From Nitrosopumilaceae archaeon (GTDB lineage: Archaea > Thermoproteota > Nitrososphaeria > Nitrososphaerales > Nitrosopumilaceae): a stretch of 64,000 bases of DNA. Shown here piece by piece: positions 1 to 64,000 of this stretch. The translations under genes were made by a program, and so were the position numbers. Position 1 is the first letter of the stretch. Each line of letters opens with the position of its first letter. The DNA lies in assembly GCA_965214835.1 (NCBI GenBank), contig CBDCCK010000002.1, forward strand, positions 960,001 to 1,024,000, in the 5' to 3' direction. The notes below the pieces were generated by a model. The model ran no database searches and was not told the origin of the DNA. It saw nothing but the letters and a program-made list of their open reading frames with translations.

Positions 1-61
1 GTATAAAAAGGACCTGATGTTGTACCATATTTTTGACATATCGTGCCTATTTTGATAAAAA

Positions 62-548
62 ATGTCCAGATTTCAACTGTGCGCACTACACATACTCCGG
101 GAAGCCAAGGACGCCGGCAGGACCTCCCGGCAGGCCCACGCGTCGTATGTTGCACTCAGGAAAAAGTTCATTCATGCCAAGGGGCCGGGGCCACCGGAGG
201 GGGGCGCCGCCCAACACGACATACTAGTAGCCGAGACGCGCGCGCTGGCTGCGGCATTCAGGGAGGCAGGCTGCGAGAGCTTTGCCACAAAGCTTGAGAA
301 CGCCTCAGAATTTCTCTACACGTTCATACTGTATCCTGGAATGGAGTCCACCAGCAACCTGGCCGAGCGCATACTGAGGCCGTCCGTAATTGCGCGCAAG
401 ATATTCCAGGGGCTCTACCGAGGAGGGCATGGAGATGTTCGCCGTACTGATGACGTGTACGATGAACTGGCGCGCCCAAGGTTGCAGCGTTAGTGAAATG
501 GTCGCCAAGACCCTGACCGGAAACGCCGCCTGAGAGGTGAACTCATAC
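62..548 (+). pseudogene. IS66-family transposase 3' remnant with right TIR
   Basis: TSNLAERILRPSVIARKI resembles the IS66 TNNxAERxLR motif. A frameshifted tail ends at 533. GTGAACTCATAC (537-548) resembles the IS66 TIR at 23696-23707. Confidence 0.75.
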
Positions 549-704
549 GTTCGTGATTCTGAAAGCTCAGGCGTGGTGGCGGTTTCGGTTCCAAAATGGA
601 TGATGTCCCGGATACAAATCGTGCCCAGAATCGCAAACCACCTCGCAGACACGATCTGTTACCAGTTCAACAACTTTAAGTAATATGTTGTATTCATACA
701 ACAT

Positions 705-1316
705 ATGTTGGATAAATACAACATAACACAAACCACCTTAAAACTAGTGGAGCTTTATGCCAATGATTACACAAAAGCATTGCACCTACGGGAGATAGCA
801 AGAGAGACTAGAGTAGATGTAAAGGCCATACATCTGCAGCTCAGAAAACTAGAGAGGATCAGCATTCTTTCAAGCACGACTAGAGGACGAAACAAGGAAT
901 ACTCTCTGAACCTTGACAACATAGTTACAAGATATTATTTGATCATGTCAGAGATCTTTGCGGCCGTTATTTATCTTGAAAAAAACTTTCTGATAAGGAA
1001 GATAATCCACGAGGTCGAGGATAAGATTGACGGTCCTATCATTTTGTTTGGCAGTTTTGTAGGTGATAGACATGTCAAGGAGAGCGATGTTGACATGTTC
1101 GTCATTAGTGAAAAAAAGATTGATAGGCGCATCGTATTGGAAACTGCACGCCGGATAAACCATGACATAAACATAAGATCCACAAGCGGAGCCAAGTTTT
1201 TGAGCGGCCTAAGAGGCGATGATCCCCTAGTAAAAGAAGTTCTCACCAATCACATAGTCCTAAAAGGAGCAGACAGGTTTTGCGATATAGTATGGAGGTA
1301 TTATGCAGCCAAATGA
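705..1316 (+). CDS. HTH plus minimal nucleotidyltransferase (MNT antitoxin-like)
   Basis: N-terminal wHTH (LHLREIARET) and the IILFGS...ESDVD Pol-beta motif; overlaps the downstream HEPN gene. Confidence 0.85.
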   Translation: MLDKYNITQTTLKLVELYANDYTKALHLREIARETRVDVKAIHLQLRKLERISILSSTTRGRNKEYSLNLDNIVTRYYLIMSEIFAAVIYLEKNFLIRKIIHEVEDKIDGPIILFGSFVGDRHVKESDVDMFVISEKKIDRRIVLETARRINHDINIRSTSGAKFLSGLRGDDPLVKEVLTNHIVLKGADRFCDIVWRYYAAK

Positions 1317-1788
1317 AAAATACCTAAAATGGTGTGCAAAGCAAAGCAAGGGCATCAGGATCGTCAAGGAGTCAAAAAACCTACAGAAGGCATATCTGAA
1401 AAAATCAGAAAATGCCCTAAAATCGATGGAGGTCAATGCAAGAGAAGGTATTGATGAATGGGCAATTTCAGCTAGTTACTATGCAAAATATTTTGCCATC
1501 TATGCACTATTGTCAAGAATAGGCATAAAATGCGAGATACATGACTGTACAATAGTTTTATTTGGTTATCTGTTTTCAGAGGAAATCGCACCTTCAGTCA
1601 TGGGTGACCTTAGGCAATCAAAAGAGGACAGAGTGGAGGCGCAATATTACAGTACAGTCGAGCAGATAGATTCAAAAGAATTGATTGCCAAAACCAAGGA
1701 CTTTGTTCTCAAGATGGAGGAAATAATTGACGGACTAAGCACGCAAAAGATTACATCCCTACAAAGAAAACTTGTGTCTGCATTGTAG
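1303..1788 (+). CDS. HEPN-domain protein (MNT-HEPN toxin-antitoxin partner)
   Basis: SYYAKYFAIYALL...H...RVEAQY pattern of archaeal HEPN proteins, coupled to an MNT gene. Confidence 0.8.
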   Translation: MQPNEKYLKWCAKQSKGIRIVKESKNLQKAYLKKSENALKSMEVNAREGIDEWAISASYYAKYFAIYALLSRIGIKCEIHDCTIVLFGYLFSEEIAPSVMGDLRQSKEDRVEAQYYSTVEQIDSKELIAKTKDFVLKMEEIIDGLSTQKITSLQRKLVSAL

Positions 1789-1855
1789 TTTTTCTATTCA
1801 GTTTTGTAATAGCAGCTAAGCGAAATGTGAACCGGAAGGACCATAGTATCTATCC

Positions 1856-2953
1856 TATACTGATGATCATTGAAAATTTCGCCTGATTACACGCTGCGCT
1901 CAAGATACTTGTAGATGTCAACCTTGATGGAACACGTCCTAAAGTATTCCGAGACGGCCCTTTTGAGGTGATCTACCGTCTCGTAAAATGCCGATGTAAC
2001 CAGCCTGTACTTGGCATCCTTCCAGACTGCCTCTATGACGCTCAGCTCCGGCCTAGCTACTGGCAGGTACAGCAAGACAACGTCGGGATTTTTCTTTAGG
2101 TATCTGCGGACCTTTCCGGTCCTGTGCTGTGCTGCGTTGTCCATCACAATCAGAACCTTTCCCCACTTTTTGTGCGCCTGCTTGAGATAATGCACAAAGT
2201 TTGCACTGTTGAACTTGTCGTACGTGCGCATCAGCCGGGTTCCGTCGTCTGCAATCGTTCCGTATACCACGACGTGCTCCCTTCTGCCGGATCGTTGCAC
2301 CTCGATCCTGTCCCCCACTGGCGACCAGAACTTTCTGCCGTCCCTTCCCGTACTGACGAATATCGATTCGTCCTGTACGGTTATCCTAAATCCGCGCCTT
2401 TTTGCAAGCTTAATCGCGGTTCTTGCCGCCCCCTGCCACCGTCTTACCGCCTTTGCGTCGGCAGCATCTGCCAGCTTGGTGGTTGACGTCTTTAGCGAGA
2501 ATCCCATCGTGCGCAGGATTCTTCTGATGCTTCCCACGCTGTATGTGACATGCAGCCTGCGGCGCACCCAGTTGCACAGCTTCTTCGGGGTGAGCTTTTC
2601 CATCCTGCGCAACTTTGTGGCGATCTTTTTTATCCTGCTGACTGGAACCTTTGGCTTTCTGCCCCTGTCAGGGGAGTCACGGAGGCCGTCGATGCCGTCA
2701 AGCTCGAATCTATTGATCCACATCTGTACTGTACGCTGTGTCACGTCGGCAATCTCCGCGGTATGTGCGGTGGTGTTGCCAAGCAGCACGGAGCGCACCG
2801 CCATGATTCTGGTATAAACTCTGTTATCCTTTTCGACACACATGGCATCCGTGAGGGTTTTCTTCTTGTTCATGTCAGGATGGCCATGGATGGAGATCTA
2901 TAAACCTTCACAAGGCGTGCAATCAGGCGAAATTTTCAATGATCATCAGTATA
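1856..2953 (-). mobile_element. IS630-family element, copy 1 (apparently intact)
   Basis: Perfect TIR TATACTGATGATCATTGAAAATTTCGCCTGATT at both ends including the flanking TA; CTAG target. Confidence 0.92.
1887..2873 (-). CDS. IS630 transposase
   Basis: HTH N-terminus; DDE motifs QDES, MDNAAQH and PELSVIEAVW. Confidence 0.92.
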   Translation of the reverse strand: MNKKKTLTDAMCVEKDNRVYTRIMAVRSVLLGNTTAHTAEIADVTQRTVQMWINRFELDGIDGLRDSPDRGRKPKVPVSRIKKIATKLRRMEKLTPKKLCNWVRRRLHVTYSVGSIRRILRTMGFSLKTSTTKLADAADAKAVRRWQGAARTAIKLAKRRGFRITVQDESIFVSTGRDGRKFWSPVGDRIEVQRSGRREHVVVYGTIADDGTRLMRTYDKFNSANFVHYLKQAHKKWGKVLIVMDNAAQHRTGKVRRYLKKNPDVVLLYLPVARPELSVIEAVWKDAKYRLVTSAFYETVDHLKRAVSEYFRTCSIKVDIYKYLERSV

Positions 2954-3027
2954 GTCAACAGGGGGACGTAACCTCCCATATCAAACGGTGCTGATTCCCT
3001 GCACGGGCCACTGCGAGTGTGCGTTTT

Positions 3028-4123
3028 TCAGTCAGACGCATTCACTAGGCATTCCATCGCTTTATACTTTCTCTGCGTGAGCTCCTTGTTCTGCGTGCGG
3101 TATTCCGTTTCATTGGTCAGCATGTGCCAGATCACCTTTGCAAGCGTTCTGGCCACGGCCACCTTGGCCTTTTGCCTTCCCCTGCGCTTGGCTATTCTAC
3201 TGTACCTTTCACCCATCCTGCTATCGTGCTGCACCGCTACGGTAGCTGCGTTGACAATGGCGTATCGCAGCCATGCAGAGCCGGTCTTGGTTATTGATCC
3301 TCCCCGTACGGTCTCGCCGCTGTTGCGGTGTGACGATATCAGGCCCGCGTATGATGCAAGCTTTTCTGCGGTGGGAAATCTTTGTATGTCTACTATTTCA
3401 GATATTATGGCAAGTGCGATCACGTGGCTTATTCCGGGAACCGTCATCAGGAGCTTGGTTCTGGGATCGTCTCTGCAGATGGTTGCAATCTTGCGCTCAA
3501 ATCCTGCTGCCTGCTGCTGCGTCACTTCAATCCTGTCCAGTCCCGTGCCTATCATCATTTTATCCATCTCCGAGATGTCAGTCCCCGTCGTCCCTGCAGA
3601 GCTCATGCATCCATTGGATTCCCTGTACGGTAAACTTGCCCTTGGTGGGCGGCCTTGCCACATACTTTGCAAGTATTGCAGTTATCTTGTTCTTTTCGGC
3701 TGTTCCCAGGCGTACTGCGTCGATCCTGGCCCTTGAGAGGCCGCGCAGGTCCCTATAGTACCTGTCAGGCACGAACGACTCGTACACCATGTCCATCCTG
3801 AGCAGATCTGCCAGTACCTCCGAGTCTACTTTATCATCCTTTAGCCTTGCCTGCGCTATGGCCCGGGTCTTGGCAGGATGCGCCAGCAGTGTGTCTATTT
3901 GCTTATCCTCAAGCATGTCATGCAGCAGGATCCAGTAGTTCCCCGTTGCCTCACAGACTGCACGGATCTCGTGTCCTGCATATTTCTCGTTGATCCGTCC
4001 GACAAATTTTCTTATTCCGTCGGCCGTGTTGGAAAACTCCGTCTGTTCCAGAATCTTTGCAGTATCGTCCTTGATGGTTGCTACGCACGTCTTTTTATGA
4101 ACGTCTATTCCGATGTTGATCAT
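3028..4123 (-). pseudogene. IS110 recombinase, frameshifted near 3590
   Basis: The DEDD RuvC domain (IGIDVHK, CEATGNYW, KDDKVDSEVLA) is in one frame; TVPGIS...LASYAGL...NSGE...ITKTGS is in another. Confidence 0.9.
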
Positions 4124-4129
4124 TGTATC

Positions 4130-4290
4130 ACCTCCTTGTTGATCAAAGTGTGTGTGCCCAACTGAACGGAAAACTCCCATTCGCCCTCGATGTGGCATTT
4201 TGTTGTCCGCCTACTCTGAGCCAGTCTCATACACGCCCTCATACGTGGCAAGGTTACTTCGGCTCTTGGGCCCAACATGGAATATATGGC
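4130..4290 (-). ncRNA. Putative IS110 bridge RNA (target loop about 4218-4265, donor loop about 4166-4210)
   Basis: Two stem/internal-loop/hairpin modules share a UGCCAC..GAGGGCG hairpin. Loop segments match the target and donor sequences. RNA ends are approximate. Confidence 0.75.
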
Positions 4291-4334
4291 ATCCGCTACA
4301 GATAAGATTTGATATAACGTCTCATACAATACTT

Positions 4335-4831
4335 TAGTAGAAAAGGTCTTGAATGGCTTAATGATTCACTAGAGGATAACAAAGTTAAAACGGCAAAAAT
4401 TCTTGCAGCTAACAACAGAAAGCGGCCCAAATTAATTAACCGCCTAAGGAAGTAACAGCTCGGGCTCTGGAAGTTCAGGCATGAATTTTATCGCCAAAGG
4501 GATCTTCGCAGATGTAATTTGTGTCTAAAATCATAAATCACTTCCAGAGCCCGAGCTGGTACCTAAGGAATCATTTCAAGAAATTTAGAAGTGAAAACAA
4601 AGAAAAAGGAATTTTATGTGAATTAAGAGTGATAATTGATGGCAAACTAGCTTCTAACATTCACGATAGGTGGATAATTACAAAAACACCACCTTCAATG
4701 TACCTTCTACCGATGTTATCGCACGCGGACAATATTCAGAAATAAAAAGAGATGCCAATCGGCCTGATTTTGAATCATGGTGGAACCGATCAGTAGACAT
4801 TTTGGATAAATATAATGAAATCAGTAGATGA
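4335..4831 (+). pseudogene. AT-rich gene remnant with an HDRW (PLD-like nuclease) motif
   Basis: After removing the MITE and restoring one A it reads ...IHDRWIITKNTTFNVPS...GQYSEI...FESWW. The 5' end is missing. Confidence 0.45.
4452..4562. mobile_element. MITE family C (IS66-type ends)
   Basis: 22-bp TIR GTAACAGCTCGGGCTCTGGAAG with one mismatch; 8-bp TSD CTAAGGAA. Confidence 0.9.
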
Positions 4832-4982
4832 GAGAATATGTAAAAAAGGCCATCCAAGATAACAGGCCTTTGTATCTACCAGTGTTATCAAGATAGTCTA
4901 AATTCCTTGATTTTCTACCTAACTGGGGTGCTTTTCACTTAGTCGAGATCCGACGAAAGGTTTAAAGCTTCACGGGCGATCT

Positions 4983-6398
4983 TTGATTGTGGCAGGGACA
5001 AAGTATGTCGTCAATGACATTGTCAGAAAAGACAGCAGGGACCTGTCCAAATTCATCAAGCCGGAAAGCGTTGCCCTGACAGTCACCTCCCCCCCGTACA
5101 GGAACGCAATCAACTACTCCCAGCATGTCAGGAATGCAGGGAGCAGGCAGGATGCCAGATTCCGGGGTGATGTGGGCCTGACCACTCGCGAATACCTCGA
5201 CGAGATGGAGCAAATCTTCTCGGAGGTCTACAAGGTGACGATTCCGGGTGGTTTCTGCTGCATAGTAATTGGCGACGAGGTAGATAACGGGAGGCTGGTC
5301 CCCCTCCCGAGCCACCTGATCTCACGGCTGGTAAAGGAGGCAGGCAGCGATGACGGATGGAGGCTGAGAGACGTCATAGTGTGGAACAAAGTGACTGCAG
5401 GCAGAAACGGGGCAGGAAACAGGTTTGGAATTTTCATCCAGAACCCGCTGCCCAGCTACTATAGGAGCAACATCATGCACGAGTACATCATTGTGCTCGA
5501 AAAGGGCCCGCAGAGGCGCGAGATTGACAAGCCAAGTACAAAGAAAATCCCCCTCAACAGGGCGATGAAAAGACAGGTCTCACTGTCTGTCTGGGACCTG
5601 CCCGTAGAGGAGGCAGTAAAATCCGAGTCAGGAAAATCAGTATGGGATATCACGCCCGTTCCGCCCAGGGTAATTGACCATCCGGCGGTGTTTCCCGAAC
5701 AGATTCCATGGAGGCTGATCAGCCTTTATTCAAGGGAGGGAGACGTGGTCCTGGATCCCATGAACGGCAGCGGGCAGACGACCAAGGTGGCACATCATCT
5801 CAACCGGGGTTTTATCGGCGTTGACAAAAGACTGCCTTATGTCAGACTGGCCAAAAAGCGCCTCGGGGAGCCATTCATGCTGTCAAACTTTATGATCCCA
5901 GTCTACCTGCCAATCAGCTGGTCTGACAGCGAGGAGTCTGGCAAGAAGGAGGACGCCCACCTGGACATTTCCGGGGTTCCAAGGGGATTCAAGTTCGTTT
6001 TCTCAAAGCAGTATGCAAGGGAGGTCCTGGGGGTGCGGGGAAACTATCTGTATTACAAAAACAAGGATGGCAGATGGATCTGCTACATAATGGCAAGGAG
6101 CAGCCGGCCAACAAGAATCAACATGGGGAGCCTCGCAGATCCAAAATCCCCGTTGAGTGTGGTACTGAACGCGATACCGGCCAAGCGCTTCCACAGGGCC
6201 CAGCTGAGTGAGATGCTGCCTCCAAGACTGGTGGAAAACAGACAGCCGATTGGGGCAGTCATTGACGTCTTGGAGCATGAGGGATTCCTAAAAAATACAG
6301 GCGGGAAGGGGGCAGGCCAGGTCTATGAGCTGGCCGTCCCCGGAAAACACAAGACCGCCCTCTCTCAAGCAAAGCCCGCAAAAAGGAAAAAGCGATGA
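4983..6398 (+). CDS. Beta-class amino DNA methyltransferase (probably N4-C) with C-terminal extension
   Basis: VTSPPY precedes HPAVFP and VLDPMNGSGQT; about 170 extra C-terminal residues. Confidence 0.88.
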   Translation: MIVAGTKYVVNDIVRKDSRDLSKFIKPESVALTVTSPPYRNAINYSQHVRNAGSRQDARFRGDVGLTTREYLDEMEQIFSEVYKVTIPGGFCCIVIGDEVDNGRLVPLPSHLISRLVKEAGSDDGWRLRDVIVWNKVTAGRNGAGNRFGIFIQNPLPSYYRSNIMHEYIIVLEKGPQRREIDKPSTKKIPLNRAMKRQVSLSVWDLPVEEAVKSESGKSVWDITPVPPRVIDHPAVFPEQIPWRLISLYSREGDVVLDPMNGSGQTTKVAHHLNRGFIGVDKRLPYVRLAKKRLGEPFMLSNFMIPVYLPISWSDSEESGKKEDAHLDISGVPRGFKFVFSKQYAREVLGVRGNYLYYKNKDGRWICYIMARSSRPTRINMGSLADPKSPLSVVLNAIPAKRFHRAQLSEMLPPRLVENRQPIGAVIDVLEHEGFLKNTGGKGAGQVYELAVPGKHKTALSQAKPAKRKKR

Positions 6399-6567
6399 AA
6401 TGACAGTATATGGGGCCACGTCCTTGGAGGCTCGGCCTGTGCAAGGACATGGGGTGGAACCTCAAGGTGCAAGACAGGGCGAGCCGCAAGGATCAGCGTG
6501 CCGGTGGAGGCGGATCGGAGTGAGCTGGGCAGCAACGCCCGCCGGCACTACAACTCCACGCCGGAAA

Positions 6568-7128
6568 TCAGTCCAGGATTTTTCTGGGCTTGGTACTCAG
6601 ATAGAACGCATGTCCGCTGATTATGCTCCCCATCAGAAATATCTTGGTGGCAAAGATCAGGTTCCACGGCCTGTCCGGATCAGGATATGCAATCGCCAGC
6701 CTGTCGATATCTGGAACCATGCCGTTTACAGTTCCCGCAGCTATCTGCGCGTTTAGGACGGTAAAATTCCACAACACCTCATAGGAGCAGATTACCGTGA
6801 ATCCCAGCAACATCAACTGTAGCAGGGACATCTTGATCCCACCGAGCTGCTTTGACGTTGTCTTCTTCCAGCCTATCCTGCTGCAGCAGTACCAGCCGAT
6901 TATTGCCGCAAAAAACAGCCACGTGGTCAGCTTTGCAAAGTTGTCAAACGGAACGTGGGCCGTGACCAGGGCCTCGCCCATCACATAGGTCCCGTTTTCC
7001 TCCCATTCTGACATCATCGCATAGACCCCATAGGCTACTATGGACACCATGATGAGTCCGCACAGGTAGAAGACATACAGAAAGACCCTGTATCCCCTGT
7101 CCGTCTTCTCCAGGTGCCGCCGCTCCAT
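6568..7128 (-). CDS. Hypothetical membrane protein
   Basis: About four hydrophobic segments; start reassigned to the ATG at 7128. Confidence 0.7.
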   Translation of the reverse strand: MERRHLEKTDRGYRVFLYVFYLCGLIMVSIVAYGVYAMMSEWEENGTYVMGEALVTAHVPFDNFAKLTTWLFFAAIIGWYCCSRIGWKKTTSKQLGGIKMSLLQLMLLGFTVICSYEVLWNFTVLNAQIAAGTVNGMVPDIDRLAIAYPDPDRPWNLIFATKIFLMGSIISGHAFYLSTKPRKILD

Positions 7129-7198
7129 GATTGGGTAACCGACTTTTTTGTAATATAAAAACTCAGTGTGACTTTTAACTCTCCGTGCACAAGGCCCA

Positions 7199-8287
7199 GT
7201 GAAACAAATGGCGGTTCCAATCAACACCCCGATCCTAGGCAGGGATGAGATACGCGAGGTCAGCCGCGTCCTGAAGAGCGGCGCACTGACCAGTGCTGCG
7301 ATGAACGGGGGGCCAAACGTCCGGGAATTCGAGGGACTCTCGAGGAAGTTCCTCAAGTCCAGGTATGCCGTGGCCGTCAACTCCGGCACCGCCGCAATCC
7401 AGGCGGCACTGCATGCGCTGGATATAGGGCCCGGCGACGAGATCCTGCTACCATCGTTTACCTTCGTGGCCACCGCAAACGCCGTGGCATCCACCGGGGC
7501 CAGACCCGTCTTTGTGGACATTCTTGAGAACTATACCGTCGATCCCGACGATCTGGAAAGAAAAATAACCAAGCGCTCCAGGGCGGTGATACCCGTCCAC
7601 CTCTACGGCAATGTCGCAAGGATTGAAAGGATCAAAAGGATCGCAAGGAGAAACCGCCTGAAGGTTGTCGAGGATGCGGCACAGTCGCTGGGCTCCACCT
7701 ACAGGGGAAGGCAGTCTGGCACGTTCGGGGACGCCGGGTGCTTCAGCCTGTATCCTGCAAAGGTCATGACCTCCGGGGAGGGGGGGCTGATCACGACTGA
7801 CAGCAAAAGGACCTATGAGAGGCTGTTGATGATAAGGAACCACGGGATGGTCCGAGGCTATGACTCGAGGATCTTCGGCCTTAACCTGCGGATGCCCGAG
7901 ATCCATGCCGCAATCGCCAAGGTGCAGATCAAGAGGCTGCCGTCTTTTATCAGAAAGAGGACGGTCAACGCAAGGATCCTCTCCGAGCTGCTCTCTGGCC
8001 TGGACCTAGTCCTTCCAGAGGAGCAAGAGCACGAAAAACCAAACTGGTACCTGTATACCGTCTCCACTGCCAAACAAAAACTGCTGAAAAAACGGCTGAA
8101 CTCGGAGGGCTTTGGGGCAAGCGTGTACTATCCGATCCCGGTGCACAGGATTCCCATCTATGACACGAAAAAGAGGCTGCCCGTTACCGAGTGGGCCTCC
8201 CGGCACGTGCTCTCCCTACCCGTCCATCCCGGCGTCACGCGTGCCGACCTGGGACGGATGGCGGGAATCATCTCAGACGCACTGTGA
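7199..8287 (+). CDS. DegT/DnrJ/EryC1/StrS PLP aminotransferase
   Basis: NSGTAA, VEDAAQ and FSLYPAKVMTSGEGG motifs. Confidence 0.93.
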   Translation: MKQMAVPINTPILGRDEIREVSRVLKSGALTSAAMNGGPNVREFEGLSRKFLKSRYAVAVNSGTAAIQAALHALDIGPGDEILLPSFTFVATANAVASTGARPVFVDILENYTVDPDDLERKITKRSRAVIPVHLYGNVARIERIKRIARRNRLKVVEDAAQSLGSTYRGRQSGTFGDAGCFSLYPAKVMTSGEGGLITTDSKRTYERLLMIRNHGMVRGYDSRIFGLNLRMPEIHAAIAKVQIKRLPSFIRKRTVNARILSELLSGLDLVLPEEQEHEKPNWYLYTVSTAKQKLLKKRLNSEGFGASVYYPIPVHRIPIYDTKKRLPVTEWASRHVLSLPVHPGVTRADLGRMAGIISDAL

Positions 8288-8550
8288 GCTGGCTGTAGTT
8301 AGGCATGCCCAGGAACCCGGGGCTCAACCCCGATTAAAGACATCCGTTTGGCCCGTATTCTTGCGGACTCGTAGTCTGCCTCTGTCAGTGCAAAATAGCC
8401 AAGGCAGGCGGCACCGCATCCCGCACGACGGGGCCAAGCTCGACCCCGGCAAAATCGTGCGCCATCTCAAGTATATAGACGAGCAGTCGAGGGCTATACA
8501 TGTCCAGAAATATGCAAGCTTTAAAAAACTGGTGTACGATTTGACACGTG

Positions 8551-8751
8551 ATGGATAAAAAGCAGGTGTTGGAAGAGTTGGCACAGTTTGGCGGCGACAA
8601 GACCGAGTATTTCAGACATATCAGTGGATGGTTAGACCTTGATGATGCCGAGCTGGAGGCATTCCGTAAGATTGTTGACGAGGCTCCGGGAAAATGGAAT
8701 ATGCCCCCGGAGGAATCGCCCTTCCGACGTCATACGGTGGGGAATTTTTAG
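8551..8751 (+). CDS. Small hypothetical protein
   Basis: Protein-like composition; no recognised motif. Confidence 0.4.
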   Translation: MDKKQVLEELAQFGGDKTEYFRHISGWLDLDDAELEAFRKIVDEAPGKWNMPPEESPFRRHTVGNF

Positions 8752-8796
8752 AGGACACCAAAAGACACAAAAGGCAATACATACACAATAATTCTG

Positions 8797-9075
8797 ATGA
8801 GGGAGAGTACCAGGGAATGGCTCAAACGGTGGAAGGAGGATCCAGAGTTCCGAAAGAAGTCCAAGGAAAGGGTGCAAAAACTCATAAAGACATATGACAA
8901 GATGTTCGCAGACCCCGACTACAAGGAAGACTTTGTGAACGAGTATGACGAGCATGGCCAGTTGAATCCCGGGTATTTACTTGTTCCGGATCCGCCAATT
9001 GGTGACTCCCAGGAGGGCGGGGACGTGGCTGCATCAGATACCGACGAGTCCAAGGTGAACTGCGTCAGCCGTTAG
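8797..9075 (+). CDS. Small hypothetical protein
   Basis: Charged helical ORF; no recognised motif. Confidence 0.45.
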   Translation: MRESTREWLKRWKEDPEFRKKSKERVQKLIKTYDKMFADPDYKEDFVNEYDEHGQLNPGYLLVPDPPIGDSQEGGDVAASDTDESKVNCVSR

Positions 9076-9273
9076 GACTGATGGGCTCATCCATTGTAAA
9101 CATGATGAACACCTTGTCTGGCTGGTCATGCGTCACGATCTTTCTTAGCAGACCGCGAAACCCAGGAGTGAACATGCAGTCCTCGCAATCTAACGCGGAC
9201 AGAGAACAAACCTAGTTCTTATTTTGCATGAAAAAGATGCATGGGGACATAAAGTGGATTACTCATTGCCCCT

Positions 9274-9627
9274 CTAGTATCCGCTTCTCTGGCGCTCCCT
9301 GTTGATCTCGTTTTTTCTCCTGTACTCCTCTAGGATGTCATCAGGCGTGAGTCCCAGCTCCAGCGATGCCTGGACCACAAAGTGCCAGATGTCTATGAGC
9401 TCCTCCCGTGCAGCTGACTCGTCGAACTCGGCTGGGGTCTTCCACCACTTCCAGTTCGTGGTCCGCTGAAGCTCGACTGCCTCGTGCATTATTGCAGTGG
9501 ACAGTGCCGAGACCCTTCCTTCGATATCCTTTGGGTACCTGTCAAGCCTCATCATGCCTGTCAGGCCCCTTTGCAGCCGGAATATCGCATCTAGCCTGTC
9601 CGGATTCTCAGAGGTCTCCTGTGTCAA
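9274..9627 (-). CDS. All-alpha NTP pyrophosphohydrolase (dimeric dUTPase-like)
   Basis: HEAVEL..NWKWWK...EELIDIWHF...KNEINRERQ. Confidence 0.88.
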   Translation of the reverse strand: MTQETSENPDRLDAIFRLQRGLTGMMRLDRYPKDIEGRVSALSTAIMHEAVELQRTTNWKWWKTPAEFDESAAREELIDIWHFVVQASLELGLTPDDILEEYRRKNEINRERQRSGY

Positions 9628-9666
9628 ACCACAGTTAAGCCGGGACTTTGAAACTTAAGTCTTTTT

Positions 9667-10560
9667 TTAGAACCGGATCATACTCTGGTACGTCCTGACT
9701 CTTTTTGAAATGTCGGATTTTGCAATCCCGGTCAGCCCGTCCAGGCCGTATCCCTCCACGGCAAACGAGCCCATCACGTTGCCGTACACGACTGCCTTTT
9801 TGATCGACGACATGCTCGTCGAACCCCGGCTGGCAAGGTAGCCGATCATGGCGCCTGCAAAAGAGTCTCCCGCACCGGTCGGATCCACGACGTCCTCCAG
9901 CGAGAATCCCGCAGTCGGGAAGATTACATCGTCAAAGAACATCAGGGAGCCGTGCTCGCCCTTTTTGATTATGACAAACCTCGCCCCCCACCTCATCATC
10001 TTTTTTGCGCATTTTATCAGGTTGAACTCCTTTGTCAGAAGCTTTGCCTCCTCGTCGTTGATCACCACAGCGTCTACTGCCTTGATCATCTTGATTACTG
10101 CGTCCCTTTTTGTAGAGATCCAAAAGTCAATCGTATCACACATTGAGAACTTTACGCTATCAAACTCCCTGATCAGCCTCACGTTCTGCTCGGGATCGTT
10201 GTTTGCCAGATAGACAAACCTCGACTTTCTGTACTCGTCTGGGACCTGCGGCTCAAAGCCTGCCGAGACGTTGAGCTCCGTCTTTAGCGTCCTTCTGGTA
10301 CTGAGGGTCTCGTCATAGCTGCCATGATACCGAAACGTCCTTCCCCTGATGATTGAAAGGCCCCGCAGATCCACGTATTTTTTTAGCAGGCTGCGATACC
10401 TGTCCGGAAAGTCCTCGCCGGCAGCTCCAATCAGGCCGGTGTCCACAAAATAGCTTGCCGACACTGCCGCAAACGTCGCGGCGCCTCCCAACGAATTCCT
10501 TAAGACCTTCTTCGGCGTCCTGATGGTATCTAGCGCGACTGATCCAAAGACTGCAAGCAC
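9667..10560 (-). CDS. PfkB-family carbohydrate kinase
   Basis: GGAA N-terminal motif and DPTGAGDSF signature. Confidence 0.92.
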   Translation of the reverse strand: MLAVFGSVALDTIRTPKKVLRNSLGGAATFAAVSASYFVDTGLIGAAGEDFPDRYRSLLKKYVDLRGLSIIRGRTFRYHGSYDETLSTRRTLKTELNVSAGFEPQVPDEYRKSRFVYLANNDPEQNVRLIREFDSVKFSMCDTIDFWISTKRDAVIKMIKAVDAVVINDEEAKLLTKEFNLIKCAKKMMRWGARFVIIKKGEHGSLMFFDDVIFPTAGFSLEDVVDPTGAGDSFAGAMIGYLASRGSTSMSSIKKAVVYGNVMGSFAVEGYGLDGLTGIAKSDISKRVRTYQSMIRF

Positions 10561-10569
10561 GCAAAAAAG

Positions 10570-11025
10570 CTAGTCCCGATGTATAAATTCCCTTGCCTGC
10601 TCCTCTGACGGATAAAAGACAAACGGAACGTCGACTGTCGTGACTGCCAGGTCATATTGCGTCACGCCGCTTATCTTTACCGTCGGCGTATCTGCAGAGT
10701 CCTCCAGCTGTCTGAACGTCTCAAAGGTTCCCTCTGCATGGGAGCTTGACAGCGGCGGGAGCGTAAAGGGCACCAGCCTTCCATGGCCGATGTTTTCCCC
10801 GTCTGCCGTTATCGCAAACTCGGTCTGGCCTGCCGACAGATACAGAAGTGACGGGTTCTCAAGCTGCAGCTGTATGTTATAGTCTGACTGTGCGCCATCC
10901 TCGCCGACCAGCTCGCTGCGCGTTATCTCGACTCCGATCTGCGATGCTGAGGCATACTGCGAGTACCCGAATCCTGCCAGGCCCAGAACCAGGAGGAATA
11001 CCACCACTTTTCGCGACCTTTCCAT
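10570..11025 (-). CDS. Membrane-anchored hypothetical protein (LEA-2-like)
   Basis: N-terminal TM helix, LENP motif, beta-rich sequence. Confidence 0.7.
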   Translation of the reverse strand: MERSRKVVVFLLVLGLAGFGYSQYASASQIGVEITRSELVGEDGAQSDYNIQLQLENPSLLYLSAGQTEFAITADGENIGHGRLVPFTLPPLSSSHAEGTFETFRQLEDSADTPTVKISGVTQYDLAVTTVDVPFVFYPSEEQAREFIHRD

Positions 11026-11155
11026 GCCTGTTCTTGTGATTTTCCCATTTTAATCTCTGGGCAAAAAAATCCAGATAATGTGTGTAAAAATTTTGATCTA
11101 CTATCAAACCTACTTAGAGCTATCAAAATAAATCATAACCCGTGTATAATGTTGT

Positions 11156-11644
11156 ATGGCTAGGGTGAAGATCAAGGTGGGGGAAAACGAGGTCGAGGTC
11201 GACTCTAGGGATTTTTACGTTGACAACCGGTCAATCGGGCAGGTAATCGAGGAGGTATCCAGACATCTCCAGTCAAGCTCTGCCAATATAGTCTATGAGC
11301 AGGTAGATGATGAGGCCCGGGACGCCCAGAAATCCCAGGCAGCAGGCGGGCATATGAAACCGCTTGCTGATGCCGAGATCCACGAATCCGAATTTAACAA
11401 TTCGATTCTGATATCCGGCAGTGAGGTCAAATCAAAGCTGGAGGTGCTGGAAGGCGACTCGTTCTTTGACAGACCCAGAACCGTATCTGAGACAGTTGCA
11501 CGACTGCGTGAATACGGATGGATAGCAAGCCCGCTAGAGGTGTCCAGGACGCTGACTAGGATGGTATTTCAGCGGGAGCTGACAAAGGACTCTCAAAACA
11601 ACCGCAACTATTACACAATCAAAGAAAGCCTGCTTGCTAGCTAG
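11156..11644 (+). CDS. Hypothetical protein with C-terminal wHTH
   Basis: FFDRPRTVSE...LTRMV...NYY pattern. Confidence 0.75.
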   Translation: MARVKIKVGENEVEVDSRDFYVDNRSIGQVIEEVSRHLQSSSANIVYEQVDDEARDAQKSQAAGGHMKPLADAEIHESEFNNSILISGSEVKSKLEVLEGDSFFDRPRTVSETVARLREYGWIASPLEVSRTLTRMVFQRELTKDSQNNRNYYTIKESLLAS

Positions 11645-11825
11645 GCCCAAAGCTGCATCTCCGGCAGGAGGCAAAGACCTCCCCGTCAAGGTGGTCAAAG
11701 TGCGCATTGCACCTGTTGCAGGTGTGATGCATGTCAAAATACCCGTCAGACTCGGTCTTTCCGACCCGCATTGATTTCAGATCGGCACTCCCGCATCTTA
11801 TGCAGTGGCATCCGCATTCAATCAC
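11637..11825 (-). CDS. Small Cys-rich zinc-finger protein
   Basis: Three CxxC pairs; GTG start inferred. Confidence 0.65.
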   Translation of the reverse strand: MIECGCHCIRCGSADLKSMRVGKTESDGYFDMHHTCNRCNAHFDHLDGEVFASCRRCSFGPS

Positions 11826-11874
11826 GGACGTATCTGCAAACAATGTATGTATAGTTGTATTGGCCAGCCATACC

Positions 11875-12030
11875 GTGGACAAAAAAAGAGTCATCCCCGA
11901 GGAGATCGATGATCACTATAGGCTGTACGGAAAGGAGCCATGGGAGGTCGACTATGACGAAAAATGTCCCCTGTGCGATTCAAGGATTGACGAGTACGGC
12001 CTATGTTCCTGCGGTTCTAGCGGGGAGTAA
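11875..12030 (+). CDS. Small zinc-finger protein
   Basis: CPLC...CSC; GTG start inferred. Confidence 0.65.
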   Translation: MDKKRVIPEEIDDHYRLYGKEPWEVDYDEKCPLCDSRIDEYGLCSCGSSGE

Positions 12031-12910
12031 GCCTGTTGCTGTACTGCAGCGCCACAATAAGCGAGATGCCCAGGATCAGGGGCAAAAACAACGAAAACTC
12101 TGGGATTGCCGTGGTCCCAACTATCGAGACGCTGGCGCCGGCATCCGGCCTGAAGCTCAGCCAGACATGCGTGTCGTTTTGAGGAAAGACCGAGTGCGGA
12201 ATCTTTTCATCCCCGTCGTAGATCTGATACGGCTTCCATAGCAGCTCCAGCGGAACCAACAGCGTTACATAGCCCCCCCCGGCGCCCGTATCAAAGCTGA
12301 TGCTCTTGCCTGGCTGGTTGAACTCCAGGGCACCTATCCGGCCGTTTCCCGCGTTTGATAGCACGAATTCATGATCCTCCCAGACTATTTTTTCATGTTG
12401 GACTTCCGGCCTGTCTACATACTCTAGGATCATCTGGCAGCCGTGACAGAACATGCCCCTGTTTTCCTTAAAGACTGCCAGGCTCTCGTCGACATAAATC
12501 ATTTCAACGAACTCCGGAAAGAAGAACTTTGTATCCTCAAGATATAGAAAGTCCCACATCCATACCCCGTCCCTTAGCTCCAGCACGTCCCTTAGCTCGT
12601 ATTTGACCGTATGGTCGCCATTGGACGGAAAGAGCAGGACGGTGCCCTCCCCGATCATTGCGTACTGGGCCTCCCCACCTGACTCGTCCCTTACGGTAAT
12701 GTTGTCCCTTGTACCCTCGATCAGCTCAATCCGTACGGGCGCATCTGATCCCCTTACGATGTGCTTTACGCTGACACCACCCTCATCAGAAATGTAAACC
12801 TCCACTGATCGCTGTGATGCGGCCTCTCCCACGCCGATGCCCTGGCCTAGTGCGCCCTGGAGCGGAAGCAAAAGCATCAGGACAAAAACGGCCGTGACTG
12901 TTCCCTTCAA
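12017..12910 (-). CDS. Secreted protein with PEF-CTERM-like sorting signal
   Basis: Signal peptide; C-terminal IPEF followed by a TM helix. Confidence 0.8.
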   Translation of the reverse strand: MKGTVTAVFVLMLLLPLQGALGQGIGVGEAASQRSVEVYISDEGGVSVKHIVRGSDAPVRIELIEGTRDNITVRDESGGEAQYAMIGEGTVLLFPSNGDHTVKYELRDVLELRDGVWMWDFLYLEDTKFFFPEFVEMIYVDESLAVFKENRGMFCHGCQMILEYVDRPEVQHEKIVWEDHEFVLSNAGNGRIGALEFNQPGKSISFDTGAGGGYVTLLVPLELLWKPYQIYDGDEKIPHSVFPQNDTHVWLSFRPDAGASVSIVGTTAIPEFSLFLPLILGISLIVALQYSNRLTPR

Positions 12911-13398
12911 TGCGCGTCTTGCTCTGATAGTGAGACCCTGATCATTTTTGCCTCCTGCAGGGGACAGTCGTTTCCATCCCTGTCAAGATTCACGATCTTG
13001 TCTGCGGTATCCATTCCCTGGGTAACCTCCCCGAATACCGTGTACTGCCTGTCAAGGAAGGTGCTGTCTGCAGTCACAATAAAGAACTGCGAGCCTGCAC
13101 TGTCGGGATCCTGTGATCTTGCCATCGAGACGATTCCCCTGAGGTGTGAGCGTGAGTTAAACTCTGCCTTTATTGCATATCCGGGGCCTCCCATGCCCCA
13201 GTTTGCCTTGCTGGGCTGCTTTGTATTGGGATCCCCGCCCTGTATCATGAATCCGGGAATCACCCTGTGGAACAGGGTTCCATCGTAGAATCCGGATCCT
13301 GCGAGTTTTTCAAAGTTTCTTACCGTCTCTGGAGCAAGATCCGGCAACAATTTAAATGAGATGCTTCCCAGGTTGGTCTCAATATTCACGGCAGTCAT
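12907..13398 (-). CDS. Cyclophilin-type peptidyl-prolyl isomerase
   Basis: FHRVIPGFMIQGGD, SAGSQFFI and YTVFGEV motifs. Confidence 0.95.
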   Translation of the reverse strand: MTAVNIETNLGSISFKLLPDLAPETVRNFEKLAGSGFYDGTLFHRVIPGFMIQGGDPNTKQPSKANWGMGGPGYAIKAEFNSRSHLRGIVSMARSQDPDSAGSQFFIVTADSTFLDRQYTVFGEVTQGMDTADKIVNLDRDGNDCPLQEAKMIRVSLSEQDAH

Positions 13399-13693
13399 GC
13401 TTTGACGTACCGGCCCCTCATCATAAGAGTCTTATGTTTGCCGACCGGTACGAGCTTTGGAACCTTCTTTCGTACTAGGCCACGTCCTCCTGCGGGCCAA
13501 GCGCAAAACCACAACCCCGTGCAGGCCGGTGTCCAGCCGGGATATTGGGAGGCGGCCACATGCATTCTTTTTTTGAAGACATGAAAACCGTCTGAAGGCC
13601 TTGAAAATTTGCATGCAAACAAAAATGTAAATTTTTTTGCATTTTTGGATTGCGGGTTATAGTCTTATATAGAACAACTAAAACGTAGATCTC

Positions 13694-13921
13694 GTGAACC
13701 GTACAAATCAAAGCGCAGTCATTAGAGAAGCAATTAATTCTTGTCTCGACAGGGGGGTCACTGACAAGCAAGACATTTACACAAAGGTTGTCGATGAGCT
13801 TGGCGTTCCACGACCAACAGTTCGCAGAGTTGCAAGAGATCTGAGAAGTGAGCTTCTAGAAAAGATTCAGATTTTACAATCGGATGCTCCAAAAGAGACG
13901 ATTGCAGAAAAAGAGGAATAA
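13694..13921 (+). CDS. Small HTH-like protein
   Basis: VVDELGVPRPTVRRVA; AT-rich promoter upstream and T-rich tract downstream. Confidence 0.75.
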   Translation: MNRTNQSAVIREAINSCLDRGVTDKQDIYTKVVDELGVPRPTVRRVARDLRSELLEKIQILQSDAPKETIAEKEE

Positions 13922-14005
13922 ACCACACCCTCTTCTTTCTTTTTACTTATTTTCGCTGTCCATTCCCGGCATTACTGTTATAAACTCCGAATTTTTGGGA
14001 ATATC

Positions 14006-14488
14006 ATGGGTTATTTGGGAAATCACCTGGCCACGGTGTCAACCGGCGTGTTTGCGGCGGTACTGACCGGTCTTTGGCCGTGGTTTGTCTATGACCTAGG
14101 CGCAACGATACTCAACTTTGTGTTCATAATGGCAGTTCCGATTACCTGGTTTCTGACGCTCATGTGCTGGCTGTCCCAAAAAAGCGCAGACTATGCGCAC
14201 AGGTACGGCGCCACCCATGCCTCCGGCGAGGAAAAAAAAAACTTGAATAGCAGCACGCAACAAAAACTGGTCTACAGCTCCGACGGACGGCAGGTCACCC
14301 CGGGAGAGCTGAGGGAGGCCAGGACTGAGCTGGCCGACGAGCTGGACTCTTTGCGCAACACCGTAAAGATCCAAGACAGCGAAATTGAAAGGCTGAGACA
14401 GGAGATTGCAAACCTTGAGACCCTCGTGCAGATTGAGTCATTAAAGGCCGAGCTTGCAAACCTCAAGATGCTTGCATCCAAAAAATAG
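14006..14488 (+). CDS. Membrane protein with C-terminal coiled coil
   Basis: Two TM segments followed by heptad repeats. Confidence 0.75.
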   Translation: MGYLGNHLATVSTGVFAAVLTGLWPWFVYDLGATILNFVFIMAVPITWFLTLMCWLSQKSADYAHRYGATHASGEEKKNLNSSTQQKLVYSSDGRQVTPGELREARTELADELDSLRNTVKIQDSEIERLRQEIANLETLVQIESLKAELANLKMLASKK

Positions 14489-14698
14489 TCAGCCCTCGCA
14501 GTGCCCGCATCTTGCCGCATCGTGCTTTTCTCTGCATCCCGGGCAGCTGAGCGCCCCCCCGTAATGGCACTTGCACGGGCAGAGCTCCGTCGGATCCATA
14601 GTATGATTCCTGCGTCATCTTAATATCTGTCTTTTCAGGCACCTAAATCATGCAGACTGGCCGGAGCAAGTTTTTAAGCTGTACCGAGCGGAGGTATT

Positions 14699-15139
14699 GT
14701 GTTGAGTAAAACCGCCCTCTCACTTGTCGCGTTTGCATCGCTCTTTGTGATGCTGGGATTTGACGGAGCCGGCGCCGAGACGCAGGCAGACGGGATAACC
14801 CCGATTGGCCCCGGCGTCGGAATCGAAAGATCCACAATCGAGTTCAGCGTACCGGAAAACAACTCGCTTCCCTGGGCATTCGTGGAGGGAAGCATATCGA
14901 ATCCAGCCCCGGACTATCCCGTGATCATTCAGATTTATGACATGGATGGAGCAATGCCTGGAAACGACATCGGGGCGGTTCACTTTGCCCAAACCGATGT
15001 GAACCCTGACGGCAGCTTTGAGTACAGGTTTCGGGTATTGAACGTGGACGACGGCTCAAAAACCAACATCTTTGAGGGCAGCTATGTCGTAAAAATCTTC
15101 AAGTTCGTACATCTAGGTGAAGACCTCAGCGCAATCTAG
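14699..15139 (+). CDS. Secreted hypothetical protein
   Basis: Signal peptide; beta-rich domain (DGSFEYRF, GSYVVKI). Confidence 0.72.
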   Translation: MLSKTALSLVAFASLFVMLGFDGAGAETQADGITPIGPGVGIERSTIEFSVPENNSLPWAFVEGSISNPAPDYPVIIQIYDMDGAMPGNDIGAVHFAQTDVNPDGSFEYRFRVLNVDDGSKTNIFEGSYVVKIFKFVHLGEDLSAI

Positions 15140-15650
15140 CGGCCAGTCCTATCGTCTCATCGACCAGCTCCCTCAGCCTGGCCCGCGCATCCTCGTCAGA
15201 TACCTGGCCGTCCTGTATCGCGTCTGCAGTCATAAAGACCGCCTTGGGATTGGTTATGACCCTAAAGTATGACATCAGCTGTACGACCATCGTCTGGACG
15301 TCTACGAAGCTGATCTGCCCCGAGGCCAGGATTGCAATCCCGGCAGTCTTGCCCGCGGTTTTCTTATAGTCTACGTACTCAAAGAGGTTCTTTAGCGCAG
15401 AGCTGAAAAACGAGTTGTAGACCGGCGTGCCGATAAGCCATATGTCCGCATCCATGATGTCTGCCGTGGCCCTCCTTGTGGCATCGTTGTACTCCTCACC
15501 GGGGCCCCTGTAGCACTCTATGTCCCCCCCTGCCAGGTTGATTAAAACGACCTCGTGATCCTTTTGTCCCGCATAGTCATATACTAGGTTCATCATGGCC
15601 TGAGTCTTGCCTGCCCTTCTGGGACTTGCCGCAATCACCACTATCTTCAT
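15126..15650 (-). CDS. NADPH-dependent FMN reductase (flavodoxin fold)
   Basis: ASPRRAGKT and GTPVYN...LKNLFE motifs. Confidence 0.9.
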   Translation of the reverse strand: MKIVVIAASPRRAGKTQAMMNLVYDYAGQKDHEVVLINLAGGDIECYRGPGEEYNDATRRATADIMDADIWLIGTPVYNSFFSSALKNLFEYVDYKKTAGKTAGIAILASGQISFVDVQTMVVQLMSYFRVITNPKAVFMTADAIQDGQVSDEDARARLRELVDETIGLAARLR

Positions 15651-15688
15651 GATACCCCTTGACCGGTTTTCTATTTAAGTTAGAAATA

Positions 15689-15780
15689 CGGGCTTGGAGG
15701 GCTTCGATCCCTCGACCTGTAACTTAGGAGGCTACCACGCTATCCATACTTCGCGTCAGATGACTCTGCGCCACAAGCCC
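15689..15780 (-). tRNA. tRNA-Arg(CCT) with a putative 17-nt non-canonical D-loop intron (15749-15765)
   Basis: Acceptor GGGCTTG/CAAGCCC; anticodon arm GTAGC-CTCCTAA-GTTAC; T arm GAGGG/CCCTC; oversized D loop. Confidence 0.88.
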
Positions 15781-15800
15781 AGCAAAAAACACGCACGTAA

Positions 15801-16514
15801 TTATTTAAGCGTAGTCAAGTTGGACTCGATCAGCCGCCTTACCTCCCCCCACTCCGGACTGCTTTTCTGATTCCACCTTTCATAGTTGACGACCTCCTCA
15901 AGCCTCAGCCTTGGCAGCCATCCCGCAGTCTCAAGATCTGGCCTTGCGGCAAAGTCTTCCACATGCCCCAAGCAGAGATAGGCAATGGGGACCACATGCT
16001 CTGGCAGCCCCAGGATCTCCCTTAGGACATCGTTTGACAGTATGCTGACCCATCCTAGGCCTATTCCCTCCGATCTTGCCGCCAGCCACAGGTTCTGTAC
16101 CGCGCAGCACACGCTGTAGATTCCCGCCTCGGGTATGCTGGATCGGCCGATTACAAAGGGGCCAAACCGCCTTGGATCGTATGTGATGCAGAGGTTGACC
16201 GGCGAGTCCATTATTCCCTCCAGCTTGAAGGACAGGTACTGGGATCTCCTTGGCTCCTCTACCAGCTCCGAGGATCGCCTCAGCTCCGCGTCAAAGCTCT
16301 CCTTGATCCTCTTTTTGGTCTGTCCGTCTTTTATCAGTATAAAGTTCCAGGGCTGTGAGAATCCCACGGACGGGGCGTGATGGGCGGCATTGAGGATGCG
16401 GGCGATTACCTCGCCGTCGATCTCCTCTCCAAGAAAGCGCGATCTCACGTCCCTTCTGGTAAAAATGGCCTTGTACAGCCCCGCCTTCTCCTCATGGGTA
16501 AAGCCTTCATCCAT
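15801..16514 (-). CDS. bluB: 5,6-dimethylbenzimidazole synthase (nitroreductase family)
   Basis: RRDVR, AHHAPSVGFSQPW and SVCCAVQNLWLAARSEGIGLGWVS motifs. Confidence 0.88.
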   Translation of the reverse strand: MDEGFTHEEKAGLYKAIFTRRDVRSRFLGEEIDGEVIARILNAAHHAPSVGFSQPWNFILIKDGQTKKRIKESFDAELRRSSELVEEPRRSQYLSFKLEGIMDSPVNLCITYDPRRFGPFVIGRSSIPEAGIYSVCCAVQNLWLAARSEGIGLGWVSILSNDVLREILGLPEHVVPIAYLCLGHVEDFAARPDLETAGWLPRLRLEEVVNYERWNQKSSPEWGEVRRLIESNLTTLK

Positions 16515-16597
16515 CTGTATGTCTACCCGTGCTCTGCTTATTCGTCTTTGGTTTTGTTAAACGTTAATAATGTCGTAGCGGGGCCTTGTACGTCATT

Positions 16598-16671
16598 GGG
16601 CCGGTAGTCTAGCTGGTTAGGATACCGCCTCGACACGGCGGTGATCGTGAGTTCGAATCTCTCTCGGCCCA
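16598..16671 (+). tRNA. tRNA-Val(GAC)
   Basis: Cloverleaf with anticodon arm CCGCC-TCGACAC-GGCGG and GTTCGAATC; followed by oligo-T. Confidence 0.93.
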
Positions 16672-16677
16672 CTTTTT

Positions 16678-17181
16678 TTACATGCCGGTCTTGAACTCTT
16701 TTTCCACCACGGACCAGGCAGACTCCACGGTGATCATGCCCTCCGAGCTAAAACCGGTCAGCTGCCCCCTTACAAGCGAGTCGTACATCTGCGGGCTGAT
16801 ATCGTCCCTGTCTATTGTTGTGGTGCTCTTGAGCGGGATCTGCGCACCGGGGTAAAACGCGGCCCTTCCAGGCATTGCAATGTCCTGGGTTGAATACTGT
16901 CCGGACGCAATGCGTGTCCCGCCTGAAAAGATGTCATAGGCTATCAGCGGAATCGTAAACGTCTTCTCGCTTGGGTTGGAAACTAGGAAGGTGGTCTCGA
17001 CCCTCAGCGTTCCGGAGATCCTGTCCACCGACGAGACCTCCACTCCCGCCAGATCAACCTGTACCTGCTCCAGCTGGGGATTGTCCAGGCCCGCATACAT
17101 TACAAAGCCCCCCATCATGGCCAGCAGTCCCGCTATTGCCGCATATACGATCATCTTGCTCTGTAGGGCCAAACTAGACAT
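16678..17181 (-). CDS. Membrane-anchored LEA-2-like protein
   Basis: N-terminal TM helix; VSNPS motif. Confidence 0.72.
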   Translation of the reverse strand: MSSLALQSKMIVYAAIAGLLAMMGGFVMYAGLDNPQLEQVQVDLAGVEVSSVDRISGTLRVETTFLVSNPSEKTFTIPLIAYDIFSGGTRIASGQYSTQDIAMPGRAAFYPGAQIPLKSTTTIDRDDISPQMYDSLVRGQLTGFSSEGMITVESAWSVVEKEFKTGM

Positions 17182-17252
17182 TCCTGACTCCTACAACTAA
17201 AAAACGTTGTCGAGGGCAAATAGATAATATCTGATCATTGAAAACAACTGTA

Positions 17253-17747
17253 ATGGGACTGGAGCAGACCCTCATAACCTGGATACACCTAGTCTCCGCG
17301 GCCATCTGGGTCGGGGGCTCGATATTTCTCGGCATAGTACTGGCCCCCCTGCTCAAGACAATGTATGCCTCCCACGAGGAGAGGATCCAGCTGATGATAA
17401 GGGTCGGAAGACGCTTTAACAAGATTGCAGTACCGTCGCTCCTGGTTTTGATTGCAACCGGAGTTTACAACTCCAGAAACATTCTCGGCGATCCGGAGCT
17501 TTTGCTTTCCAGCAGTTACGGGATGTATGTCATGATCAAGATCATCCTTGTCATTCTCCTGATTGCAGTATTTCTGGTGCATGTACTAATGATCCGCAGG
17601 GATGTCGAGGACAGGATTATGGCCGGGGAGATGCCCCCGGCGCAGCTGCAGGGACTGCGCAGGAAAATCATCGTTTTGGGCGAGGCCACGGTGGTAATCT
17701 CCGTGGCAATACTGTTCTTTGCGGCGGCCCTGGATTCCGGACTATAG
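17253..17747 (+). CDS. CopD/DUF4149-like membrane protein
   Basis: WIHLVSAAIWVGG, ATG and YG..IKI motifs; four TM segments. Confidence 0.8.
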   Translation: MGLEQTLITWIHLVSAAIWVGGSIFLGIVLAPLLKTMYASHEERIQLMIRVGRRFNKIAVPSLLVLIATGVYNSRNILGDPELLLSSSYGMYVMIKIILVILLIAVFLVHVLMIRRDVEDRIMAGEMPPAQLQGLRRKIIVLGEATVVISVAILFFAAALDSGL

Positions 17748-18758
17748 GGCTCCCCTGATTCTTACCTCGAAGCCTCCCGGGATCCTGCCTATTCCGTATC
17801 TGCAGCCCGTAATCCTTGAGGTGACGTACAGGTTCGTTTCCAGGTGTTTTGTCATCCTGTCGGTCCGCAGGACGGATGTCTCGCCGCACCGGCTGGCAGG
17901 GATCACCAGCATGTCTGCAAGGTTGTGATCCACCCCCAGATCACTCTGCAGGAATTCTGCTGCCACATCCCTTTGAAAGCCGCCCGCCCTGTCATCCCAC
18001 AGGCTGTCGACTCCCATCACCGAGCTGGAGTCTTGGCTGTACAGCAGGACCGACGCGCCCCCGTCTCGGGCCTCCTCTTGGCGTATGCGGCAGCTGACCC
18101 TCCACCCCCCTGATTCTAGCCGATCAACAATCCTACTGCATTCTGACTCGACTTTTTTCCTACTGGTTTTTGAAAACGTGCATAGCAGGCCCGCCGTCTT
18201 GTCGCCTCTTTTTGTCAGTGAAACGGGCGCAATTTTCCTGCACGGTTCTATGACTGCCTCGACCTGGCCCCCGCCCCTTGGGAAATATCCCCTTTTTCTG
18301 ACACTGGCCGAATATCTTATCCCGAACCGCTCTAGTGCGTTTTGTAGTACGGTTCCTGTATAGTCCATCGTTGGGCTCCATGCCACATCCGTTCCGCCCC
18401 TGATCTTCAGGCTGGTTCTCCGCCCTGCCATTGAGGCGGCAAAGACTGCGCCCTGGAGGGCCAGGGAAATGCTGCCGGCAGTACCCACATCTTCACGGAT
18501 CTCCGCCTCCCTGGCATCCTTTGGTGCAAATTCAACAGATGTTGAGCCCAAGTCCAGTCCTGAGACATCAGCATCGAAGATCCTGGCCAGAATCCTTCCC
18601 GAGGCAAGATGCTGCGCCCTCAGGCCCGGAACCTTTCTCTTGCTCCTGATATTTTCAATCCTGACTGGCACCTTTGAGATGCATGACAATGCAAGCGCGC
18701 TCCGGAGAATCTGCCCGCCTCCCTCCCCCCTAGAGCCGTCAATCGCAAGGAATTCCAT
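17742..18758 (-). CDS. rtcA: RNA 3'-terminal phosphate cyclase
   Basis: IDGSRGEGGGQILRSAL, GGTD and HLETN; start reassigned to 18758. Confidence 0.93.
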   Translation of the reverse strand: MEFLAIDGSRGEGGGQILRSALALSCISKVPVRIENIRSKRKVPGLRAQHLASGRILARIFDADVSGLDLGSTSVEFAPKDAREAEIREDVGTAGSISLALQGAVFAASMAGRRTSLKIRGGTDVAWSPTMDYTGTVLQNALERFGIRYSASVRKRGYFPRGGGQVEAVIEPCRKIAPVSLTKRGDKTAGLLCTFSKTSRKKVESECSRIVDRLESGGWRVSCRIRQEEARDGGASVLLYSQDSSSVMGVDSLWDDRAGGFQRDVAAEFLQSDLGVDHNLADMLVIPASRCGETSVLRTDRMTKHLETNLYVTSRITGCRYGIGRIPGGFEVRIRGAL

Positions 18759-18809
18759 GCTGTCCTTCGTTATGGTGGTTTTTAATAATTCTGAATCCAG
18801 ACGATCCAT

Positions 18810-19304
18810 ATGGACGGACTGCTCATTGGAAGGTTTCAGCCGTTTCACCTGGGCCACCTGCATGCTATAAAATACGCCCTCTCGCAAGCCGACAATGTCT
18901 GGATTGGGATAGGCAGCTCCAACAGATCCCTTGAAAGGCAGAATCCCTTTTCCTCGGCAGAGAGGAGGGAGATGATAGAGTCGTCCCTGGATGGCGAGAC
19001 CCTGCAGAGAGTCGGGATTTACGAAATACCTGATCTTGGTGATCACAAAAAATGGGCAGAGAGCATCAAGACCATAGTCCCGGAATTTGACGTGGTTTTC
19101 ACCAATGATAAAGTGACGCGCCACATCTATTCGCGCCGGGGCATCACCGTTTTGCCCATCCCGTTTGAAAGCCGGGATTCCCTTTCGGGCACCAGCATAC
19201 GCGAGAAAATCACCGACGGTGGGAACTGGGAGGACTGTGTTCCGGACGGGACAAGAGGCGTGCTAGCCAAGTCTGGTGCCGGCGATCGCCTGAAAGGTCT
19301 GTAA
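18810..19304 (+). CDS. nadM: Nicotinamide-nucleotide adenylyltransferase
   Basis: GRFQPFHLGH and SGTSIRE motifs. Confidence 0.92.
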   Translation: MDGLLIGRFQPFHLGHLHAIKYALSQADNVWIGIGSSNRSLERQNPFSSAERREMIESSLDGETLQRVGIYEIPDLGDHKKWAESIKTIVPEFDVVFTNDKVTRHIYSRRGITVLPIPFESRDSLSGTSIREKITDGGNWEDCVPDGTRGVLAKSGAGDRLKGL

Positions 19305-19343
19305 TTATAAATAAACCCGTCCTGCCCCTATCCTTAGATTACG

Positions 19344-20498
19344 ATGGAGTATCTTTCAATGCTGCCCGGCCCGACAAACGTGCCCAACAGGGTAATGAGG
19401 GCGATGCTTGCACCGATCATCAACCACAGAAGCGACGACTTTGTAGAGCTGTACACCGATGTCATTGAGAAGACCCAGCAGGTCTTTGAGACAAAAAACG
19501 ACATCGTTGCGCTATCTGCGTCCGGCACTGGCGCAGTCGAGGCAGGCGTCATAAACCTAGTCAAAAAGGGCGATAAGGTAATCATTCCCGTCAACGGGGA
19601 GTTCAGCAGCAGACTGTCCCAGCTAATCGAGGGCCAGGGCGCAGACGTCGTAAGGCTCGAGACTCCTCCCGGGCAAAATGCCACCTTTGATCAGGTGAGG
19701 GAGGCATTTGACAACAACCCCGACGTAAAGGCATTCTATGTCGTCCATAACGAGACATCCACGGGAACCATGGTAAACTATCTCGACAGGGTATCTGATC
19801 TGACCTCCAGAAACGACGCGTTTTACGTGGTCGATTCCGTCTCGCTCCTAGGCGGTGCGCCGCTGCCCGTGGACAAGTGGAACGTGGATGTGTGCATGAC
19901 AGGGGCACAAAAGGCAATAGCCGCGCCCCCGGGAATCTCCCCGATATCTGTCAGCCCCCGGGCCAAAAAATACATGATTGAAAACCCCCCGAACACGATG
20001 TACTTTAACCTGGCAAGGTACTTTAGGTATTATGACGAGGAAAGGCACACGCCGTTCACGCCGGCACTGCCGCTGCTGTATGCATACAGGGAGGCATGCT
20101 CGATTCTCCTAGAGGAGGGACTCGAAAACGTATTCCGGAGGCACAAGGTCTGCTCTGACTCGCTGTATGACGGACTGAGTGCGATGGGCCTGTCCCCGTT
20201 TGCAAGGGAGGAGGATCGCTCCATCTCGATTGTGGCGCTCAACTATCTTGACGGACTCGAAGACAAGACGTTTCGAAACACGCTTGCAGACAGGTTCAAG
20301 GTTCTGGTCGCAGGCGGGTTTGGGAACCTCAAGGGCAAGGTATTCAGAGTGGGCTGCATGGGGGAGGTGAGCCCCTACCACGTCATGAGGACCGTCTCTG
20401 CGGTATCCTCGACACTGGCAATGATGGGGTATGACATAGACGCCCAAGCGGGCCTCAGGGCAGCCGAGCAGAGACTCAAGGCACTCAATCACTGCTAA
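19344..20498 (+). CDS. Class V PLP aminotransferase (serine-pyruvate/alanine-glyoxylate type)
   Basis: PGPTNVP, VHNETSTG, DSVS and AQKA motifs. Confidence 0.92.
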   Translation: MEYLSMLPGPTNVPNRVMRAMLAPIINHRSDDFVELYTDVIEKTQQVFETKNDIVALSASGTGAVEAGVINLVKKGDKVIIPVNGEFSSRLSQLIEGQGADVVRLETPPGQNATFDQVREAFDNNPDVKAFYVVHNETSTGTMVNYLDRVSDLTSRNDAFYVVDSVSLLGGAPLPVDKWNVDVCMTGAQKAIAAPPGISPISVSPRAKKYMIENPPNTMYFNLARYFRYYDEERHTPFTPALPLLYAYREACSILLEEGLENVFRRHKVCSDSLYDGLSAMGLSPFAREEDRSISIVALNYLDGLEDKTFRNTLADRFKVLVAGGFGNLKGKVFRVGCMGEVSPYHVMRTVSAVSSTLAMMGYDIDAQAGLRAAEQRLKALNHC

Positions 20499-20554
20499 AT
20501 GCCACGAAGCGAATCCTTCGCGTGTACGAGGTCACTTGGTTTTGACGTGTTTTG

Positions 20555-20683
20555 GGGGTTGTCGCCTAATTCGCTAGAATCCCCGAAAACCGTTGAGATG
20601 CCATATGATCAGGCGTGCAAAAGGGCGGAAATTCGGAAAAACGTACGGATTGAGTCGGGTAGGTGGAATTAGGCGACAGCCCC
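20555..20683. mobile_element. MITE family B
   Basis: TIR GGGGTTGTCGCCTAATTC; 9-bp TSD CGTGTTTTG. Confidence 0.9.
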
Positions 20684-21225
20684 CGTGTTTTGACAACCTG
20701 CGTAACATATTGCGATCATGCTGATCAAATACGATGCCTGTATAGCATCAGCATCATGAAAGGCCGTCGACCCACATACCGCGAACTAGAGGCCACAATC
20801 GTATCATTCACAGACAGAATAAGCACGCTAGAAAATAACCAAAAGGTAATGTGCAGGATGATGAAGGAGAAGGACAGGCGGCTCCGGTACTACGAGAACG
20901 AGAACTCGCCACCGTCTGCAGAATCACTAGAGTACAAGAGGCAAAAGGCGCAGCGGAAAAGGGAGAGGGCTAGTAACCGTGGCAACGGCAGCAACGGCAG
21001 CAGTAGTGGCAACAATAATGGCACCGGCAAAAAGCCGGGAGGCCAGAGGGGCCACAAGGGGACATCCAGAAGACACGACCCACAGAAGACGGTGCTTCAC
21101 ACGTTCCAGGACAACGACGGGACGTGCTCGCCGGTGTGCATGTGCGGGGGGGCCATGGACATAACTGCCCTGATACGGGACATCATCGACTTTGAACCGG
21201 TCAGGATGACAGAGACGCGGCACAT

Positions 21226-22641
21226 CAGTACTTCCTAGATGTACTTTTGCAGACCCGACACGGCACCTCCGCTACTTTCCGCGATCGTTTACAAACGAGT
21301 CGGCCGCATCGACAATGCACGCGACAAACAGCATCATGGTAAACCCCTTCCCTCCTGCAAATCCGTCCCACTTGGATTCCACGTCTATGAACACGGCAGT
21401 CCTCCACAGGTTGTACAGTATGACAGACATATAGAACAGCAGCAGCCTGACGACCGGGGAATTGCTGCACGTCTTGCCCATTATCCCCTTGATCACCCTG
21501 AACCCGGTCTCGATTCCCCACCGACTGCGGTACTCCTCCGGTATCTGCTCAATGACTGCCTCTGCACTTTTAGCAGACATGTTGGTGGCAAAGACCAGAT
21601 ACCTGTCGGCTATGGTCTCTTCTGCCTTGTCCTTCTTTGCTGCTGCCGTGCCGTCCTTTTCTACCTCGTCCTTTTCCACAATGACTAGCCTGAATGTGGC
21701 GCTCTTGCCGTCCTTGTTGGTCATTGTATATTTTGATACCGCACCGCGTTCTCCGCGGTCATGCTCCTCTATTGCCGCCACTATCCTCCTGTTCTTGACG
21801 GCAGGCATGATGTAGCTGCCCGTGCTTGTTTCTGCAGCCCTCATGCAGTCCACGTTAAAGAACCCGCGGTCATACAGGAACGTCTTGATCCTCATCCCTG
21901 ATCTGGACGCCTTGCGGATCATTTTAGGCACGAAATCGGCCAGTTTTGCCTCTTTTGGAAGCTGCAGCGAGGAAAGCACGAGGTCAGACCCGTCATCTGA
22001 TCCTATTCCGTGCATGGTAATGTGCGAGAGAAACGTCGACGTGCCGTTCTTGGGCTTTGACTTTCTGGCGATATCCTCCAGGCCCTTGCCATAGTATTCC
22101 ACGTCGGTAACGTCCACTGCCACGACGTCCGTGTTGTGCAGCATGCCTGACCTGCGGGCGCACCTTACCGTATGCTGCAGCATGGAGCTGCACCACTTTT
22201 GCGCATCATCCAGGCTGACGCCCCGGATCGCCTTTAGGATCCAGTCCGGACTAGGCGTACGGCAACTATACGCGCCGCCCTTGGAGGCAGCCCCGTCGTC
22301 ATGCTGCTGCCTGCTGCATTTTGAGGCCCGCCTGCGAAGGTGCGTCACGGCAGATTCTGCAAACATCCTCCTCTCAGACATGAAATATAGAACGCGCAGT
22401 GCGTCGATGTGGTCATACACTGCGTTGCGACTCTTTGAGACGGCCAGCCCGAGCTTGGGAAACCGCCGTCGCAATGTTTTAAACTGTCTCGATGTTATGT
22501 CAAACTGGTGTGCAAACACGTCGTTTTGTGTTGGTATCATGATGATGGTTGGCACACCGCCTGATCTATAGTATGATGGTCAAAAAATCTCGGCAAATTG
22601 CGTAATTATCGTGCCTGCAAAAGTACATCGAGGAACTACTG
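21226..22641 (-). mobile_element. ISH3/IS4-superfamily element
   Basis: Imperfect 27-bp TIR CAGTACTTCCTAGATGTACTTTTGCAG; TSD ACAT. Confidence 0.88.
21272..22555 (-). CDS. ISH3-like DDE transposase
   Basis: VAVDVT, YDRGF and YRSRWGIETGFR (YREK-like) motifs. Confidence 0.9.
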   Translation of the reverse strand: MPTIIMIPTQNDVFAHQFDITSRQFKTLRRRFPKLGLAVSKSRNAVYDHIDALRVLYFMSERRMFAESAVTHLRRRASKCSRQQHDDGAASKGGAYSCRTPSPDWILKAIRGVSLDDAQKWCSSMLQHTVRCARRSGMLHNTDVVAVDVTDVEYYGKGLEDIARKSKPKNGTSTFLSHITMHGIGSDDGSDLVLSSLQLPKEAKLADFVPKMIRKASRSGMRIKTFLYDRGFFNVDCMRAAETSTGSYIMPAVKNRRIVAAIEEHDRGERGAVSKYTMTNKDGKSATFRLVIVEKDEVEKDGTAAAKKDKAEETIADRYLVFATNMSAKSAEAVIEQIPEEYRSRWGIETGFRVIKGIMGKTCSNSPVVRLLLFYMSVILYNLWRTAVFIDVESKWDGFAGGKGFTMMLFVACIVDAADSFVNDRGK

Positions 22642-23481
22642 ACATAACCGAGCGTGCCACATGCAGACTGTGCGGCATTATGATATCAGCAGACGACGGA
22701 CTCCCAAGGAGGGGCAGGTACGGCAAGCACATGATCTCCCTTGTGTCTGCCTTGCGCGCAAGGCACATGCCGCTGCAGTCCGTGGCAGACACGCTCAAGG
22801 ATTTTACCGGCAGGAGCATCGCCAAATCGACCGTAATCAACATGATCGGAGGGGTATGCGACTCTATGCAAAAGCCGTCAGGCGCGATCCTGGGCGGCAT
22901 CAAGAGATCATCCAACGTCAGAATAGACGAGACTGCGGCCAACATGAACGGCAGCCGCATATGGACATGGACTGCCGAGACGGACAACGGCGTGTTTGTC
23001 GAGTACAATACGAGCAGGGGCGCACTGTTCCTGGACAGGCACATGGAGGGGTATGGCGGAATAGTGACATCTGACAAGTATTCGGTGTATGACAGGTTCA
23101 ACGGGGAGGACAGGCACCAGCTGTGCTGGTCGCACGAGCTGCGCGTATCAAAATACGCGGCGCAAAAGCAGGGCGCCCCGCTGTTTGCGGGAATACTGTA
23201 CGAGCAGCTTCGGCAGCTGTACCGCAGCGCCGTCAGGGCAGCGAGGAGGAAGGACAGGGGCAAGGATCTGCGCAGAAGGTTCGAGTCCTGGCTGCGCAAC
23301 ATACTGTTCGGGTACCGGGAAAGCACGGACGACCCCGTCCTGGGCCCGGTACTGCGCAGGCTGACAAGCTCGCTGCCGCACCTGTTTACGTTCCTGGAGC
23401 ACGACGGCGTGCATCCCACAAACAACGCCGCAGAGCGTGCCCTCCGTTACGCCGTCGTCTTCCGCAAGATAAGCGGGCAGA

Positions 23482-23573
23482 GTATGTGGTCACGTCCCCC
23501 TGTTGACTAGGCGTGAAAATCATGTCATAGATATCAATTCGTGCCTGATTGGCAGGGGTAGGTGACCTCATAC
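23482..23573. mobile_element. MITE family A (92 bp, IS66-derived)
   Basis: TIR GTATGTGGTCAC/GTGACCTCATAC; 8-bp TSD CGGGCAGA. Confidence 0.92.
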
Positions 23574-23754
23574 CGGGCAGATCAAGGGAGGGGAACTCTG
23601 GATGAGGAGGTGGTCGTGGTTTATGACGTGCATACTGACATGGAGGGCAAGGGGCAGATCCGTAGCAGACGAGGTCATGAAACTGGTTTAGGAACGTGAC
23701 CTCGTACTATCATTGCTGTAAAATGTATATAAACAGAATCCAATACTCAATAAC

Positions 23755-24003
23755 ATGTCAGAAACTAGAAGGATGCATGCGAATCCGTTCCACAACCTGC
23801 CGGAGGACAAGATGGCCATAATCAGAGGCGATTTTTATGAAAATAACAACTCCAAAAAAATAACTTTTGAGCAGCATCTTGAATCACTGCACAGGGATGA
23901 CGTGATTCCCGAGGAGGTGCTCGATGTCATAGAAGGCGAAGGGAAGAAAGGGGAAGTAGTAACGGGTGAAGAATTCTTGGAATGGCTACACAAGGATGAC
24001 TAG
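23755..24003 (+). CDS. Putative antitoxin
   Basis: Small acidic ORF overlapping a RelE-like gene; C-terminal VVTGEEFLEWL. Confidence 0.65.
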   Translation: MSETRRMHANPFHNLPEDKMAIIRGDFYENNNSKKITFEQHLESLHRDDVIPEEVLDVIEGEGKKGEVVTGEEFLEWLHKDD

Positions 24004-24265
24004 GTGGAACGTTGAAAAGAGATCTGCTTTTAAAAAGCAATACAGGAACATAGGACGTGAAAGGCAGAAAAGGGCAGATGTCGCCATATCCGAACTTTTG
24101 TCATCTTCGGATCCTGCAGCCCTTGGGACATACAAGCGGGACGGAAGGTTCTTTGCGTATAATCTTAGCAAAGGTGACCGGCTCATATACACGATAAACT
24201 ATTCTGACAGGACGGTAACGTTCCAGCGCATCTGTGATCACAAGTCCGCCTACGGTATGGACTAG
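23996..24265 (+). CDS. RelE/ParE-like toxin
   Basis: Basic 89-aa ORF: FKKQYRNI...DRLIYTI...ICDHKSAY. Confidence 0.75.
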   Translation: MTRWNVEKRSAFKKQYRNIGRERQKRADVAISELLSSSDPAALGTYKRDGRFFAYNLSKGDRLIYTINYSDRTVTFQRICDHKSAYGMD

Positions 24266-24322
24266 ACGGCCTCTTTTTCTTAAGTAATTCGTGTAATTAG
24301 AAGCCATACAAACGCTTGGGTT

Positions 24323-24432
24323 GCAACAGATCGGTCTCTAGAAGCCGTTTTTGATTTTATGCACGGGTTCTATTTTGACCGGCATTCATTAGTGACAAAA
24401 TTCGTGCCTGAACTTCCAGTACGAGCTGTTAC
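24323..24432. mobile_element. MITE family C, degenerate
   Basis: Ends resemble 4452-4562; no TSD. Confidence 0.7.
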
Positions 24433-24447
24433 GATAACTTGCAGTTT

Positions 24448-24680
24448 TGTGTTATATGAAAATTAGGCTCGTTAGTCATTGATGTCCCCCTCCATCCATT
24501 TTGGGTCGCTTTTCCTGATCGCATTAGTGGCCTCCTTGCTCCCAAACGCCTGAAGCGGCGTCTCACAGTTGGCAATGTCAAGCGAAAAGTGGAGCCTTCT
24601 CTCGTTGTAATAGTCCACGTACTGCCTCAGGTCGTCATAATGCCGCATCTCCTCCTCGATGGTGCGATGGAACCGCCCCG
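24448..24680 (-). pseudogene. IS481-like integrase-core transposase 3' remnant
   Basis: RFHRTIEEE...YVDYYNERRLHFSL...TP; terminal ACA. Confidence 0.7.
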
Positions 24681-24682
24681 CC

Positions 24683-25811
24683 TTATTGCCAGTCCGAGCA
24701 GGTAGTATCGAGGCCTGGCAGGAGATCCGTCGCTTTCAAAATCCAGAAACACGTCGGTCTTTCCCCTTCGTACATTGGCGCCCCATCCTGGCTTTTTTTA
24801 GCCTTTTTTGTAACAAGGGCATTAACATGCGTAATCATCGATCTGGAAAGTTTCATGCCAAAACCTACATCTGCAAGCCCTCGTTCTCCGGCGTCCCTGA
24901 CATCATGGATCGTGTTAAATCCTGCCTCCTGCAGCATGCCTGCCCGCTGCTTCCCTACCCCGCTGATAAGGCTCAGGCTTCCGTGCTTGATTGCCAATTT
25001 GTTACCGTAACGGAGCCACGGGTGAGATCCTTTGCCGTACGCAGGATCAGGCATCTTCCCGTCCATGATGTCCATTATCTGCCCCAACGAAAACTCAAGA
25101 CGCCCCACCCACTGGTCATACGAGAAGGGGTGCTCTTTTTTATCTCCGTCTATGACGTAAAACACATCTGGAGTGACACCCTGTATTGCCCCGAGCAACC
25201 GGTTGTAAAACGCAGCCTGGAGAACGTGGCCTCGTTTTAGCCGCACGCTCTTGATCTCTTTGATCACGTAGTAGTGATTCCCAAATTCCGATTTTCCGCG
25301 ACGGCGCTCGAGCACGTCGGGCATGCCAAACATGCCATTTGGGAGCGAGATGACAGGAGGGTTTGAGATCATTTTTGTGCCTGCAGCCATTGCGTCAAGG
25401 CCCTGTCTGAACCCGTCACTGAATGTCAGGTATGGCATCTTTTGGGGTATGTGGTCACGTCCCCCTGTTGACTAGGCGTGAAAATCATGTCATAGATATC
25501 AATTCGTGCCTGATTGGCAGGGGTAGGTGACCTCATACCTTTTGGGGAATGCCATATGATTCCTCAACTGTTTTTGCCTCGTAGACATTGCCTGCCTCTG
25601 CCATGGCATCTAGCATTGGATCCGGAGGATCTCTCTCTGCAGGATCCGCATACATGTCGGCCCACAGTGAGAACGGACTGTAATAATGCCTCAGAACGTC
25701 ACTTGCCCTAACGGCCCTGTCCCAATTGCCCGTAGTGTGCCTTGCATGCATTTCGGCTAGATCCGCCGGTCGAGGCACATTCCTGACCATATCAAAAATC
25801 TCATTTGCCAT
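24683..25811 (-). pseudogene. TM0106-like RecB-family nuclease, interrupted by MITE-A and 3'-truncated
   Basis: GMPDVL...KEIKS...HVLQAAFY plus an HhH region. Removing the MITE joins ..YGIPQK to MPYLTF.. in frame. Confidence 0.8.
25447..25538. mobile_element. MITE family A
   Basis: Identical to 23482-23573; TSD CTTTTGGG. Confidence 0.93.
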
Positions 25812-25967
25812 CTTGATTTATGTCTTCCAAGTATATGCAGTCTTCAGAGGTTCCCAGGAAAACGGTTCCAAATTTGACACAATTCAGATCAGGCTGTCTG
25901 CAGGTCCGCATGCGGCTGTCTGCACTGCCATGAGTCGGGTTACATCTGGGAAGACTGTGGTTGTACA

Positions 25968-26097
25968 GGGGTTGTCGCCTAATTCCGTTTATTTGACTCA
26001 ATCTGCATGTTTTTTTGAATTTCCGCCCTTTTGCACACCTGATCCATATGGCACTTCAACGGTTTTCAGGAATTCTGGTGAATTAGGCGACAACCCC
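25968..26097. mobile_element. MITE family B
   Basis: TIRs present; 9-bp TSD GGTTGTACA. Confidence 0.9.
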
Positions 26098-26147
26098 GGT
26101 TGTACAATAACTTTTATCGTATTCTAAATCTATAAAATGCAGGCAAC

Positions 26148-26883
26148 ATGTCGACTCAAACTTCAGGATGGGAATTTTCTTACAAACTAGGCAGTAAAAT
26201 TGATTATGATGAAAGCCTCCCAAAGCAAGAAAACGTTGATTTTGTTACTGAAATATACGGAAAGCAACGAGCAATAACTGGATTCAAAGTAACGTCCAGA
26301 AAAACAATCCAACATGATGCTCAAAACGACGCTGAACGAAAAGCAAAGGCTTTGATGGCATTACTCATATCATCTTCTGGCACATATTCGACACACACAC
26401 TATGTGGGTTTACTGAAATTAAAGAATCTGGACGTAGAAGAGTTGGACCATCAATCATATTCAGCCACTCTATTCGAAACAATGGATTGTCGGATATTCC
26501 TGATGACAAATTCCAAGAAATTCTTAACAAAGAAAATCCATCTTTGGATGAAAAACTGCAATTCATGTCCAAGGCTAGACAGGCAGAAAAGACCAATGAC
26601 TATGAACCCACAATTAAATATCTTTTTCTGGCTTGTAACGAAAACCCGCCTCAAGATCTTAAAAAATTTAAATTTTTACGTCATGCAATTTCACATAACA
26701 AAGGTTCATTGCATAAGGACACAATCAAGGGATTACAAGAATTTGGAGCGAATTACTTTGAATTGACTTGTGACAATAAACTCGATTGGGATTCTCAAAA
26801 ACCATGACAATTTAAAAATTCAGGCATTTAAATTCTTAAACATCATGGATGCTCAGTTAAGAAAAGAATTATCAAATGGATAA
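26148..26883 (+). CDS. AT-rich protein with HEPN-like Rx4H motif; probable frameshift near 26800
   Basis: LRHAISH motif. The ORF stops at 26807, but one more A in the A-run extends a helical tail to 26883. Confidence 0.6.
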
Positions 26884-26998
26884 ATGTTCACGGCCCCACA
26901 GCAGTTAAAAATTCGCACTCATCCCGACTGTAAGGTCGCATTTCCACCCAATTATGATCATGTATGAAATTCTGCATGCCAGAACCCCACGAAACAAT

Positions 26999-27115
26999 AG
27001 ACTTTATGCGTAATCACCGGGATCAAAACATTTGCATGAGGTCATGCCCACTTGCTGGCTAGGCATGAAAACCACAACTGCAGGCAAATGTGTGCCTGAT
27101 TGCTGCTCAGGCAGG
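26999..27115. repeat. ISL2-type terminus followed by a degenerate MITE-A
   Basis: AGACTTTATGCGTAATC followed by GCATGAGGTCATGCCC...GGCTAGGCATGAAAACC...GTGCCTGATT. Confidence 0.6.
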
Positions 27116-27291
27116 GGCTGCCATATTACGTTATTTTGTCCGCGATATCCCTGTACTATTTAAAGAAGACTTGGAGTATGTTTTTATGCCAGTCATTGGT
27201 AATAGAACCGTTTGGTACCTGCCTATACGTGAATCCTTGGAACTAGCAGGGTTGCTGGGGTCCAGGGTTGATGTGGGTATAGGCCCCCAAA

Positions 27292-27888
27292 CTATTTTAA
27301 AACACTATTTTTGAGCCTGGTTCCAATCCTACCTGTGACGTCCAGACGTGTTACGCTTTTTGGTTCCATTCCTTTGTTGTCTGCCCACGCGACGATGTCC
27401 GCCAGTGCATGGGCATCGCCATCACGGGCATGCGTCACGTATGTATGTCTTAGGCCAACATCCTTTGCAAAATCGATACAGTCGCCATCGCATTGGAATA
27501 CAACGTCTGACAGGGCGTGTCTGTGTGCAGCCAGGAAATGCTGAATCCTGCCCCGGAGTTCTTTTAGCAACAGGCGATTATACGCCCTCAAGACCCTCCT
27601 GGTTGTGGCATAACTATTCTTAGTTTTTTTCATTTTGACGATTTTATCGACTATGAGATCTCTGTCTATTTTAACGCATAATACGGAACATTCTTTGCTG
27701 CGAAACTCCAACCTAGATAGGATGGATCTGCGGACCTTTCTGGGCATGCCACTCATGTGTATCTGTCTGTATCCCAAAGATTCCACGAGTGATCGTATGT
27801 ACGTATCAACGCCGATAACAACCGCCAGGTACAGGTTCTGTTGTCTTGGACATCCGGACACGTCCAACCCAGCTACAAGTCCGGGCAT
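27292..27888 (-). CDS. DUF3800-like hypothetical protein
   Basis: GLDVSG...IHMS...CDGD...LADIVAWA pattern. Confidence 0.55.
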   Translation of the reverse strand: MPGLVAGLDVSGCPRQQNLYLAVVIGVDTYIRSLVESLGYRQIHMSGMPRKVRRSILSRLEFRSKECSVLCVKIDRDLIVDKIVKMKKTKNSYATTRRVLRAYNRLLLKELRGRIQHFLAAHRHALSDVVFQCDGDCIDFAKDVGLRHTYVTHARDGDAHALADIVAWADNKGMEPKSVTRLDVTGRIGTRLKNSVLK

Positions 27889-28254
27889 GGCTTGACCGAT
27901 CCTGCACGTAACGTAGTTGATGCATCCGTATGCTTGCCAGTTCGTCCGCCCTTCCTTGTGTTCCGCATTGTCATGTCTTTGCTCCTTACACTCTTTTTTT
28001 GGTAGGTAAAAAGCCTCCTGTGTCGGACTTGCTGACATAAGAGTAACACGATTTCCTCCCCCCGGCAATCAGATGCTGATGGATACATCAGAAAAGACGT
28101 TCGGTCCGCCGACAGTCCGCAGTCCGTACCGCATCCTGCATGCGATCACGGTGGGCTGAACCTGCAATCCAAAACAATTTTAAACAGACGCATCCATACA
28201 CAGAGCGAGCATCTTGATGAAACCCAAATTTGGGGGGATTTCATCGCCTGAGAG

Positions 28255-28304
28255 CCGTAGAAACGCTCCGGTTAGCTTGCCGTTGGTCTGCGGGTGGTGG
28301 GGCC
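28255..28304 (-). pseudogene. IS481-like transposase fragment
   Basis: PHHPQTNGKL then ERFY with a frameshift. Confidence 0.55.
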
Positions 28305-28433
28305 GAGGTTGTCGCCTAATTCCCCCTGCCTGACTCAATCTGCACACTTTTCTGAATTTCCACTTCCTTTGCACGCCTAATCCAGCGACACCACATGGTT
28401 TTTAGGAATTCTGATGAATTAGGCGACAACCTC
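28305..28433. mobile_element. MITE family B variant
   Basis: TIR GAGGTTGTCGCCTAATTC at both ends; no TSD. Confidence 0.82.
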
Positions 28434-28551
28434 CCTTCTATGTCCACATAGAAAACTCAAATGATGTGCTTATAGGTCATTCTGAAGTAGTTTACGCATC
28501 ACTCGACGGTTAACACGGGGAATTATCACGCTATAAGTTAACAGAACCTGG

Positions 28552-29718
28552 TCATGGCAGCTGCCACGAATTTGTAGTTCCATCTACGCGCCACACATAC
28601 CAAGGATTCGTTCTGTCGCTGGCCTCTATCGTAGTTTCTATGACTGTACATTCAGTATCCGCAAGATACGAATTATATACCTCAGACAGGCCTACTGTGA
28701 CCACTGCATGGACTACGTTGTATCCATTCGAGTTGGAGCATGTGGATACACGGAAGTCCATGTTATTGCTTGTTCCATGGCCTATTCCTTCATGTCCTTC
28801 CACATATGGCGGTTGGGCCGTAATATTATGTTCTCCAATACTATAAAGTCCGTACGTAGCTACTTGGCAGTTGCCATACGTGCAGATCCAAGGCTCGCCG
28901 TAGACTATGGAAAAATGAGGCGTCAGATCCAAAGCATCAGCATCTGGTAAAAACAGACTTATCCACTCTGATACGACATCTGGTATGCTGCCGGCATCTT
29001 GCTCGTGCGCCCTACTTTCCAACATCTCCTTCAGCTGGTTGGAGTCACAGTTCTTGGCATACTGGCACGCAAAGATATTGATCACGACGTTCCAGTATTT
29101 TGGATCCTGATCAAACAGTTCCTCAGGAACGTTTCCATGCTCTGCCAAAATGTTGAACTTGGCAGCCACGTCATCGGCAAATCGTACAAAGTCGGCGTTG
29201 CCGACGATCTCCAGCAACCTGGCATCTATCTGTTCTACGGTTTCGGGGGCGGGATGCTTCGATCCAACCCAGTCGTGAAACTTTGCTGCCGGATCGGCTG
29301 CACTGTATCGGCCCTCAAGTTTTTGCTTTGTGACAACAAGGGATACGATCTCGTGACTGTACCCATCCTTTTCAATTATGGTGTCAAAGTTGTATATCGC
29401 ATTGTGCGTCTTTACCATGTTCTCATTCCAGCCGTTCTGCGGGTGCTGATAACTGGAGTATCCCTTTATCGCACCAAAACTCTCTTGGAATTTTAGCGCG
29501 TCTGGATACTGCGACTCCCATTTTTCACCGTATCTGTCTGCCAGCTTGTCATCAGGCATTGTGTCCTCCTGCAGGGCCTTATGCCGTAGCACCTCTAGTT
29601 CTTGCAGGTACTTTTCCATTCTTTACTCCTCTGCAAAGGCAGCGTTGCCCGAAAGCGACAGTATGGCCACTGCGATCAGGGAGGCAAAAATGACAGTTTT
29701 TGCGTTTTTTGCAATCAT
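28552..29718 (-). pseudogene. Secreted hypothetical protein with an in-frame stop after the signal peptide
   Basis: MIAKNAKTVIFASLIAVAILSLSGNAAFAEE-TAA(29623-29625) is in frame with the 355-aa ORF. Confidence 0.72.
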
Positions 29719-29971
29719 TGTTGATACAGTTCGAGGTAGTTGCATATAATAGACTTTATGCGTAATCGACCGTGATTAAAAATTCCGTAGGGTTTTCCAA
29801 GCGTAGATGTGTTGATCAGATCAAGATGCCGCATGCAGATACGTCATGACGCGCACAAAAATCAGCTCTTGCCAAAAAGATGTGCGCAGCCATGCAGCAC
29901 GGTGATGTGCCCTGTTGTCAAGTCATAAGAAAGGCGGCTCGTGCCGCCGTACGTTATATTTCAAGCAGATG

Positions 29972-30970
29972 TCAATACTTTTTCATTTTCAATATCGTCT
30001 TGAGGTTCTCAAGACCCGTAATTACCTGCATGAAATAATTGAGATCCCTGGCGGTTCCGCCAAACGGCATGGTCAGGATGTCATGTTTATTGAGCCGTCC
30101 TATGTGATGCTCCACCTTGACGCGGATCCTGCTGACCCGCTTGCGGCGCCTCTTTTGCGTTTTGGTAAGCTCCCCGTCTCTGGGCTTCTTGGGAGGCTGC
30201 TTGTGTGTGGCGCCCGGAAGCATCTTTTGCATGCCCCCAAAGCCCAGGTCGGTATAAATTACAAACGCATTTTCCGGGTCGTCTGCGTTTCCTGCACTCT
30301 TCATTGATCTGGCGTGCCTTCCAAAGTCAGGGCCGCCTCCCGCGTTCATCATACCCTTGTCATTGACGCTGCCGTCTGCAGTCTTGCTGCAGTCCATCAT
30401 GAGGCCGCCCAGGTTCGTGGTAACCAGTGTGTTGTACATGTGCCGCTTTTTTCTTCCCGTGTACCTAGTCTCTCCTGCGGTCTTGTCCCCAGGCCTGTCT
30501 ACGGGAGTCAGGGTTCCGTCAATCAGGAGCGTCCTTTTTGGGATCAGCTTCTCATCCAGCTTGTCTGCCGGGGTCTTGCAGATGACGTCTTTTATCTTTT
30601 CGGTAGTAGGCAATACTTGGCGCAGTACCACTATACAGTACTGGAGGTACCTGGATATCGTGGACTGGTCAACGTCAAATGTTGCGGCCAGGTGCTGCTG
30701 CGTTGCGTTGGTTCTCATGCTCATGAGTACTGCAAGCAGCGCGTGTCTGATGTGCAGCTTGCACCGGTTTCCCGCATCGCTGCGGTTCATGTCGTCCTCC
30801 CAGAATATGGGCCTGTCCACGTCTGCCATGACTGTTTCTGTAAAGCGCTCCAGTATGATCTCAAATGATTCTTTTGTGCATCCCGTGACGCCGCAAAGGT
30901 GCGCCGGGTCTCTTATTATACCGTCTGCAAGCTCGATTGCGTGCATCCGCAGTGCCCGGCCGCCGCGCAC
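29972..30970 (-). CDS. DDE_Tnp_4-like transposase (N-terminal segment probably frameshifted)
   Basis: HTH (LAATFDVDQSTISR), IDGT, YTGRKKRH, TDLGF and RVKVEHHIG motifs. Confidence 0.85.
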   Translation of the reverse strand: MRGGRALRMHAIELADGIIRDPAHLCGVTGCTKESFEIILERFTETVMADVDRPIFWEDDMNRSDAGNRCKLHIRHALLAVLMSMRTNATQQHLAATFDVDQSTISRYLQYCIVVLRQVLPTTEKIKDVICKTPADKLDEKLIPKRTLLIDGTLTPVDRPGDKTAGETRYTGRKKRHMYNTLVTTNLGGLMMDCSKTADGSVNDKGMMNAGGGPDFGRHARSMKSAGNADDPENAFVIYTDLGFGGMQKMLPGATHKQPPKKPRDGELTKTQKRRRKRVSRIRVKVEHHIGRLNKHDILTMPFGGTARDLNYFMQVITGLENLKTILKMKKY

Positions 30971-31171
30971 GGTTCTTTCTGCCTTGTTTTCTTCGTACTG
31001 CCACAGCGAGTTCTCAAAGGCAAGCCGGTTCTCCAGCTGTTCTTTTTGCTTGGAGATCTGGCCTGTTTTGCTTGCACACCTGCTTGTTTTGTTCGACTAA
31101 CTGCCTGTTTTGCTCTTGTAGTGTTTGGACAAGCCTGTCATCTGAGCCCATACCATCATAGAATCACTATT

Positions 31172-31251
31172 AGACTTTATGCGTAATCGACCTGAATGTG
31201 ATGAATTTGTTCGTAATAATCCTAGTTCTGAACCGATTATGCATAAGGTCT
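31172..31251. mobile_element. MITE family D (80 bp), nested in its cognate IS
   Basis: Same TIRs as the enclosing element; 3-bp TSD ATT. Confidence 0.85.
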
Positions 31252-31371
31252 ATTGATCTTTATGGTTGTAGGCATGCAAATCATGATCTTTTATGTTGTA
31301 TTTTTAGATCAGATGGGTCGATTACGCATAATGTCTAGTGTTTAAATGCATTCGATACCACTATTGGACAC

Positions 31372-32676
31372 ATGGATGCGGCCATCGGATTTGCAGGCAA
31401 GCTAGTCGTTGCGCTTTTGTTGCCGGGACTGGCCGTCATGCCGCTTGCCACAGATGCGCTCGGCCATTCGTATCCCGGTTATGTGGCACAGCCAGTCAGC
31501 TTTGGGGGCATAAGTGCTACGGTGGGAGTGATACTTACTCCCTACGATATCACAGCAGGCCAAACAGATGATGTCAGCATGCAGGTCAGCTTTTTTGACA
31601 CGGCAACCGGCATGTATTTCGATGAGGTTGTATACAGGATTGAGATTTACCGCAGTGGTGACCTGCTGGCACGTAGTCTTTTCTATGATGCGGACGGCAC
31701 CCTTGACATAGAGATAAGGCCCGTCCTGACGTGTGACCGGCCAGACCTCTGGCAGTGTACCGAGTATTTTGGCGAGCGCCATACGGTTAGCGGGGGATTT
31801 TTTGCCAAAGACGGGGAGAGACCCGTGATTCAGGGGCCGATATTTGACAGGGGAGGGCTGTACAACATCCGGGTCACAATTGAGAGCGTGACTGACCCGG
31901 AGGGCCTGCTTGACGAACCGCCGGAATTTAATGTCTTTGCCGCCGTGGCACAGGAATATGACTTTCTCATCCAAACCGTGCAAGCACGGGAGGTTCCCAT
32001 AGTTGTAAAGACATACTATGATGATATCACGGCGTTTGACTATTCTGCAGGTGATGACTCGATTTCATTTGAAATGCCATTTGACTGGTCTCTTTACTAT
32101 GGGTATTTTGACCCCTGGTCTCTTAGCTACCACTCTCCGTTTGGGCCGGTCCACCAGGACATCGGGATCCCAAAAGACTTTGGGCCATATGCGGAGCTTC
32201 CCCTCAAAGGCTATGTCAATGGCGTAGAGGTCGACGACAGAGTCGTCCTTTTTGATCCGTATTCTCATAATGACACAAACAGAGTCATCTTTTTGGTTAC
32301 TGCCAGAGAGCTGGAAAGAATCAGCCGGGTTTTGGACCCGTCAAACAATGACCCTGGAAAAATGATCTTCAGGATCGTACCCCAAAGCAATGTCTGGCAG
32401 CCAGACGAGATTGCGATTCCGTCCTGGGTAAAGGTAAACGCGGGCCTGTGGTCAGGCGGCCAGATCGACGATTCGACGTTTGTAGACGGGATCCAATACA
32501 TGATCAGGGAGGGAATCATCACGGTCCCAGATGCCGATCTGCAGGCCGAGGCGCAGTCAGAAATCCCGTCATGGATAAGGCTCAACGCACAGCTCTGGTC
32601 GGAGGGGCACATTGACGATCAGATCTTTGCAAGAGGCCTGCAGTGGATGGCAGCCAACGGAATAATCACAGTCTAG
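31372..32676 (+). CDS. Secreted surface protein with two C-terminal IPSW repeats
   Basis: Signal peptide; IPSW.K.NA..WS.G.IDD..F..G.Q repeated twice. Confidence 0.85.
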   Translation: MDAAIGFAGKLVVALLLPGLAVMPLATDALGHSYPGYVAQPVSFGGISATVGVILTPYDITAGQTDDVSMQVSFFDTATGMYFDEVVYRIEIYRSGDLLARSLFYDADGTLDIEIRPVLTCDRPDLWQCTEYFGERHTVSGGFFAKDGERPVIQGPIFDRGGLYNIRVTIESVTDPEGLLDEPPEFNVFAAVAQEYDFLIQTVQAREVPIVVKTYYDDITAFDYSAGDDSISFEMPFDWSLYYGYFDPWSLSYHSPFGPVHQDIGIPKDFGPYAELPLKGYVNGVEVDDRVVLFDPYSHNDTNRVIFLVTARELERISRVLDPSNNDPGKMIFRIVPQSNVWQPDEIAIPSWVKVNAGLWSGGQIDDSTFVDGIQYMIREGIITVPDADLQAEAQSEIPSWIRLNAQLWSEGHIDDQIFARGLQWMAANGIITV

Positions 32677-32858
32677 GCACACTTCACGAAGGGCATAAAC
32701 GATGCCGGCTGTATTCCATAAGGCGTGTTGTGCGCATCAAGAGGATTGGCTGATCTTGTAACCGGCTAGGCCGCCTTGGTTTTCAGTCATACCCAAACCC
32801 CACTACAAATTTTATGCCTTCATTTTGCAGCAACCTGCCTCTTACAATCAGTTACCGG

Positions 32859-33176
32859 TTATTGCTTTGTTTTGTATCTTATACAGTAAATTGGTCTGGG
32901 ATCCATCTCTGATGCAGCAGGCTCCTTTTTTAAAAATTGAAAAATTTCCACTGATTCGATACTTTTTATTTTGAAGAAATGCGTATATGCACTTTTATCA
33001 ACAGTAAGAAAATCACACTCATTCTTTATACAAAAATCAGCACAATTCTCATCAAGGCTTGTCCCCTTGATATCTTTTCCAACCTCATATTTCTCCCCTG
33101 CATAGCCTCTTAGATGCTCTACATATTTTTCCTGATTCAGATATGTTATTTGCTTGTCTAACAAAACATTTCTCAA
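32859..33176 (-). CDS. Short PIN-like (DUF5615/Mut7-C-like) protein
   Basis: VLLD...DE...FLTVDK acidic pattern; AT-rich. Confidence 0.55.
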   Translation of the reverse strand: MRNVLLDKQITYLNQEKYVEHLRGYAGEKYEVGKDIKGTSLDENCADFCIKNECDFLTVDKSAYTHFFKIKSIESVEIFQFLKKEPAASEMDPRPIYCIRYKTKQ

Positions 33177-33409
33177 TAATTTTCAATTAATTCAGACCTG
33201 ATAAACGTTTAGTTTTCCATAGTCTGCCGCATAACCCTGATTTTAGACACAAAAGATCAGCCGTTTTTACGCGTTCAGGCACGGCTATGCAACAAGCTGG
33301 TTTTCAACTGTACACACTGCGGTTGCATGCGGAGCTGCAGGCACAACCTGATTTGAACTGTTTTGAATTCGGAGCCGTCTTTTGTGGCGCTTTTGGGAAG
33401 GTTGATCTC

Positions 33410-33499
33410 GCAAGAGCTTGCCCCCGAGCTATACTGCCGGCCAAGGCCTTGATCACCATGCTCCCCACGCCGTATTTTCTGGAGGGGGTAAACTCTTAC
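33410..33499. mobile_element. MITE family E, older copy
   Basis: GCAAGAGCTT/AAACTCTTAC ends; TSD TTGATCTC/CTGATCTC (7 of 8). Confidence 0.78.
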
Positions 33500-33547
33500 C
33501 TGATCTCTGGGTTTAACTTAATATTAGGAAATTCGAGACCGATCACA

Positions 33548-34294
33548 ATGGCCTTTGATAAGGGAACCCTGATTCTCGTAGACTATACTGCAATGATAAA
33601 AGACACCGGGGAGGTGTTTGAGACAACCATTGAGGATGACGCAGTAAAACATTCCATCCACGAGTCAAACACAAAGTATTTTCCAAAACTGATCTCAGTC
33701 GGCGAGTCCTGGGTCCTCAAGGGGCTTGATGAGGCGCTTGCCGAAACAAGCGTGGGCGACAGGCGATCAATCGAGGTTACACCTGACAAGGGATTTGGCC
33801 GCAGGGATGCAGGCAAAGTCAGGATGATTCCCCTGCGAAAGCTTGGGGATGACGCCGAAAAGGTCTCGGCAGGCGACATGATTGAACTGGATAACAAAAA
33901 AGGCATTGTCAGGTTTATTGGATCGGGGAGAGTTCAAATTGATTTTAATCACAGGTATGCAGGCAGGACAATCATATATGACGTAAATGTCATAAGATCC
34001 CTTGATACGGACGATGACAAAATCGGGGGCCTCATACAGCGCCATCTGCAGATAGGACATACAAGACTACAGTTTACGAATAACGCAGGCAGCCTGGACA
34101 TCACGATTCCCGACGAGGCATTCCGCAAGGACGGCCTGCAGATAATCAAGCACCTCATCCAGCTTGACATATTCAAGTTCGTCCCGTCCCTGCAAAAAAT
34201 CAACTTTATAGAGACATACGAGAACCAGGCAAGGGTGCTAGATCAACCAAAAGCCGGGGACGAAGGCCCGAACAGTTCTATGCCACCTTCGTAG
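33548..34294 (+). CDS. Long FKBP-type (SlyD-like) peptidyl-prolyl isomerase
   Basis: VDYT..GEVFETT, GLDEAL and IDFNHRYAGRTI; start reassigned to 33548. Confidence 0.92.
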   Translation: MAFDKGTLILVDYTAMIKDTGEVFETTIEDDAVKHSIHESNTKYFPKLISVGESWVLKGLDEALAETSVGDRRSIEVTPDKGFGRRDAGKVRMIPLRKLGDDAEKVSAGDMIELDNKKGIVRFIGSGRVQIDFNHRYAGRTIIYDVNVIRSLDTDDDKIGGLIQRHLQIGHTRLQFTNNAGSLDITIPDEAFRKDGLQIIKHLIQLDIFKFVPSLQKINFIETYENQARVLDQPKAGDEGPNSSMPPS

Positions 34295-35321
34295 TCTTTG
34301 CAAGATCCGTGGCAGCCTTTTCTGTCATCCTCTTCTCTCTTAGTATTGTGTACCGTTCCGGACGCAGCTGCTGCGCAGTCACCAGTGCCTCTACGACCTG
34401 CTCTCTTGTCAGCCCGATCTCCTCTGCTGATGTCGGGGCCCCGACATTCTTCAGAGTCCTGGCAATTCTCCTCCAGTCCTGCCCATGCAGCCTTGCCATC
34501 ATTATCGTGCCGATTCCACACTTCTCCCCATGAAGGCCCCTTCCGGGCGCGATTTTGTCCAATGCGTGCGAAAAAAGATGCTCCGAGCCAGAACACGGCC
34601 TGCTGCTGCCTGCAATGCAGGAGGCTACCCCCGCACTGATCAGGGCCTCGACGACGATTCTGGAATCAACGCCTTTTTTTGCAAACGTGCCAGAGTTCTC
34701 CAAAATCATGTCCGCACTCATCAGTGCCAGGCTTGCAGAATAGCGCCCATAGTATTCCCCCGTCCTCCTGTGGCCCATCTCCCAGTCCTTTACAGCCGTA
34801 ATGTTTGCAATCAGATCGCCGCAGCCGCTTGCAAGCAGCCTCTTTGGAGCCCTCCTGATTATGTCAATGTCCACAAAAACCCCGTGCGGGGACGAGGCCA
34901 CAATCGAATGCGGCTTGTCGCCCTTGATGGAGACAAACGGGCTTGAGATCCCGTCATGCGATGCGGCAGTCGGCACGCTCACAAACGGCCTTTTCAGATT
35001 AAATGCGACAATCTTTGCAACGTCCACTGCACGGCCTCCCCCGATTCCGACAACCGTATCGCTTTTGTCCTTTCTTACCTGCCCCTCTACAACCCTGATG
35101 GAATCATTCTCGTTTCTGCCGGCCAGGTGCCAGCTGGGCCTGATTTTGGATTTTTTCAGTGACTCCTCGATTTTTTTCTGGATGATTTTTTTTACATGAA
35201 CCCCCGTAACCAGCGATACCCGCCTTGAGCCGTCTAATTTCTTGAGAAATTCCCCGAAACCGGACACGTTTTTCTCCCCTATGACAATCAGGCGTGGGAG
35301 CTCCATCGTGTGTGATTTCAT
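34278..35321 (-). CDS. egsA: sn-glycerol-1-phosphate dehydrogenase
   Basis: GGGRAVDVAK, PTAASHDG and SRPCSGSEHLFSHAL motifs. Confidence 0.95.
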   Translation of the reverse strand: MKSHTMELPRLIVIGEKNVSGFGEFLKKLDGSRRVSLVTGVHVKKIIQKKIEESLKKSKIRPSWHLAGRNENDSIRVVEGQVRKDKSDTVVGIGGGRAVDVAKIVAFNLKRPFVSVPTAASHDGISSPFVSIKGDKPHSIVASSPHGVFVDIDIIRRAPKRLLASGCGDLIANITAVKDWEMGHRRTGEYYGRYSASLALMSADMILENSGTFAKKGVDSRIVVEALISAGVASCIAGSSRPCSGSEHLFSHALDKIAPGRGLHGEKCGIGTIMMARLHGQDWRRIARTLKNVGAPTSAEEIGLTREQVVEALVTAQQLRPERYTILREKRMTEKAATDLAKTTKVA

Positions 35322-35361
35322 GCGTTCATGATTTTTTGTCGCTATTTATCGTTTCAGAGGC

Positions 35362-35450
35362 GTAAGAGTTTACCCCCCAGGCGGCACTCGATTAGAACCT
35401 TCATGATCACGCCTGCCACGCCGTATCTCAGGAGAGGGACAAACTCTTAC
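35362..35450. mobile_element. MITE family E (89 bp, IS66-type ends)
   Basis: TIR GTAAGAGTTT/AAACTCTTAC; perfect 8-bp TSD TCAGAGGC. Confidence 0.88.
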
Positions 35451-35516
35451 TCAGAGGCGACAAAAAGTTATTTAAAAGGGTCTTGTACACCTGAATCATC
35501 TTCATAGGTGTAATTT

Positions 35517-36149
35517 TTGTCAAACAACGTACAAGAAAAAATACTTCACGGAACTACCACGGTAGGCATCAGGGCCAGCGACGGCGTTGTCCTGTGTGCA
35601 GACATGAGGGCCAGCGCGGGCTATTTCATTGCAAACAACAATACCATGAAAATCCAGCAGCTGGATCTGCATGCCGGCCTTACCCTTGCCGGCGGCGTCG
35701 CAGATGCCCAAAACATCACCGACATCCTGCGCTACCATGCAAACCTGCACCGCGTTCAAAAGCAAGAGCCGATTCCAATCAAGTCGCTAACCCGGCTTAC
35801 CTCCCTGATCTTCCACCAGAACAGGGGCTATCCGTTCATTGCCGATATTCTGGTTGGAGGCCATGATCTCGGCGGACCAGCACTGTTCAACATTGACATG
35901 TTTGGCTCCGTTGAGGAAAAGGCATACGTTACGACAGGCAGCGGCTCCCCCGTCGCATACGGAGTTCTTGAGGACGAATACAGGGAGGATCTCGCCGTTG
36001 AAGACGCCAAAAAAATTGCCCTCAGGGCAGTAAAGGCGGCAATTGTTAGGAACATCGGCACCGGCGATGGGATCAACGTCGCAACAATTGACAAGGATGG
36101 ATTCCGTCTTTTGACCGACGAGCAGAAAAAGGCGATAATAGAACTATAG
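35517..36149 (+). CDS. psmB: Proteasome beta subunit
   Basis: Propeptide followed by HG/TTTVG; GSGS motif. Confidence 0.95.
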   Translation: MSNNVQEKILHGTTTVGIRASDGVVLCADMRASAGYFIANNNTMKIQQLDLHAGLTLAGGVADAQNITDILRYHANLHRVQKQEPIPIKSLTRLTSLIFHQNRGYPFIADILVGGHDLGGPALFNIDMFGSVEEKAYVTTGSGSPVAYGVLEDEYREDLAVEDAKKIALRAVKAAIVRNIGTGDGINVATIDKDGFRLLTDEQKKAIIEL

Positions 36150-36153
36150 TGAT

Positions 36154-38094
36154 TTGATGCAAAAAAAACACCGTGAAAAGGAACTGCCTTCAGCCCAAAA
36201 CATAATGGCGACCATACTGCAAAGTATACCCAAGGAGGCCAGCGTAACGAAAATAGAATACGAGGGCCCCAGAATCGCACTCTATACGAACTCCCCGAGA
36301 TTTCTGATGGAGCACAACGGCGTAATCTCAAACCTGGTCAACGTGATCAAAAAGAGAATCGTAGTGCGGACGGACGAGGCGATAAGAAAGCCCGAGGAGG
36401 ATGCGCGGAAAATCATCGACAAGGAGGTTCCACCCGATGCCGGCCTGCAGGCCACGTTCTTTGATACTGCCACGGGGGAGGTCTCAATCGAGGCCAAGCG
36501 CCCCTGGCTGCTCCAGAGAAACGCAAGGGAGTTCAGCCACGTCGATGTTACAGAAAAGACCGGCTGGCGCCTGAGAATCAGAAAGGCGACGACCATCCCC
36601 TCTAGCACCATCCAGGCCATCAACTACAACCTGAAGGTCTCGTCTGCCGAGCGCGGCAAGCAGCTGCGCCAGATCGGCGATGAAATCTTCAGGCCCCGGC
36701 TCGCACATCGATCCGAGGTGTCTCTTCTGACGCTGGGCGGATTCGGGCAGGTGGGACGCTCCTGCATGCTGCTCTCCACGCCCGAAAGCAAGATCCTGAT
36801 TGACTGCGGCGTCAACCCGGGCGCACACCATGCAATGGACGCGTTTCCTAGGCTGGACTGGGCAAACATCACGCTAGATGACCTGGATGCCGTGGTTATA
36901 GGACACGCCCACCTGGATCACACCGGATTTCTTCCCACCCTGTGCAAGTACGGCTACAAGGGGCCGATCTACTGCACGGAGCCCACGCTTCCGATGATGA
37001 ATCTAATCCAGCTGGATGCCATCAAGGTCGCCACCGCACAGGGCAGGATTCCGCTATACTCCGAGCGCGACGTCAAGCAGATCATGAGGCAGGCAATCAC
37101 CCTGCCCTACGGGACCGTGACTGACATATCCCCGGACATCAAGCTGGTTCTGGCAAATGCCGGACACATACTCGGCTCGGCCCTGTGCCACTTTCACATT
37201 GGGAACGGCGATCACAACTTTGTCTATTCGGGGGACCTCAAGTTTGGGCGGAGCATTCTGTTTGAGGCTGCCAACTGGAACTTTCCAAGGGTAGAGACCC
37301 TGCTGATTGAGAGCACGTACGGTTCAAAGGAGGACATTCAGCCGACAAGGCAGGAGGTCGAGTCTGCCTTCATCAACGCGATCAATAACACGCTTGCCGA
37401 CGGGGGAAAGGTGCTCATCCCCATTCCCGCCGTGGGCCGCGCGCAGGAGATCATGATGGTGATTGATCACTATATGAAATCGGGGGAGATGGTGGAGGCC
37501 CCCGTATTCACCGAGGGAATGATCGCCGAGGCCTCTGCAATTCATGAGGCCTACCCCGAATACCTCGAGCGGGAGCTGAGAAAGAAGATCCTTGAGACCG
37601 ACGACAACCCGTTTGACTCTGAGTACTTTACAAATGTCGAGCATGCAGATGCGCGGGAAGAGCCGCTGCGCGAGGACTCCCCGTGCATAATACTGGCGAC
37701 CTCCGGCATGCTTGAGGGAGGCCCCGTCTTGGAATACTTTAAGAATATAGCACCTGACAAAAGGAACAAGATCCTGTTTGTATCCTACCAGGTAAACGGC
37801 ACCATGGGAAGGCGCGTACTGGACGGCGCGCGCCAGGTCTCGATGCTGGGAAGGGGGGGCAAGGTAGAGGCTGTGACGATCAGCTGCGGCGTGGAAAAGC
37901 TCGACGGATTCAGCGGCCACAGCGACTATAACCAGCTAATGTCGTTTGTACAAAGGCTGCGGCCCAAGCTTCGCCGCGTCCTTGTAAACCACGGCGAGAG
38001 AAGAAAGTCCGAAAACCTTGCAATGAACATACGCAGGATGTACAGGCTTCCTGCACACTATCCGCAGATTCAGGAGGCCATAAAGCTATTTTAG
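36154..38094 (+). CDS. fttA: aCPSF1 beta-CASP ribonuclease (transcription termination factor)
   Basis: KH region, HAHLDH, AGHILGS, FSGHSD and NHGE; follows psmB. Confidence 0.95.
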   Translation: MMQKKHREKELPSAQNIMATILQSIPKEASVTKIEYEGPRIALYTNSPRFLMEHNGVISNLVNVIKKRIVVRTDEAIRKPEEDARKIIDKEVPPDAGLQATFFDTATGEVSIEAKRPWLLQRNAREFSHVDVTEKTGWRLRIRKATTIPSSTIQAINYNLKVSSAERGKQLRQIGDEIFRPRLAHRSEVSLLTLGGFGQVGRSCMLLSTPESKILIDCGVNPGAHHAMDAFPRLDWANITLDDLDAVVIGHAHLDHTGFLPTLCKYGYKGPIYCTEPTLPMMNLIQLDAIKVATAQGRIPLYSERDVKQIMRQAITLPYGTVTDISPDIKLVLANAGHILGSALCHFHIGNGDHNFVYSGDLKFGRSILFEAANWNFPRVETLLIESTYGSKEDIQPTRQEVESAFINAINNTLADGGKVLIPIPAVGRAQEIMMVIDHYMKSGEMVEAPVFTEGMIAEASAIHEAYPEYLERELRKKILETDDNPFDSEYFTNVEHADAREEPLREDSPCIILATSGMLEGGPVLEYFKNIAPDKRNKILFVSYQVNGTMGRRVLDGARQVSMLGRGGKVEAVTISCGVEKLDGFSGHSDYNQLMSFVQRLRPKLRRVLVNHGERRKSENLAMNIRRMYRLPAHYPQIQEAIKLF

Positions 38095-38364
38095 CTCGTA
38101 ATCGGGCTTCCAGATTTTTACGACGGACGGGGTCACGATAATCCTCTCCTCGCCCAGCCTTGCAATCTCCGAGTCGTTGATTTTTACAACAGAGTACAGC
38201 TCCTCGACCAGCTTTCTCAGCTGATCCACGTCCTTTTGTGCAAGCGGCGTAACGCGCAGGATCAGGATCATTCCCTTTTTGATGTCCTCCGTGATTGAGT
38301 GAATGTCGCTAGAGTCCCTGATGGTTATGGCCTTTAGATACGTGGGATTTTCCTGCTTTTGCAT
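38086..38364 (-). CDS. sepF: SepF-like protein (DUF552)
   Basis: ILILRVTPL...IARLGEERIIVTPSVVKIW. Confidence 0.8.
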   Translation of the reverse strand: MQKQENPTYLKAITIRDSSDIHSITEDIKKGMILILRVTPLAQKDVDQLRKLVEELYSVVKINDSEIARLGEERIIVTPSVVKIWKPDYELK

Positions 38365-38425
38365 TAATTCTGGATTGATCTACTCCCTCAAAAACTCTTC
38401 TTTGATTTCGTGCGTAGGTTTTCCG

Positions 38426-39463
38426 CTAGTAAATTCTCATCGACAGGTATTCTGCTTCTTGGGCAGGCCTTGCAGGAATCTCGGATCTTTCTCCGCCCCT
38501 GTCGATGACGACTGCCGCCTCCTGGCCGTCTGGGGCGTCCGAGTATCTCAGCGTGATGGCAGCTGCAAGCTCCAGACTCCCATCGGCGACCCTGCCCCTG
38601 ATGATTGCAGTCGGACCCATGTGATCCCTTGCCTCCAGCAGGACGTCTTCCGGCAGCGCAAGGGAACGTATTACCATGTTCTCGTCTCGATCCCTGCCTA
38701 CGACCAGCTTTGACGACTCGTCAAACCTGAACTGCCTTCCCACCTTTAGCAGATCAATGTCATTAATCGTCGGGGTCTTGACGTGTTCAAAAAGATCCCT
38801 GGCCCTCAGTCCGAACGACGGATCGGTCAGCAGGCATCCCCCACCGGCATTTGGGGGATCCTCTATTCCATACTCTCTTGCCATCTCAAGCTGGGCCCTT
38901 CTCGTACGCCCCCTGATCATGCCGAGATCCTCCCTTTTGATCAGCCCCTCCTTTTCGGCATCGGTCGGGGGCAGCAGGCCGCCTGAGAGCGGCCTTAGGA
39001 TCTTTCCCTTCAGATCCGATTCTATCTCTATCGTGTGCAGTGCCTGGCCGTGCTGGCTCATCGGCCTCTGGCCCAGGACCTCCCCCGAGATGATAAACTC
39101 TGCGCCGATCTCCTCCATGTGCTTTTTTGCCGCATCAAACATCATGGATCTGCAGTCCACGCAGGGGTTGAACCCGGCACCCCTGCCATACTTTGGGTTC
39201 TTTAGCATCTCAATATACTCGTCACCAAGATAGACCGTCTTGAGATCGACGCCAAGATCATCTGCCCTCTGGCGTATCTCAAAGCCGCACCCCCTTCCGC
39301 AATCAAAATCACAAAACGGGGTCTTGATGGCCACCGCAGAGACCTCAAATCCCTGCTCCTGCATCATGCGCACCGCCAGCTGGCTGTCTAGCCCCCCAGA
39401 CAGCAGCGCGACTATCCTCCTTTTTTCCCGGTTTCCGGCCACGTCCATACGCGGACGCGTCAA
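38426..39463 (-). CDS. PP-loop tRNA thiolation-like protein with DUF814-type tail
   Basis: LSGGLDS, NPCVDC, GEVLGQRPMSQ and GGCLLT motifs. Confidence 0.88.
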   Translation of the reverse strand: MTRPRMDVAGNREKRRIVALLSGGLDSQLAVRMMQEQGFEVSAVAIKTPFCDFDCGRGCGFEIRQRADDLGVDLKTVYLGDEYIEMLKNPKYGRGAGFNPCVDCRSMMFDAAKKHMEEIGAEFIISGEVLGQRPMSQHGQALHTIEIESDLKGKILRPLSGGLLPPTDAEKEGLIKREDLGMIRGRTRRAQLEMAREYGIEDPPNAGGGCLLTDPSFGLRARDLFEHVKTPTINDIDLLKVGRQFRFDESSKLVVGRDRDENMVIRSLALPEDVLLEARDHMGPTAIIRGRVADGSLELAAAITLRYSDAPDGQEAAVVIDRGGERSEIPARPAQEAEYLSMRIY

Positions 39464-39512
39464 TATACATACCTTGCATCATACATAAATCCAGAAGAGT
39501 CCTGGAACGTGT

Positions 39513-40577
39513 GTGAAGCAGCGAAGAAGAAACCTCCTGAGACTCGCCCAAAAAATCGGCTGCGACGCGCTGGTGGCATTCGAGCCGGAGAACCTCTTCT
39601 ATATGACGGGATTTTGGGGCGAGGCCGTCGGCGTCCTGGAAAAGGGCGGCAGAACCACCATCATTGCCCCCGAATTGGAGGCGTGCAGGGCCAGGGACGA
39701 GTCCCGGGACTGCGATGTCGTCGCCTCCGAGCGTGGAGCGGGGCTGGTTTCCTCCGTTATATCGGGGATCAAGGGCAAAAAGGCGTGTACCGACTGCCAA
39801 AGCCACCGGATCCTCACATCGCTGAGGAGATCAGTGCCGGGGATCAGGGCAGAGACGGAGCCGTTTTACGGCGCCAGGGCCATCAAGGACGATCAGGAGA
39901 TCAGGATTCTAAAAAGGGCCTCCAAAATCATCGATGAGATCTTTGAGCTGTGCCAGGGGAGGATAAGGGCAGGCCAAAAAGAGTCGGAACTGCAGTCCAT
40001 CATGATGTCATATGCAGTCAAGCGGCAGATGTTTGACACCGGATACCGCTCAACGCTGAACCCCCTGATTGTAGCCGGGGGGCCCAACGGCGCGCTGCCG
40101 CACGCGCAGGTCACGGACAGGAAGTTCAGGAGGGGCGAGCTTGTTGTAATCGATCTGACGCTTCGCTACAAGGGATACGTCTCTGACTCGACGAGGACCT
40201 TTGCAGTGGGAAAGATTCCAGAACAGGCCCGGGACGTCTATGAGATCGTAAAAGAATCACAGAGGCTCGGGCTAAGGTCTGTAAGGCCGAGTGTCGACTG
40301 CAGGGCAGTCGACTGGGCCTGCAGGGGGTATATTGACGAGCAGAACTATGGCAGGTACTTTATCCATTCTGCAGGACACGGCATTGGCCTTGAGGTCCAC
40401 GAGCCGCCTGCCGTTTCCTGCCGCAGCCAGGCCAAGCTGAAGGAAAACATGGCCATTACCGTAGAGCCCGGAATATACATCCCGGGCAAGTTTGGGGTCC
40501 GCATCGAGGACTCGCTTATCGTAAGGGACAGGCCCGTTGTCATGCACAGGTTTACAAAGGAACTGGTCACCGTCTAG
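39513..40577 (+). CDS. Xaa-Pro aminopeptidase (M24)
   Basis: DLT..Y.SDSTRT, HSAGHGIGLEVHE, VEPG and RIED motifs. Confidence 0.93.
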   Translation: MKQRRRNLLRLAQKIGCDALVAFEPENLFYMTGFWGEAVGVLEKGGRTTIIAPELEACRARDESRDCDVVASERGAGLVSSVISGIKGKKACTDCQSHRILTSLRRSVPGIRAETEPFYGARAIKDDQEIRILKRASKIIDEIFELCQGRIRAGQKESELQSIMMSYAVKRQMFDTGYRSTLNPLIVAGGPNGALPHAQVTDRKFRRGELVVIDLTLRYKGYVSDSTRTFAVGKIPEQARDVYEIVKESQRLGLRSVRPSVDCRAVDWACRGYIDEQNYGRYFIHSAGHGIGLEVHEPPAVSCRSQAKLKENMAITVEPGIYIPGKFGVRIEDSLIVRDRPVVMHRFTKELVTV

Positions 40578-41059
40578 TCGTAAAAGTCCACTAGGTCTAC
40601 AATGCCTTCTGACTCTGGGTCTGCGCCCGTTATCTTCCCGGACTCGGCGCTTACGTTCCACGTATAGTCTATGCTGCCCTTGCTTGACTCAAACGTAAAC
40701 GCAAGCTCGGCCGTACCCGCACCAATCTCGGAAACTGAGACCAGAACCCTTGCCGATTTGTCGTCCAGTATCCTGTCATCGGAGAACCTTTCCTTGATCT
40801 TCTCCTCTACTGCCTCCAGAACCGTCAGTCCCTCGTTGTTTGGGCCGCTGTACGACATGACCAGATCCAGCAGTGCCCCGTCCCTGCCGGACAGATCTTC
40901 TGGAAGCAACCCCTCAAGGCTGTTGCTGGTCAGCTGGGGCACGGCAAAAATCAGAAACAGGCCCGTTATTCCCAGGTAGATCGGAGCCCTCTTTTTGAGA
41001 AATGCTGCAAAGCTGTTCGGCTTGGGCCTTTCCTCCCGCTTCCTGTCCTTTCTGGCCAT
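40574..41059 (-). CDS. Membrane-anchored hypothetical protein
   Basis: Basic N-terminus and one TM helix; part of the minus-strand operon. Confidence 0.78.
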   Translation of the reverse strand: MARKDRKREERPKPNSFAAFLKKRAPIYLGITGLFLIFAVPQLTSNSLEGLLPEDLSGRDGALLDLVMSYSGPNNEGLTVLEAVEEKIKERFSDDRILDDKSARVLVSVSEIGAGTAELAFTFESSKGSIDYTWNVSAESGKITGADPESEGIVDLVDFYD

Positions 41060-41066
41060 CTGTACC

Positions 41067-41906
41067 CTATAATCCTGGCTTTGCAGTCGAAATTAAAACT
41101 TGCCAGGGAAACACGATCCGTCCGTTCCTACCGGTGTACGGTACGGTCTTTTCCCTGACCTGGCGCCTGATCTCCAGCTGATCCCGCCTTGAGAGCCCGC
41201 CCAGCTTCTCCCTTGCCTGCCTTGGGAGGTATCTTCTGTATTTCCTCCAGTAGTCATCAAACGTCCCGGGGCTGAACGAAAAGTCAAACTCCCTTACCGA
41301 CACCCCTCTAAACCCCGCCCTTGCAACCTCCCTTTTTAGCTCGGGGGCCGTTCCAAACCTGTCCAGCCTTGTAGAGCCGGTAGGCAGATAGTCCGGTATG
41401 TACCTGGTGATTACATCTATTATGCTTGAGTAATAGGGCGTGTTATTCCCGTGTACTGAGATCCCCAGGACTCCGTCTTTTTTCAGGCTTTTGGCCATGT
41501 TTTTGAGCGCCCTCTGCGAATTTGGAAAAAAGAACAGCGCATACTGGCAGGTTATGACGTCAAACCTTTCCTTGAAGCTGAACCTTTCGGCATCGCCGTT
41601 TACAAAGTCCACATTCCTTTTTCGGCGGCTCAGTCTTTTTGCAATCCTTATGGCTGCAGTCGAGGCATCGATTCCCACGACCAGCCCGCCGTCTCCCACC
41701 CTGTCGCCTATCTTCCCTGTAACCACGCCGGTCCCGCATGCGACATCGAGCACCATGTCGTCTTTTTTGATTCCTGACAGCTGGACAAGCTTGTCTGAGC
41801 TCCTCCAGGGCCCGGTGCTGGTGCCTGCCCACCTGCGGTGATACCTAGGGGCGATCTCATTCCAGGTTCTGATGTTCTGTCTTTTGTACTCGGTATGTCC
41901 TGGCAT
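41067..41906 (-). CDS. Class I SAM-dependent methyltransferase (UbiE-like)
   Basis: VLDVACGTG, GDAE and FDVITC; start reassigned to 41906. Confidence 0.9.
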   Translation of the reverse strand: MPGHTEYKRQNIRTWNEIAPRYHRRWAGTSTGPWRSSDKLVQLSGIKKDDMVLDVACGTGVVTGKIGDRVGDGGLVVGIDASTAAIRIAKRLSRRKRNVDFVNGDAERFSFKERFDVITCQYALFFFPNSQRALKNMAKSLKKDGVLGISVHGNNTPYYSSIIDVITRYIPDYLPTGSTRLDRFGTAPELKREVARAGFRGVSVREFDFSFSPGTFDDYWRKYRRYLPRQAREKLGGLSRRDQLEIRRQVREKTVPYTGRNGRIVFPWQVLISTAKPGL

Positions 41907-41908
41907 GA

Positions 41909-43147
41909 TCAGATTCTTTTTTCTATCTCCCTCCTGATTATTTTTGCGATTCTTTTTTTGTTTTTCCAGCCCGACGATACCGACTTTTCCCCGTCCACGA
42001 TCAAGACCTCGTTGCACGAGGGATTCTGCCTGTATTTTGGACTTCCAATGTCGTTTGCTATGATCATGTCTGCGCCGGACTCCCTCAGTCGAGCCCTGCC
42101 CCTCCTCTCCAGCTCCCCCCTGGAGATGTTCGTCTCTGCCTTGAATCCCACCAGGAACGCATCCTTCTGCCTCTGCCTGATCTGGTCTAGAATCTTGGGA
42201 ACCTGCTTGAGCCTTATCGAGATCTGCCTTTTGCCGCTTTTGATCTTGGTCCTGGATCGTTTTACCGGCGTATAGTCTGATGCGGCAGCTGCCATTATCA
42301 CGATATCATATCTCTTTGAAAGCTCCCTCCTGATTGCCAGACTCATCTCCCGCGTGGTCCTTACCGGAACCACCCTTGCGGCCCTCGGGGGGGACTCTGT
42401 GCCCGGGCCATAAACCATGGTTACATGCGCGCCTGCCGCAATCATCTCCGAGGCTAGGAGCACGCCTGTCCTGCCGCTGCTGAGGTTCGTGATCACCCTT
42501 GCCGGATCTATGTGCTCCACGGTCGGCCCCGCCGAGATCAGCACCCTCTTTTTGTAAAGCCTTGAGGAGAACCCGAACCTTCTCAGGACAAAGTCCAGCA
42601 CCTGCTCGGGTTCGGCGGCCTTTGCCTTTCCCTCGATAACCTGCGGATTGACAAAGTCAACCCTGTTTTTTAGAAAGGCCATGTTGCTCCTTATCGCGGG
42701 ATTCTCATACATTGACTCGTGCATTGCAAGGGATACTATAATCGGGATCTTGGAGCCGAGGCCCACCGTCAGCACCGTGGATACCGGGGTGTCATCTATC
42801 CCGTTTGCAAGCTTTCCAAGCGTGTTGGCAGTGGAGGGATACACGATTATCATGTCTGACTGCCCATAGTCTGCCAGCTTGATGTGCTCCAGATCCCCCG
42901 TCAGCTTTGTGACTGGCTTGTTGCCTGTGGCCCATCTGAAGTAGTCCGGCCGGATCAGCCTTGTTGCCGCGCTGCTGGCAACGCATGTCACGTCGGCACC
43001 GTGCCTCATCAGTAGCCTTGCCAGCTCGACTGACTTGTATGCCGCAACGCTTCCGGATATGCACAGGACAATCCTTTTGCCTGACAGCTCCACCCCGTTT
43101 GACTCTACGATATCCAGGGACGGGTGTTTATTCCTGTAATTTTTCAT
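41909..43147 (-). CDS. coaBC: Phosphopantothenoylcysteine decarboxylase/synthetase
   Basis: SGSVAAYK, PSTANT, AGPTVEHID and VGFKAET motifs. Confidence 0.95.
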   Translation of the reverse strand: MKNYRNKHPSLDIVESNGVELSGKRIVLCISGSVAAYKSVELARLLMRHGADVTCVASSAATRLIRPDYFRWATGNKPVTKLTGDLEHIKLADYGQSDMIIVYPSTANTLGKLANGIDDTPVSTVLTVGLGSKIPIIVSLAMHESMYENPAIRSNMAFLKNRVDFVNPQVIEGKAKAAEPEQVLDFVLRRFGFSSRLYKKRVLISAGPTVEHIDPARVITNLSSGRTGVLLASEMIAAGAHVTMVYGPGTESPPRAARVVPVRTTREMSLAIRRELSKRYDIVIMAAAASDYTPVKRSRTKIKSGKRQISIRLKQVPKILDQIRQRQKDAFLVGFKAETNISRGELERRGRARLRESGADMIIANDIGSPKYRQNPSCNEVLIVDGEKSVSSGWKNKKRIAKIIRREIEKRI

Positions 43148-43967
43148 CCAGCCTTCCCGACTCCGACTCGTCCATTGAAAACCAGTTTTCCTCCAGGGGG
43201 AACCGTCCGGACTTTATGTCGCCGACGTAGCTGCCCACCGATCTCGTGATCTCCTCTGACAGGTTGCTGTATTTTTTTACAAATTTCGGGCTTATTTTCT
43301 CATACATGCCAAGCAGGTCATGTGCGACAAGCACCTGCCCGTCACAGCCTGCCCCCGAGCCTATTCCTATCGTTGGAATCCTCAGCGAGTCCGAGATGGC
43401 CTTTGCGGCCTGGCGACTGACCATTTCCAGCGTTATGCCAAACGCCCCCGCCTCCTCTAGCGCCCTTGCGTCCTGAATCAGCTCCTGGGCCGACTCGGCG
43501 GTCTTTGCCCGAACCCTGTACCCGTCAGCCAGCATGGCCGTCTGTGGCTGCAGTCCGATGTGCCCCATTACCGGGATTCCGACCTCGACGATTGCCCTGA
43601 CCGTTGCTGCCATCTCAGAGCCCCCCTCAAGCTTTACGGCATCGCCTCCCGCCCTGATCAGCCTCCCCGAGTTTGCAATGGCATCTGAGATGCCTGCCTG
43701 GTAGGACATAAACGGCAGATCGGCCACTATGAGGGAGCTCCTTCTTGCGCGGCCCACTGCCCCGGTAAAGAGGCACATCTGCTCGACGGTGACGGGGATT
43801 GTACTGTCATAGCCCAGCATGACCATTCCGGCGCTGTCCCCGACCAGCATGATGTCAACGCCTGCCCTGTCGCAGAGGCATGCCATCGTATAGTCGTATG
43901 CCGTAATTGCCGAGACCTTTTCCCCGGACTCCTTCATCCGGACTATGTCGCCGACGGTCTTATGCAA
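43128..43967 (-). CDS. panB: Ketopantoate hydroxymethyltransferase
   Basis: TAYD, LVGDS, VKLEGG and GIGSG..CDGQVLV; TTG start inferred. Confidence 0.95.
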   Translation of the reverse strand: MHKTVGDIVRMKESGEKVSAITAYDYTMACLCDRAGVDIMLVGDSAGMVMLGYDSTIPVTVEQMCLFTGAVGRARRSSLIVADLPFMSYQAGISDAIANSGRLIRAGGDAVKLEGGSEMAATVRAIVEVGIPVMGHIGLQPQTAMLADGYRVRAKTAESAQELIQDARALEEAGAFGITLEMVSRQAAKAISDSLRIPTIGIGSGAGCDGQVLVAHDLLGMYEKISPKFVKKYSNLSEEITRSVGSYVGDIKSGRFPLEENWFSMDESESGRLDEKLQE

Positions 43968-44724
43968 TCCTTGCCCTCCTGGCCAGGTGGTCTTTGATCT
44001 CATCGATGCTGGCCCTTAGGTTCCTCTTGTTGTCAAAGCCGTCTAGGATCCTTTGGGCATGCCTCCGGTTTTTCTTCGATAGTCTCTTTGATTCGTTGAG
44101 AAGGGCGGCCATGCCCCTTGTCACGTTGTCTACTATTGTAATTGATGACTTCTGCGCGGTTCTGGAGAGCGGATTCAGATCAAATGTAATTACAGTCTTG
44201 CCCGCCCCGACTAGCGCCTCTGCCCTGTCCCCGTCCTCCAGTGGCACCAGGACAACGTCTGCCGAGTAGATTCCATCGGCATCCACGATTCTCCTGGCGC
44301 TGTCCAGGCCCGATAGCCTCACACCGTGTTTCTCCCTGTCGCCCAAGACCTGCCCCGCCCCCGCCTTCTTTAGCTCCCTGATGATTTTTTGCTTGCGGGC
44401 CTTGCTTGCATAGAAGATATTTACCTCGATTTTTGAGTCCGTTGCGCCTGCCAGTGACACGATCTCCCTTGGGCAGAGTGCCGCAAGGTTTCCATTGACT
44501 GAGATTACCGGGCTGTCTGCCAGTATCAGGCATGCAGCGGCCGCCTTGATGGCCGATCTGGCCGGCCTTGCAGTCTTTTCACCCATCAGATAGTCAAACG
44601 CCTCCCCCCTGCCGTGGGCCAGCAGGCCCTCCCTTGCAACCAGTCCCCTGTCAAAGCCTGAAACCAGCCTCTCCCTTACGAGCAATGACTGGGCCCTGGG
44701 ATGTGACTTTGGAATTGCCGTCAT
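43960..44724 (-). CDS. pps: 4-phosphopantoate--beta-alanine ligase
   Basis: IPKSHPR, AHGRGEAFDY, PLEDGDR and DLNPLSRTA motifs. Confidence 0.93.
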   Translation of the reverse strand: MTAIPKSHPRAQSLLVRERLVSGFDRGLVAREGLLAHGRGEAFDYLMGEKTARPARSAIKAAAACLILADSPVISVNGNLAALCPREIVSLAGATDSKIEVNIFYASKARKQKIIRELKKAGAGQVLGDREKHGVRLSGLDSARRIVDADGIYSADVVLVPLEDGDRAEALVGAGKTVITFDLNPLSRTAQKSSITIVDNVTRGMAALLNESKRLSKKNRRHAQRILDGFDNKRNLRASIDEIKDHLARRARIA

Positions 44725-44731
44725 GATACAG

Positions 44732-45628
44732 TCATCTGGTCAGTCTTGCACCGCACTGGTCTATTTCTGAGTTAATTATGATTGCATCCCTGTACCTTGC
44801 CGCAATGTCCAGCACCTCTTGCACCACACTGCTGGGAACCAGGGAAAAAACCGTCTCTCCAAACAGTGCTATTCCGCACTTGATTCCATTGGCCTGCAGG
44901 TCGTCTACGACCCTTTTCATCCTGGGGGTCACCACGTTGACATAGCTTGCAAACTCAAGCGACATGTCCTGGAACTGGCCCTGGTTTTTTGTCTCCATTA
45001 GCGTATCAACCATCCTTCCGCCAAGTCCGTTGATCTCCGATAGCCTGTCCCTGAGAAAGTCCGTGGTGGAGACTGGCGCAAAGCAGACCATGACGGCAGA
45101 TATATCTGATGACTCTATCTTTTCGACCCTCCCTATTCCCGGGGCGCCCGGTCTGATCCTGATTTCAAACCCGCCGTGGTATGAGGCCAGCACGTCGCCC
45201 AGTCCGGTCTTGCACAGTACCTCTGCTGCATGTGCAATCCTTCCAATCTCCTCCCTTGGAAGATGGGTTTGCAGTGCCTCGTCTAGTGCATATGCCAGCG
45301 AAAGGGCGACTGCCCCACTGCATCCCAACCCGTATCCTACGGGAACAGAAATCTCGTGTCTGACATCAATGAGGAGTCTATCCGGATTTAGTTTTTGAAA
45401 CTGCCTGATTACAAACTCGGAGACCCTCGTATCACCAACATCAAAGCCTTCTGTAGATATTTTATACTCCGGGGTGTCGCTTTGCCTGACAGACACCGTA
45501 GTCGTTACGCCGTTTTTGATCGAAAACCCCGCCCCCAGCGAGCCCGTATTTTCCAGACTCTGCGAGTCATCCATCTCTGCCTTGAAGAATCCTGTTACGT
45601 GTGCAGGGCAAAACGCCTGTCCCTCCAT
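44732..45628 (-). CDS. pok: Pantoate kinase (GHMP family)
   Basis: PAHVTGFF, PVGYGLGCSG and TGLGDV; lies in the CoA operon. Confidence 0.92.
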   Translation of the reverse strand: MEGQAFCPAHVTGFFKAEMDDSQSLENTGSLGAGFSIKNGVTTTVSVRQSDTPEYKISTEGFDVGDTRVSEFVIRQFQKLNPDRLLIDVRHEISVPVGYGLGCSGAVALSLAYALDEALQTHLPREEIGRIAHAAEVLCKTGLGDVLASYHGGFEIRIRPGAPGIGRVEKIESSDISAVMVCFAPVSTTDFLRDRLSEINGLGGRMVDTLMETKNQGQFQDMSLEFASYVNVVTPRMKRVVDDLQANGIKCGIALFGETVFSLVPSSVVQEVLDIAARYRDAIIINSEIDQCGARLTR

Positions 45629-45692
45629 GATCGGAATTTAAATTTTACAGAAGATATAAGAATATGGCTTAAATTAATTAAACTAGTATAAA

Positions 45693-46673
45693 TTGCCTAA
45701 ATTTGTCCGGCGGCTGCAAAAGATAGGAAACAGCATCCTAGTATCGCTTCCAAAGGAATGGATCGATGCCAACAGCCTTGAAAAGGGCAGTCAGGTGGAG
45801 CTTGAAACCGGACACAACAGCATCTCGATTACTGCCAGTAAGGAGTACCGTCCGGCAAAGGAGCTGGTGATTTCATATCCACTGCCGTCTGAGGAGAACA
45901 TCGTTGCCGACATTACCGGCGGCTACCTGCTTGGATATGATGCAATTACCATAAAGTCCGGAAAGTCAATCCCAAGCGAGGACAGGGAAAAGGTCCGTGA
46001 TTCCATGAGGAGGCTGGTTGGCATGGAGATCGTCGAGGAGTCTGCATCAAACATCCAGATGCAGTTCCTGTTGGATGCCAGCACCATAAGTCCGGACAAG
46101 ATTCTAAAGCGGATCAGCTCCATCGCACTGGGAATGTTCAACGACGTCCTGATGAGCCTGATATCTGCCGACAGATCCAACCTCTCCACCCTGCAGAACC
46201 GTGATCTCGAGGTAAACAGGCAGTACTTTCTCCTTGTAAGGCTGATTCGCAGCACCCTGGTCGACACAAGGCTTGCAAACACGTTCAACCTAGAGAACAT
46301 CGACATTCTTGACTATAGGATCGCCGCAAACCTGCTGGAAAACGGAGGCGATACGATCGTCGAGCTTGGCAGGGCTATACTGTCCACAAAAACCACCGGC
46401 AGGGAGCTGAAAAAGCTATATGGAGCGGCAAAGGATCTTGAGGACATCTGCAACAAATCCATTGACTCCTTTGTGAACCACGACAGGCCACTTGCAATAG
46501 AGGCCATAGCCTCGCACAGGCAGTATCAGGACTCCCTGTCGGCAATCCGCAGCTCGGAGGGCCAGGGGCAGCCCTCGATTGACCTTCTCGATCTTGTATA
46601 CATGTTTGAGCGCGTGGGAAAGTCCTGGGAGGATATAGTCGATCTTGTCAAGCCGATATATGCAGAGTCCTAG
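45693..46673 (+). CDS. AbrB-PhoU phosphate uptake regulator
   Basis: RRLQKIGNSILVSLPKEW followed by PhoU repeats. Confidence 0.9.
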   Translation: MPKFVRRLQKIGNSILVSLPKEWIDANSLEKGSQVELETGHNSISITASKEYRPAKELVISYPLPSEENIVADITGGYLLGYDAITIKSGKSIPSEDREKVRDSMRRLVGMEIVEESASNIQMQFLLDASTISPDKILKRISSIALGMFNDVLMSLISADRSNLSTLQNRDLEVNRQYFLLVRLIRSTLVDTRLANTFNLENIDILDYRIAANLLENGGDTIVELGRAILSTKTTGRELKKLYGAAKDLEDICNKSIDSFVNHDRPLAIEAIASHRQYQDSLSAIRSSEGQGQPSIDLLDLVYMFERVGKSWEDIVDLVKPIYAES

Positions 46674-47200
46674 TACAGCCTTTTCTTTGAGGCATACGTC
46701 ATGACCGCGCAGATGGTCTTGGAGTCCTGAATCCTGCCTGCCCTGATCATCTGCATGACCTTTTTGAGGCTGATCTTTTCCACCGACAGGATCTCGTCCT
46801 CATCCGGCCGCGGCCCCGAGACCCTTTTCAGGCCCGATGCAACATAGCAGTGGATTGCCTCGGTGCTGTATCCGATCGAGGGGTAAAACGTAATCAGGTG
46901 GGTCATCCTCCTGGCACTGTATCCCGTCTCCTCCTGCAGCTCCCTGAACGCGCATTCCCTTGGATCCTCTCCCTTCTCCAAGGTTCCGGCCGGAATCTCC
47001 AGCACGTATCCGTGGGGAAACCTGTGCTGCCTTACCATGATTAGCCTGCCGTCCTCTACTGCCAGCATGGCTGCGGCGCCCCTGTGCTCGATTATCTCCC
47101 GCCTTGCCTTCCTGCCCCCGATCTTCCCCTCGTAGATGCTCAGGCTCAGGATCTTCCCCTCGTATATCCCGGTTTTCTTCAATGATGCTCGAAGATTCAA
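46670..47200 (-). CDS. NUDIX hydrolase (ADP-ribose pyrophosphatase-like)
   Basis: Nudix box GTLEKGE...AFRELQEETGY; QDSKT. Confidence 0.92.
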   Translation of the reverse strand: MNLRASLKKTGIYEGKILSLSIYEGKIGGRKARREIIEHRGAAAMLAVEDGRLIMVRQHRFPHGYVLEIPAGTLEKGEDPRECAFRELQEETGYSARRMTHLITFYPSIGYSTEAIHCYVASGLKRVSGPRPDEDEILSVEKISLKKVMQMIRAGRIQDSKTICAVMTYASKKRLY

Positions 47201-47344
47201 TTGTTATCTAATATGCCTTGCGTGGGGTTGGGTGGTCAGAGTTTATCCCCTGCAGCCAAGTGAAATGTAAATGGGATTTGCTGTTTTTGTCTTGTTATTG
47301 AGGCGTCGTGCTTCCTGCCCAGTTTCTGTTTTTACTCGATTTTT

Positions 47345-47428
47345 GTGCGAGGTCACCCACCCCTGTCAACCAGGCACGAGTTGGCATGTATGACCGTGGT
47401 TTTCATGCCTGGCCAGCAAGGGGATGTA
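47345..47428. mobile_element. MITE family A, truncated by IS630
   Basis: Homologous to 52493-52586; the right TIR is replaced by an IS630 end at a TA. Confidence 0.75.
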
Positions 47429-48757
47429 GTCAACTCATAAAAAAGTGGATAGTTTTGACAATTGCTTTTGGCCCAAGGGTCTAGGATCAGGCAAACCGTA
47501 CGCGCATGCATGGAAAAACACAGAACTCGCGACATCAGGGGGCAGATTCCTGCCAGGCAAGGCACCCATGCCTTTGCAAGGCGTACCAGACCGGCAAAAG
47601 GTAACGCGGCAGTCCGCCGTTGCGGTCAACCCGCCAGGTATCGGAACATCCTTACCGGAAGGATCTCGCGCCTGGCAACAGCCTTCGCACGGACCGCTCC
47701 ATGCCATCAAGAGTATCGAATATCCCGGCAGACAGCCTTCGCTTTATCTTCCTGTACCGTATCTCGACGGGGTTGAGCTCTGGCGTGTACGGCAGTGTGT
47801 ACTCTAGCAGTGTTTCACCGTCGTACTTTTCCAGCGTCTCCCTTACGCCGGCGGACTTGTGGTATGACGCATTGTCCAGGAATATCAGCACCTTGCCGTA
47901 TCTTTCGTGCACCCCTTCTAAAAAGTCGCAAAAGCTGTAGGTGTTGGTCTTCTCATAGAACATAAAGTAAAACGTCGCAGCTGACAGCACGCCGAGCATG
48001 TACCGGCGCTGCCGTGACAGTGACAGGGGCGCCGTGGCACTCATACCGCGCCTGATCCACCCGTGTTTGGGACTGTTTGAGGTCTTTTGGACGGACTCGT
48101 CTTCTGCCAGCACCGTATACCCTTGTGCCGTCTTTTCCCTGATCAGCCTTTGCGCTGCCTCCTTGAACGCGTTTTGCTTGCGTTTTGAGGCAGCTTTTGG
48201 GTTTTTTGGCCTTGATGTCCTCCACGACAAGCCCAGCTCGCGTGCCAGCAGCCGCGTGCCGCTACTGCTGTACTGCACGCCGAACTTCTTTCTGATGTGC
48301 AGCCTCATCAGGCGCGAGTCCCACAGGCTGCCCTCAAAGCCGCAGTTCCCGGTGCCCGACTTGAGATCCGCGTAAAGCTGGCTCATCTGCGACTCGCTCA
48401 GCTTGTGCTTGCGTCCCCTGCCTGCGCGCTCGTGCCTTGTGTATATTCCCTCCTCCTGTGCGCGGTTGAGCCACCGGGATATGGTGGAAGTTGGCCCGGT
48501 CGAGGCTCTTTGCTATCTGTTCCGTACCGAGGCCGTCCTTGCGTTGCATGTATGCAAGCAGCCTGTTGCGCTTTCTCTTGTCGGTCTTCTTGTACGCCTT
48601 GAGGAGGTAGGAGCGTGACGTGTTTGGCAGGAACTTGCCCCCAGATGCAACGAATTGCTTTTTCTGTGTGTTCATGCATATGCGTGTGGCCTGCCTGATC
48701 TTAGTCTTTGGATCAAAAACAACTGTCAAAATTGTCCGTTTTTTTATGTGTTGACTA
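47427..48757 (-). mobile_element. IS630-family element, second type, with frameshifted transposase
   Basis: Ends TAGTCAAC(T/A)CATAAAAAA; EDES, LDNASYH and YTPELNPVE motifs in 47652-48386; N-terminus in other frames. Confidence 0.85.
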
Positions 48758-48806
48758 CGGTCCCCTTTCTCCAGCTTGATCTGTTTGGTTTCTTCAGACT
48801 TGCTGT

Positions 48807-50060
48807 TTATGGCGCATTTTGCTTGGCTGCAAAAACCATGTTGACGTCCCCCGTTGTATGATAGTATACATCCCTGCCGGTTGACTCCTCCCTGGCTATC
48901 AATCCCCGTGAAAGCAGCTTTTTAGTCAGATGGTTAAAATTCTGAGCAGATGGCTTGCCAAACTGCTTGTAGCTCTTGTTTTGAAACCTGCCCTTTTTAG
49001 CCATCCGTTCCAGCGTCTCTCTGTCCGAGCTTGAAAGATTGATGGCCTCAATTTTTTCACTGGCCATGAAGGACAGCATCTCGATGGCTGTTTTCTCTGG
49101 AATTGTCTTCTCGGAGGGAAATTTTGCATGAAACTTGAGTATGAGATCGCCGCATCTCTTTAGTATGTATCTTGCCTCCCCCTTTGAGACATCATAAAGA
49201 ATGTCTATTACTTTTTCCGGAATGGGAGGCTTTATCTTATTTTTTGAAAGGCTCTTGATTCGTAGTTCTATCATTTCGTGTATCTCTTTTTTTGATAATG
49301 GGCTTAGCTTGACTGGACTTCCAGTTATCATTTCACTTACTCTGCTTGCCTTTCCTTCCAGCAATGAAAATAGGTTTGGCTTGCCAACAAGCACCCACCA
49401 CACTCCGTTGAATCCAGTCAGGGTATCCCTTACCTTGTTTAAAAAATCCACGATATCTGCATCGTCGACAATATCCAGGTTGTTGATTGGAACGACGATG
49501 GCAGAGTAATTCAGCTTGTTTGTGACAAGACTCACCCACTTGCTCATGACCGGAATAATGGATGAGAGGACAACGGCGGTCGGCGCCGTTGTGGCTTTTT
49601 GTCTGCCTATTCCCCCACCTGTCCCGAGAACCTGTATGCTGCCACTCCAGCTGGACTGGATTGTTTGGCTCAACAGCATCTTTGCCTCTCCATGTACTGA
49701 AAACTTGCCCAGTCTTTTTGTCCTGTCATACTTTTCAAGGCTGTGAAACATGTTTGAAAAAACCGAAAGAACAAACTGGACAACGTCCATGTTGCCATCC
49801 AGCTCTATTTTGTCACAGGGAAGATAGCTGTCTGATTTGAGCTTGTCATACAGGCAGATGTTTACAAAGCTCGTCTTGCCTACCCCGACTCCGCCTTCGA
49901 CTATCACCATGCCGCCCCTTGTACTGCTTAGTAGGATGTTAAACTCGTCAAGTGTTTCTGCACGGCCTACGAACAGTTTTCTGTCGCGTGCATCAATTGA
50001 AAGCGGTCTTGGATCATATGGGTTGCCATCCAGCCCAAGATCTGCCCAAATGTTGCCCAT
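48807..50060 (-). CDS. P-loop AAA+/STAND-like ATPase with C-terminal wHTH
   Basis: NPY..PL..LFVGR, GGVGVGKT, SKGEAR and wHTH-like tail; atypical Walker B (INN). Confidence 0.8.
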   Translation of the reverse strand: MGNIWADLGLDGNPYDPRPLSIDARDRKLFVGRAETLDEFNILLSSTRGGMVIVEGGVGVGKTSFVNICLYDKLKSDSYLPCDKIELDGNMDVVQFVLSVFSNMFHSLEKYDRTKRLGKFSVHGEAKMLLSQTIQSSWSGSIQVLGTGGGIGRQKATTAPTAVVLSSIIPVMSKWVSLVTNKLNYSAIVVPINNLDIVDDADIVDFLNKVRDTLTGFNGVWWVLVGKPNLFSLLEGKASRVSEMITGSPVKLSPLSKKEIHEMIELRIKSLSKNKIKPPIPEKVIDILYDVSKGEARYILKRCGDLILKFHAKFPSEKTIPEKTAIEMLSFMASEKIEAINLSSSDRETLERMAKKGRFQNKSYKQFGKPSAQNFNHLTKKLLSRGLIAREESTGRDVYYHTTGDVNMVFAAKQNAP

Positions 50061-50792
50061 CTTGTGTATTAGGGTACGCCTAGTTTATAAAAATTATTTT
50101 TTTATAAAAAAATTCCTTGATTTTTGTTTTTATAATATACGTAGTTGATCGGGGCCGGCTTTTGGTGAGCCCGTCTCCTCGGCCAAGGCGGGCGGTATGC
50201 CGGGCCGCCCAGTTGACGATCCCGCAAAATACGCGAATGCAAAAACCCAGAGGGCCAAGCAGCTCCACACGATATCCTACTAGGAGATTCCAGAATATGT
50301 AAACGGACAGAGTCAGATCCGCTCTCCATGACGCGATGTTGGAGTGGGACAGGACCAACGACGATGTTGGCTTTGAGATCGTCGATTCTGACGGCGATCT
50401 TAGCATACGCTGGAAACGCTGGATGGCAGGCACCATACTGGGGCAACACTCCCATACTGTACCCGCGGGAGACGGTGATCCTGCCATGCACCAAACAGCT
50501 ATACGGCTACTTTTTTTAAACCTAGAATCCTATGACTCCTCATGAATGAAGGACACCTGCTCATAGTTGCAGAAGAAGACGATGCCAACTTTCAGGTGCT
50601 ACAGTGCAGCGGGTTTGACAAGAGCACTATTCACCGCTTGGGCAGCATGCCATGCATGGTACGCCTGCGACTGCATCGATCATCTGTGCAGGAGCTCAGC
50701 ACGTTTGAGAGGCTGACGGACATGCCCGGACTGCAGGAGCTGTGCAATCTGGTAACAAAAATAAGGGCATGCTATGTCCCCCGACGAAGGCC

Positions 50793-51987
50793 TATACTGA
50801 TGATCATTGAAAATTTCGCCTCCCTTACACGCTGCGCTCAAGATACTTGTAGATGCCAATCTTGATGGAGCACGTCCTAAAGTATTCCGAGACGGCCCTT
50901 TTGAGGTGATCTACCGTGTCATAAAAGGCCGACGTGACCGGCCCGTACTTGGCATCCTTCCAGACTGCCTCCATGGCGCTCAGCTCCGGCCTGGCTACCG
51001 GCAGGTACAGCAGGACAACGTCGGGATTTTTCTTCAGGTACCTGCGGACCTTGCTGGTCTTGTGCTGTATTGCGTTGTCCATCACCATCAGGATCCTTCC
51101 CCACTTTTTGCGTGCCTGTTCGAGATACTTTACAAAGTTTGCGCGTGTGTGGTCACGTCCCCTTGTTAGCTAGGCACGAAAATCACAATCATGCATCTAA
51201 TTCGTGCCTGACTGATGGGGGTAGGTGACCTCGTACGTTTGCGCTGTTGAATTTGTCGTACGTGCGCATCAGCCTGGTTCCGTCGTCTACAATCGTTCCG
51301 TATACCACGACGCGCTCCCTTCTGCCGGATCGTTGCACCTCGATCCTGTCCCCCACGGGCGACCAGAACCTCTTGCCGTCCCTTCCCGCACTGGCGAACA
51401 TCGACTCGTCCTGTACGGTTATCCTAAATCCGCGCCTTTTTGCAAGCTTGATTGCAGCTTTTGCCTCCCTTTGCCACCGTCTTACCGCCTTTGCGTCGGC
51501 AGCATCTGCCAGCCTAGTGGTTGACGTCTTTAGCGAGAATCCCATCGCGTGCAGGATTCTCCTGATGCTTCCCACGCTGTATGTGACGTGTAGCCTGCGG
51601 CGCACCCAGTTGCACAGCTTCTTCGGAGTGAGCTTTTCCATCCTGCGCAGCCTCGTGGCGATCTTTTTTATCCTGCCGACTGGAACCTTTGGTTTTTTGT
51701 CCCTGTTAGGAGTCACGGAGGCCGTCGATGCCGTCAAGCTCAAACCTCTCGATCCACATCTGTACGGTACGCTGTGTCACGTCGGCAATCTCTGCGGTCT
51801 GTGCAGTGGTGTTGCCAAGCAGCACGGAGCGCACCGCCAGGATTCTGGTGTGAATCTTGAGATCCTTTTCGACATGCATGGCATTCGTGAGGATTTTCGT
51901 CTTGTTCATGCCGGGAGTGACATAGTGGAGAGCTATAAACCTTACAAGATGTGTAATCAGGCGAAATTTTCAATGATCATCAGTATA
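50793..51987 (-). mobile_element. IS630 copy 2 (same type as 1856-2953), inactivated
   Basis: Same TIRs and CTAG target; frameshift near 51710 and MITE-A insertion. Confidence 0.9.
51145..51236. mobile_element. MITE family A
   Basis: 92 bp; TSD GTTTGCGC. Confidence 0.9.
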
Positions 51988-52492
51988 GCCCTCCCATCTA
52001 CAGGATAATATCGTCTTCCGGAGTAAGCAATCAAGGCAACAGGAGGGCATGGCTTCGCTCAGTGATCCAGCCCGACGTGGGGGGAGGCGTCCTTGCCCGG
52101 AACAGCATATACGGCTTTCAAAGACCGCAGAGCTCCCACCTGCAGAACAGCATCCTGTTTCCTGAGATCAAAAAGATTGCGCAGAGCTGGGGCTTTGACT
52201 TTAGTGGGACGGTGTTTGAATAGAACCAGACAAAATAACTGTCCTGTTTCAAGAATAACACAGCTTCCTATCTGCTGTAAAGTTGCTGTCTGATCCAGAC
52301 CTGCATGCAGCTTTCTTTTTCTACCGTCCTTGAATCTGAGTCAAAGCTAAACATGAGGCCGCTTTTAGTCTTCCCAGAAATGCCACACAAAACGGCTCCC
52401 AATCCGAAACGACTCAAATCAACTCGCCTGCAGATCCGCATGTCACCGTCTGCACCGCCATGAACCCGGTTACATCTGTGAAGACTGCCAAA

Positions 52493-52586
52493 GTACGAGG
52501 TCACCCACCTATACCAATCAGGCACGAATTGGCACGTATGACCGTGGTTTTCATGCCTGGCCAGCAGGGGGGCCGTGACCTCGTAC
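52493..52586. mobile_element. MITE family A (reverse orientation)
   Basis: Perfect TIR GTACGAGGTCAC/GTGACCTCGTAC. Confidence 0.85.
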
Positions 52587-52587
52587 C

Positions 52588-52716
52588 GGGGTTGTCGCCT
52601 AATTCCACTTATTTGACCCAATCTGCACGTTTTTCCGAATTTCCGCCCTTTTGCACGCCTGATCATATGGCATCTCAACGGTTTTCGGGGATTCTAGCGA
52701 ATTAGGCGACAACCCC
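52588..52716. mobile_element. MITE family B
   Basis: 9-bp TSD CCTCGTACC overlapping the MITE-A terminus. Confidence 0.9.
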
Positions 52717-52997
52717 CCTCGTACCATACAAAGCATCATTATATTTGCCGTATTGTGACATGCCTTTGAGCACGTAACACACACGGAAACCTAATGTCAT
52801 ACAAGGTACGTGTCAGACCCGCGGTCCACAACATGTATGGCTACAGCACAAAGACCGCATCAAAGCACCAACAAAACGTGCATATGCCACTGCAAGCCCT
52901 GTTTGCTCACGGGATCGGCACTACGTGGGATATGGCAAAGGCCCACCAGGCGCAAGAGAAGTGACTCATAGCCGGCAAGTCCTGACCTGCATGGAGG

Positions 52998-53912
52998 CTA
53001 GTCTGTCTGGTACACTAGGTGAAGGGTGGGGGATTTTTTTGCCGCCCCTATCGCGTTTTTTACCCACGTGTTCGGGAACACGATATTCTTTGGGATGAAG
53101 ATGTCCGTGGATTCGACCCCCGGAACATCCCTGATCTCCTGGGTGATCTCGTCCAGCTTGAAGATATTGTCGCTGTACAAGAAGAGAACGATCTGGTTCC
53201 TTGTCAGAAACGGAATCTGCATGTAGATTTCTCCAAACTTCCTGTCAAACTCCTTTTTGAGTTCCTTCACATCCCCCGAAATCCAGGTCAGCACCACGTA
53301 TGGGATGTAGTTTTCCAGCTTTGACGGATCATACATTGTCGTAAACTGGATGTTCTCGTTCCTAGACAGCTTGTCCAGCGATCTTGTCACCGTCTTGGTC
53401 GAGAACCCCGTCTCCCTTGCAACGTCCTCGATCTTCTTCCTTGGGTTCTTTAGCAGCTTGTCAACAACCTCTAGGTCCGTCCTTGTGAGGTTTGACCCTG
53501 CAATGTCCGTCTTTGCCTCAAAAATAGTCAGGATCCTGACATCCTTCATGACACTCTTTGCAAGCTCAATCTTATTCTTGACATCGTCTTTTACGACAAT
53601 GCCACAGACGGTTATTCCCCCGACACACGGGACGATAAAGAAGGGCTCTCCGATAAGCTTTATCTGCTCGATCTTCTCTTCAACCTCGCCTCCGGAAATA
53701 ACCGCATAGAAGATTCCGTATCCCAGTGCCGGAGGCTCGATCTTTACCGTATATCCCTTGATGACCTTTGCCCCCTCCAGCTTTTTTATCCTAGAGCTGA
53801 CCGCGCTTCCGGAGATTCCCACATCCCTGCCGATCTGCCTGTCTGATTCCCTGCAGTTGTTCATCAGGTGGCTGAGAATCTGCATGTCGATTTTGTCCAT
53901 TTTGTCAAGCAT
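52998..53912 (-). CDS. Lrp/AsnC-family regulator with two HTH modules
   Basis: MDKIDMQIL...IGISGSAVSSRIKKL and a second LTRTDLEVV...HTH. Confidence 0.88.
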   Translation of the reverse strand: MLDKMDKIDMQILSHLMNNCRESDRQIGRDVGISGSAVSSRIKKLEGAKVIKGYTVKIEPPALGYGIFYAVISGGEVEEKIEQIKLIGEPFFIVPCVGGITVCGIVVKDDVKNKIELAKSVMKDVRILTIFEAKTDIAGSNLTRTDLEVVDKLLKNPRKKIEDVARETGFSTKTVTRSLDKLSRNENIQFTTMYDPSKLENYIPYVVLTWISGDVKELKKEFDRKFGEIYMQIPFLTRNQIVLFLYSDNIFKLDEITQEIRDVPGVESTDIFIPKNIVFPNTWVKNAIGAAKKSPTLHLVYQTD

Positions 53913-54015
53913 TGACCTATTTTACTATTAATTACTTACTGAAATTTACTGAAATGTCTGGTTTGTTAGCACTAGGCACAATATACATTATATATAAGAC
54001 TATTTTGATTATACC

Positions 54016-55203
54016 ATGGATTACCGGGTCAATCTTGCCAAACGAATGCTGTCAAACAAGAAAGGTAGCCTTATGGGCGCGGTACTGGCCGTCTCGATCG
54101 GAATTCTGGTGATTCATGTCAACTTTGTAATATTCCAGGGGCTCTTTGATGCATTCATTCGGGACATGTCCGACTATAGATTCGGGGACATTTACGTGAC
54201 CGACGAGGAGGACTATATCGAAAAATCCGACGTGACCCTAGTCAACTGGTTTGAAAGGATTCCCTATGTGGAGGCCGCCACGCCGCGGCTGTCGTCCTCG
54301 GCTGCAGTCAACGCCACGTCGTTTGGAGAAAGAATCGAGGAGTTCCGAATCCAGGTTGTGGGGGTGGATCCGCTGACCGACACGCGGGCATCCACCATAT
54401 ACCAGACGGTCGTTGATGGCGACTATGTCATGTCGAGGAACTCGATGGTCGTCGGCTCCATCGTAGCCAGGGATCTGGGGGGCGTCCGGGTCGGGGACAG
54501 CCTGCAGATCAAGATCGTAGACAGGTGGGGGGAGGATCAAGTCAAGCGGTTCCTGGTCTCCGGAATCGCAGACTCCCCCGGGGGGCAGGGACTTGATACG
54601 AGCATAATCATTCACATCGATACCTTGCGTGACATGCTGGACAGGACCGGTGAATCCCAGTCAATCCTGGTCAAGCTCAACGATCCGACCAAGGCAGCCG
54701 AGGTCAGGGATCTGTTCATAGAGTCCTTTCCTGCCGACGACTTTAGGGCCGAGACGATAGAAGAGTCTGCAGAAGAGTCACTGCGTGGGTTTCGTTCCGG
54801 CATTGCCATGATTAACATGATTGGAATGATCGGCATGATGTCATCGGCGTTTGCCATAGTCACCATCCAGATGATGCTTGTTACCAGCAAGACCAGGGAG
54901 ATTGGCGTCATGCGCGCGATCGGTGCAAAGCGCAGGGACGTTCTTATTTTATTCATCGTACAGGGAATGATCATAGGGGCAATCGGCGCCGGCGTGGGCA
55001 CGGCCATAGGCTTGGGATACACCACCTATGCCAAGGAGACCAACATGTCCTTTGATGGCAGCATCGAGCTGGAGGTATCGTATGACTGGGAAAAAATCAT
55101 CCAGACGGCACTGACTGCGTTTGCTCTGGCCGTTGTCGCCTCGATATATCCTGCCTATCGCGCCACCAAACTTCAGCCCGTGGAGGCGATGAGATCTGTC
55201 TAG
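54016..55203 (+). CDS. ABC transporter permease (LolE/MacB/FtsX type)
   Basis: KTREIGVMRAIGA and PAYRATKLQPVEAMR motifs. Confidence 0.92.
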   Translation: MDYRVNLAKRMLSNKKGSLMGAVLAVSIGILVIHVNFVIFQGLFDAFIRDMSDYRFGDIYVTDEEDYIEKSDVTLVNWFERIPYVEAATPRLSSSAAVNATSFGERIEEFRIQVVGVDPLTDTRASTIYQTVVDGDYVMSRNSMVVGSIVARDLGGVRVGDSLQIKIVDRWGEDQVKRFLVSGIADSPGGQGLDTSIIIHIDTLRDMLDRTGESQSILVKLNDPTKAAEVRDLFIESFPADDFRAETIEESAEESLRGFRSGIAMINMIGMIGMMSSAFAIVTIQMMLVTSKTREIGVMRAIGAKRRDVLILFIVQGMIIGAIGAGVGTAIGLGYTTYAKETNMSFDGSIELEVSYDWEKIIQTALTAFALAVVASIYPAYRATKLQPVEAMRSV

Positions 55204-55204
55204 G

Positions 55205-55903
55205 GTGCTTGAGACCAGGGGCCTTGGCAAAGTCTACGGAGAGGGCGACACCGAGGTCCGCGCACTGCAGGATGTCTCCTTCTCGGTGGAAAAGGGGGAG
55301 ATCCTGCTTGTCGTGGGAAGCTCCGGCTCTGGAAAGTCCACCCTGCTGAATATGATAGGGCTGCTTGACAGGCCCACGTCCGGCCAGGTCCTCATCGATG
55401 GCAAGGAGGCCACTATGCTGACCGATGACGGGGTTTCGGCCTTTAGAAACTCAAAGCTGGGGTTTATCTTCCAGTTTTCAAACCTGCTCCCGGATCTGAC
55501 CGTGCTGGAAAACGTGATGCTGCCACGTGAAATCCAAAGCAGCAACGGCGGCTCCATGAAGGATGCAAAGGAGCTTCTCAGGGCCGTGGGACTGGAAGAC
55601 CAGATGCACAAGCGCGCCAATCAAATCTCCGGAGGCCAGGCGCAAAGGGCTGCCATAGCACGCGGGCTTGTCAACAAGCCGTCCGTCGTTTTGGCAGATG
55701 AGCCGACTGGAAACCTCGACTCTGTTACTGCTAAGACGATTGTCGATCTCATGAAGTCAATGGCAAAAAAACTAGGCCAGACGTTCATTATTGTCACGCA
55801 CGACAGGCACCAGTTTGGGGACGTCGACAGGGTAATCACGATAAAGGACGGCCGCTCATTTGAGGGCGGGGAGCCGACGGTCATGGAGGCACCTGTAAAA
55901 TGA
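55205..55903 (+). CDS. ABC ATP-binding protein (LolD type)
   Basis: GSSGSGKS, ISGGQ and LADEPTGNLD motifs. Confidence 0.95.
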   Translation: MLETRGLGKVYGEGDTEVRALQDVSFSVEKGEILLVVGSSGSGKSTLLNMIGLLDRPTSGQVLIDGKEATMLTDDGVSAFRNSKLGFIFQFSNLLPDLTVLENVMLPREIQSSNGGSMKDAKELLRAVGLEDQMHKRANQISGGQAQRAAIARGLVNKPSVVLADEPTGNLDSVTAKTIVDLMKSMAKKLGQTFIIVTHDRHQFGDVDRVITIKDGRSFEGGEPTVMEAPVK

Positions 55904-57189
55904 ACGGGGCAGTCATTTCATTTCTGGTGCTTGCGATGATGAGTCCGGCACTGGCCGACGCATATGGGCAGCTGGTCCAGGGATTCGGAGACTCCCCGTT
56001 TGAGCATGATTTCAGCGATGTAAAGTTCCTTGACGCATACTTTGGCCTAGAGGATGAGAAGTTCGAGGTGGGCGCAGGCGACAAAAACGTCCCGCTTACG
56101 GTAATTCTGGCCAATGTGGGATCGCAGGACATTATCGGAATACGCGGCCAGCTGGCACTAAACAACCACTTCTCCCCTGCCGATGGCCCCGGGGCGCTGG
56201 TTCTTGCCGATGCCGATTCGAACTCCCTGGCCGGGGATAATTTTGCCCTGACATTTTTTGTCAATGTTGATGATGGCGCGCCGCTGCAGCAATACCCCGG
56301 AACCGTCAAGGTGGACTATTCCCGACTGCGCGAATCCGGAGTCAGGACAGCATATTTTGACTTTGATTTCAAACTTACCGGGGACAGCATAATCAACATG
56401 CGCGCCGTAGATCCGTTTCTGACATCCCTGCAGGAGAACAGGGTCGTAATTGAAATCTCAAATGATGGCACCGCACCCGTCTCCGATGTGGAGCTGGAAC
56501 TGCAAAACACACAGACTGCAATCTCCTCGACCTCCACCTCCGTCACAAACGTGGAAAACGTAGTCATTCTGGACAGCAACTGGGAGGTTGGGTATATCGG
56601 CCCCGGAGAGTCGAAATTTCTGGAGTTCCTCGTCTATGTTCCCGAATCCCTCAAGGGCGAATCGCTGAGGACCCCGATGTCTGTCTCCTACTTTAACGCC
56701 CATGGCGACGTTCACACTCTTGATCGAGTGGTGGATTTTTTTGTACAGGGATTAATTGATCTTACTGTTTATGACGTGCAGGGAAGGATTGTCGGCGACA
56801 GGCAGCTGATCACGGGGGAGGTCATCAACGAGGGAAACGAGGACGCAATGTTTGCATTCGTCACACTGAGCCCGCTAGGCGGCTCTAATCTTAAGGAAAC
56901 TAGGCAGTTTCTAGACGAGATTGAAATCGACTCCCCGGTACCATTCAACATCCCAGTAGCGTTTGATGGCGATCCCCGCTACGGTGAGCATGACGTAAAG
57001 ATCACGGTTCGCTACAAGGACAATCTGCGCGCTGAGCGGTTTGAGATCCATGAGGCGGCCATCCTAGTCGAGGATCCCAATATCGGCGCAGAGGAACCCG
57101 ACAATACGGCGCTAGTAGTAATCCCGATAGCGGCGGGAATAGGAATGCTGCTTTACATGCGCAAAAGAAGATCTAGGCCTGCCAGCTAG
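55900..57189 (+). CDS. COG1361-like S-layer/Ig-repeat protein
   Basis: Signal peptide, repeated N.G motifs, C-terminal TM helix with basic tail; in the ABC operon. Confidence 0.8.
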   Translation: MNGAVISFLVLAMMSPALADAYGQLVQGFGDSPFEHDFSDVKFLDAYFGLEDEKFEVGAGDKNVPLTVILANVGSQDIIGIRGQLALNNHFSPADGPGALVLADADSNSLAGDNFALTFFVNVDDGAPLQQYPGTVKVDYSRLRESGVRTAYFDFDFKLTGDSIINMRAVDPFLTSLQENRVVIEISNDGTAPVSDVELELQNTQTAISSTSTSVTNVENVVILDSNWEVGYIGPGESKFLEFLVYVPESLKGESLRTPMSVSYFNAHGDVHTLDRVVDFFVQGLIDLTVYDVQGRIVGDRQLITGEVINEGNEDAMFAFVTLSPLGGSNLKETRQFLDEIEIDSPVPFNIPVAFDGDPRYGEHDVKITVRYKDNLRAERFEIHEAAILVEDPNIGAEEPDNTALVVIPIAAGIGMLLYMRKRRSRPAS

Positions 57190-57192
57190 GAC

Positions 57193-58314
57193 TCACTGCT
57201 CCAGCGCGTCTAGGATGTCATGAAGATTGTTAGGTCCCAGCCGCACGGAGATGACCCGCCTTGTTTTGAGCGCGATCCTTGCATTATCCCCAAAGCGCGT
57301 CTCGGAGATGTCTGCAAACTTGGAACCCCTTTGAGGCTTTATCCTGCCAAAAAACTTCTCTAGGACATATGTTTTTGCCATGCCTCTTATGTCGTTCTCC
57401 CTTCCCTCCAGCGGAATGTGGCAGCAAAGCCCCGACTTTATGACGTATTCGCACATGGAATCCGCAAACCCCACGGGAAAAATCTGATTCGTTACCGGCA
57501 GTGAGATCCTAGACACCCTGTTATTTGCTGCAACGATGATGCACAGGTGAACCATTGAGCTCTGCCAGTCAAGCTGATTTGAGACCCTGGATCCCGGCCC
57601 AAAATTGTAGAATTCCAGCTCGACATCCTCCTGTGCTGTAAATCGTATGACCCTGTTGAGAAGCTTTGCAATCTTGACCAGCTCCGACCTCTTTTTGTAC
57701 GGTACGATGATCTTTACGTCATATCCCTGCCTTATTGCCTCGATGCACGAGACGGCTGACACCTCGTCATATATCGGACAAAGCGTTTGCCGCTGCAGGG
57801 AAAAGTTTACAGCCCCCCCGTGGCCGTCGTCTAGGAATATGCAGACATATGCCGACTTTTTTGTGATGTAGGTGTACAGCAGCTTGTCATACCTGTTCTC
57901 CGTACCCGGGGCCGCACCCTGCTCTGACTTTTTTTCGATGATTGACGAGGTGATGGCAATTTCGGCGTCCTTTGGTACAAATCCACTCGCACTTCCCTCA
58001 ACCTTGACGAGAAATCTCTCCCCCCTTAGAAGCAGGCTCCCCCCCAGCCTTGTAACCTCTGCCACAATTGACCTTAAATCCGGATCCGCCCTTCTTGCAA
58101 TGGCGATTCTTGATATGCCAAACAGCTGGTTTATTGCAGAGGACGCAAGGACTGGATCATTTGCCCCTACGATGACTATGTCACCGTCCCTTCTTACGAA
58201 CTCGAACTTTTGACCCGCCGTCTTTAGGATTTTTTTTATGTTGGAGATCAGCTGCGGCATCTTTGGCTTTGAAAATTCCGAGGGAAAAACCACGACAAAG
58301 GCATCGTCCTGCAT
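57193..58314 (-). CDS. THUMP-domain ThiI-like protein lacking a PP-loop
   Basis: ThiI-like N-terminal/THUMP region; YDEVS in place of SGGxDS. Confidence 0.65.
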   Translation of the reverse strand: MQDDAFVVVFPSEFSKPKMPQLISNIKKILKTAGQKFEFVRRDGDIVIVGANDPVLASSAINQLFGISRIAIARRADPDLRSIVAEVTRLGGSLLLRGERFLVKVEGSASGFVPKDAEIAITSSIIEKKSEQGAAPGTENRYDKLLYTYITKKSAYVCIFLDDGHGGAVNFSLQRQTLCPIYDEVSAVSCIEAIRQGYDVKIIVPYKKRSELVKIAKLLNRVIRFTAQEDVELEFYNFGPGSRVSNQLDWQSSMVHLCIIVAANNRVSRISLPVTNQIFPVGFADSMCEYVIKSGLCCHIPLEGRENDIRGMAKTYVLEKFFGRIKPQRGSKFADISETRFGDNARIALKTRRVISVRLGPNNLHDILDALEQ

Positions 58315-58393
58315 GGTATCCCTAATGCGTGCCGGTTTATAATTTAGAATGCAAGTGGGCAATCATTATAAAACGAGCTGACCTGCTTTAACT

Positions 58394-59119
58394 GTGGCAA
58401 GATTCACCCAGGCAGAGATAGACGAGGCCAATTCCGCGCTGAACACCGCAGAAGACGCGCTGCAGTGGGCATCTGAGAACCTGCATCCAAGGGTTGCAAA
58501 GGCAGCAAGCTTTGGCGCAGAGGATGCAGTAATAATGGACATGATGGTAAGGATCAACCCCGACTTTAGGTTCTTTACCCTGGATACCGGAAGGCTGCCC
58601 CAGGAAACCTATGACATAATGGATACTGTCAGGAAAAAATACAACATACGGGTCGAGGTTCTGTTTCCGGACGCAAGGGAGGTCGAGGAGATGGTCAACT
58701 CCAAGGGAATAAATCTTTTCTATGACAGCGTGGAGAACAGAAGGCTGTGCTGTGAAATCAGAAAAGTCCACCCCATAAACAGGATTCTCAGGGAACTGGA
58801 CGGATGGATTAGCGGCCTGCGAAAGGATCAGACCGAGATTAGAAGCAATACAAGGATGCTGGAGATTGACGAGGGACATGGCGGAATCATCAAGGTCAAT
58901 CCTATAATTGACTGGACATGGGATGACGTATGGAGATACATCAGGAAAAACGATCTGTCATACCACTCCCTACTAGATAGGGGATATACCAGCATCGGAT
59001 GCGAGCCGTGTACCCGTGCCATCAGGCCCGGCGAGGATCTAAGGGCGGGAAGATGGTACTGGGAGCAGGGCGATCACAAGGAGTGCGGCCTTCATATAGA
59101 CCACAAAAAGGGGGTATAG
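58394..59119 (+). CDS. cysH: APS/PAPS reductase
   Basis: [19 protein letters not shown] and ECGLH motifs. Confidence 0.93.
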
Positions 59120-59120
59120 C

Positions 59121-60263
59121 ATGTCAGAAACTCCGGGAATATCCCCGCACGGGGGCATGCTGGTCAACAGAACCTCAAGCCAGGATCCCTCTGGACTGGA
59201 ACCGATTACAATATCCCATGATCTGGCAAACGATGTTGAAAACATTGCAGACGGCATCTTCAGCCCGTTGGAGGGGTTTCTCACCAAATCCGATTTTGAC
59301 AGCGTAGTATCTAGGGGACGCCTGTCCGGTGATCTTGCCTGGACCATTCCCATCGTCCTGGATGTCGATGAAGAGACCTCCAAAAAAGCCAGGGATGCCG
59401 GGGACGTGCTGCTGCAGAATCCTGACGGGACGGGCGTGGCGGTCCTGCACGTGGAGGACGTCTTTACCTGGGACAAGGCAGCAGTATCCCGGGGCGTGTA
59501 TGGAACCACCGACGGCCAGCATCCCGGGGTTGCAAAAACCAACTCGATGAAGGACTATCTCGTCGGGGGAAAGATCGACTATATCCAGAGGCCAGGGGAG
59601 ACCGAGATCAGGAAATACCGGATGACGCCTGAACAAACGAGGAGGGCATTTGCAGACGCCGGATGGAAGACAATCTGCGCGTTTCAGACCAGAAACCCGC
59701 CCCACGTCGCGCATGAAATGCTGCAAAAGACCTCGATCACGACGCGTGATGGCGTCTTTGTCAATCCGCTGATTGGAAGGAAGAAACCGGGCGACTTTGC
59801 AGACGAGGTAATCGTAAAGGCATACGAGACAATGATCCGGAACTATTATCCTGAAAACCGGTGCCGGCTGGCCACACTGCATACCGAAATGAGGTATGCC
59901 GGCCCCAGGGAGGCAATCCATCACGCAGTAATGAGGCAGAACTACGGCTGTACCCACATCATAATCGGGCGCGATCATGCCGGCGTCGGAGACTATTATG
60001 ATCCGTTTGCCGCGCACAAGATCTTTGATGACTATCCGGATCTGGAGATATCTCCGGTATTCTTCCCGGCGTTTTTCTACTGCAGGAGGTGCCTGACGTT
60101 TACCAATCCAAAGGCGTGTCCGCACGACAGCGGTGCGCGCGAGCAGATCAGCGGGACAAGGCTTCGCGAGATGATACAGAGGGGGGAGGCGCCCTCGGAG
60201 TTTATCCTGAGACCCGAGGTGGCCAAGGTCATCATCGACTCCCCCAGGCCGTTTGTAGACTAG
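59121..60263 (+). CDS. sat: Sulfate adenylyltransferase
   Basis: [16 protein letters not shown] and ISGTRLR motifs. Confidence 0.95.
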
Positions 60264-60294
60264 GTATTTATCCACGCATCAGAGACGAATCAGT

Positions 60295-60963
60295 GTGTAT
60301 TATGCAGCAATCTTTGTCCTGGCCTGCCTTGTCTTTGTGCCCGCATTTGCCCAGTCCCAGATCAATCCGTCACTGAGCATAGAATCAGTCTACATAGAGC
60401 CCGGGGAGTTCAACAAGATTGCCAGGGAGGCTGCCACAGTTCCCCTGGAGCAGACCCACTCGACAAGCTGGCAGGTAACGCTGGATAACAACCTGATCTA
60501 TGCCAACCCAGAGGGAAGTGCAGTCATGAGGATATACGACGCAAACAGGGAGGAGACCTTCATCGAGGTGGGGATGGGCAGCCCGCCTGACTATACCTTC
60601 TGGGTCGGGGTGCAGCTGCCCGAGGAGGGATACGTCCCGATTCACAACAAGCTTACGCGCGGATGGGGCGAGTTATCCAAGACTATCGTATCCTATACCG
60701 ACAGGGCGGGACTGACCGTAAACAACGGCGCAAGAATAGTAGTTACAAACCTGGACATCGGGGTGTTTGCAGTAGACAGCTATTCCGTGCATGGAAAGGC
60801 AGGCTCCACTGATCCTCCCGCGGTCAACTCCGGCGACTATCACGCCGAGTTCCTGTCCGGCGACCCCTCCGCAAACATCTTCAGCCTGTACCCGTTTATC
60901 CTGGCCGCGGCCATCGGGACGCTGGTAGGCGTGCTGTACCTGACTAAGAAGCGCTCCTCTTGA
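60295..60963 (+). CDS. Secreted, membrane-anchored hypothetical protein
   Basis: Signal peptide; C-terminal TM helix followed by KKR. Confidence 0.78.
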   Translation: MYYAAIFVLACLVFVPAFAQSQINPSLSIESVYIEPGEFNKIAREAATVPLEQTHSTSWQVTLDNNLIYANPEGSAVMRIYDANREETFIEVGMGSPPDYTFWVGVQLPEEGYVPIHNKLTRGWGELSKTIVSYTDRAGLTVNNGARIVVTNLDIGVFAVDSYSVHGKAGSTDPPAVNSGDYHAEFLSGDPSANIFSLYPFILAAAIGTLVGVLYLTKKRSS

Positions 60964-61594
60964 AGTAGTCGCAGCTTTTCTTGATCCTGCAGACGCCACA
61001 CATCGGGGAGACCGGCTTGCAGATGTTCTGGCCGTACATCACAAACGTATCGTTGATATCCAGCCAGAACTTTCTCGGTATCTTTTTCATCAGATCCCGC
61101 TCTGTCTCCTCCGGCGTCTTTGTATCAACCAGTCCCAGCCGGTTTGAGATCCTGTGCACGTGGATATCCACCGGAATTGCCGGCTTTTCAAACGCATATA
61201 CCAGCACGCAGTTTGCAGTCTTTCTTCCCACGCCTGGCAGCTCCACCAGGCTGTCCAGGTTTTGGGGAACCCTTCCCCCGTATCGCGTGGTGATCACCCT
61301 TGCAACCTCGATTATGCGCCTGGACTTGACGTGGTAGAACCCTATTGACTTGATGATTTTTTCAACGTCCCTTACCCTGGCCCCGGCCAGATCCGCCGCG
61401 GTAGGGTACGTCTTGAACAGCTCCCTGACCACCCTGGCCGTATTCTCGTCCCTTGTACGCGCCGATAGTATAGTCCCGATCAGAATGCTGAACGGCCCGC
61501 CCGTCTCGGCCTCGTGAAGCTCCCTCAGTGCAGTCATTCTCGGCGGCTTTACGGAGTTCATGGTCTTGATCATCCCGTCAAGAATGCGCTTCAT
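60944..61594 (-). CDS. nth: Endonuclease III
   Basis: LPGVGRKTAN, VDIH and C-x6-C-x2-C-x5-C cluster motif. Confidence 0.95.
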   Translation of the reverse strand: MKRILDGMIKTMNSVKPPRMTALRELHEAETGGPFSILIGTILSARTRDENTARVVRELFKTYPTAADLAGARVRDVEKIIKSIGFYHVKSRRIIEVARVITTRYGGRVPQNLDSLVELPGVGRKTANCVLVYAFEKPAIPVDIHVHRISNRLGLVDTKTPEETERDLMKKIPRKFWLDINDTFVMYGQNICKPVSPMCGVCRIKKSCDYFKRSAS

Positions 61595-61645
61595 GCTTCA
61601 AAAATCAACCATACAAGTATTATATCTGTCACTGTGACCTGATGC

Positions 61646-62806
61646 GTGGAGCTGACCAGAGAGGAAGAGTCCGCACTGGGGGGGGAGCACGGTGCAGTGC
61701 AGGAGCTGGCATACAGGATTCTGGTGGCCACCGGGGAGGCAACGGATGCAGAAAGGCTGGTTCCGATAAAATGGGCCCACCTTTCCGGCGTCAACTATAA
61801 TACCATAGGGGATGCAGGCGAGGAGTTTCTTTCCGGACTGAGCAGGGAGGACGGTGCCCGGGTCAGGGTAAGGACCACCCTTAATCCGATGGGCTTTGAC
61901 GGCGACAAGGTGTCAGGATCTGACCTAGATGATAATTTTATCTCAAAACAGCTCAGCATCAGGGATTCCTATGAGAGAATGGGCGTGACTCTTTCCTTTT
62001 CATGCATCCCCTATGAGATATTTGAGATTCCCGAGCCCGGAACACAGGTGGCATTTGCAGAAAGCAACGCCGCAATCCATGCCAACTCCCTGGACGGTCT
62101 GAAGACAAACAAGGAAAGCGCATTCAGCGCACTTGCCAGCGCCCTGACCGGAAAGAGTCCATATTCTGCAATACGCAGGGACGATACCCCTGATGTCACG
62201 ATCCGGATGAAGGTGGACAATCCCGACGAGATGGCCTACGGACTGCTTGGATTCTTTGCAGGCAGGGTGGCAAACAGCTCGGTTGCGATATCGGGGGCAT
62301 CCGAGATGGACACGCGCAGCTGCAAGTCGCTGTGCGGCGGGATGGGAACCTCCGGCACCTGTGCAAAGTTCGAGCTCGGCAGGGGCCCTCCCGGCTCTGA
62401 AAGGGTGGATTTTGACGAAAAGGAGATGCAGAACATCCACGACGAGCTGAACACCGCAGAAAAGGGGGATCTTATCACGCTTGGCAGCCCGCAGCTGGGA
62501 CTGGGGGAGATGAGGGATCTGTCCCTGATGCTCAAGGGGAGGTCATTTTCCAAGAACTGCATGATATTCTGTCCGAGATCCGTCCGGGAGCAGGCAAGAA
62601 GGCTCGGCTATACGAACGAGATTGAGAGGGCCGGGGGGGAGATCCTGTCTGATTGCTGTACCTGCCTGACCCCACTCATTGATCCGGACAGGGTCGATGC
62701 GGTCACCACAAACAGCATCAAGGGGGGTTATTACCTAAAGAACTCCACCGGGGTCGGCGTCAACCTCAAGCCGCTCTCACGTATAATCGAGGACGAGACA
62801 AGATGA
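61646..62806 (+). CDS. Aconitase X large subunit (probable phosphomevalonate dehydratase)
   Basis: TLNP, SCIPY, AESNA, CTCLTP and TNSIK motifs; paired with DUF126. Confidence 0.88.
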   Translation: MELTREEESALGGEHGAVQELAYRILVATGEATDAERLVPIKWAHLSGVNYNTIGDAGEEFLSGLSREDGARVRVRTTLNPMGFDGDKVSGSDLDDNFISKQLSIRDSYERMGVTLSFSCIPYEIFEIPEPGTQVAFAESNAAIHANSLDGLKTNKESAFSALASALTGKSPYSAIRRDDTPDVTIRMKVDNPDEMAYGLLGFFAGRVANSSVAISGASEMDTRSCKSLCGGMGTSGTCAKFELGRGPPGSERVDFDEKEMQNIHDELNTAEKGDLITLGSPQLGLGEMRDLSLMLKGRSFSKNCMIFCPRSVREQARRLGYTNEIERAGGEILSDCCTCLTPLIDPDRVDAVTTNSIKGGYYLKNSTGVGVNLKPLSRIIEDETR

Positions 62807-63195
62807 ACAGGGTGATTGTCAAGGGAAGGGCGCGGGGAGCTGTACTAAAGTCTGACGAGCCGATTAACTTTCTGGGAGCCGTCGACAAAAAGACAGGCCG
62901 CATCCGTGACAGGTCGCACCCGCTCTATGAAAAGCCGATGAAGGGTTTTGTACTGGTCTTCCCCCACGGGGTAGGCAGCAGCGTCGGTGCCTATACGATT
63001 TACTCGCTGAAATCCAACGATGCCGCGCCTGCTGCAATGGTCTGCAAAAAGGCAGACCTTACGGTCGCGACCGGCTGCGCACTGGCAGACATACCCCTGG
63101 TTCTGATCAGCGGTGACGAGTTTGACCGGCTATGTGACGGACAGAAAGTCACCGTTGATACCGAGCTCAAGCAAGTATCCGTCACCCACAGGTAG
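62803..63195 (+). CDS. Aconitase X small (swivel, DUF126) subunit
   Basis: INFLGAVD..TG and GVGSSVG motifs. Confidence 0.88.
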   Translation: MNRVIVKGRARGAVLKSDEPINFLGAVDKKTGRIRDRSHPLYEKPMKGFVLVFPHGVGSSVGAYTIYSLKSNDAAPAAMVCKKADLTVATGCALADIPLVLISGDEFDRLCDGQKVTVDTELKQVSVTHR

Positions 63196-63201
63196 CAAAT
63201 A

Positions 63202-63290
63202 CAGTACTTCCTAGATGTGCTTTTGCAGACCCTGCACGGCAACACCGCCGCCGCTACTTTCCGCGATCGTTTACAAACGAGTCGGCCGCA
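63202..63290. mobile_element. Terminal remnant of the ISH3 element
   Basis: Near-identical to 21226-21310. Confidence 0.85.
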
Positions 63291-63608
63291 TCTATCAGCG
63301 CCCTAGCAAGGATCCTCCCCGTCTCCGGACTCATGTCGCGCAGTATCCTATTGGAATCCCGGCGATGTGGTTAGTAGCAGTAAAGGGTGCGGTTCCACAT
63401 GCGGACACGGGCGCATCGCCACACGGCAACTAGCCCCCGATGACGCTAATATACGAACCGGGTATTGGAATGGGGGGTGCCTGAATCAGGAGGACGACCG
63501 TGCGGCACTATCCCGTTTATGTCCAGTCCCTTATGGACAAGGTAAAACAATATTTCGGGCAATTGTAACTGCCTTCTTGAAAATATTCTAAAAATTACCC
63601 TTTTTTTT

Positions 63609-63723
63609 GCAGCAGCCCGGGCTCTGGAAGCCGTCCTTGATTTCAAGCACGAATCTGCCCGGGAGGGCCCCCCCTCCGAGGCGGCAAAGCTCACGCCTGA
63701 ACTTCCAGAGCCCGAGCTGTTGC
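63609..63723. mobile_element. MITE family C
   Basis: TIR GCAGCAGCCCGGGCTCTGGAAG / CTTCCAGAGCCCGAGCTGTTGC; TSD TTTTTTTT/TTTCTTTT. Confidence 0.8.
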
Positions 63724-64000
63724 TTTCTTTTTGACACAGGAGCGTTTCAATTATTTTTTCGCTTGAGGAAAAAACAAATCCGTCCCCGCAGTTGCAATAC
63801 AACACAAGATATCCATCAGTTTTGGCGTCCAGGATCAGCCTTTTTATTTGATCAGTGCGTTTTGATCCCTCTGCCAGCAGAACTTCCCTGCATCTTGATC
63901 TGAGAAGGCCAATTCTTTCACGGGTGGAAGCTGCAGGCGAGCTTAGCAATGACTCACGCAAGGTTTGCGGATATGAAAAAGAAAAAAGGGAAAACGAAGC

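What the first reader, a model, noticed from the sequence alone, without database searches (positions are those of the whole stretch)
2952..4327. The IS110 guide is programmed against the TIR of the IS66/MITE-A family
Joining the flanks across the IS110 gives TAGTCAACAGGGGGACGTAAC-CT-CATAC. This is the reverse complement of a MITE-A end (compare GTATGTGGTCACGTCCCCCTGTTGACTA at 23482). The IS110 therefore sits inside an IS66-type TIR and destroys it. Near-cognate sites GTGACCTC(A/G)TAC occur at 20524, 23562, 23696, 25527, 51225, 52493 and 52575. The occupied site has the A variant that matches the guide exactly. Precedent: IS4321/IS5075 target Tn21 TIRs and IS621 targets REP sequences. Inference: this is a transposon that uses another family's multicopy ends as safe-harbour landing pads, and may suppress that family.
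Basis: partly seen in the sequence, partly recalled or inferred. Interest (0 to 1): 0.82.

Follow-up and report, generated by a model that had tools for sequence, protein, structure and literature searches.

The report
RNA-guided IS aimed at IS66 ends
An RNA-guided jumping gene in an archaeal genome carries a guide RNA that matches the terminal repeat of a different, very abundant transposon family and sits inside such repeats; this is a clear new example of a habit already known from bacteria.

Summary
Window 2975-4320 (minus strand) is a 1346-bp IS110-family element. It has the same dinucleotide (CT on +, AG in IS orientation) at both junctions. The joined flanks give a 28-nt sequence that matches a MITE-A end at 26 of 28 positions. 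MITE-A shares its ends and 8-bp duplications with 1.6-kb elements that encode IS66-family transposases.

The upstream non-coding region folds into two stem/internal-loop modules. The first loop carries GUAACCU and GUAUGAG, which pair with the two strands of GTATG-AG-GTTAC.

The 90%-identical intact copy carries GUAAACU/GUAAGAG. It sits in GTAAG-AG-TTTAC, the end of a second IS66-type MITE. In this genome, 10 of 11 left junctions read GTA[A/T]G-AG, and 5 of 5 right junctions continue into IS66-type repeats. Two other genomes show the same flanks.

More distant relatives have different guides that match their own flanks. One of them targets an IS630-like MITE end.

The window copy has a 2-nt frameshift that it shares with a near-identical copy elsewhere, so it was probably mobilised in trans.

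No RNA data exist. Suppression of IS66 is unsupported: no intact IS66 copy is hit. Precedents are IS4321/IS5075, IS1111/QMITE2 and ISEc21, so this is a new member of a known kind.

The parts
2975..4320 (-). IS110-family insertion sequence, 1346 bp. The left end (LE) is at 4320 and the right end (RE) at 2975.
   Evidence: Boundaries come from copies in other contexts. Domains are PF01548 plus PF02371.
4321..4322 (.). Core dinucleotide, LE-side copy (CT on +, AG in IS orientation).
   Evidence: The same dinucleotide stands at both junctions. AG precedes the LE in 11 of 11 family-1 copies.
2973..2974 (.). Core dinucleotide, RE-side copy.
4323..4327 (-). Terminal 5 nt (GTATG on the minus strand) of the interrupted IS66-type repeat; this is the left target.
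   Evidence: GTA[A/T]G stands at 10 of 11 LE junctions.
2952..2972 (-). Inner part of the interrupted repeat (GTTACGTCCCCCTGTTGACTA on the minus strand); this is the right target plus the rest of a MITE-A-like end.
4156..4271 (-). Structured core of the predicted bridge/seek RNA (IS positions 50-165). It has an outer stem, a target-binding module and a donor-binding module.
   Evidence: Consensus fold and pair counts: 91.5% of cells paired, 8 pairs with compensatory change, and 26-50% paired in the slid controls.
4251..4257 (-). Guide GUAACCU on the 5' strand of the first internal loop. It is complementary to the top strand AG+GTTAC (right target).
   Evidence: It co-varies with the right flank (GUAAACU with AG-TTTAC; CUAUUCU with AG-AATAG).
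4226..4232 (-). Guide GUAUGAG on the 3' strand of the first internal loop. It is identical to the top strand GTATG+AG, so it pairs with the bottom strand (left target).
   Evidence: Co-variation is shown.
4174..4181 (-). Donor guide AAUGGGAG on the 3' strand of the second loop. It matches the RE end ATGGG plus the core AG.
   Evidence: It is invariant in all 9 aligned relatives, and all ends found read ATGGG|AG (5 RE ends of the relatives; 5 of the G000 copies).
4198..4205 (-). 5' strand of the second loop (CAACAAAA). It is a partial donor guide; AAC pairs with LE positions 3-5 (GTT).
   Evidence: Change is co-ordinated with the LE: AAC/GTT, AGC/GCT, GGGGU/ACCCT and AGUG/CACT. This evidence is weaker than for the other three guides.
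4308..4315 (-). Subterminal inverted repeat, LE arm (ATATCAAA).
   Evidence: Its partner is at 2978-2985. The repeat co-varies in the G004 relative (ATATGAAAAAT with ATTTTTCATAT).
2978..2985 (-). Subterminal inverted repeat, RE arm (TTTGATAT).
3578..4123 (-). Transposase N-terminal part (DEDD/RuvC-like domain). It ends at a stop codon created by a 2-nt deletion near 3580.
3028..3672 (-). Transposase C-terminal part (Transposase_20), in another reading frame.

Best explanation
What it is. This is an RNA-guided DEDD-transposase insertion sequence of the IS110 family, in an archaeal genome. It has IS1111-like features: 8-bp subterminal inverted repeats, and the top-strand match lying 5' of the bottom-strand match.

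The guide RNA. The 197-nt region upstream of the transposase gene encodes a bridge/seek RNA with two internal loops.
- The second loop holds the element's own joined ends: AAUGGGAG matches the right end plus the AG core, and a partial match covers left-end positions 3-5.

The target. That 12-mer is the first 12 nt of the terminal inverted repeat of an IS66-family IS and its MITE derivatives. The element therefore lands 7 nt inside such repeats, always with its left end towards the repeat terminus. Apart from the shared AG core it makes no target duplication. The insertion splits the repeat.

Paralogues. Copies in the same genome carry re-programmed guides (GUAAACU/GUAAGAG) that fit the repeat of a second IS66-type family (GTAAG-AG-TTTAC).

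The window copy. It is non-autonomous because of a 2-nt frameshift, and it probably moved using the intact paralogue's transposase.

Shown versus inferred. Shown by sequence: the element boundaries, the guide/target complementarity, the co-variation, and the IS66 identity of the hosts. Inferred: expression of the RNA, the recombination chemistry (by homology to IS621 and the IS1111/IS110 seekRNA systems), and the trans-mobilisation.
For: - Domains: PF01548 at 1e-28 and PF02371 at 1.2e-24; NF033542 'IS110 family RNA-guided transposase'. The intact paralogue matches the IS621 transposase in PDB at E=4e-14.
- Left junctions: 11 of 11 family-1 left junctions in the genome end in AG, and 10 of 11 read GTA[A/T]G before it (the other reads GCATG). 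Upstream of that the flanks are unrelated.
- Right junctions: 5 of 5 continue into IS66-type repeats. Three are MITE-B, one is the MITE-A-like orphan end, and one is an internally deleted IS66-A.
- Guide/target fit (non-core positions, left/right): window 5/5 and 5/5; intact copy at genome position 313050 5/5 and 5/5; G003 L029 5/5 and 5/5. For one representative of each of 8 lineage labels, the guide matches its own left flank at a mean of 4.4 of 5 positions, against 1.8 of 5 for 56 cross pairings.
- Same flanks in other genomes: a same-genus genome, G002, shows GTAAGAG|, GTATGAG| and |AGTTTACCCC. A MAG labelled Nitrosopumilus sp. shows GTACGAG|.
- RNA fold: 26 pairs, 91.5% of cells paired, 8 pairs with change on both sides, and 26-50% paired in the slid controls.
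- Hosts are IS66 family: PF03050 at 4.4e-30 and 4.1e-24, with 8-bp duplications ACGGAATC and CATCCATC.
- Target 12-mers are multicopy: GTAAGAGTTTAC 45 copies and GTATGAGGTCAC 45 copies.
- Published architecture: two guide segments pair with opposite strands and overlap at a core dinucleotide (PMC11208160, sections 6-7). In IS1111-type seekRNAs the top-strand match lies 5' of the bottom-strand match (PMC11187229, sections 9 and 12).
Against: - There is no expression evidence for the RNA.
- The single-sequence fold is no better than shuffles (z = 0.33), and no Rfam family matched.
- Several degraded copies have guides that differ from their own flank at 1-2 of the 5 non-core positions (7 of 10 family-1 rows in G000 and L050).
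- The window guide's exact 12-mer has 0 free copies in the genome.
- Its sister copy sits in a one-mismatch site, and its right junction lacks one base.
- The window transposase is frameshifted.
- The 5' strand of the donor loop pairs with only 3-5 nt of the left end and does not cover the core.
- The MITE-B copy that hosts the intact IS shows no 8-bp duplication around the composite (flanks seen).
- The three MITE-B hosts could descend from fewer than three insertion events.
Confidence: 0.85

Rival explanations
1. One or a few ancestral insertions into a MITE were spread passively, by mobilisation of the composite by the IS66 transposase, by segmental duplication, or by recombination between MITEs. 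On this view the association with IS66 ends does not reflect repeated RNA-guided targeting.
For: - Segmental duplication does occur here. Two family-2 copies (at 1917668 and 1963219) have identical flanks.
- The three MITE-B hosts belong to one family.
- Many copies are old fragments.
Against: - The hosts are of three different kinds, and their right flanks differ from the eighth base on.
- The guides differ between copies in step with the repeat variant.
- The insertion leaves only 7 nt of the repeat at the outer end, so the composite lacks a normal IS66 end.
- The 99-100% identical window and 1650576 copies lie in different host elements.
- The same flanks are seen in two other genomes.
Confidence: 0.07
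2. The conserved GTA[A/T]GAG and the G/TTTAC... flanks are really the ends of the IS110 element itself (mis-set boundaries), not a target.
For: IS110-family ends are hard to set and are often mis-recorded (PMC11187229, section 13). The left flank is nearly constant.
Against: - The uninterrupted 12-mers exist 45 + 45 + 20 times without any IS110. They lie at the ends of MITEs and of IS66 elements that have their own 8-bp duplications.
- The right flanks run on into complete MITE or IS66 bodies.
- The donor guide AAUGGGAG fits the boundary as set.
Confidence: 0.02
3. Beyond safe-harbour use, the element acts as an antagonist of IS66: by splitting terminal repeats it lowers IS66/MITE transposition.
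For: The insertion separates the terminal 7 nt of the repeat from the rest by 1.35 kb. The relation is two-way: a MITE-A sits inside one IS110 copy and a MITE-B sits inside a family-2 copy.
Against: - 0 of 5 hosts is an intact IS66.
- Hundreds of free ends remain: 111 + 110 + 45 + 45 + 20 for the five commonest 12-mers.
- Only 3 full-length IS110 copies exist, and only 1 has an intact gene.
- The commonest ends (GTACGAG..., GTATGTG...) mismatch the guides.
Confidence: 0.1

Closest known systems
[quoted passage not shown]
   Same: Both are IS110-family elements with subterminal inverted repeats. Both insert at one fixed position and in one orientation inside the terminal repeat of an unrelated transposon family.
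   Different: - The target here is an IS66-family repeat and its MITEs, in an archaeon.
- The guide region lies upstream of the transposase gene, not downstream.
- Two guide variants for two repeat variants coexist in one genome.
- I know the IS4321/IS5075 work only from its title in reference lists and from recall. The paper was not read.
IS1111 of Coxiella burnetii, inserting into QMITE2 copies
   Same: The preferred landing site of an IS1111-type element is a multicopy MITE; 20 of 21 IS1111 copies are associated with QMITE2 (PMC5896051, passages).
   Different: The Coxiella target is a GTAG palindrome inside the MITE, not its terminal repeat. The host is a bacterium.
ISEc21 (IS110 type), whose target lies in IS3-family transposase genes, and ISMch6, its naturally redirected relative
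   Same: An RNA-guided IS is aimed at another IS family. Natural retargeting happens through a few base changes in the guide (PMC11187229, section 12).
   Different: [quoted passage not shown]
- In ISEc21 the bottom-strand match lies 5' of the top-strand match. Here the order is the reverse.
IS621 bridge RNA system
   Same: - Both have a two-loop RNA in the upstream non-coding end.
- Each loop pairs with both strands around a 2-nt core.
- The right-donor pairing is discontiguous (PMC11208160, sections 6-7).
- The transposases are homologous (E=4e-14).
   Different: [quoted passage not shown] Here the 5' side pairs with the top strand.
- The core is AG rather than CT in IS orientation.
- This element has an 8-bp subterminal repeat, against 2-3 bp in IS621.
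- The IS621 target is a REP sequence.

Membership tests
IS110 family (ISfinder sense): DEDD transposase, RNA-guided | N-terminal DEDD/RuvC-like domain (PF01548) plus C-terminal Transposase_20 domain (PF02371) | tested here: met
   (1e-28 and 1.2e-24, on the two ORF pieces). (both domains on the intact 365-aa paralogue). (NF033542; the two pieces score 106.9 and 131.2 bits, each below the 140-bit whole-protein cut-off because the gene is split).
IS110 family (ISfinder sense): DEDD transposase, RNA-guided | No terminal inverted repeats at the tips and no target duplication beyond a shared core dinucleotide | tested here: met
   CT/AG stands at both junctions. The joined flanks rebuild an uninterrupted repeat end.
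IS110 family (ISfinder sense): DEDD transposase, RNA-guided | The long non-coding end encodes a structured RNA whose loops match both strands of the target and of the joined ends | tested here: met
   Complementarity and co-variation are shown. This is in silico only.
IS110 family (ISfinder sense): DEDD transposase, RNA-guided | The RNA is expressed and is required for transposition | not testable with these tools
   No RNA run is listed for this DNA. This needs small-RNA sequencing and an assay.
IS1111 group | Subterminal inverted repeats of 7-17 bp (criterion as given in PMC11208160, section 12) | tested here: met
   TTTGATAT/ATATCAAA is 8 bp, lying 3 nt and 5 nt from the tips. The repeat co-varies in G004.
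IS1111 group | The long non-coding region lies downstream of the transposase gene | tested here: not met
   There are 197 nt upstream and 53 nt downstream. PMC11187229, section 6, notes a few IS1111 members with an upstream region.
IS1111 group | The top-strand match lies 5' of the bottom-strand match in the seekRNA | tested here: met
   GUAACCU (pairs with the top strand) is at IS positions 64-70. GUAUGAG (pairs with the bottom strand) is at 89-95. The rule comes from PMC11187229, sections 9 and 12.
IS1111 group | GL-P----S(T)G motif in the C-terminal domain, and placement in the IS1111 clade of a transposase tree | tested here: inconclusive
   The intact paralogue reads GLVPSHRNSG and the window copy reads GLISSHRNSG. 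No phylogeny with ISfinder references was made.
IS66 family (for the host repeats) | Full-length elements with the same ends encode a DDE_Tnp_IS66 transposase | tested here: met
   PF03050 scores 4.4e-30 (IS66-A, GTATGTGGTCACC... ends) and 4.1e-24 (IS66-B, GTAAGAGTTTACCCC ends). NF033517 scores 179.6 bits against a cut-off of 180.
IS66 family (for the host repeats) | 8-bp target duplication | tested here: met
   The duplications are ACGGAATC, CATCCATC, CGGGCAGA for the MITE-A at window 23482 and GATAACTG. That 8 bp is typical of IS66 is recalled, not from a call.
IS66 family (for the host repeats) | Canonical three-ORF organisation (tnpA, tnpB, tnpC) | tested here: not met
   The 1.6-kb elements have one long ORF. 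Single-ORF IS66 relatives are known, but that is recalled. The 3.2-kb element at window 20524-23707 has extra ORFs with no Pfam hit.
IS that target the ends of other transposons (a behaviour, not a clade) | Fixed position and fixed orientation inside the terminal repeat of an unrelated element, at several independent places | tested here: met
   In 5 of 5 copies with both sides readable, the insertion lies after base 7 of the repeat with the left end outward. The same holds in G002. The G003 lineage inserts 7 nt from the end of an IS630-like MITE.

The most novel reading that the evidence does not exclude
This archaeal clade of RNA-guided IS has specialised as a parasite of other transposons. 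Each lineage keeps re-programming its two short guides to follow whichever terminal repeat or MITE is abundant in its host:
- two IS66 repeat variants in this genome and in two relatives;
- an IS630-like MITE end in G003;
- a MITE in G004;
- the IS630 leader for the second IS110 family in this genome.

The result would be a running contest between transposon families, in which the guide sequences record the history of the target repeats and the insertions disable transposon ends.
Probability: 0.3. Interest if true: 0.65.

Novelty: new member of a known kind. Interest (0 to 1): 0.45.

Why it matters
It gives a natural series of closely related guide/target pairs, set out below. Such a series is useful for learning how few changes retarget a bridge/seek RNA and how much mismatch is tolerated in nature.
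- Two guide variants occur within one genome.
- At least three more occur in sister genomes.
- One apparent insertion occurred at a single-mismatch site.

It extends transposon-end targeting by IS110-family elements to archaea and to IS66-family and IS630-like elements.

It also shows a defective copy that carries its own guide and appears to have moved in trans. The guide and the enzyme can therefore evolve on separate elements.

For annotation, it explains why some IS66/MITE ends in this repeat-rich genome look truncated.

Tried and rejected
- Rfam scan of window 2800-4500 at E<=1: 0 matches.
- Single-sequence RNA fold of the 197-nt leader: z = 0.33, so uninformative. The alignment-based fold was used instead. 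RNAalifold drew the basal stem of the donor module differently from my structure, and that helix is the weakest (72% paired).
- Public runs: no RNA holder is listed. This says nothing about expression.
- Contigs of 4 runs were laid on window 1600-4800. No listed contig bridged an empty site and none spanned the stretch, because the assemblies are fragmented by repeats. Several contigs diverge just beyond 4327-4329, which fits the boundary but is weak evidence.
- Search for the remainder of the host MITE left of the IS630 insertion: the 161 nt there have no other copy in the genome. The host is therefore an orphan end.
- Programmed frameshifting as an explanation of the split gene was rejected. 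The break is a 2-nt deletion relative to the intact paralogue and creates an in-frame UGA with no slippery run.
- The family-2 copies at 1917668 and 1963219 looked as if they lay in a MITE-B. In fact a complete MITE-B is inserted into them.
- Are the relatives' targets always repeats? No.
  - G010: 0 exact free sites, and only about twice the reversed-pattern control at up to 2 mismatches.
  - G004: 3 exact sites, and the total is not above its control, although the exact sites lie in a short inverted-repeat element.
- Literature searches for a prior report of IS110 aimed at IS66 ends (listings only) showed none among the listed titles. The target logos for more than 300 IS in PMC11187229 are in figures and supplements that I could not see, and they may include such a case.
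Full report
**What is at the coordinates**

Window 2975-4320 is a 1346-bp insertion sequence on the minus strand. It holds two overlapping ORF pieces:
- 3578-4123, which matches DEDD_Tnp_IS110 (PF01548, 1e-28);
- 3028-3672, which matches Transposase_20 (PF02371, 1.2e-24).

NCBIfam names both pieces 'IS110 family RNA-guided transposase'.

The same dinucleotide stands at both junctions: CT on the + strand at 2973-2974 and 4321-4322, which is AG in IS orientation.

The 18-mer inside it recurs at 23492 and 25457 and in none of 100 shuffles.

The genome's 16S gene scores 1452.6 bits on the archaeal model and 1089.2 on the bacterial one. The only labelled outside relative of the transposase is in a MAG labelled Nitrosopumilus sp..

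**What the interrupted sequence is**

The elements at window 23482-23573 and 25447-25538 are 92-bp MITEs with ends GTATGTGGTCAC.../...GTGACCTCATAC and 8-bp duplications. The genome holds more than 150 BLAST matches to this MITE.

A 1.6-kb element at genome C2:675077-676712 has the same ends, the duplication ACGGAATC, and one ORF with DDE_Tnp_IS66 (PF03050, 4.4e-30; NF033517 at 179.6 bits against a cut-off of 180).

A second family exists:
- an 86-bp MITE ('MITE-B', 90 BLAST matches);
- a 1.63-kb element at C2:502459-504084, with duplication CATCCATC and PF03050 at 4.1e-24.

Both have ends GTAAGAGTTTACCCC.

In the window itself the host is only an orphan end of 28-30 nt. The 161 nt beyond it have no other copy in the genome. 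An IS630-family element (about 1858-2951; NF033545 at 2e-54) is inserted at a TA right next to the orphan end.

BLAST of the IS against its genome found 3 full-length copies and many fragments of one family, plus a second family at about 75% identity.

*Left junctions.* All 11 left junctions of family 1 end in AG. Of these, 10 of 11 read GTAAG (4) or GTATG (6) just before it, and one reads GCATG. Further out the flanks are unrelated to each other.

*Right junctions.* All 5 run into IS66-type repeats:
- AG-TTTACCCCTCAGG..., three times, each a diverged MITE-B copy;
- AG-GTTACGTCCCCC, in the window;
- GGTCACCTACCCCC, the end of an internally deleted IS66-A. This junction lacks one base.

No copy contradicts the reading.

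*Free sites.* Uninterrupted 12-mers are abundant:

| 12-mer | free copies |
|---|---|
| GTAAGAGTTTAC | 45 |
| GTATGAGGTCAC | 45 |
| GTATGAGTTTAC | 20 |
| GTACGAGGTCAC | 111 |
| GTATGTGGTCAC | 110 |
| GTATGAGGTTAC (exact match to the window guide) | 0 |

*Other genomes.* A same-genus genome (G002) shows GTAAGAG|, GTATGAG| and |AGTTTACCCC. The labelled MAG shows GTACGAG|.

**The guide**

The 197 nt between the left end and the start codon align across 9 sequences from 4 genomes. A structure with an outer stem and two stem/internal-loop/hairpin modules is well supported:
- it is kept in 91.5% of cells;
- 8 of 26 pairs change on both sides;
- partners slid by 1-3 columns give only 26-50% pairing.

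The single-sequence fold alone is not better than shuffles, and Rfam has no match.

In the first loop:
- the 5' strand reads GUAACCU (window 4251-4257), complementary to the top strand AG+GTTAC;
- the 3' strand reads GUAUGAG (4226-4232), identical to the top strand GTATG+AG.

A second GUAUGAG lies in the hairpin loop between them. It is similar in relatives that have other targets, so it is a structural motif and not the guide.

In the second loop:
- AAUGGGAG matches the right end ATGGG+AG and is invariant in all 9 aligned sequences;
- the 5' strand pairs with only 3-5 nt of the left end, and changes with it: AAC/GTT, AGC/GCT, GGGGU/ACCCT.

Durrant et al. describe the same logic for IS621, including a discontiguous right-donor pairing (PMC11208160, sections 6 and 7 read).

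**Co-variation**

| Copy or lineage | Guides (5' strand / 3' strand) | Site |
|---|---|---|
| Intact copy at C2:311703-313050 (90% identical) | GUAAACU / GUAAGAG | GTAAG-AG-TTTAC |
| Window copy | GUAACCU / GUAUGAG | GTATG-AG-GTTAC |
| G003 lineage | CUAUUCU / CCGGCAG | CCGGC-AG-AATAG |
| G004 lineage | 3' strand GUAAUAG; AUUAAC pairs with G+TTAAT in a register shifted by one | GTAAT-AG-TTAAT |
| G010 | AUGAGAC pairs with G+TCTCAT | (right flank only) |

Over one representative of each of 8 lineage labels, the 3'-strand guide matches its own left flank at 4.4 of 5 non-core positions on average. The 56 cross pairings average 1.8 of 5.

Degraded copies often carry 1-2 mismatches in the 5 non-core positions (7 of the 10 family-1 rows in G000 and L050).

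**Subgroup**

The top-strand match lies 5' of the bottom-strand match. Siddiquee et al. report this order for IS1111-type seekRNAs and the opposite order for the IS110-type ISEc21 (PMC11187229, abstract and sections 9 and 12 read). IS621 also has the opposite order.

Other features bearing on the subgroup:
- The element has an 8-bp subterminal inverted repeat (TTTGATAT/ATATCAAA), which co-varies in G004.
- The intact copy has GLVPSHRNSG.
- The long non-coding region is upstream, which is the IS110-type position. The same paper notes a few such exceptions among IS1111 members (section 6).

I therefore file it under the IS110 family in the broad sense, with IS1111-like traits. No tree was made.

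**State of the window copy**

Relative to the intact paralogue, the window copy lacks 2 nt near 3580, which splits the gene.

The copy at C2:1650576-1652022 is 100% identical over positions 1-642 and 99.2% over 635-1346. It shares the deletion but lies in a different host element, and it carries a MITE-A insertion of its own.

The simplest reading is that a defective element with its own guide was moved by the intact paralogue's enzyme. This is an inference.

**How it most likely works**

By homology with IS621 (PDB match E=4e-14) and with the seekRNA systems, I infer the following steps:
1. The element leaves as a circle joined at AG.
2. The RNA's second loop holds that junction, and its first loop holds both strands of the first 12 nt of an IS66-type repeat.
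3. The DEDD enzyme exchanges strands at the AG core.

The product has the left end next to the terminal 5 nt of the repeat, and the repeat is split.

The complementarity, the co-variation, and the fixed position and orientation are shown by sequence. The RNA's existence and the chemistry are inferred.

**The wider claims**

'Safe harbour' is a sensible inference, because landing in MITE ends avoids genes. It is not tested.

'Suppression' has no support:
- none of the 5 hosts is an intact IS66;
- hundreds of free ends remain;
- the commonest ends mismatch the guides.

Targeting of other transposons does look recurrent in this genus:
- The G003 lineage's free target sites (4 exact) lie 7 nt from the end of an 86-bp MITE whose repeat shares 19 nt with the IS630 repeat of this window.
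- One copy of the second IS110 family in this genome sits in an IS630 leader, 56 nt from its end, with a matching guide UUUAUAG.
- The G004 target lies in a short inverted-repeat element. However, its count is not above the control.
- The G010 target is not repeated.

**Comparison with what is known**

IS110-family elements aimed at other mobile elements are already known:
- IS4321/IS5075 into Tn21-family repeats (title seen in reference lists only; otherwise recalled);
- IS1111 into QMITE2, 20 of 21 copies (PMC5896051, passages);
- ISEc21 into IS3-family transposase genes, with natural redirection in ISMch6 (PMC11187229, section 12).

Three literature searches listed no report of IS66 ends as a target (listings only). 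The supplements and target logos of PMC11187229 could not be seen.

**Verdict**

This is a new member of a known kind, of moderate interest. Its value lies mainly in being a natural retargeting series in archaea.

Noticed in passing
window 1858-2951: An apparently intact IS630-family element: a 328-aa ORF at 1887-2873 on the minus strand (NF033545, 2e-54), about 30-bp terminal inverted repeats, and TA on both sides. It is inserted directly beside the orphan MITE-A-like end that hosts the IS110.
   Followed up: partly
window 20524-23707 and 23482-23573: A 3.2-kb IS66-type element with ends GTACGAGGTCAC. Its transposase C-terminus is interrupted by a 92-bp MITE-A with duplication CGGGCAGA. Several of its ORFs have no Pfam match and the gene looks fragmented.
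   Followed up: partly
G000:C2:1651218-1651310 (locus L003/L004): A MITE-A (duplication GATAACTG) is inserted inside the IS110 copy that is the near-twin of the window copy. IS66-type MITEs and the IS110 therefore insert into each other. A complete MITE-B likewise sits in the right end of the family-2 copies at C2:1917085 and C2:1962636.
   Followed up: partly
G000:C2:1909554, 1917668, 1963219, 2918740: A second IS110 family, about 75% identical to the first, has its own guides (UUUAUAG or CCUAUAG). One copy lies in an IS630 leader 56 nt from that element's end. Two copies have identical flanks, so they are a segmental duplication.
   Followed up: partly
G000:C2:2365713-2366148 and 1917085-1917668: Internally deleted IS110 derivatives keep the whole guide-RNA leader and both ends (positions 1-310 joined to 1164-1278, and 1-455 joined to 1150-1288). 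Five of eight left-end fragments stop between IS positions 253 and 340. These may be non-autonomous mini-elements that carry their own guide.
   Followed up: no
window 4234-4250 (hairpin between the two target guides): The loop of this hairpin reads GUAUGAG, the same heptamer as the left-target guide and the IS66 repeat start. Similar loops occur in relatives with unrelated targets: GUAUGAG in G010, GCAUGAG in G003 and GUAUGAA in G004. I cannot tell whether this is coincidence or has a meaning.
   Followed up: no
locus L051-L054 (G003) and L029/L033: In the same-genus genome G003, an 86-bp MITE with ends CTATTCTGGCGATCATTGAAAATTTCGCC... (IS630-like) is the target of the local IS110 relative. 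The insertion again lies 5 nt plus the 2-nt core from the repeat terminus, but with the right end outward.
   Followed up: partly
whole genome G000: The genome is 3.2 Mb, about twice the size of most genomes sampled from the same family (1.1-1.8 Mb). It is packed with MITEs and IS; single 12-mers of transposon ends occur more than 100 times.
   Followed up: no

Follow-up and report, generated by a model that had tools for sequence, protein, structure and literature searches.

The interval 2975-4320 of the window, by which we mean the whole 64,000-nt stretch of DNA analysed here, is very probably one copy of an insertion sequence that belongs to the IS110/IS1111 family and is guided by RNA, and the genome that carries it is thaumarchaeal (Nitrososphaeria). 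The original prediction, made from the letters of the same stretch, had proposed that an archaeal element of IS110 type uses a bispecific guide RNA and has CT as its core, and this proposal is supported by a covarying RNA structure, by covariation between the guides and the flanking DNA, and by empty target sites; every string that it quoted was found where it had been placed, base for base. It is the structure covariation and the guide-flank covariation, rather than the fold of a single sequence, that take this reading beyond chance. The host is an archaeon, since the SSU rRNA of the genome scores 1452.6 bits with the archaeal model and 1089.2 bits with the bacterial one.

Ends, target sites and recombinase gene

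The limits and main parts of the element, numbered from the first letter of the window, are the following.

2968-2972, plus strand: left target half-site GTAAC, in the terminal-repeat tip of another element and equal to the 5'-side strand of RNA loop 1
2973-2974, plus strand: left copy of the core dinucleotide CT, which reads AG on the recombinase strand
2975-4320, minus strand: insertion sequence proper, IS110/IS1111 family, 1346 bp
2975-3027, minus strand: short non-coding end 3' of the recombinase gene, 53 nt, terminating in ...TTTGATAT-GGG
2978-2985: arm of the subterminal inverted repeat at the 3' end of the gene, ATATCAAA on the plus strand, 3 nt from the element end
3031-3579, minus strand: C-terminal part of the recombinase, Transposase_20 (PF02371, E = 1.2e-24), out of frame with the N-terminal part and held in a frame that extends over 3031-3672
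3578-3582, minus strand: 2-nt deletion relative to the intact sister copy, with a frameshift and a premature TGA at 3578-3580
3581-4123, minus strand: N-terminal RuvC-like DEDD domain of the recombinase (PF01548, E = 1e-28), with the ATG at 4123-4121 and a ribosome-binding site, GGAGGTG, at 4135-4129
4124-4320, minus strand: long non-coding end 5' of the recombinase gene, 197 nt, with the putative guide RNA gene
4308-4315: arm of the subterminal inverted repeat at the 5' end of the gene, 5 nt from the element end (7 nt with the core)
4321-4322, plus strand: right copy of the core dinucleotide CT
4323-4328, plus strand: right target half-site CATACA

The core stands on both sides of a filled site and once in an empty one, as seen in the window copy, in a sister copy and in the empty sites of the genome. 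Homology between two subfamilies of the same genome starts right after it (AG-ACG(T/C)TATAT on the recombinase strand) and stops at ...ATATGGG-AG. The ends of the window element read AGACGTT-ATATCAAA and TTTGATAT-GGG, with a spacing that is the same in homologues, and the subterminal repeats measure 8-13 bp, their two arms varying in step among the homologues. The boundaries that had been proposed are correct: the sister copy (G000:C2:311696-313057) is flanked as GTAAG-AG-(element)-AG-TTTACCCCTCAGG, with AG-TTTAC on the right, and the genome has 67 uninterrupted sites, GTAAACTC[A/T]TAC, all of them located where a repeated element terminates and unique DNA begins.

These tips belong to several repeated elements, and a second type of repeat tip, GTATG[T/A]GGT[C/T]AC, has 155 occurrences in the genome, in which 26 sites lie within 1 mismatch of the 13-nt target of the window copy. 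Members of the first subfamily also agree in the 7 nt outside each end, because the target itself is a repeat. As targets the element prefers the first 12-13 bp of terminal repeats that belong to other transposons, of which this genome has a very large number, and it inserts 5-7 bp inside those repeats. IS4321 and IS5075 likewise insert in the ends of Tn21, as the title of a reference in PMC11208160 states. The habit is the same, namely insertion at a specific site that lies a few bases within another transposon's terminal repeat, but hosts and targets differ, the targets here being the tips of small non-autonomous elements and other archaeal repeats. Among the contigs of four DNA runs (one study) across 2500-4800, none bridged the empty site of the window insertion; these contigs were short and broken at repeats, and several diverge at 4327, the end of the shared target sequence.

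The gene has the domain order of IS110-family recombinases, DEDD followed by Transposase_20, spread over two frames in the window copy and held in one by the sister copy, which is 90% identical and has an uninterrupted recombinase frame of 365 aa at G000:C2:311759-312853. The two halves lie in different frames because the window copy lost 2 nt near 3580; the frameshift noticed in the original prediction is accordingly a loss relative to the intact sister copy, and on account of it the window copy is unable to make the recombinase. The motif GL-P----SG is present in the intact copy (AGLVPSHRNSG), and in the window copy, which reads GLISSHRNSG, S replaces the P of the motif. PDB matches to the recombinase were confined to the C-terminal domain, residues 201-337.

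Structure of the upstream RNA

Comparison of homologues indicates that about 200 nt 5' of the recombinase gene encode a structured RNA on the strand of the gene. Its parts in the window copy are as follows.

4154-4277, minus strand: conserved RNA core of 124 nt, a closing stem and two loop modules (covariance model R1, 126.7 bits)
4251-4257, minus strand: 5'-side guide of the target loop, GUAACCU, the complement of the downstream flank and core as read on the recombinase-sense strand
4224-4233, minus strand: target loop, 3'-side guide UGUAUGAG and then AC, of which UGUAUGAG equals the upstream flank and core, and AC, handshake-like, equals the first 2 nt of the element
4198-4205, minus strand: donor loop, 5'-side strand CAACAAAA, whose AAC is complementary to GTT (nt 3-5) of the element start ACGTTA
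4174-4181, minus strand: donor loop, 3'-side guide AAUGGGAG, equal to the last bases of the element and the core (..ATGGG-AG)

Five helices are proposed, a closing stem and, for each of the two modules, an outer stem and a hairpin. Module 1 reads GAGCCG / AA-GUAACCU / UGCC(ACGUAUGAG)GGCG / UGUAUGAG-AC / UGGCUC on the minus strand, so that the outer stem, internal loop and inner hairpin described for it earlier have the sequence quoted, and their helices are kept in homologues. Module 2 (about 4165-4211) also agrees with its earlier description, repeating the UGCCAC..GAGGGCG hairpin and carrying a complement of the donor end.

In a sequence-only alignment of the 124-nt core with 21 homologues from the genome of the window and related genomes (n = 22), 87.8% of the pair cells are paired, against 32.1-45.9% when the partners are slid by 1-3 columns. 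Compensatory changes, on both sides of a pair, are found in 14/28 pairs, and the observed covariation score was not attained by any of 500 shuffles (0/500). In the model-fitted alignment of 40 hits, which leans towards the model, 91.7% of the cells are paired and 19/28 pairs have compensatory changes. RNAalifold, run independently, recovered four helices, the outer stem and the hairpin of each module, and missed the closing stem, whose register MAFFT had set wrongly. A covariance model of homologues was the check suggested with the original prediction, and the alignments show a conserved fold with covariation. The model, R1, was derived from the sequence-only alignment; it had 40-41 matches in the loci searched and 13 in the genome of the window, and did not reach the most distant homologues (L046-L050, L055, L058 and L072-L079). 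Rfam searched at E <= 10 gave no matching family, only a chance snoRNA hit outside the element. When six distant homologues were inspected by eye, their 5'-flank matches were 7/8, 7/8 and 7/8 in three and runs of 7, 8 and 10 nt in the others.

Three pairs are G-U in all or nearly all sequences (22/22, 21/22 and 20/21), and therefore only a transcript of the recombinase strand fits the structure. The same pairs bear on a different account, in which the guide-like segments act as DNA, by pairing with or mimicking the target in synapsis, or in which the flanks are copied into the element at integration. Comparison of sequences alone cannot separate a DNA function from an RNA function of one and the same stretch. 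However, the G-U pairs would turn into A-C mismatches if the other strand were read and suit DNA hairpins badly, the helices are preserved through compensatory changes as in RNAs, and passages of PMC11208160 and PMC11187229 describe the RNA of homologous bacterial elements as co-purified with the enzyme and needed in trans. We consider a role as DNA most improbable and retain the reading as a transcribed guide RNA. As to where such a transcript would start, we can offer guesses only: TTATAT, a TATA-like sequence close to where the element starts, or TTTGATAT at the opposite end, which would adjoin it in a circle.

Agreement between guides and DNA

In the window copy, the correspondences claimed earlier between RNA and DNA are all present. 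The left loop strand, AGGTTAC on the plus strand at 4251-4257, gives the RNA GUAACCU and equals the left flank and core, GTAAC-CT (2968-2974); the right loop strand, CTCATACA on the plus strand at 4226-4233, is identical to the core and right flank (4321-4328), to which the RNA is complementary; and the donor guide AAUGGGAG (4181-4174) is the complement of CT-CCCAT (2973-2979). Altogether 15 guide nucleotides match the flanks. The window copy combines the guides GUAACCU / UGUAUGAG with the flanks GTAAC-CT-CATACA, and the sister copy combines GUAAACU / CGUAAGAG with GTAAA-CT-CTTACG, the guide-flank match being 8/8 and 7/8 in each of them. In the donor loop of the sister copy, AACG of the 5' strand is complementary to CGTT (nt 2-5 of the element). 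The core is contained in three of the four guide strands and is absent from the donor-loop 5' strand. The match of this left donor guide had been called poor, and it is indeed short, 3-6 nt, and set back from the core; across homologues it covaries with the element end. The donor-loop 3' strand of the homologues, which was used to find the ends, equals the last bases and core in three variants, GGGAG, GGAAG and GGATG.

Agreement across separate insertions was examined in 50 loci fetched from related genomes. The element ends were set without loop 1, to avoid circularity: the 3' end was placed at the recurrence of the donor-loop 3' strand beside the partner of the subterminal inverted repeat, and the 5' end was derived from that repeat. 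Preset filters (repeat of at least 6/8, length 1250-1900, plausible spacing) were passed by 27/41 model hits, which represent 25 unique insertions; the 14 hits excluded were fragments, deletion derivatives and loci in which no end was found.

The upstream (5') flank and core scored 165/200 against the 3'-side guide of loop 1, where permutation gave a mean of 89.7 and a maximum of 122, and the downstream (3') flank scored 148/200 against the complement of the 5'-side guide (permuted mean 99.8, maximum 123), the 3'-flank score being the best of three registers in the observed data and in the permutations alike. The first 6 nt of the element scored 101/150 against the complement of the donor-loop 5' strand (permuted mean 63.7, maximum 83). 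In each of these three comparisons 0/20,000 permutations reached the observed value, and this was again so for each when the locus of G282, an unpublished genome, was left out (159/192, 145/192 and 96/144). The covariation between guide and target that had been named as a check on the prediction is thereby found for both strands of the target loop, which track the flanks in the 25 insertions. The RNA is bispecific in that its second loop, by its 5' strand, covaries with the first bases of the element; as the donor-loop 3' guide served to find the ends, its match is no independent test.

Taken singly, 18 of the 25 insertions match at 7/8 or better in the 5' flank; in the 3' flank, 10/25 do so and 17/25 reach at least 6/8. 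The match is poor on both sides in four loci (L063, L045, L005 and L006), of which L006 probably had its boundary mis-set by the end-finding procedure, and at the 3' flank in two others (L037 and L039). The 2 nt that follow the core in the target loop agree with the first 2 nt of the element at 41/50, compared with 32.7 on permutation (5/20,000), and the corresponding handshake-like signal in the donor loop is weak (25/50 against 19.4 permuted; 594/20,000).

These results decide largely against the view that the upstream structure is a mere leader or regulatory element of the recombinase mRNA, with the protein alone picking the target and the matches between loops and flanks being incidental. 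Such a role would suit a structure placed directly 5' of a ribosome-binding site and ATG, and an unremarkable single-sequence fold, the minimum-free-energy structure of 4124-4322 (199 nt) alone being no more stable than those of shuffles (z = 0.28). A leader has, however, no reason to carry flank sequences, whereas both strands of loop 1 covary with flanks at targets that differ widely among the insertions, and two copies that are 90% identical differ at exactly those guide positions where their targets differ. We hold this explanation to be very unlikely and keep to that of a guide RNA. Guide and flank do not agree equally well everywhere: among 10 left junctions of subfamily 1 that keep the guide, all in the same genome, the 7-nt flank equals the own guide in 4, has 1 difference in 4 and 2 differences in 2, which is what action in trans or a tolerance of mismatches would give.

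Probable mobility of the window copy and relation to known elements

By analogy with IS621 and the seekRNA elements, the element would be excised in circular form, its two ends meeting across the core, with the expected junction ...TTTGATATGGG-AG-ACGTTATATCAAA... on the recombinase strand. The RNA, bound by a tetramer of the DEDD/serine recombinase, would hold this junction in one loop and the matching genomic site in the other, and strands would be exchanged at the core. On the same analogy, the window copy was probably moved by the enzyme of the sister copy acting in trans, with its own guide RNA.

The genome contains 29-30 BLAST pieces related to the element, comprising 3 near-full-length copies, internally deleted derivatives, many 5' fragments and a second subfamily (71-75% identity). 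It is conceivable, although somewhat unlikely, that the family works as described and the window copy is a dead relic, immobile since its gene broke and with an RNA that is no longer used. The deletion and premature stop in its gene and the lost proline of its motif are in line with this, as are the single intact recombinase gene among the 3 near-full-length copies and the fragmentary state of many others (13 RNA-model hits against 3 near-full-length elements). Against it, the guides, the subterminal repeats and both ends are intact in the window copy, and a copy at 1.65 Mb, 100% identical to it over 649 nt and 98.6% over 726 nt, has the same 2-nt deletion and lies in a different repeat tip, whose flanks fit the shared guides. 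That this near-identical copy with the same deletion occupies a different, guide-fitting target is most simply explained by one or more moves of the broken element after the frameshift, by means of an enzyme supplied in trans and its own RNA; gene conversion would be the alternative. A 93-bp miniature element, accompanied by an 8-bp duplication, is also present in the copy at 1.65 Mb.

The bridge RNA of IS621, a member of the IS110 group, was described by Durrant et al. 2024 (PMC11208160). We read the geometry of IS621 from an annotated copy located between yaaX and yaaA, in a spacer that has no insertion in most E. coli. In that copy the upstream flank, ATCAGGC-CT, agrees at 8/9 with the 5'-side guide ATCGGGCCT, the 3'-side guide TGCGTAG equals the complement of the downstream CT-ACG.. 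flank, and the donor-loop 5' strand ACAGTATC equals the last bases of the element and C. IS621 and the bridge RNA were reportedly treated by Hiraizumi et al. 2024 as well. The geometry as we read it agrees with that given in passages of PMC11208160.

The archaeal element resembles IS621 in having a DEDD + Transposase_20 recombinase, an RNA in the long non-coding end 5' of the gene (197 nt, against 53 nt at the 3' end) and two internal loops, one for the target and one for the joined ends of the element. Each loop has one strand for each DNA strand, the two overlapping at a 2-nt core that reads CT in the frame of the guides, and, as with the handshake guides of IS621, there are two further positions that fit the other partner once exchange has taken place. 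The 5'/3' order of left and right guides is, in contrast, swapped in both loops: in the archaeal RNA it is the downstream flank or the element start, on the sense strand, to which the 5' strands are complementary, and the 3' strands equal the upstream flank or the element end. Because of this swap the archaeal gene and RNA lie on the strand opposite to the one on which the core reads CT, and reading the archaeal element on the opposite DNA strand gives a one-to-one correspondence with IS621, with CT as core. The earlier remark that the CT core lies opposite the recombinase gene and that the geometry may differ from IS621 thus holds, having been compared with a real IS621 copy. Other differences are the low amino-acid identity of the recombinases, about 26% (26.5%), subterminal repeats of 8-13 bp here and 2-3 bp in IS621, an extra closing stem around both modules of the archaeal RNA, and a donor-loop 5' strand that in the archaeal element does not reach or pair with the core. 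The sigma-70 promoter at the IS621 junction is inapplicable here, since the host is an archaeon.

In passages of Siddiquee et al. 2024 (PMC11187229), which describes the seekRNAs of the IS1111-family elements ISEc11, ISKpn4 and ISPa11, the guide order is given as reversed between IS1111-type and IS110-type seekRNAs, and passages of the same paper and of PMC11208160 define IS1111 elements by subterminal inverted repeats (7-17 bp) with extensions of 7 nt and 3 nt. The archaeal element has such extensions, 7 nt on the gene-start side (with the core) and 3 nt on the other. It also has the segment complementary to the top strand 5' of that complementary to the bottom strand, a likeness that assumes the 'top strand' of the paper to be the transposase gene strand, and its intact copy has the GL-P----SG motif. 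Unlike IS1111, which has both its long non-coding region and its RNA downstream of the gene, the archaeal element has them upstream; rare exceptions with an upstream RNA in IS1111-type elements, e.g. ISMtsp17, are mentioned in passages of PMC11187229. By these comparisons the element would be IS1111-like in its ends and guide order and IS110-like in the position of its RNA.

One may go further and suppose a distinct archaeal lineage, defined by IS1111-type ends and guide order with an upstream RNA, that uses an archaeal promoter and in which one recombinase serves a library of orphan guide RNAs. Such an account would include a TATA/BRE promoter, possibly completed only at the circle junction, and a single intact recombinase gene serving about a dozen dispersed guide-RNA genes, most of them on truncated or broken copies and with different guides. 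The orphan RNAs would then form a library, giving the enzyme new targets in trans and driving rearrangements where transposons end. Taken as a whole, we regard this combination as speculative and unlikely.

Elements of the same family are present in other archaea. ISHvo9 and ISHvo10 are named in passages of PMC11187229, and 662 archaeal IS110-family recombinases are counted in passages of bioRxiv 10.1101/2024.06.21.599552; the passages on archaeal IS110-family elements in these two sources describe no guide RNA for a thaumarchaeal element. According to passages of Durrant et al. (PMC11208160), bridge RNAs are predicted in 85.7% of the IS110 and 93.0% of the IS1111 elements in ISfinder, and in passages of bioRxiv 10.64898/2026.10.21.760802, 32,190 such RNAs are scored with 86 models in genomes that include archaea. 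We found no published thaumarchaeal example of an IS110-type guide RNA, and the supplementary tables or figures of the surveys may list the clade or the architecture. The surprise is therefore a modest one, the mechanism itself being already established and the novelty lying in a lineage for which we found no earlier description.

RNA-guided recombinases of the IS110 family are under development as programmable genome-writing tools, and to our knowledge nearly all work on them rests on a few bacterial elements. The present family supplies an archaeal case whose limits are well set: one copy in the genome keeps its enzyme gene intact, the RNA is described by a covariance model, the donor and target sequences are defined, and retargeting is seen in nature. 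As we know of no genetic tools for ammonia-oxidising archaea, a native programmable recombinase would be a reasonable starting point. That the position of the RNA, upstream or downstream, and the order of the guides are separable also bears on the divergence of IS110 and IS1111.

Relatives of the recombinase at E <= 1e-40 were found in 41/301 genomes sampled across the class, that of the window included. A scan of named genomes returned one close relative only, with 83% amino-acid identity, in a MAG titled Nitrosopumilus sp., and the best plasmid-borne relatives were haloarchaeal and rhizobial, with 35-38% identity (haloarchaeal 36-38%).

Guide-RNA genes and rearranged copies

Thirteen guide-RNA genes were matched on the host contig (G000:C2) by R1, the covariance model of the 124-nt guide-RNA core, and most of the guide-RNA genes of the genome are carried by truncated copies: some are 5' fragments, roughly 90-570 nt long, and others are derivatives with internal deletions. 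A near-full-length recombinase gene adjoins only 3 of the 13, and it is intact in one of these three. In several fragments the left edge still carries the 7-nt target sequence, including where other DNA abuts, which suggests that recombinase-mediated rearrangements are behind them. A tandem arrangement is found at a homologous locus, L031, in the related genome G203:

L031:1243-1464, tandem pair of the element's 5' part

At this locus, the second element sits directly after the DNA encoding the 3'-side target guide of the first, partial copy, as expected if guide-coding DNA is itself half a target site.

Related IS110-family elements

Six of the homologous loci (L035, L036, L038, L039, L042 and L051) form one subfamily, with an element length of 1609-1860 bp and a much longer 3' non-coding end, in which a GC-rich hairpin, GGGGGCGTTTCGCCGCCCC...GGGGCGGCTCAACGCCCC, is conserved. 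The host genome also holds at least two more multicopy groups of IS110-family recombinase genes, with 30-36% identity to the recombinase of the window element, and the R1 search found no RNA beside these groups. Examples of these genes are:

G000:C2:1941176-1942217
G000:C2:2129002-2130043
G000:C2:2178365-2179406
G000:C2:2578980-2580039
G000:C2:2950545-2951586

Other mobile elements and neighbouring features

Inside the recombinase gene of the IS110-type copy at 1.65 Mb lies a miniature element:

G000:C2:1651218-1651310, 93-bp miniature element

Its terminal repeats read GTATGTGGTCACGTCCCC, the duplication is 8 bp long (GATAACTG), and the tips of the repeats belong to the type targeted by the IS110-type element. 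Tips of this type number 155 in the genome, and those of a second type, GTAAGAGTTTACCCC, number 67.

The features on either side of the IS110-type element in the window are:

1855-2954, IS630-like element, 18 bp from the IS110-type element
1887-2873, minus strand, IS630-like transposase ORF, 328 aa
4440-4565, 19-bp inverted repeat CAGCTCGGGCTCTGGAAGT ... ACTTCCAGAGCCCGAGCTG, bracketing about 75 bp
4983-6398, plus strand, ORF of 471 aa with a TSPPY motif

About 20 near-full-length copies of the IS630-like element, 90-99% identical, occur in the genome, and one lies immediately upstream of the window. The region at 4440-4565 is probably another small repeated element, since contig depth at 4425-4501 was very high in all four of the DNA runs compared. 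The TSPPY motif of the 471-aa ORF, typical of N4/N6 DNA methyltransferases, is a putative assignment.
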